Source of the DNA: Candidatus Iainarchaeum sp.
Lineage (GTDB): Archaea; Iainarchaeota; Iainarchaeia; Iainarchaeales; CSSED10-239
Direction of reading: 5' to 3'
DNA: 7,472 bases
Assembly: GCA_937968065.1 (NCBI GenBank)
Contig: CALBUD010000065.1
Span: forward strand, 1 to 7,472
Under the pieces are notes generated by a model that did no database searches, was not told the DNA's origin, and was given only the letters and a program-made list of their open reading frames with translations. Positions within the stretch are counted from its first letter, which is position 1, and every line of letters begins with the position of its first letter. Both the position numbers and the translations under genes were made by a program. Positions 1 through 7,472 of the stretch are shown piece by piece.

Positions 1-2
1 TG

Positions 3-251
3 TTTTGGTTTATATCACATCCATTATTAATGCCATACTTATATGGTTTTATAATTCACGATTACGAATATAGTAATAAATGTGAATATAAGATAACAAG
101 ACTACAAGCTGATGAATTCTTCTTATATAATAATATACATAAATATAAAGGTAGTAAGTTAGTTTCTTTAGTTATGTATTTATGAGTGAGAATTGCAGGG
201 TATAATCATTTCAAAGCTGATTTGCCATTTGATAAGAAAACAATAAAATAA
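3..251 (+). CDS. Hypothetical protein: either the 3' end of a gene truncated by the window edge, or a complete 73-aa ORF from ATG 30
   Basis: Frame 3 has no TAA/TAG from the first base to TAA 249-251. That is 83 codons with one in-frame TGA at 183-185, which is unlikely by chance in DNA this AT-rich. I recognise no motif. Frame 2 is also open over 2..73 with a hydrophobic tail (VLVYITSIINAILIWFYNSRLRI), so the real end of the upstream gene is ambiguous. Confidence 0.4.
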
Positions 252-297
252 TATAAAAGAAAGGAAACCTATAATATTAAATAAATAATAACAGACA

Positions 298-825
298 ATG
301 GTTGCAGAAAGTAAAATAGTGTGGACTACATTTGTAATAGCTTGATTAACAATACCTATCTATTGAATAGAAGTGTTAATATTGGCATTATTCCTATATC
401 TAATAGTTCAGCTGATAGACATAATATCTTGATATATAGCTGCTAGAAAAAGACAAGCTATTGCAAGTGGTATAATTAGAGAATGACTTGTAAGTAAATT
501 TACACTTCTAGTATGAATAATGTTAGCAATATCTATAACAATATTCTTAACAACAGCTTTACAAGGACTTAATTTAACAATCTTTTGATTTCCTATTTGT
601 TACATAATAGCTATATTCCCTTTAGCTACAACTACACTTTTTATATATATGGAAATTCTATCTATATTAGAAAATTTAAGTTACATACTAAAAGGAACTA
701 GACAATGAAAATTGTTTTGAGTTATTAGCTTCTTATGAAACAAACTATTTAATGTATCAATAGATAAGTTAAGTGAAACAGCTGAAAAGAAAATAGATGC
801 TAAGTTTAAAAATAATTTTAAATAA
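298..825 (+). CDS. Phage holin, phage_holin_4 (toxin secretion/phage lysis holin)-like, 175 aa
   Basis: ATG 298 is the first start after an in-frame TAA at 289-291, and the stop is TAA 823-825. There are nine in-frame TGA codons (343, 364, 430, 484, 514, 586, 706, 718, 736). The table-25 translation has several hydrophobic helices. It also has LIDIISGYIAA, ASGIIREGLVSKFTLLV and FIYMEILSILENLSYILKG. These resemble the family-4 holin consensus as I recall it: D-Y-I-T-G, S-S-K-x-G-x-K-G-x-x-K-K and E-x-x-S-I-L-E-N. A charged C-terminal tail follows, and a peptidase gene starts directly after it. Confidence 0.8.
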
Positions 826-826
826 T

Positions 827-1585
827 ATGAAAATATATATAAAGAAAATAATTGAAGCTCTCTATTGATTATATAAGTTTTATATAACTAATGATGAGGC
901 TTTTGATGAAATAGTGAAAGACCCTAGGGATTATGAAAGTTTAGCTTGATGAGAAACAAAAGGTCTTCCGCAAAGGTTTGAATATAAACCTTATCTAGTG
1001 ACAGACCAAAGAAAGGATTGATATAGAATGAGTTGTACATCTCAGTGAACAGCAGGGGCTATTAACACTTCAACTAAATATAAAAAAGGGAAAACTTTCT
1101 ATTTACCAGAACCTTTATGGGATGATATGGTGGACAATAAAGTGGGGGACAGAAAGAGAGGTGCCTATTTAAAAGATGCTGTAGGAACAGCTTATAAGAA
1201 AGGTTGGTTTAAAGCCTATTATAGAGCCACAAGCAATGATGCTAAGAAAGAGGCTTTATATAGAGGTGATTTGATAGTTACAGGGTCAACAAAGATTGAT
1301 TGGAAAGAACTTATTAAAACAGACAATATAGTTAGAGCAGCCTGACAAGGCTATTGACACGCCTTCTATATAGTGGGGTGGAATGAGATTTGATGGATAT
1401 GTCAAAACTCTTATTGACCTGATTTTGTATTGAACCAATTTGTAATACCATATTCTCTTGCTGACGAAGTGTTATTCAATTCAACATATGCTTTAACAGT
1501 TAATGACCCAGATTGGACTAAAATAAGCAAAGGGGAATTGTTTGAAAAATATAAATTAACTAGAATGAAAAATGCCAACAAATAA
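827..1585 (+). CDS. Papain-like (peptidase C1 family) cysteine peptidase, candidate endolysin, 252 aa
   Basis: ATG 827 lies 1 nt after the holin stop. An alternative ATG at 797 would overlap the holin. The stop is TAA 1583-1585 and there are nine in-frame TGA codons. Track ORF 1127..1345 is an internal fragment of this frame. The motifs are VTDQ(x7)SC with Cys at 1034-1036, GYGHAFYIVGW with His at 1358-1360, and WICQNSYG with Asn at 1406-1408. The His-to-Asn spacing is 16 residues, as in papain H159-N175. The block resembles cathepsin-type GGHAxxxxGWG...W..x.NSWG. The endolysin role is inferred from position only. Confidence 0.72.
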
Positions 1586-1871
1586 AAAATGATATTGGTC
1601 TAAAAATTGATGAGCCAATTATAAAAAATACCAATGAACAGATAAGGCTAAAAAAGATAGAGCTGCTAGAAATAAAGCTAGAAGAGAGGCTGAAAGAAAA
1701 GGTAAAGTGAGGAAATGAGATTGAAAGCATATAGACCATATTAAACCATTAAGCAAAGGTGGCTCTAGGTCTACAAAAAATACAAGAGTTGTTAGTGCTA
1801 AAGCTAACCAAAGAGCCTGAGCTAAAATAGCTAATAAAAGAAAAGGCTCTTGATACAAATTAAAAAAATAA
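1572..1871 (+). CDS. Small, very basic HNH-like (beta-beta-alpha-metal finger) nuclease-family protein, 99 aa
   Basis: ATG 1572 is the first start after TAA 1557-1559 and overlaps the peptidase 3' end by 14 nt. The stop is TAA 1869-1871 and there are eight in-frame TGA codons. The translation includes VRKGDGKHIDHIKPLSKGGSRSTKNTRVVSAKANQRAGAK. This matches the HNH core pattern D-H-I-x-P-L-S-K-G-G-(x4-5)-N-(x8-9)-N, but it lacks the usual Cys pairs. The N-terminus is Lys/Arg-rich. It occupies the same DNA as the antisense track ORF 1619..1858. Confidence 0.55.
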
Positions 1872-1883
1872 TCTTAATTAAAA

Positions 1884-4241
1884 ATGAGATGAGAACAAAC
1901 AACTAGAATTGAAGACTTAACAGGTTGAATAAATGTTAGAGACTATCCATCTGAGATAGAGAATAAACAATTTCAAGACCTAGTTAATTTCAATTTTGAA
2001 TGAAATAAATTAGTTAGCAGTAAGGGAAAAGAAGTTAAACAAGTAACTTCTTCCCCTTTGCAGGCTATTAAAATAGATAGTAATGATTTATGGTATATAG
2101 AAGACTCAAAACTTTACAAAAGTTGAACAGAAGTTCCAGAGCTTCAATGAAGCACTATAACATTTTCTACATTATCAACTTATTGGCAACAATATGAACC
2201 TAATCTATACACTTATATAGTAATAGATTGAGTTGAATATGAAGTTAATTGAGCCACACCAGAAGAAAGGAAAAACTCTTTAGTTAATCAGCTTGATACA
2301 AATGTGTATGATGTAAGAGAAAAAAGTGTACAGGAAATATTTATAGGTAGATTTGATTTTATTGCTCCTGTAATATCTCTACCTTCTTATAGCTCATATA
2401 TATTATGAGTTGATGCTCCGTGAGCAACCTGATTAGACCGTACTTGGACTGAAATATTTTCAGACAATAAACTTAATTGAACTTGTATAGTTATTAATTG
2501 AACTCCTGTTGCTTGATTAATACAGCCTAATACAAGCTGAACATTAAGAAGTAATGCTAATACATTATTTTCTACTATGTCTTTCCCTTCAGAAAATAAC
2601 GCTGTGCAATATTATTTTGATAATGATGTTGATTTAAATATATGAGACTCTAGCACATCTCAATCAATAGGTTGGCTTTTAAATAAGGTGGATACATTAA
2701 ATTATATATCAAATTATTCAGAGGAATATAGAGGTATATATTGCTTAAATACAACAACTTCATTTTCTGTTACATTTGATTGATATACAATAAGCTGAAC
2801 AATACCTGCCTGAAATATAGCTTCAATAAGAACTCAAATTGATACTCAACTTCCTTCTTGATACTATACAGAATACACTGCGGTTAGTAGCTGATTTTTA
2901 TATCCAGACTCAGCTCCTTGAGCATTCTTTATTTATTCATCTAATTGAGTTGCAACAATTTCTTCTTTTCAATTAAATTGACTTAATAGTGCTTCTTATA
3001 TTGTATATAATAAATGATATATCACAACACCAAAAACTTTAACACAAGGAGAGCAAATAGTTATATCTTGACAAGCAACTTGAATAAGTTTTGATTGAAT
3101 AGTTGATGTTACAATAGGTAATCAAATGCAACTTTTAGTTAGTAGAGATGATTGAGGTGCGGCTGTCTTTGTAGACAATATATACAATCCAATATGAGAA
3201 GAGGCTGTATGACTTCCAACTGTATGAACTATATATAACTGAAAGATTGTTTTATGAGGATACCCTGATAATGATAATATAGTATTTTCTAAAACTTCAA
3301 CACCAGACAATCCTTTGCTTATCACTTCATTTGATTGATATGATGCTTGAGGACAATCTGTATCAGGTTGAGATAAAGGTAGGGTTGTAGGTATGACAAC
3401 TTCTGAGAATTGATTATATGTCTTTAAAGACAATTCAATATGGTACACAAATTCAGAAAAAGATAATCCTGACTCAAACTCTTTCAACTTTATATTTAGA
3501 AAGATAACTTCTAGTTGAGCTTATAGCCAATCTACTATTACAGATGTAGAACAAGATGTTTTCTATTTAGATTGGAATGAAAGAGCTGTAAGAAGACTTA
3601 GTTATGAACAAAATTTAACAACTTTAAGAGATACTGCAATATCAGATGAGATAAGAGGATTATTAGAAGACTTACCACAAGACCAAAGTTTAGCAACAGC
3701 AAACTACACTTATCCAAATTATCGCCTATATCTATCAGACCACACTTGACCAACTATAACATATCCAAATGGGAAAACATATAATACAAACAATGTATGT
3801 TTAACATATAATGTATATAATAAAAGTTGGACAAAAGAAACTCTTTGAAATGTTATTGTAGCAGACAAAGGATATATAGGAACTAACGATAATAATATAA
3901 GTGAATTAGAAAAAGGTAATATTAATCTAAATGGATTAGCTCTTACAAAAAGATATACAGAAGGTGATGATTTCATAAGAAAGAAATATAATAGAGTGAA
4001 GGTTTTAGGTAAACTAAAGCCAGAATATTGAGAAAGCCTTTCTTTCACAACTGAAATATTAAATAATAACTGAGAAGTGGTAAAGAGAGTAACACAAACT
4101 GCAACTACAGAGGAAAGAATAGATGAGAGAATACATACCTATTTCCTATCTGAAAGTGTAGAGTTTAGGTTTAGTTTTTCTGGTAAAGGTAGAGTGGAAA
4201 TATATGACCTATTCTATTCTTATAAAGCTACTAAAATATAG
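1884..4241 (+). CDS. Large phage virion-type protein of unknown function, possibly a tail, neck or receptor-binding component, 785 aa
   Basis: I checked frame 3 codon by codon from ATG 1884 to TAG 4239-4241. ATG 1884 is the first start after TAA 1875-1877. The frame has no TAA/TAG and 42 in-frame TGA codons. The protein is rich in Ser, Thr, Asn and Tyr and looks beta-rich. An (S/T)-F-D-G-(Y/I) motif occurs three times. Segments such as ENGLYVFKDNSIWYT and DVFYLDWNERAVRRLSY resemble repeated beta-blade motifs seen in phage structural proteins. The functional call is weak. Track ORFs 3122..3487 and 3719..4048 are antisense shadows of this gene. Confidence 0.75.
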
Positions 4242-4245
4242 GGAA

Positions 4246-4287
4246 AATAAGCCCTGAGAGAGCTTTTAAGTTCTTTTAGGACTTATT
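4246..4287 (+). terminator. Long imperfect stem-loop in the only sizeable intergenic gap: possible terminator, RNA processing site or regulatory hairpin
   Basis: AATAAGCC (4246-4253) pairs with GGaCTTATT (4279-4287), leaving one bulge. The inner stem TGAGAGAGC (4255-4263) pairs with GTTCTTTTA (4270-4278) using several G-U wobbles. The loop is TTTTAA (4264-4269). It begins 5 nt after the stop of the 785-aa gene. No U-run follows it, so it is not a canonical intrinsic terminator. Confidence 0.3.
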
Positions 4288-4321
4288 ATACCTGTACAAT
4301 ATAAATAATAATAAAAACAAT

Positions 4322-5335
4322 ATGAATTTTATATATAATGAAACTCTTACTTGAGTTGTTGATTGAATTAATAAAACATTTACAACACAATATGTAATAG
4401 AGAAAATTGAAGAGGTTTATGTTGGTTGAGCTCCATATAGAGGAATTACATATACAGGACAAACTGTTGTTCTTAATGATGCTCCTCCTGCCTGAAGCTG
4501 ACAACCTACTATAGATTATTTTGAGTCTACAACACCTCCTCCTGTAACAGAAAGTGATGTTAGTCTAGGGCTTATAATAAATGATGTATATGATAAACTT
4601 AGTCAAGATAGAGTGAGCGGAGGGATACCAAATGATGTTTATAAAGAAAGTCAAATTAAGTTGGCAATAACATCAGGTTGGAGAAGAATTGAAAATAGTA
4701 GAGCATTAAAAGATGTAATAAGTTCTTATAGTTTCAGAAAAGCTAAAGAATTCACATTAAAACAAAAAGACTCATCTTCTATTGATATAGGAGAACAAAG
4801 CTACATACCATCTACAGGGAAACTTTCCCTTGACAATTGAGCCATTTTTGATTATAATGGATATAGCTGATGAATAATTAGCTCTATATGAGTGATTGGT
4901 GATACAGGAGCCACATTAAGTTTTTGATATAAACTTCCTAGCTCAGTGTTAAAAGTTAGTGAAGTGAGAGTTGGTTGAACTCTTATTGAGCCTGATGATA
5001 TAAGAGAATGGACTAATAGAAAGAACACTTACTGTGTTGCTGATTGATATTTGTTTCTACCTATTACTAATAAAGAAGATGTAGTGGTAGTTAAATATGT
5101 AAAAACTCACAACATTATAGAAGAAGACACTGACTTGTTTCCTTTAGAATGGGACTACTTTGAAATGCTAAGTTATTATGCTTTATATAAAATATGTGCA
5201 TTAGTTGAAGATGATAGAACCTCTCTATTCTACCAAGAATATGAAACTATCAAAAAGCAATATAAGGCTTATAAAAGTAGACAAGTTGATTGAATTAAGA
5301 ACACATTAAAAAGTGGTGTGTTAAAACAATATTAA
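4322..5335 (+). CDS. Two-domain hypothetical phage protein, probably virion-associated, 337 aa
   Basis: ATG 4322 is the first start after TAG 4277-4279, and the stop is TAA 5333-5335. There are 13 in-frame TGA codons. The gene joins track ORFs 4613..4840 and 5051..5293, which share its frame. The N-terminus NETLTGVVDGINKTFTT fits an L-T-G-x-x-D-G-x-N-x-x-F motif that I recall from the N-termini of phage structural proteins. A Pro-rich linker follows (APPAGSGQPTIDYFESTTPPPV). The C-terminus looks helical (EWDYFEMLSYYALYKICALVEDD...). Confidence 0.72.
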
Positions 5336-5354
5336 TATATAAATGTAAAAGAAA

Positions 5355-7391
5355 ATGGCGAAAGACAATAAAGCCCTTTTAAAAGAAGCTATAGATAAGG
5401 TGGGGGCAGATAAGGTTGAGAGTGCTATTAAAGAAGCTTGACCAGAAGCAATAAGAGCAGCATCAAGAGCTATACTTAGAGATGATAATCAATGATGAAC
5501 AGCTAATAAAAATACACAAATTGAGAATGTAGCTAAATGATATTCTAGTGATAACATTTGAATACCTTGAGTTAATGTTAATGTGGAAGGTTGAACTTCA
5601 AAAGAAACTTTTGATAAAACAGAAACTATAGACCAAATTGAAACACCTGAACAAGCTCAAGACTTAGTAGTTGATACAACTAAAGAAGATATGAAAACAA
5701 CTACAGCACAAATTGAAGAAACAGAAAAAATAGCTACACAAAGAACAGAAGAAGACAAAGTTATTAAAGATGCTGAAAAGAAAGCTATTGAAGACCAAGC
5801 TACTAAAATGCAAGAGCTTAGAGATGCTTATTCAAAAGAACTTGAGGATAGTGAGGCTAGAACTAGAACACTTATAGAAGATAGACTTGAAAGAGATACA
5901 GAGCTTTTAGAAGAACAAAAACAAGCTGAGCTTAATAAACTTGAAGCTGAAAAAGAACTACAAGCAGCAAAAGATAAACAAGCTATATTAGATGCTGAAA
6001 AACAAATAGAGGTTAGTAGGCAACAATCAGCTTGGGCTTATCAAAAACTTTGATTAGGTTTTTCTTCTTGAATAATCAACACTTCTCAACAAATAGCTAC
6101 AGAAGGTGCTGAAACAATAGCTGCATTGAAAGTGCAGGCTAATTATAATCAAGCTGATATAGCTTATAAAGTGGCACAAGTGGAGTTTGAATATACAAAT
6201 TCAATTAATCAAATGATTGATAACTACACTAATCAACAAATTGAACTTGAAGAAAGTGTGAGAGATAGAATATATACAGAACAAGAAAATCAATTAAAAG
6301 ATGAAGCTGAAAAAGATAAGGCAATAAGAGAAATAGAAAAAGAATATTTAAAAACAACTAGAGCAAGAGAAGATGAAATGAGAAGAGAAACTGAAAGGTT
6401 GAGAGATAAGGCTATAACACAATCTAAACAACTTCAAACTGAGCTTAAACAAAAAGAAACTGAAAATAAAACAGCTCTTAATGAACAAATGTTAAGCTGA
6501 GAATATTTTGCACTTTCAGTTGAAGAACAAAACAACCTTATATTACAAAGTGGTATGACTAGAGAGGAAGTTGATAGAAGAATAGGTGGGTCTATATGAA
6601 ACTATGCAAATCAATTAGCACAGAATATTATGTGAAATGATTTCTTCCTTTCTGCTACAGAAGATAGTAAAATTAAAAATAGAACTAAAAGCCTAATGGA
6701 GTTTAGTTGATATACATTAGAAGAGGCAACTAGAATTGCATTAGATGAAACATTACAAAAGAATGATAAATATAAAGCTATGAAGGCTGCTGAGGCTGCT
6801 TCTGCAAGTGGTTCAGGATGAGGGTCAGTAGCATCATCTAATTTAGCTTCTAAAATATTTGCAGCAAGTGAACAGCTTGGGAGAAAAATTAGTTATTGAG
6901 ATGCTGAAAAAATTGCAAACGACCCAGAAGCTGCTGCACAAATACTAGGTCAATGAGCTTTTGAAACTTGAAGTGTAGTTAATGACCCAGACTTATGAAC
7001 TTATAGCTGAACTACCATTTTTGGGAATAAATATAAAGATGATATAACTCCTGATAATACATATTGAATATTAAAAGAGGTTGACACATTAGATATTGAA
7101 ACTTGAGCAAAAAATAAATATAAAAATTTTGCACTAGATAAAATGTTGCTAGAATATGAAAACACTAAATCAAGTGGGGTTATAGAAGGTATAATGAAAT
7201 GATATAGTGCAGTAGATAAAGACAATAAAACTCTTATAGAAGAAAAACTAAAAAGTGAATTAAAAACTAAAGATGAACTTACTGACGAAGATGAAGGTAG
7301 TGTTTATATAGATGGTAGAAAGATTAGGATTTATAATCCTTGACCTAAAACAAATACAGAAATAGGTGAATTTGATAAACAAAAAAAATAA
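5355..7391 (+). CDS. Coiled-coil-rich phage protein (candidates: scaffold, internal/ejection or tape-measure-like protein), 678 aa
   Basis: I checked frame 3 codon by codon from ATG 5355 to TAA 7389-7391. ATG 5355 is the first start after TAA 5346-5348. There are 23 in-frame TGA codons and no TAA/TAG. Track ORFs 5691..6053 and 6126..6500 are two Glu/Lys/Gln-rich, glycine-free helical segments of this one frame. The C-terminal third is mixed and includes an ASGSGGGSVASS linker. I recognise no catalytic motif. Confidence 0.75.
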
Positions 7392-7411
7392 TAATTATTA
7401 ATAAATAAAAT

Positions 7412-7472
7412 ATGGCTTTAAAATGGATAGATGGTAAATGGGTTTGGGAGGAAGAAGAAGAAAACTATAAAA
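7412..7472 (+). CDS. 5' end of a further plus-strand gene, truncated by the window edge
   Basis: ATG 7412 lies 20 nt after the previous stop. The frame stays open to the window end and reads MALKWIDGKWVWEEEEENYK. It uses TGG three times and GGT once. Only 20 codons are visible. Confidence 0.4.
   Translation, partial: MALKWIDGKWVWEEEEENYK

Follow-up and report, generated by a model that had tools for sequence, protein, structure and literature searches.

Genetic code 25, in which UGA specifies glycine, has been described in bacteria of the SR1/Absconditabacteria and BD1-5/Gracilibacteria lineages (Campbell et al., 2013; Rinke et al., 2013; as cited in PMC10746230 and PMC8629427), and a UGA-to-glycine code in bacteria is known solely from Gracilibacteria and Absconditabacteria (PMC8629427). 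In these cells, UGA is a major glycine codon of an AT-rich genome, UGG still encodes tryptophan, and the code is defined by the presence of a cellular tRNA-Gly(UCA) and the absence of prfB. Code-25 phages of Gracilibacteria and Absconditabacteria have also been described (PMC10746230; Borges et al.; Liu et al., 2023); their TGA codons are dense and encode glycine in essentially all genes, their stops are TAA and TAG, their GC content is low, and they need no code-switch machinery. About 90% of genes are recoded in the code-25 phages of code-25 hosts, as compared with 26-71% of genes in phages that recode within standard-code hosts (bioRxiv 10.1101/2021.08.26.457843). TGA-to-Trp gut phages carry tRNA-Trp(UCA), a tryptophanyl-tRNA synthetase (TrpRS), and RF1, and the TAG-to-Gln and TGA-to-Trp phage systems have been proposed to time the expression of late or lysis genes (Borges et al., bioRxiv 10.1101/2021.08.26.457843).

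The DNA analyzed here (the window) is a complete metagenomic contig of 7,472 bp. It shares with the SR1 and BD1-5 genomes a low GC content (29.9%), the retention of TGG for tryptophan, and the use of TGA as a major glycine codon (the main one here, at 104 of 178), but it is a virus fragment rather than a cellular genome. As in the TGA-to-Trp gut phages, the lysis and structural genes contain in-frame TGA and gene callers assign table 4; in contrast to those phages, TGA is read as glycine, nearly all ORFs of the relatives are recoded, and no suppressor tRNA was seen in the parts of the lineage examined. It shares the features of the published code-25 phages listed above, with the difference that the nozzle gene detects no relatives of its lineage in INPHARED or IMG/VR. 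We consider it highly probable that the window derives from a tailed phage that uses code 25 and has a short-tail module of the T7/SU10 type, and that its code mirrors that of its host. The recoding phenomenon itself is already described; what this locus adds to the published code-25 phages is a short-tailed lineage in which a papain-like peptidase gene adjoins that of a holin, and the tail genes include a probable adaptor and nozzle of the T7/SU10 type.

Reading frames and gene ends

Under the standard code (table 11), the longest ORF in the window is 124 aa (6126..6500), as first reported, and just 10 ORFs are at least 60 aa long. When TAA and TAG are taken as the sole stops, six close-packed plus-strand genes cover 93.4% of the window, which bears out the earlier claim that this strand is nearly all coding. 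The coordinates of the six genes, called from the first ATG, are identical to those proposed previously, and the window as a whole contains the following features:

3..251, plus strand: probable 3' end of an upstream gene, tentative (82 codons, one in-frame TGA, TAA at 249-251)
298..825, plus strand: holin gene (175 aa; 9 TGA, 3 GGN, and 1 TGG; Pfam Phage_holin_4_1; TAA/TAG-free frame 292-825)
827..1585, plus strand: papain-like (C1-type) cysteine peptidase gene (252 aa; 9 TGA; homologue profile; frame 797-1585)
1572..1871, plus strand: probable small HNH endonuclease gene (99 aa; 8 TGA; phrog_4590; overlaps the peptidase gene by 14 nt; frame 1560-1871)
1884..4241, plus strand: probable tail nozzle protein gene (785 aa; 42 TGA; TAG stop; Foldseek; frame 1878-4241)
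4253..4280, plus strand: terminator-like hairpin (12-pair stem, then a T-rich tail)
4322..5335, plus strand: probable SU10-type tail adaptor gene (337 aa; 13 TGA; Pfam SU10_adaptor; frame 4280-5335)
5355..7391, plus strand: coiled-coil-rich virion protein gene (678 aa; 23 TGA; synteny; frame 5349-7391)
7412..7472, plus strand: possible start of a next gene (ATG and 19 codons, truncated where the contig stops)

The six genes contain 104 in-frame TGA codons (one per 22 codons, or 4.5% of all residues) and no internal in-frame TAA or TAG, while TAA and TAG occur by the dozen in the two off-frames; the TGA counts for the 785- and 678-codon genes agree with those given earlier. A random codon is TAA or TAG with a probability of 0.070, which gives 2e-25 for 785 codons free of both. 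The longest TAA/TAG-free run spans 787 codons, whereas in 1000 Markov-1 shuffles the longest runs averaged 118 codons and did not exceed 250. Chance is therefore excluded as the source of stop-free frames of this length, in agreement with the earlier argument.

The six complete genes end in TAA (five) or TAG (one), and the partial ORF at the left edge ends in TAA, so that none of the seven visible gene ends uses TGA, in agreement with the previous count. The spacings between genes are 1, -14 (overlap), 12, 80, 19, and 20 nt; the last of these separates the TAA of the virion protein gene from the ATG at 7412. The 80-nt gap follows the nozzle gene and holds the hairpin, a putative terminator by consensus match. 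At the left edge, the frame of 3..251 is the sole one in the first 300 nt to stay open for 82 codons (P of ∼0.003 for one frame, at 0.07 stops per codon), and a homologue of this partial ORF was not found in related loci.

Seven other TGA-rich contigs carry the same long genes, and among these relatives, at 31-76% amino-acid identity, TGA positions are either kept or swapped with GGN. Together with the frame statistics and the family matches that run across TGA positions, these contigs uphold the earlier view that every gene uses TGA as sense, that TAA and TAG are the sole terminators, and that the genes are not decayed. A reading without any code change, in which the genes are decayed pseudogenes or are expressed through programmed readthrough or selenocysteine insertion, would have nothing in its favor beyond the presence of in-frame TGA. 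Against it stand the 104 in-frame TGA beside no internal TAA or TAG, the TGA positions kept or swapped with GGN among relatives, and the family matches across TGA positions. Neither readthrough nor selenocysteine can account for a density of one TGA in every 22 codons, and Rfam gave no match to an element of the SECIS kind. We assign this reading a negligible probability, and it is refuted by the frame statistics.

Glycine as the meaning of TGA

The codon TGA means glycine in every gene of the window, and in the relatives this meaning runs through nearly all genes on both strands. The preliminary description was correct that the standard code had been wrongly applied, and left tables 4 and 25 open; amino acid composition, codon pairs, homologue columns, and family scores all favor glycine, and the choice therefore falls on table 25. 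Under code 4, the window proteins would contain 5.29% tryptophan (9% in the HNH protein) and just 3.18% glycine, as compared with 0.82% tryptophan and 7.65% glycine under code 25. In codon alignments for which the homologues are mostly the recoded relatives themselves, there are 474 TGA/GGN pairs and 11 TGA/TGG pairs (295 vs. 6 in the nozzle gene, and 179 vs. 5 in the peptidase, HNH, adaptor, and virion protein genes), and TGG columns remain TGG.

Independent evidence from the standard code comprises a handful of conserved columns in the peptidase and HNH proteins, and one Pfam model (for the holin). In the HNH protein, the TGA codons at aa 49 and 51 (motif RK-x-D-x-KHIDH) correspond to glycine in 103/119 and 95/119 standard-code homologues, and those at aa 177 and 197 of the peptidase to glycine in 20/29 and 19/29 standard-code-like homologues, including the NS[WY]G motif. 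The Phage_holin_4_1 model scores 38.7 bits on the holin when TGA is translated as glycine and 25.9 bits with tryptophan; in a scan of all 20 residues, glycine was best (36.5 bits), the runner-up reached ∼30.4 bits, and tryptophan was the worst (23.2 bits). The same preference is found for HNH_5 on the HNH protein (20.5 vs. 16.6 bits) and SU10_adaptor on the adaptor (27.5 vs. 21.0 bits). In the related contig L001, a ribonucleotide reductase aligns with PDB 7agj_A at 591 bits with glycine and 532 bits with tryptophan, and glycine outscores tryptophan on 30/30 PDB hits.

Code 4, in which TGA is decoded as tryptophan, occurs in Mycoplasma, Spiroplasma, and their phages. A GC content of 29.9% and a predominance of TGA over TGG would also fit such organisms, the public protein collection has translated the contig and all of its relatives with table 4, and phrog_4590 matches the HNH protein almost equally under both translations (67.7 bits with tryptophan, 69.7 bits with glycine). 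Against this stand the excess of tryptophan over glycine that code 4 implies, the aligned codon pairs, the glycine in TGA columns of standard-code homologues, the last place of tryptophan among 20 residues in the holin scan, and the loss of ∼60 bits by the relative's reductase. We regard decoding as tryptophan as highly improbable, and at the sequence level it is refuted by the composition, the codon pairs, and the holin model.

This locus also illustrates a trap in annotation. Table 11 shatters the genes, and callers limited to table 4 mend the frames yet write tryptophan for TGA-encoded glycine, at 104 residues here; the models for 827-1585, 1572-1871, and 1884-4241 exactly match entries translated with table 4 in the public protein collection, and the same mistranslation occurs in every relative checked. 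The cost in homology score is 6-13 bits on short domains and ∼60 bits on the reductase, and structure prediction may be harmed in conserved glycine-rich segments. A comparison of glycine with tryptophan merits routine use wherever TGA read-through appears. The tryptophan and glycine contents under code 25 are normal values. As a separate observation, the codons CGA and CGG are avoided completely.

A lysis and tail module

The genes of the window form a phage lysis and tail module, which comprises the holin, the papain-like peptidase, the probable HNH endonuclease, the probable nozzle and adaptor, and the virion protein. The holin, papain-like, and HNH-like assignments made earlier were each supported by family or profile matches. 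In its glycine translation, the holin clears the Phage_holin_4_1 gathering cut-off (38.7 vs. 22.2 bits). The peptidase itself has no direct match in Pfam, PHROG, or PDB; it has 240 homologues at E ≤ 0.001, and almost all of those aligned retain Cys70, His178, and Asn194. Against a profile of the standard-code-like homologues, it scores 99.9% with hhalign, and the homologue profile matches PDB 3ois_A (1e-29) and cathepsin K (3e-18); among the profile members, Pfam Peptidase_C1 is found in 11/26 and C39_2 in 8/26. By the order of the catalytic Cys, His, and Asn and this profile similarity, the protein is a C1-like member of the papain family (clan CA), and its position beside the holin makes it a candidate lysis enzyme. 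The HNH protein (584 homologues) contains a DH...N...N motif, matches phrog_4590 at 4.5e-19 along with ten HNH-annotated PHROGs, and scores 17.6-20.5 bits on the Pfam HNH models, which is under their cut-offs.

The 785-aa protein has 14 homologues, all on TGA-recoded contigs, and no Pfam match or PDB sequence match. Its AlphaFold model is poor (pLDDT 58) and was built from the tryptophan translation. Among the best 23 Foldseek matches of this model in PDB, 22 are podovirus tail or portal-tail chains, from T7, SU10, Kp9, P22, and phicrAss001 (E of 2e-11 to 6e-06, with TM of 0.26-0.30 for the pLDDT 58 model). From this modeled fold, the protein is probably a nozzle of the T7/SU10 type. The adjacent gene, placed as in T7 and SU10, encodes the probable adaptor, which scores 27.5 bits with SU10_adaptor against a cut-off of 27 (glycine translation), and homologues of which adjoin a nozzle-like gene in four relatives. 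The virion protein has no Pfam or PHROG match; its homologues come after the nozzle-like gene in L001, L003, L004, and L005, and its position after the nozzle and adaptor suggests that it is possibly an internal or ejection protein.

In the T7/SU10 tail, the adaptor is gp11 and the nozzle gp12, and SU10 structures are available (7z4b and 7z47). The window resembles this system in its SU10_adaptor match and in a beta-rich 785-aa protein, encoded beside the adaptor, that fold-matches nozzle-bearing complexes in a low-confidence model. In T7, the genes for gp15 and gp16 follow those of the adaptor and nozzle; here, likewise, a large helical protein is followed, in relatives, by a protein of ∼1,500 aa. 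The 785-aa protein differs in that its sequence resembles none of the solved nozzles. In the window, the nozzle gene lies ahead of that for the adaptor, whereas the relatives show the reverse order.

Host and origin of the code

The host is likely a code-25 CPR (Patescibacteria) bacterium of the Gracilibacteria or Absconditabacteria, and this lineage probably preys on these groups, for which few phages are known. Such a host would supply the tRNA-Gly(UCA) and lack release factor 2, so that the phage, which would mirror the host code, would itself need no code-switch machinery. All six ORFs in the window contain TGA, as do 82-100% of those in the relatives, on both strands. These include replication-type genes on the opposite strand, among them the reductase, which has 27 TGA. 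Since nearly all genes are recoded, with replication-type genes included and a proportion that matches the ∼90% of code-25 phages in code-25 hosts, the code appears to be that of the host rather than one imposed by the phage. The tRNA content and one MAG placement point the same way: no tRNA was found in the window, ∼100 kb of related loci (about half of each ∼50-kb genome) hold one tRNA-Met only and no suppressor tRNA, and one relative has been placed in a Patescibacteria MAG. We infer that the source of the decoding tRNA is the host, although neither an integration site nor a host-derived gene was seen in the window.

Alternatively, the phage could impose the recoding, with its own tRNA-Gly(UCA), and perhaps an anti-RF2 function, switching UGA in a standard-code host, in parallel with the TAG-to-Gln and TGA-to-Trp systems. 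The genes in the window are late genes only (lysis and tail), in which recoding by such phages is heaviest, one relative has been binned in an Izemoplasmatales MAG, and a tRNA-Gly(UCA) could sit in the other half of each related genome. The dense TGA in the replication-type genes of the relatives weighs against this, as these genes would be unexpressible by a phage starting in a standard-code cell. In addition, no suppressor tRNA occurs in the ∼107 kb examined, and a phage-imposed UGA-to-glycine switch is not described in two papers on recoded phages (PMC10746230; bioRxiv 10.1101/2021.08.26.457843). We therefore consider imposition by the phage very unlikely. The late-gene or lysis timer proposed by Borges et al. 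does not fit the parts of these genomes that were seen, where replication-type genes are rich in TGA and no suppressor tRNA is present.

Both of the relatives with a MAG placement are short unanchored contigs. To our knowledge, Izemoplasmatales are not users of code 25, and we interpret the placement in this group as a probable binning error for a phage contig of low GC content. It is very unlikely that a tRNA-Gly(UCA) in the lineage's own unseen half imposes UGA as glycine on a standard-code, low-GC, Izemoplasmatales-like host. A milder version, for and against which we give equal weight, is that the lineage represents a podovirus family of the T7/SU10 type that is as yet undescribed, restricted to CPR bacteria with code 25, and outside the reference phage collections, and that its avoidance of CGA and CGG reflects a further codon reassignment in the host. 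Such a family is likelier than a phage-imposed switch in Izemoplasmatales.

Reading frames and gene layout

When TGA is treated as a stop (table 11), the window (7,472 bases, 29.9% GC, spanning the entire public contig) contains ten ORFs of at least 60 aa, the longest of which is 124 aa (6126..6500), as in the preliminary description, where TGA was claimed to be a sense codon in every gene. Limiting the stops to TAA and TAG yields six long plus-strand frames, and reading each from its first ATG reproduces exactly the gene coordinates proposed at that stage; these also agree with automated table-4 calls in a public protein collection. Together, the six genes occupy 93.4% of the window and contain 104 in-frame TGA and zero internal TAA or TAG. 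The earlier counts for the 785-codon frame (42 TGA) and the 678-codon frame (23 TGA) were correct, as were all of the other numbers in that description.

Features of the window (g1 to g6 read from the first ATG, with stops at TAA and TAG only)
3-248, partial ORF at the left edge, ending in TAA
298-825, plus strand, g1, predicted holin gene, 9 in-frame TGA
827-1585, plus strand, g2, predicted papain-like cysteine peptidase gene, 9 in-frame TGA
1572-1871, plus strand, g3, predicted small HNH endonuclease gene, 8 in-frame TGA
1884-4241, plus strand, g4, probable nozzle gene, 42 in-frame TGA
4322-5335, plus strand, g5, putative SU10-type adaptor gene, 13 in-frame TGA
5355-7391, plus strand, g6, coiled-coil protein gene, 23 in-frame TGA
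7412-7472, start of an ORF at the right edge, 20 codons

The probability that a random codon in the window is TAA or TAG is 0.070 (1 per 14 codons), and a 785-codon frame lacking both has a probability of ∼2e-25. The longest run free of TAA and TAG is 787 codons, compared with a mean of 118 and a maximum of 250 codons in 1000 Markov-1 shuffles, and the other two frames across the g1-g6 stretches each contain dozens of these triplets. Frames of this length are not producible by chance, as had been argued from the sequence. The six genes end in TAA (five) or TAG (one) and the left-edge ORF ends in TAA, which upholds the observation that TGA never occurs as a gene end.

The intergenic gaps are, in order, 1, -14, 12, 80, 19, and 20 nt. 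The only sizeable one (80 nt) directly follows the sole TAG-ending gene, and contains a terminator-like hairpin (4253-4280; a 12-pair stem with a T-rich tail). No Shine-Dalgarno-like purine run is visible in the 25 nt 5′ of any of the six starts, and these regions are almost pure A/T. The ORF start at the right edge (7412-7472) has three TGG in 20 codons, vs. 19 TGG in 2,326 codons elsewhere, but is too short to interpret.

The amino acid encoded by TGA

The choice between code 4 (TGA as Trp) and code 25 (TGA as Gly) had been left open; the claim that TGA is a sense codon stands, and four independent lines of evidence now decide the predicted amino acid as glycine, which code 25 fits. The window genes contain 104 TGA, 19 TGG, and 74 GGN codons. 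Translation with code 4 gives a composition of 5.29% Trp (9% in g3) and 3.18% Gly, while code 25 gives 0.82% Trp and 7.65% Gly, both of which are ordinary.

Besides the protein of the window itself, g4 recovered 14 homologues in a protein search; the stored versions of all of these are rich in Trp. Codon alignments with the DNA of five g4 homologues from related contigs contain the pairs TGA/GGN (295), TGA/TGA (227), TGA/TGG (6), GGN/TGG (0), and TGG/TGG (51), and for g2, g3, g5, and g6 combined there are 179 TGA/GGN and 5 TGA/TGG pairs. Based on these counts, TGA acts as a synonym of GGN, and TGG columns remain TGG.

For the HNH gene, ∼100 among the 120 homologues listed are without excess Trp. 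Two of the g3 TGA codons, 49 and 51 (in RK-x-D-x-KHIDH), align with Gly in 103/119 and 95/119 homologues, respectively, and most of the Trp in these columns stems from other recoded entries that carry table-4 translations. In g2, TGA codons 177 and 197 (the latter in an NS[WY]G motif) correspond to Gly in 20/29 and 19/29 standard-code-like homologues.

Profile scores are higher with Gly than with Trp for Phage_holin_4_1 (38.7 vs. 25.9 bits), HNH_5 (20.5 vs. 16.6 bits), and SU10_adaptor (27.5 vs. 21.0 bits). When each of the 20 residues was substituted at TGA, the holin model ranked Gly at the top (36.5 bits; runner-up ∼30.4) and Trp at the bottom (23.2); this model alone was informative, as the generic HNH models and the truncated adaptor segment gave no discrimination. 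The ribonucleotide reductase alpha chain of the related contig L001, which has 27 TGA, scores 591 bits with Gly and 532 with Trp against PDB 7agj_A, and the direction is the same across all 30 PDB matches. Code 4 is thus rejected by composition, codon pairs, standard-code homologues, and profile scores.

In the public collection, the g2, g3, and g4 proteins match the table-4 translation exactly and carry Trp wherever the gene has TGA; therefore, the automated caller had already read through TGA on this contig. The g4 homologues of four related contigs (L001, L003, L004, and L005) are stored likewise. For the window, this would place Trp at 104 TGA-encoded Gly residues (4.5%), and the cost is measurable in the profile scores of the holin, HNH_5, SU10_adaptor, and the L001 reductase. 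The Trp translation may also lower the quality of structure prediction, possibly including that of the g4 model.

Related contigs and the putative host

Neither megablast of the whole window nor tblastn of the nozzle C-terminal domain found a match among 50,697 GenBank phage records; a nozzle-profile scan of IMG/VR viral contigs found no relative, and Rfam had no match in the window. Seven related contigs were read, five from metagenome assemblies (contigs up to 53 kb) and two from MAG records. Their GC content is 27-34%; TGA accounts for 50-82% of the Gly codons in these contigs and occurs in 82-100% of their ORFs, on both strands and with replication-type genes included. The two within MAGs are L007 (CAZZPD010000016.1, a 24-kb contig) and L006 (CBFHLZ010000126.1); one of these MAGs is labeled Izemoplasmatales and the other Patescibacteria, and the Izemoplasmatales label is probably a binning error that affected a low-GC phage contig. 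One 446-codon stretch of L007 has 38 TGA vs. 2 GGN.

In bacteria, UGA is known to encode Gly only in Gracilibacteria and Absconditabacteria (PMC8629427), and phages that share code 25 with these groups have been described (PMC10746230; bioRxiv 10.1101/2021.08.26.457843). Borges et al. reported that ∼90% of genes are recoded in code-25 phages of code-25 hosts, vs. 26-71% in phages that recode inside standard-code hosts (bioRxiv 10.1101/2021.08.26.457843). The presence of TGA in 82-100% of the relatives' ORFs matches the former pattern and not the latter, and we infer a code-25 host (Gracilibacteria or Absconditabacteria). Phages that mirror a code-25 host by recoding a stop codon to Gly are already established; what is new here is the lineage, with relatives solely in raw metagenome assemblies.

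A tRNA with a UCA anticodon, proposed earlier as something to look for in the contig, did not turn up: the window has no tRNA according to ARAGORN, which in ∼100 kb of related loci found tRNA-Met only and no suppressor tRNA. It is very improbable that a phage-borne tRNA-Gly(UCA) lies in the genome halves of the lineage beyond the loci read; such a tRNA would change the mechanism and leave the code unchanged. Between the two code-25 host groups, a further criterion is the reassignment of CGA/CGG to Trp that Codetta predicts for Absconditabacteria. This test is uninformative because the window genes (298-7391) have no CGA/CGG among 89 Arg codons (77 are AGA). These codons are also absent from most relatives (L001, L002, L006, and L007), while L004 has 18 CGA, some of them at invariant Arg columns of its nozzle gene (L004 8230-10896).

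Predicted lysis and tail genes

The g1 product scores above the Pfam cut-off as a predicted holin, in keeping with the motif recognized earlier. Although direct Pfam, PHROG, and PDB sequence searches gave nothing useful for g2, it has 240 homologues and matches the profile of its own standard-code homologues at 99.9%. The profile of g2 homologues in turn matches papain-fold structures (3ois_A, 1e-29; cathepsin K, 3e-18) as well as Pfam Peptidase_C1 and C39_2. Cys70, His178, and Asn194 are kept in nearly all aligned homologues, and g2 is accordingly predicted to encode a papain-like cysteine peptidase, as had been suggested. Among 151 representatives of this family, 95 are Trp-rich as stored, and TGA-recoded contigs dominate. 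The gene (827-1585) is directly 3′ of the holin gene, the usual place of an endolysin, and this position suggests a role in lysis. The HNH-like motif noted in g3 is supported by phrog_4590 (4.5e-19) and several further HNH PHROGs, with Pfam HNH models below their cut-offs; g3 is a putative small HNH endonuclease gene.

The g5 product just reaches the Pfam cut-off for the SU10 adaptor family, and its profile has only a weak PDB match, to "tail tubular protein A" (E 0.23). No sequence-level relative of g4 was found among known families (Pfam, PHROG, PDB). Its AlphaFold model, built from the Trp translation, is poor (mean pLDDT 58), with pLDDT <50 at residues 438-557 (window about 3195-3554), a region that includes the most conserved block, rich in TGA-encoded Gly that the model renders as Trp. 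In Foldseek searches with this model, 22 of the 23 best matches belong to podovirus tail or portal-tail complexes (chains from T7, SU10, Kp9, P-SCSP1u, P22, Sf6, and phicrAss001), with E-values of 2e-11 to 6e-06 and low TM-scores (0.2-0.3). These fold matches and the adjacency to the adaptor make g4 a probable, not secure, nozzle gene. Pfam, PHROG, and PDB sequence searches gave nothing useful for g6, which is coiled-coil-rich and, in the relatives, conserved 3′ of the nozzle gene and followed by a ∼1,500-aa protein; this arrangement recalls the internal core proteins of T7. For both g4 and g6 the assigned function is tentative, with a weak structural and positional basis. Given the g1-g6 assignments, the window would represent a short-tailed phage's module of lysis and tail genes.

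The nozzle gene precedes the adaptor gene in the window (1884-5335), while the adaptor precedes the nozzle in 4/4 longer relatives (L001 3225-7341, L003 8937-12742, L004 7184-10896, and L005 8989-12481). The reversed order is a local rearrangement in an otherwise syntenic module.

What the first reader, a model, noticed from the sequence alone, without database searches (positions are those of the whole stretch)
1..7472. Probable phage or prophage of a code-25 lineage (Absconditabacteria/SR1 or Gracilibacteria), a sparsely described virus-host space
Table 25 is known only from the SR1/Absconditabacteria and Gracilibacteria lineages. These are largely uncultivated and have low-GC genomes, which fits this AT-rich window. 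The gene content is viral: a holin-peptidase lysis pair, an HNH-like gene and large proteins of no recognisable housekeeping function, all on one strand. The well-described phage recodings are TAG to Gln and TGA to Trp. A lysis and structural module written with TGA as Gly would therefore mark one of two things. It could be a virus adapted to a code-25 host, or a phage that imposes its own recoding on late genes. Every gene here carries TGA, including the lysis genes. None could be expressed correctly in a standard-code cell.
Basis: inference. Interest (0 to 1): 0.7.

Follow-up and report, generated by a model that had tools for sequence, protein, structure and literature searches.

The report
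Code-25 phage tail and lysis genes
This 7.5-kb contig is a piece of a short-tailed bacteriophage that reads the stop codon TGA as glycine, as its probable CPR-bacterial hosts do; such phages are already described, so it is a well-supported new example and not a new phenomenon.

Summary
With only TAA and TAG as stops, the window resolves into six complete and two truncated genes, all on the + strand. They contain 105 in-frame TGA codons.

Four independent tests show that TGA encodes glycine (table 25), not tryptophan (table 4):
- amino-acid composition;
- TGA↔GGN exchange among relatives (213 aligned codon pairs, against 2 with TGG);
- higher Pfam/PHROG scores with Gly;
- Gly, never Trp, opposite TGA in standard-code homologs.

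The genes are phage late genes: a DUF1353 fragment, a holin, a papain-like cysteine peptidase (probable endolysin), an HNH protein, a tail nozzle, an SU10-type adaptor, and a coiled-coil virion protein (probably ejected).

Relatives on 30–53-kb contigs add a major capsid protein, a tail fibre and ribonucleotide reductase. All of them are TGA-recoded. Their replication genes are recoded about as densely as their structural genes, and no tRNA(UCA) was found. This favours a phage adapted to a code-25 host over a phage that imposes its own code.

One relative is binned in a Patescibacteria MAG. The host is otherwise inferred, not shown.

Code-25 phages were reported in 2021–2023, so this is a new member of a known kind. 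Public databases mistranslate this contig under table 4.

The parts
3..251 (+). g0: 3' part of a gene cut by the contig end (82 codons plus TAA). DUF1353-like / tail-assembly-chaperone-like protein. 1 in-frame TGA.
   Evidence: Pfam DUF1353 at 20.5 bits, below the 22.5 cutoff. phrog_1158 'tail assembly chaperone' at E 3.4e-6. Frame and stop.
298..825 (+). g1: holin, 175 aa, 9 in-frame TGA.
   Evidence: Pfam Phage_holin_4_1 scores 38.7 bits (cutoff 22.2) with TGA=Gly and 25.9 with TGA=Trp. phrog_199 holin scores 30.7 vs 19.9. The relative L002 has a Phage_holin_4_1 gene upstream of its g2 homolog.
827..1585 (+). g2: papain-like (C1-type) cysteine peptidase, 252 aa, 9 in-frame TGA. Probable endolysin.
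   Evidence: The family alignment A3 has invariant Q61, C70, H178 and N194-S-Y. The profile hits PDB 3ois_A 'Cysteine protease' at E 2.4e-11, then cathepsin K, ficin and procerain. Pfam Peptidase_C1 is found in 3 of 6 family members. The L010 homolog hits phrog_16701 'peptidase' at 7e-14. g2 itself passes no Pfam threshold. The endolysin role is inferred from its position next to the holin.
1572..1871 (+). g3: small HNH-motif protein, 99 aa, 8 in-frame TGA. It overlaps the end of g2 by 14 nt.
   Evidence: phrog_4590 at 69.7 bits, E 4.5e-19. Pfam HNH at 20.0 bits (cutoff 21.4) and HNH_5 at 20.5 (cutoff 27.5). Homologs sit between lysin and adaptor in L004 and L009.
1884..4241 (+). g4: tail nozzle protein, 785 aa, 42 in-frame TGA. 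The N-terminus and the C-terminal half (~400-785) are conserved; the middle is variable.
   Evidence: The AF2 model (mean pLDDT 55, built from the W-mistranslated database sequences) gives Foldseek PDB hits that are almost all podovirus nozzles: SU10 7z4b_DW at E 3e-12, 7z4f_G, 7z47_G, Pa223, Kp7/Kp9, T7 gp12 (7boy_s, 7ey7_s), P22 gp10. There are 105 homologs among 1.84 billion representatives. No sequence-level PDB, Pfam or PHROG hit.
4253..4280 (+). Terminator-like hairpin in the longest intergenic gap (4242-4321), between nozzle and adaptor.
   Evidence: Consensus scan: 12-pair stem, 4 GC pairs, T-rich tail. Four such sites were found against 2.2 ± 1.8 expected, so on its own this is not significant.
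4322..5335 (+). g5: head-to-tail adaptor of the SU10 type, 337 aa, 13 in-frame TGA.
   Evidence: Pfam SU10_adaptor PF24175 scores 27.5 bits (cutoff 27.0) with Gly and 21.0 with Trp. 3 of 7 family members hit it. The top PDB profile hit is 'Tail tubular protein A' 9k09_d at E 0.1, which is not significant. It is adjacent to the nozzle in every relative.
5355..7391 (+). g6: coiled-coil virion protein, 678 aa, 23 in-frame TGA. Probably an internal or ejection protein.
   Evidence: It always follows the nozzle in relatives and shares a conserved core (residues ~87-484, with the motif QQSAWAYxKLGLGFSSGIINxSQQIA). Relatives carry lytic C-terminal domains: VanY/M15 in one member and phrog_2649 endolysin in L004. 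g6 itself has no recognised domain. The function is inferred.
7412..7472 (+). g7: first 20 codons of the next gene, cut by the contig end.
   Evidence: ATG at 7412, open to the end. In relatives this position holds a protein of 1,460-1,550 aa with no family match. The N-termini are not alignable, so equivalence rests on position only.

Best explanation
The window is a complete 7.5-kb metagenomic contig. It is a fragment of the late-gene region of a podovirus-like phage whose relatives lie on contigs of up to 53 kb. The genome is written in genetic code 25: TGA is glycine, and TAA and TAG are the only stops.

Gene order: a DUF1353 fragment; a lysis cassette of a holin and a papain-fold cysteine peptidase; a small HNH protein; then a tail module of nozzle, SU10-type adaptor and a coiled-coil virion protein that is probably ejected.

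Shown here:
- the gene structure;
- TGA=Gly;
- membership of a family of more than 100 mostly recoded phage sequences;
- the holin, peptidase, adaptor and nozzle assignments;
- genome-wide recoding in relatives.

Inferred:
- The phage carries no decoding machinery of its own. It depends from the start of infection on a host that has tRNA-Gly(UCA) and does not terminate at UGA. That means a code-25 member of the Patescibacteria (Absconditabacteria or Gracilibacteria).
- The peptidase acts as the endolysin released by the holin.
- g6 is delivered through the nozzle at infection.
For: Code.
- Read as Trp, the proteins would be 5.3% W and 3.2% G. Read as Gly, they are 0.95% W and 7.5% G.
- In codon alignments with recoded relatives, TGA pairs with GGN 213 times and with TGG twice. 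Its other partners are D, S, N, E, T, R and A.
- Pfam/PHROG scores are higher with Gly: holin 38.7 vs 25.9, adaptor 27.5 vs 21.0. In relatives, RNR large subunit scores 465.9 vs 421.8, RNR small subunit 192.2 vs 173.4, and the exonuclease 57.5 vs 47.9.
- Seven apparently standard-code nozzle homologs carry G 76 times and W never opposite TGA. Opposite TGG they carry W 30, Y 17 and F 6 times.

Phage identity.
- Holin, HNH and adaptor family hits; papain-like peptidase; nozzle fold.
- Relatives have Pfam Phage_capsid_4 above threshold, a tail fibre and endolysins. One relative is an IMG/VR viral genome.
- Synteny is conserved across the 14 related loci fetched (13 distinct).

Host adaptation.
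- All 12 loci tested (L001-L012) are TGA-sense. L013 and L014 also failed to translate under the standard code, and L013's genes carry in-frame TGA.
- Replication genes have 3.4-3.7% TGA codons against 4.0-5.6% in structural genes.
- No tRNA(UCA) in the window or in about 170 kb of relatives.
- One relative is binned in a Patescibacteria MAG.

Literature.
- Among bacteria, UGA→Gly is known only in Absconditabacteria and Gracilibacteria (PMC8629427).
- Code-25 phages have about 90% of genes recoded and are interpreted as host-adapted (bioRxiv 10.1101/2021.08.26.457843; PMC10746230).
Against: - There is no direct host link: no CRISPR spacer match, no co-abundance data. The MAG-binned relative is only a 3.1-kb contig and could be mis-binned.
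- Less than half of any relative's genome was seen, so a phage-borne tRNA(UCA) elsewhere cannot be excluded. Terminase and portal were not identified.
- The nozzle call rests on a low-confidence model (pLDDT 55, TM about 0.3) built from mistranslated sequences.
- The adaptor hit is only 0.5 bit above the Pfam cutoff.
- g2 alone passes no Pfam threshold, and its endolysin role is positional.
- g6's function is inferred from synteny and from domains present only in relatives.
- The seven 'standard-code' homologs were judged so from normal Trp/Gly content only; their DNA was not examined.
Confidence: 0.85

Rival explanations
1. The phage infects a standard-code host and imposes TGA→Gly itself, with a phage-encoded suppressor tRNA-Gly(UCA). 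This would mirror what TAG→Gln and TGA→Trp phages do to delay late and lysis gene expression.
For: The window holds only late and lysis genes, which is where such phages concentrate their recoded codons. Less than half of each relative's genome was inspected, so a tRNA could lie elsewhere. The capsid genes of relatives nearly lack TGA, so recoding is not uniform.
Against: - In relatives, RNR, exonuclease and the neighbouring minus-strand genes carry TGA at 3.4-3.7% of codons, close to the 4.0-5.6% of structural genes. Early expression in a standard-code cell would therefore fail.
- No tRNA(UCA) in about 170 kb; the only tRNA found is a tRNA-Met.
- Self-recoding phages described so far use Trp or Gln, and Borges et al. 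separate code-25 phages as host-matched.
Confidence: 0.04
2. The contig is an integrated prophage, or a phage-derived region, of a code-25 bacterial chromosome and not a free lytic phage genome.
For: A close relative (L006, about 65% identity in the nozzle) is part of a Patescibacteria MAG. Liu et al. report code-25 prophages in both lineages. The 7.5-kb window cannot exclude integration.
Against: No integrase, att-like repeat or cellular gene occurs in the window. The fetched parts (15-23 kb each) of relatives' 30-53-kb contigs carry only phage structural, lysis and nucleotide-metabolism genes. RNR and a large ejection-protein set are typical of lytic podoviruses, which is a general-knowledge argument. 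The MAG contig is only 3.1 kb and contains nothing but the adaptor and nozzle genes.
Confidence: 0.1
3. TGA encodes tryptophan (table 4) and the element belongs to a Mollicute or another code-4 organism. This is how the public protein databases translate it.
For: The NCBI/ENA-derived proteins for this contig (P0001, P0004) and nearly all relatives are stored with W at the TGA positions. The low GC would also fit Mollicutes.
Against: It would require 5.3% Trp and 3.2% Gly. TGA almost never exchanges with TGG (2 pairs against 213 with GGN). Every HMM comparison but one (phrog_1158 on g0, which has a single TGA) scores lower with W. Standard-code homologs never have W opposite TGA.
Confidence: 0.01

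Closest known systems
Code-25 phages and prophages of Absconditabacteria/Gracilibacteria (Borges et al., bioRxiv 10.1101/2021.08.26.457843; Liu et al. 2023, mBio, PMC10746230)
   Same: TGA is read as Gly. In-frame TGA occurs in essentially every gene. Coding density collapses under code 11. GC is low.
   Different: No CRISPR or other host link was obtained here. I could not determine whether this family is among the genomes in those studies, because their tables are not held. g4 and g5 have no tblastn match, and the window has no blastn match, in 50,697 GenBank phage records.
SU10 / T7-type podovirus tail: adaptor (T7 gp11, 'tail tubular protein A') plus nozzle (T7 gp12), followed by internal ejection proteins (gp14-16)
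   Same: An adaptor and a nozzle of about 800-900 aa are adjacent. They are followed by a large coiled-coil protein which, in relatives, carries a peptidoglycan-hydrolase domain, and then by a protein of about 1,500 aa. Fold hits go to the SU10, T7, Kp7 and P22 nozzles, and Pfam hits SU10_adaptor.
   Different: There is no detectable sequence similarity to those phages; the link is fold-level or at the Pfam threshold. In the window the nozzle precedes the adaptor, the reverse of all relatives. No portal or terminase has been identified yet. The comparison with T7 gene order is from general knowledge.
TGA→Trp and TAG→Gln recoded phages (crAss-like, Lak and others) of standard-code hosts
   Same: A stop codon is used as a sense codon in lysis and structural genes.
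   Different: Those phages recode only 26-71% of genes, often carry suppressor tRNAs, and are thought to switch code during infection. In this family replication genes are recoded too, and no suppressor tRNA was seen.
Papain-family (C1) cysteine peptidases, e.g. PDB 3ois, cathepsin K, ficin
   Same: g2's family has the Gln-Cys-His-Asn catalytic residues in the same order. A profile match to 3ois reaches E 2.4e-11.
   Different: g2 sits beside a holin in a phage lysis cassette. It has no pro-peptide-like match, and g2 itself passes no Pfam threshold. Some relatives (L004) have a different, amidase/CHAP-type lysin at that position.

Membership tests
Genetic code 25 (TGA = Gly) | TGA is a sense codon; TAA and TAG remain stops | tested here: met
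   ORFs of 100 aa or more rise from 777 to 3,066 aa in total with TGA as sense. There are 0 in-frame TAA/TAG in 2,428 codons, and every gene ends in TAA or TAG.
Genetic code 25 (TGA = Gly) | TGA encodes glycine, not tryptophan | tested here: met
   TGA pairs with GGN 213 times and with TGG twice. Standard-code homologs have G 76 times and W never opposite TGA. HMM scores are higher with Gly. Composition fits Gly.
Genetic code 25 (TGA = Gly) | Decoding by tRNA-Gly(UCA) and loss of release factor 2 in the translating cell | not testable with these tools
   The host genome is unknown. No tRNA(UCA) was found on the phage sequences fetched.
Code-25 phages of Absconditabacteria/Gracilibacteria | In-frame TGA in most genes, early as well as late | tested here: met
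   In the window, 7 of 7 genes of at least 80 codons carry TGA. In relatives, replication genes have 3.4-3.7% TGA codons against 4.0-5.6% in structural genes.
Code-25 phages of Absconditabacteria/Gracilibacteria | Viral hallmark genes | tested here: met
   The window has a holin, adaptor and nozzle. Relatives have Phage_capsid_4 above threshold, a tail fibre and endolysins. Terminase and portal were not identified.
Code-25 phages of Absconditabacteria/Gracilibacteria | Host link to a code-25 bacterium (CRISPR spacer, prophage junction or co-abundance) | tested here: inconclusive
   The only link is a 3.1-kb relative binned in the MAG 'Patescibacteria group bacterium AGTU_283_bin_10_strict'. 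No spacer database was available.
Absconditabacteria-type extended code (CGA/CGG = Trp, predicted by Shulgina & Eddy) | CGA and CGG align with Trp | tested here: inconclusive
   The window has 0 CGA and 0 CGG in 2,408 codons. In relatives L005 and L010, CGA aligns with R (60) and K (22) and with W only twice, so it reads as Arg there.
Podovirus adaptor-nozzle tail (SU10/T7 type) | Adaptor protein | tested here: met
   g5 hits Pfam SU10_adaptor at 27.5 bits against a cutoff of 27.0, which is marginal. 3 of 7 family members hit it.
Podovirus adaptor-nozzle tail (SU10/T7 type) | Nozzle protein with the β-propeller-containing nozzle fold | tested here: met
   The top 20 Foldseek PDB hits are nozzle proteins (SU10 at E 3e-12, T7 gp12, P22 gp10 and others) at probability 1.00. 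The model has a mean pLDDT of 55 and TM scores of about 0.3, so the match is qualitative.
Podovirus adaptor-nozzle tail (SU10/T7 type) | Internal or ejection proteins encoded after the nozzle | tested here: inconclusive
   The position and coiled-coil nature fit, and relatives carry VanY or endolysin-like domains. g6 has no family or PDB match.
Phage_holin_4_1 (PF05105) | Passes Pfam's gathering score | tested here: met
   g1 scores 38.7 bits against a cutoff of 22.2.
Papain-like cysteine peptidase (C1) | Catalytic Gln, Cys, His and Asn, and profile similarity to C1 peptidases | tested here: met
   Q61, C70, H178 and N194 are invariant. The PDB profile hit 3ois_A reaches E 2.4e-11. Pfam Peptidase_C1 is found in 3 of 6 members, but not in g2 itself.
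HNH endonuclease (PF01844) | Passes Pfam's gathering score | tested here: not met
   g3 scores 20.0 bits against a cutoff of 21.4. An HNH-like 'HIDHIKP...N' motif is present and phrog_4590 matches at 69.7 bits. It is HNH-like, but membership is not established.

The most novel reading that the evidence does not exclude
This contig may represent a distinct, widespread and so far unclassified lineage of podoviruses with genomes perhaps around 50 kb that is specific to code-25 Patescibacteria. There are more than 100 nozzle homologs, and about 90% of the long ones are recoded. The capsid gene and its neighbour almost exclude TGA, while other genes use it for 35-90% of their glycines. That pattern would mean decoding of the reassigned codon is slow or costly enough to be selected against in the most highly expressed genes. 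It would offer a natural handle on how efficiently UGA is read as Gly in uncultivated CPR bacteria.
Probability: 0.3. Interest if true: 0.5.

Novelty: new member of a known kind. Interest (0 to 1): 0.3.

Why it matters
It is a cleanly verified example of a phage written entirely in code 25, from a divergent podovirus-like family with no relatives among deposited phage genomes.

There are two practical points.

1. Public protein collections translate this contig, and roughly 90% of its family, under table 4. About 5% of residues are therefore wrong (Trp in place of Gly). This visibly damages structure prediction, and annotation may suffer as well.

2. The family offers material for studying phage-host biology in the uncultivated, episymbiotic or predatory Absconditabacteria and Gracilibacteria. 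Examples are a papain-fold lysis enzyme, swappable lytic domains on a putative ejection protein, and TGA avoidance in capsid genes.

None of this changes the current picture. Code-25 phages and their interpretation as host-adapted were published in 2021-2023.

Tried and rejected
Searches that found nothing:
- Exact-DNA search of IMG/VR for the window.
- blastn of the window, and tblastn of g4 and g5, against 50,697 GenBank phage records.
- Rfam.
- tRNA scan of the window.
- Tandem, direct and inverted repeats: only low-complexity coiled-coil coding sequence, with no att-like or terminal repeats.
- Single-sequence PDB searches for g2, g4 and g5, and profile PDB searches for g4 and g6.

- Exact protein look-up of the source contig.
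That search and the g4 structure prediction therefore used database ids, which carry the W-mistranslation, and this lowers confidence in the g4 model.
- The supplementary tables of Liu et al., which could have shown whether the IMG/VR relative is CRISPR-linked, are not held. The IMG id is not mentioned in any searchable paper.

Inconclusive tests:
- Promoter scan: 32 sites against 41.6 ± 7.1 expected, so no signal. Terminator scan: 4 against 2.2 ± 1.8.
- CGA/CGG→Trp as a discriminator between Absconditabacteria and Gracilibacteria. It says nothing about the window, and CGA reads as Arg in two relatives.

Rejected readings:
- Table 4.
- TAG or TAA reassignment.
- g4 as a portal, which I considered briefly because of its size and its position next to the adaptor. 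The fold hits are nozzles.

Full report
WHAT IS IN THE SEQUENCE

The window is 7,472 bp with 30% GC. Under the standard code it has only short ORFs scattered over both strands.

Treating TGA as sense raises the total length of ORFs of 100 aa or more from 777 to 3,066 aa. The + strand then tiles into six complete and two truncated genes: g0 3-248, g1 298-822, g2 827-1582, g3 1572-1868, g4 1884-4238, g5 4322-5332, g6 5355-7388, and g7 from 7412 to the end. Treating TAG or TAA as sense does nothing comparable.

In these frames there are no TAA or TAG codons among 2,428 codons, against 4-74 per gene in the other two frames. There are 105 TGA. All seven genes that end within the window stop at TAA or TAG. 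Every gene except the 20-codon stub g7 contains TGA.

The window is also a whole public contig. The database proteins matching g2 and g4 come from a contig of exactly 7,472 bp held by NCBI and ENA. No flanks exist to inspect.

WHICH AMINO ACID TGA ENCODES

Four independent tests agree on glycine.

1. Composition. Read as Trp, the proteins would be 5.3% W and 3.2% G. Read as Gly, they are 0.95% W and 7.5% G.

2. Codon exchange among recoded relatives recovered from public assemblies. In well-aligned columns of g2-g6, TGA pairs with GGN 213 times and with TGG twice. TGG pairs with TGG 44 times. TGA's other partners are D, S, N, E, T, R and A, the usual glycine substitution spectrum.

3. Curated HMMs score higher with Gly than with Trp.
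- Holin: 38.7 vs 25.9 bits.
- phrog_199: 30.7 vs 19.9.
- SU10_adaptor: 27.5 vs 21.0.
- HNH_5: 20.5 vs 16.6.
- In relatives: ribonucleotide reductase large subunit 465.9 vs 421.8, small subunit 192.2 vs 173.4, and RNase_T exonuclease 57.5 vs 47.9.
- The one exception is phrog_1158 on g0 (27.8 vs 28.7), a fragment with a single TGA.

4. Standard-code homologs. Seven homologs of g4 have normal Trp and Gly content and so probably come from standard-code genomes. Opposite TGA they carry G 76 times and W never. Opposite TGG they carry W 30, Y 17 and F 6 times.

The public translation of this contig uses W at every TGA. It is wrong.

WHAT THE GENES ARE

- g1 is a holin: Pfam Phage_holin_4_1 at 38.7 bits against a cutoff of 22.2.

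- g2 belongs to a family with invariant Gln61, Cys70, His178 and Asn194-Ser-Tyr. Its profile matches a bacterial cysteine protease, PDB 3ois, at E 2.4e-11, followed by cathepsin K, ficin and procerain. Three of six members hit Pfam Peptidase_C1, and the L010 homolog hits phrog_16701 'peptidase' at 7e-14. g2 is therefore a papain-fold cysteine peptidase. Its role as the endolysin is inferred from its position after the holin.

- g3 is a small HNH-motif protein. phrog_4590 matches at 69.7 bits, and Pfam HNH falls just below its cutoff.

- g5 passes Pfam's threshold for the SU10 adaptor by half a bit (27.5 against 27.0). Three of seven family members hit it.

- g4 has no sequence-level match in Pfam, PHROGs or the PDB. 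The mean pLDDT was only 55, and the worst region was the most TGA-dense one. Even so, the top 20 Foldseek hits in the PDB are podovirus tail nozzle proteins: SU10 at E 3e-12, Pa223, Kp7/Kp9, T7 gp12, P22 gp10, Sf6, VP1 and Pam1. Combined with the adjacent adaptor, I call g4 the nozzle.

- g6 is a coiled-coil protein with a conserved core. It follows the nozzle in every relative. One relative's copy ends in a VanY/M15 domain and another's in an endolysin-like domain. By analogy with T7-type internal virion proteins, which is general knowledge, g6 is probably an ejected virion protein. This is inference.

- g0 is a DUF1353 / tail-chaperone-like fragment with weak hits.

- g7 is the first 20 codons of whatever follows. 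In relatives that position holds a protein of 1,460-1,550 aa with no family match.

CONTEXT FROM RELATIVES

The g4 family has 105 members among 1.84 billion representative proteins.

I fetched 14 related loci, 13 of them distinct, totalling about 170 kb. L001-L012 have almost no coding capacity under the standard code and full capacity with TGA as sense. L013 and L014 also failed to translate under the standard code, and L013's genes carry in-frame TGA.

The conserved order is lysin, (HNH), adaptor, nozzle, g6-like protein and the protein of about 1,500 aa. This is followed on the opposite strand by ribonucleotide reductase, an exonuclease and small genes. Upstream lie a tail fibre and a capsid gene that passes Pfam Phage_capsid_4 in L010 and L013. 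L007/L010 is an IMG/VR viral genome. Contigs reach 47-53 kb. The family is clearly viral, and the window is a fragment of such a genome.

HOST-ADAPTED OR SELF-RECODING

In relatives, the minus-strand replication and nucleotide-metabolism genes carry TGA at 3.4-3.7% of codons, compared with 4.0-5.6% in structural genes. A standard-code cell could not express them at the start of infection.

No tRNA(UCA) occurs in the window or in any fetched relative. The only tRNA is a tRNA-Met in L013.

Borges et al. use the same pattern to set code-25 phages (about 90% of genes recoded) apart from TGA→Trp and TAG→Gln phages of standard-code hosts (26-71%).

Among bacteria, UGA→Gly is known only in Absconditabacteria and Gracilibacteria (PMC8629427). 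One relative with about 65% nozzle identity lies in a MAG labelled 'Patescibacteria group bacterium'. I therefore favour a phage adapted to a code-25 Patescibacteria host, at about 0.85.

The host link remains indirect. I could not separate the two lineages. The window has no CGA or CGG codons, and in two relatives CGA reads as Arg, not the Trp predicted for Absconditabacteria. Liu et al. find that most Absconditabacteria phages are code 25 (44 of 50), while few predicted Gracilibacteria phages are (4 of 38). That is a prior, not evidence about this contig.

A prophage state cannot be excluded for a 7.5-kb fragment. However, no integrase, att-like repeat or cellular gene was seen anywhere.

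COMPARISON WITH WHAT IS KNOWN, AND NOVELTY

Code-25 phages were noted by Borges et al. in 2021. Liu et al. 2023 catalogued 50 Absconditabacteria phages, 57 Gracilibacteria phages and 27 prophages. The phenomenon and its interpretation are therefore known.

This family is divergent. It has no DNA or protein match among 50,697 deposited phage records, and most of its proteins lack family assignments. It still fits an ordinary podovirus plan.

I rate it a new member of a known kind, with interest 0.3.

Side observations worth following up:
- the systematic table-4 mistranslation in public databases;
- the near-absence of TGA from the capsid genes of relatives;
- the papain-fold lysin;
- the nozzle/adaptor order swap, with mosaic similarity, in the window.

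Noticed in passing
Trp stands at every TGA, giving 2.9-10.6% W where about 1% is expected. Roughly 5% of residues are wrong. The AlphaFold model of g4 was worst exactly where TGA is densest (residues 438-557).
   Followed up: yes
L004 2547-3683, L010 2858-3904, L013 2152-3213 (capsid genes) and the adjacent ~132-aa genes: In three relatives the major capsid gene uses TGA for only 0-6% of its Gly codons, and the neighbouring ~132-aa gene for 0-15%. The nozzle genes use it for 34-79%, and most other genes for 35-90%. This suggests selection against the reassigned codon in the most highly expressed genes. The window has no capsid gene; its own genes use TGA for 43-75% of Gly codons.
   Followed up: partly
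window 1884-5335 (g4-g5) compared with L003-L006, L009, L010, L013, L014: In the window the nozzle precedes the adaptor; in every relative the adaptor comes first. Similarity is also mosaic. The window's nozzle C-terminal half is closest to L006 and L009 (about 65%) and far from L010 (34-38%). Its adaptor is closest to L010 (42%) and far from L006 and L009 (25-30%). This points to recombination within the tail module.
   Followed up: partly
window, 25 nt upstream of each start (298, 827, 1572, 1884, 4322, 5355, 7412): None of the seven start codons is preceded by a Shine-Dalgarno-like purine-rich GGAGG motif. All the leaders are A/T-rich, with A-runs directly before the ATG.
   Followed up: no
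window, all genes; L005 and L010: The window has no CGA or CGG codons and only one CGT and one CGC among 2,408 codons; Arg is encoded by AGA (79) and AGG (10). In the relatives L005 and L010, CGA aligns mainly with Arg or Lys. That gives no sign of the CGA/CGG→Trp reassignment predicted for Absconditabacteria.
   Followed up: yes
g6 family: L003 7358-9805, L004 12761-15178, L005 10907-13273; window 5355-7391: The protein after the nozzle keeps a conserved coiled-coil core but has different C-terminal modules in different phages. One member has a VanY/M15 peptidase, L004 has an endolysin-like domain (phrog_2649), and L005 appears by eye to have a CHAP-like Cys/His segment. The window's C-terminal ~190 residues match nothing.
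   Followed up: partly
lysin position: window 827-1585; L004 7608-8465: The lysin slot is filled by non-homologous enzymes within the family. The window, L001-L003, L005 and L010 have a papain-fold cysteine peptidase. L004 has an amidase/CHAP-type endolysin (phrog_7470, 7887).
   Followed up: partly
L013 22169-22245 (-): One relative encodes a tRNA-Met (CAT). This is the only tRNA found in about 170 kb of the family.
   Followed up: no
window 4242-4321: The longest intergenic gap (80 nt), between nozzle and adaptor, holds a terminator-like hairpin at 4253-4280. It lies at the junction where gene order differs from relatives. The terminator scan as a whole is not above chance.
   Followed up: no

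Follow-up and report, generated by a model that had tools for sequence, protein, structure and literature searches.

How is the codon TGA read in a phage sequence whose genes are full of it? The stretch analyzed here (the window) spans one entire metagenomic contig of 7,472 bp, the only sequence that exists for this phage. When TGA is treated as a stop, the longest open reading frame on the + strand is 152 aa; when only TAA and TAG are stops, + strand frames of 177, 262, 103, 787, 351 and 680 codons cover about 94% of the window at 30% GC, and the read-through of TGA that this tiling entails far exceeds chance expectation. Seven genes are tiled on the + strand, encoding a lysis cassette, an HNH endonuclease, a tail nozzle, an adaptor and a coiled-coil protein, and the seven gene stops in the window are TAA in six cases and TAG in one. 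The features are as follows:

3..251, + strand: g0, 3' part of a DUF1353-like gene that is cut at its 5' end by the contig edge; 1 TGA; stop TAA
298..825, + strand: g1, holin (Phage_holin_4_1), 175 aa; 9 TGA, 1 TGG, 3 GGN
827..1585, + strand: g2, divergent papain-like cysteine peptidase, putative endolysin, 252 aa; 9 TGA, 6 TGG, 12 GGN
1572..1871, + strand: g3, small HNH endonuclease, 99 aa, overlapping g2 by 14 nt; 8 TGA
1884..4241, + strand: g4, tail nozzle protein, 785 aa; 42 TGA, 7 TGG, 23 GGN
4253..4280, + strand: terminator-like hairpin in the g4-g5 spacer, from a consensus scan only; 12-pair stem, then a T-rich tail
4322..5335, + strand: g5, head-to-tail adaptor (SU10_adaptor-like), 337 aa; 13 TGA, 3 TGG, 14 GGN
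5355..7391, + strand: g6, protein with two long helical stretches, 678 aa; 23 TGA, 1 TGG, 18 GGN
7412..7472, + strand: g7, first 20 codons, running off the contig; 3 TGG, 0 TGA

The window phage is a podovirus-like tailed phage. The AlphaFold model of g4 (pLDDT 77) matches the SU10 nozzle (7z4b, E 6e-19), T7 gp12 and P22 gp10, and in their database form the 63 homologues of g4 are all rich in Trp and poor in Gly. The g6 protein has no match in Pfam or PHROG; eight relatives have an orthologue of it downstream of their nozzle gene, and this position suggests a putative internal or ejection protein. At the contig ends, g0 shares 41% identity over 80 aa with the DUF1353 gene (PF07087) of the relative L002 (6315-6692), and the N-terminus of g7 does not recognizably resemble those of the 1500-aa gene that relatives have in this position.

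A preliminary description of this DNA had proposed that TGA encodes glycine (table 25) and not tryptophan (table 4), and each test that separates the two residues favored glycine. The nine TGA positions on which it drew (430, 484, 1355, 1415, 1716, 1722, 4352, 4364 and 6819) are all TGA and in frame, and its hand count for the 785-codon gene (42 TGA, 7 TGG and 23 GGN) is exact. The whole window contains 105 in-frame TGA (4.31%), 23 TGG (0.94%) and 78 GGN (3.20%) codons. With TGA as Trp, the encoded proteins would be 5.25% Trp and 3.2% Gly; with TGA as Gly, they are 7.5% Gly and 0.94% Trp, and TGA makes up about 57% of the Gly codons (105/183). Composition is ordinary only in the latter case, and so supports the glycine reading. 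Across the loci of the clade the percentages of TGA and GGN trade off with a slope of -1.00 (r=-0.98), their sum staying at 8.05±0.24% and TGG at 0.80±0.07%. The relative L002 has 7.34% TGA and 0.80% GGN, so that TGA is about 92% of its Gly codons; its nozzle gene has 76 TGA, 10 TGG and 2 GGN, and the 835-aa product would be 10.3% Trp and 0.2% Gly if TGA were Trp. In relatives, TGA is almost or entirely missing from the major capsid genes, so its use is uneven between genes. The suggestion that TGA and GGN cluster together holds for g6 (permutation p=0.0005), whose helical stretches 5595..6050 and 6108..6497 contain neither codon; it is borderline for g5 (p=0.075) and fails for g4 (p=0.93) and g2 (p=0.32).

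Do family profiles prefer glycine at the TGA positions? When all 20 residues were tried at TGA against Phage_holin_4_1, Gly scored best (36.5 bits), with Pro next (31.8), Cys at 29.6 and Trp second lowest (24.6). Against PF05105 the g1 protein reaches 38.7 bits if TGA is Gly and 25.9 if it is Trp; against the PHROG 199 holin the scores are 30.7 and 19.9. The gain comes from two columns that had been singled out as conserved glycines and are so: nt 430-432 (aa 45; G +4.9 bits, W -2.1) and nt 484-486 (aa 63; G +3.9, W -1.2). Matches of g3, which has orthologues in six related loci, to Pfam HNH, HNH_5 and HNH_4 are weak and below cutoff (HNH_5, 20.5 with Gly vs 16.6 with Trp; HNH, 20.0 vs 17.9), and g5, with orthologues in nine loci, reaches 27.5 bits against PF24175 (SU10_adaptor; cutoff 27) with Gly vs 21.0 with Trp. 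Every family match (Pfam holin, HNH_5, HNH and SU10_adaptor; PHROG holin) thus scores G above W, but the HNH and adaptor Pfam profiles cannot tell Gly apart from other polar residues.

The g2 protein has no direct Pfam match; an exhaustive profile search found 123 homologues, several of which match Peptidase_C1 above cutoff. Its catalytic residues, Cys70, His178 and Asn194, are conserved in 20/20, 23/23 and 21/23 low-Trp homologues, and the sequence is that of a putative papain-like endolysin. In 22 homologues of ordinary composition, the TGA directly before the catalytic His (nt 1355-1357, site 177, predicted to restore G-H-A) is opposite G in 18, W in 2 and Y in 2, and that of N-S-Y-[TGA] (nt 1415-1417, site 197) is opposite G in 16 and W in 3, much as the control GGN sites 112, 153 and 184 have G in 17-20. 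TGA sites 189 and 173 have Gly in 10/22 and 9/22. The search used a Trp-coded profile and was therefore biased against this outcome. Nor is the outcome an artefact of selecting homologues, since those rich in Trp mix W and G at unambiguous GGN columns just as they do at TGA columns. TGG does sit at Trp-like positions, as had been noted, and in these homologues its sites hold W or aromatic residues: the VGW column is Y 13 and W 6, and the GWICQNS column F 10, L 6 and W 4. In one g2 homologue, conserved Trp columns carry CGA, as has been reported for Absconditabacteria.

We also aligned the window genes codon by codon with their orthologues in nine related phage loci. Opposite window TGA there are 187 TGA, 82 GGN and no TGG codons in 598 comparisons; opposite window GGN, 140 TGA, 66 GGN and no TGG; and opposite window TGG, 4 TGA, 2 GGN, 36 TGG and 27 F/Y/H codons in 103 comparisons. 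By chi-square, what faces window TGA is indistinguishable from what faces window GGN (p=0.31) and wholly different from what faces window TGG (p=8e-61), with the proviso that the pairs are not phylogenetically independent. Among individual motifs, nt 4352 and 4364 in g5 face mostly TGA or GGN. In K-[TGA]-D-[TGA]-K, nt 1716 is opposite only TGA or GGA. Two of the cited sites count for little: nt 1722 in that motif, a variable column (TGA, GGT, GCT, CCT, CCA and AAA), and nt 6819 (G-S-G-[TGA]-G-S), which lies in an unalignable low-complexity stretch. A BLOSUM vote that leaves out orthologue TGA codons ranks S > N > G, with W last, for TGA; GGA and GGG, which are known to mean Gly, yield S > N > G as well, so the ranking is an artefact of that exclusion. 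In a relative's ribonucleotide reductase compared with PDB 7agj, Gly is opposite 16 of 26 aligned TGA and Trp opposite none, and Trp is opposite 6 of 8 TGG. Two relatives carry the DEDDh exonuclease motif as D-T-E-T-T-[TGA].

What could decode such a codon? The expected tRNA-Gly(UCA) is absent from the window, in which no tRNA genes were found in 7,472 bp, and most relatives' loci have no tRNA(UCA) within 20 kb. Identical tRNA(UCA) genes (Rfam tRNA, 54.6 bits) do occur in relative L002/L012 and in the independently assembled L011, with G1:C72, U2:A71, G3:C70, discriminator U73, encoded CCA, a 7-bp acceptor stem and a short variable loop of 4-5 nt. Glycine has been called from G1:C72, C2:G71, G3:C70 and U73, and tryptophan from G73 (Shulgina & Eddy, PMC8629427). 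Judged by its sequence, the relative's tRNA is Gly-like and not Trp-like, departing from the Gly identity pair in having U2:A71 in place of C2:G71. The sole match among GTDB genomes is a 3.1-kb contig that was binned with a MAG named 'Patescibacteria group bacterium'.

These observations bear on three other readings. That TGA is Trp (table 4), as in Mycoplasma/Spiroplasma phages and TGA-recoded gut phages, is the way the public protein collection stores these genes and is the commoner TGA recoding among phages (Borges et al.), and 4 of 103 comparisons at window TGG show TGA in the orthologue. It is nevertheless very improbable and is contradicted by the profile, homologue, codon-alignment and composition evidence: the skewed Trp and Gly contents above would have to be real, Trp is the worst or nearly the worst residue in every Pfam test, GGN and never TGG replaces window TGA, Gly occupies TGA columns in standard-composition homologues and PDB structures, and the relative's tRNA has U73, not G73, and G1:C72, not N1:U72. 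Still less credible is that TGA is Cys, Ser or Sec, is decoded ambiguously, or still terminates genes in a degraded, non-functional element. The relative's tRNA is listed as 'SeC' by ARAGORN, and the BLOSUM vote puts S first; U73, C35 and A36 are identity features of Cys-tRNA too, so the tRNA is compatible with a Cys-derived one, which is excluded at the protein level only. Against these, the acceptor stem and variable loop are not of Sec architecture, Cys falls below Gly on the holin profile and would reach 4.7% of residues, neither Cys nor Ser predominates at TGA columns in the reductase or the peptidase (variable site 74 apart), the S-first ranking is shared by GGA and GGG, and frames of 785 and 678 codons without TAA or TAG at 30% GC, conserved across many contigs, rule out pseudogenes.

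The glycine reading could also arise in a standard-code host if a phage suppressor tRNA-Gly(UCA) imposed it, possibly timing late genes, analogous to code-4 and code-15 phages. In its favor, one close relative has a tRNA(UCA) gene of its own, and the major capsid genes of relatives have little or no TGA. We consider this very unlikely, since TGA is in all six complete window genes and g0, and in nearly all genes of relatives on both strands, including RNR and RNase_T, which are expected to be early; such an all-gene pattern is associated with phages adapted to code-25 hosts (Borges et al., 10.1101/2021.08.26.457843). The scarcity of tRNA(UCA) in most relatives' loci, the Patescibacteria MAG and the CGA at Trp columns of a g2 homologue also argue against it.

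Four independent tests, the holin profile, the g2 homologues, the codon alignment and composition, favor Gly and reject Trp. Taken as a whole, the locus is very probably part of a podovirus-like phage with its genes in code 25. TGA would then be a sense codon for Gly, with TGG alone specifying Trp and TAA and TAG terminating. Decoding would fall to a tRNA-Gly(UCA) in a cell without UGA-specific termination, probably from one of the Patescibacteria lineages that use code 25 (Absconditabacteria or Gracilibacteria); the host would supply that tRNA, as would the phage itself in at least one very AT-rich relative. In the public protein collection the window genes are stored exactly as translated with Trp, and their Gly versions are missing. 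This table 4 translation is an annotation artefact, and the practical point is that databases hold the whole clade mistranslated.

Code-25 phages of Absconditabacteria (SR1) and Gracilibacteria have already been published (Borges et al. 2021, bioRxiv 10.1101/2021.08.26.457843; Liu et al. 2023, mBio, PMC10746230). A megablast of the window against the INPHARED phage collection gave no match, but the window resembles the published phages in its dense in-frame TGA in essentially every gene, aligning with glycine, its low GC and its TAA/TAG stops. According to their authors those phages share the code of their CPR hosts. In-frame TGA, low GC and an occasional phage tRNA(UCA) are common also to code 4 phages, including those of Mycoplasma/Spiroplasma, the model by which gene callers translated this contig, but window TGA columns are glycine columns. 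The tail is of the SU10/T7 type, judged from the g4 model and the g5 SU10_adaptor match, although the solved SU10, T7 and P22 structures have only 8-10% sequence identity with g4, and the window order nozzle-adaptor is reversed (adaptor-nozzle) in its own relatives. Finally, cellular UGA=Gly systems (Rinke et al. 2013; Hanke et al. 2014) likewise use UGA as an extra Gly codon (the major one in the window) beside GGN with UGG as Trp, and share a tRNA(UCA) with U73 with a relative of the window. They differ in that the window is viral, in that the relative's tRNA has U2:A71 and not C2:G71, and in that TGA nearly replaces GGN in some relatives (76/78 in the L002 nozzle gene).

The window is an entire metagenomic contig (7,472 bp, 30% GC) in which the longest plus-strand open reading frame is 152 aa if TGA is a stop. 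When only TAA and TAG are taken as stops, plus-strand frames of 177-787 codons tile it nearly fully, and these long frames require that TGA be read through as an in-frame sense codon. Its genes, numbered from 5' to 3', are as follows:

Genes of the window
3-251, plus strand: g0, partial, DUF1353-like
298-825, plus strand: g1, holin
827-1585, plus strand: g2, putative papain-like peptidase
1572-1871, plus strand: g3, HNH endonuclease
1884-4241, plus strand: g4, tail nozzle
4322-5335, plus strand: g5, adaptor
5355-7391, plus strand: g6, coiled-coil protein
7412 onward, plus strand: g7, partial

Of the seven genes that end within the window, six stop at TAA and one at TAG, the stops of code 25 (TGA read as Gly), and all related loci checked likewise end their genes at TAA or TAG. 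In-frame codons include 105 TGA (4.31%), 23 TGG (0.94%) and 78 GGN, the standard Gly codons (3.20%). Every TGA coordinate in the preliminary description proved to be in frame, and its tally of 42 TGA, 7 TGG and 23 GGN in the 785-codon gene is exact on recount. Both helical stretches of g6 lack TGA and GGN, as it had claimed, but its proposal that TGA and GGN cluster together stands for g6 (p = 0.0005) and not for g4 (p = 0.93) or g2 (p = 0.32); co-clustering is therefore a property of a single gene, and we reject it as a general rule. The start of g3 lies, in a different frame, 14 nt ahead of the g2 TAA (overlap 1572-1585), and a terminator-like hairpin is present at 4253-4280 in the g4-g5 spacer. 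With nozzle and adaptor at 1884-5335 the gene order is HNH, nozzle, adaptor; in all nine relatives it is HNH, adaptor, nozzle.

TGA very probably encodes Gly in the window, as judged from sequence comparison, and the original choice of Gly over Trp is borne out by the holin profile, the g2 alignment columns, TGA/GGN interchange, the composition of the clade and ribonucleotide reductase. When the window genes were translated with TGA as Gly or as Trp and scored on curated profiles from standard-code organisms, the Gly translation was superior in all five families tabulated: Phage_holin_4_1 (38.7 vs 25.9), PHROG 199 holin (30.7 vs 19.9), SU10_adaptor (27.5 vs 21.0), HNH_5 (20.5 vs 16.6) and HNH (20.0 vs 17.9). 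Pfam and PHROGs gave nothing usable for g2, g4 and g6 with either translation. Substitution of each of the 20 residues at TGA placed Gly at the top of the holin profile (36.5), followed by Pro (31.8) and Cys (29.6), and so on down to Trp (24.6) and Ile (24.4), so the Pfam alignment that had been proposed as a check finds Gly the best of 20 residues in this protein. Relative to a baseline of 30.8 with X at these sites, Gly gains 4.9 and Trp loses 2.1 at holin aa 45 (nt 430), and Gly gains 3.9 and Trp loses 1.2 at aa 63 (nt 484); aa 73 and 97 are neutral. The two holin sites named in the preliminary description are thus conserved-Gly columns, and TGA falling on Gly columns of conserved families is the Codetta criterion for code 25. 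On the HNH and adaptor profiles, Gly is not distinguished from other polar residues (the SU10_adaptor substitution was run on a truncated form and does not discriminate), and Trp is the lowest of the 20 for the HNH families and lowest or second-lowest on holin, HNH and HNH_5.

The peptidase gene g2 itself has no Pfam match with either translation and no match in a PDB sequence search. Because a word-index search gave only one relative, an exhaustive profile search was needed, and it found 123 homologues; it was run on Trp-coded sequences and so is biased against Gly, and the Gly result is therefore conservative. Several of the distant homologues score above the PF00112 (Peptidase_C1) cutoff of 20.7 bits, at 30-51 bits, and the low-Trp homologues retain catalytic-type residues Cys70 (20 of 20), His178 (23 of 23) and Asn194 (21 of 23). 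For the 22 homologues whose composition is ordinary (no more than 3% Trp and no less than 5% Gly), the residues at selected columns were as follows:

Residues of 22 ordinary-composition homologues at g2 columns
Site 177 (nt 1355, before the catalytic His), TGA in the window: G 18, W 2, Y 2
Site 197 (nt 1415, N-S-Y-x), TGA: G 16, W 3
Site 189, TGA: G 10
Site 173, TGA: G 9
Sites 112, 153 and 184, GGN controls: G 17-20
Sites 98 and 159, TGG: W 12-14
Site 185, TGG: Y 13, W 6
Site 190, TGG: F 10, L 6, W 4

Thus, the TGA before the catalytic His and that in N-S-Y-x, both proposed earlier as Gly, face Gly in 18/22 and 16/22 homologues, respectively. The composition filter is not circular, because the Trp-rich homologues mix Trp and Gly alike at window-GGN columns (39W/19G and 31W/22G) and at TGA columns (38W/11G and 42W/14G).

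Nine related loci were fetched, and window genes g0 and g2-g6 were aligned to their orthologues with TGA masked as X. The codon pair counts below are phylogenetically non-independent.

Codons of orthologues opposite window codons
Window TGA: TGA 187, GGN 82, TGG 0, F/Y/H 37, other 292
Window GGN: TGA 140, GGN 66, TGG 0, F/Y/H 16, other 208
Window TGG: TGA 4, GGN 2, TGG 36, F/Y/H 27, other 34

By chi-square, TGA columns cannot be told apart from GGN columns (p = 0.31), and each kind differs from TGG columns (p = 8e-61 for TGA and 1.5e-51 for GGN); TGG does not appear opposite a window TGA in any of 598 comparisons. In many columns every sequence has either TGA or GGN, often TGA against GGT, which are two steps apart. 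TGG still behaves as Trp and is not synonymous with TGA, pairing 36 times with TGG and 27 times with F/Y/H. A BLOSUM62 vote from which orthologue TGA codons were excluded recovered 37 of 44 sense codons and ranked S above N above G for TGA. It failed for GGA and GGG as well, because the conserved glycines of the relatives are mostly TGA themselves, and we keep it only as a sign that TGA behaves like GGN, with Trp in last place.

In the nine sequences that are 7 kb or longer, namely eight related loci and the window, TGA rises from 4.0 to 7.3% of codons as GGN falls from 4.1 to 0.8%, with a slope of -1.00 (r = -0.98), and TGA+GGN (8.05 ± 0.24%) and TGG (0.80 ± 0.07%) vary little. For example, in L002, a related locus of 24.5% GC, TGA makes up 7.34% and GGN 0.80% of codons, so that GGN is nearly displaced; its nozzle gene has 76 TGA, 10 TGG and 2 GGN, and with TGA as Trp its product would contain 10.3% Trp and 0.2% Gly. 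The DEDDh exonucleases of two relatives contain D-T-E-T-T-[TGA] and H-[TGA]-A-x-x-D, which correspond to the family's DTETTG and HGA motifs.

The g4 protein matches the fold of solved nozzles (T7 gp12, SU10 nozzle and P22 gp10): Foldseek with a g4 model (pLDDT 77, built from Trp-coded sequences) found 7z4b (E 6e-19), 9k09, 6r21, 7boy and 8eap, each with a probability of 1.00, and a PDB sequence search with the g4 profile gave no match. At g4 aa 564, a conserved Trp column, the codon is TGG in the window and in four orthologues and TGA in three others; in these few sequences this could be a real W-to-G change or UGA/UGG ambiguity through U34 wobble.

What decodes TGA was sought among tRNA genes, of which the window has none. 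A tRNA(UCA) that adjoins tRNA-Gln(UUG) is identical in L002 (the same locus as L012) and in L011, an independent assembly from another sample (L011 3784-3858 and 4442-4515). In L002 it scores 54.6 bits on the Rfam tRNA model and has a 7-bp acceptor stem, a short variable loop and an encoded CCA. ARAGORN labels it selenocysteine, but the stem and loop rule this out, and it is therefore not tRNA-Sec. Glycine calls for G1:C72, C2:G71, G3:C70 and U73, and Trp for G73 with N1:U72 (Shulgina & Eddy, PMC8629427); the L002 molecule has G1:C72, U2:A71, G3:C70 and discriminator U73, that is, three of the four Gly features, with U2:A71 in place of C2:G71, and neither Trp feature. The U73 of this tRNA and the near-worst standing of Trp on the profiles argue against code 4 (TGA read as Trp), as does the ribonucleotide reductase of another relative (L001), a universally conserved enzyme, in which alignment with the solved structure 7agj places Gly opposite 16 of 26 TGA codons, Trp opposite none of the 26, and Trp opposite 6 of 8 TGG codons. 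Cysteine is ruled out at the protein level by the holin profile, ribonucleotide reductase and the g2 homologues.

No tRNA(UCA) was found in the roughly 20 kb read at each of the other relatives, and we therefore infer that UGA decoding normally relies on the host. The reverse arrangement, in which the clade supplies or tunes UGA decoding itself and uses the choice of Gly codon to control expression of particular genes, possibly in a host without code 25, would cite the replacement of about 92% of GGN by TGA, the phage's own putative tRNA-Gly(UCA) and the TGA-free major capsid gene of some members; we consider it very unlikely. The window has no capsid gene, and those of the relatives are as follows:

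Capsid-region genes of related loci
L005 2152-3213: major capsid (Phage_capsid_4), 0 TGA, 28 GGN
L009 419-820: gene upstream of the capsid, 0 TGA, 10 GGN
L009 839-1897: major capsid (Phage_capsid_4), 0 TGA, 30 GGN
L010 1597-2706: major capsid (Phage_capsid_4), 0 TGA, 31 GGN
L008 2473-3531: major capsid (Phage_capsid_4), 6 TGA, 20 GGN (in the rest of that genome TGA is ~90% of Gly)

From this avoidance, selection seems to disfavour TGA in the genes with the highest expression.

With TGA as Gly, the main value of the window is that it marks a phage clade translated wrongly throughout the databases, with TGA as Trp. The public protein collection stores exact Trp versions of the window genes and lacks the Gly versions; all 62 nozzle homologues besides the window's own entry are Trp translations (3-11% Trp, 0.2-6.7% Gly), as are most peptidase homologues. 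Over the homologues as a whole (P0006-P0191), the stored proteins show 5-10% 'Trp' and Gly down to 0.2%. Such mistranslation puts dozens of wrong residues into each protein, to the detriment of homology searches, family profiles and structure prediction across an entire phage clade of poorly known CPR bacteria. Similar cases can be flagged by a composition of about 8% TGA+GGN and about 0.8% TGG, or by alignments in which TGA and GGN replace each other within columns.

The INPHARED phage collection gave no megablast match to the window. In a search of GTDB genomes, one for each species, the sole match was a related contig of 3.1 kb that had been binned into a 'Patescibacteria group bacterium' MAG, an indirect hint at a possible Patescibacteria host. 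Many recoded g2-family homologues have 'R' in columns that are otherwise always Trp. In the one examined at the DNA level (P0144, L013 277-1047), CGA is the codon of both such 'R' residues, at window aa 98 and aa 159, and 17 other recoded homologues also have 'R' at column 159. None of the nine direct relatives has CGA or CGG at window TGG columns. L002 has 31 CGA codons vs 0-2 in the other relatives, and orthologues have varied residues at its CGA columns (K 12, A 10, N 8, R 5), with one column all F/Y. Reassignment of CGA/CGG to Trp has been reported for Absconditabacteria, and CGA at two conserved Trp columns of L013 fits it; the window contains neither CGA nor CGG.

The biology is not new: Absconditabacteria and Gracilibacteria are already known to read UGA as Gly, and there are earlier reports of code-25 phages. 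Borges et al. found that a subset of recoded phages, with Absconditabacteria as predicted hosts, uses code 25 and has in-frame TGA in ~90% of genes, and Liu et al. (2023, PMC10746230) described phages and prophages from Absconditabacteria and Gracilibacteria that clearly use code 25. In its dense in-frame TGA read as Gly, the window matches the code-25 phages of both studies.
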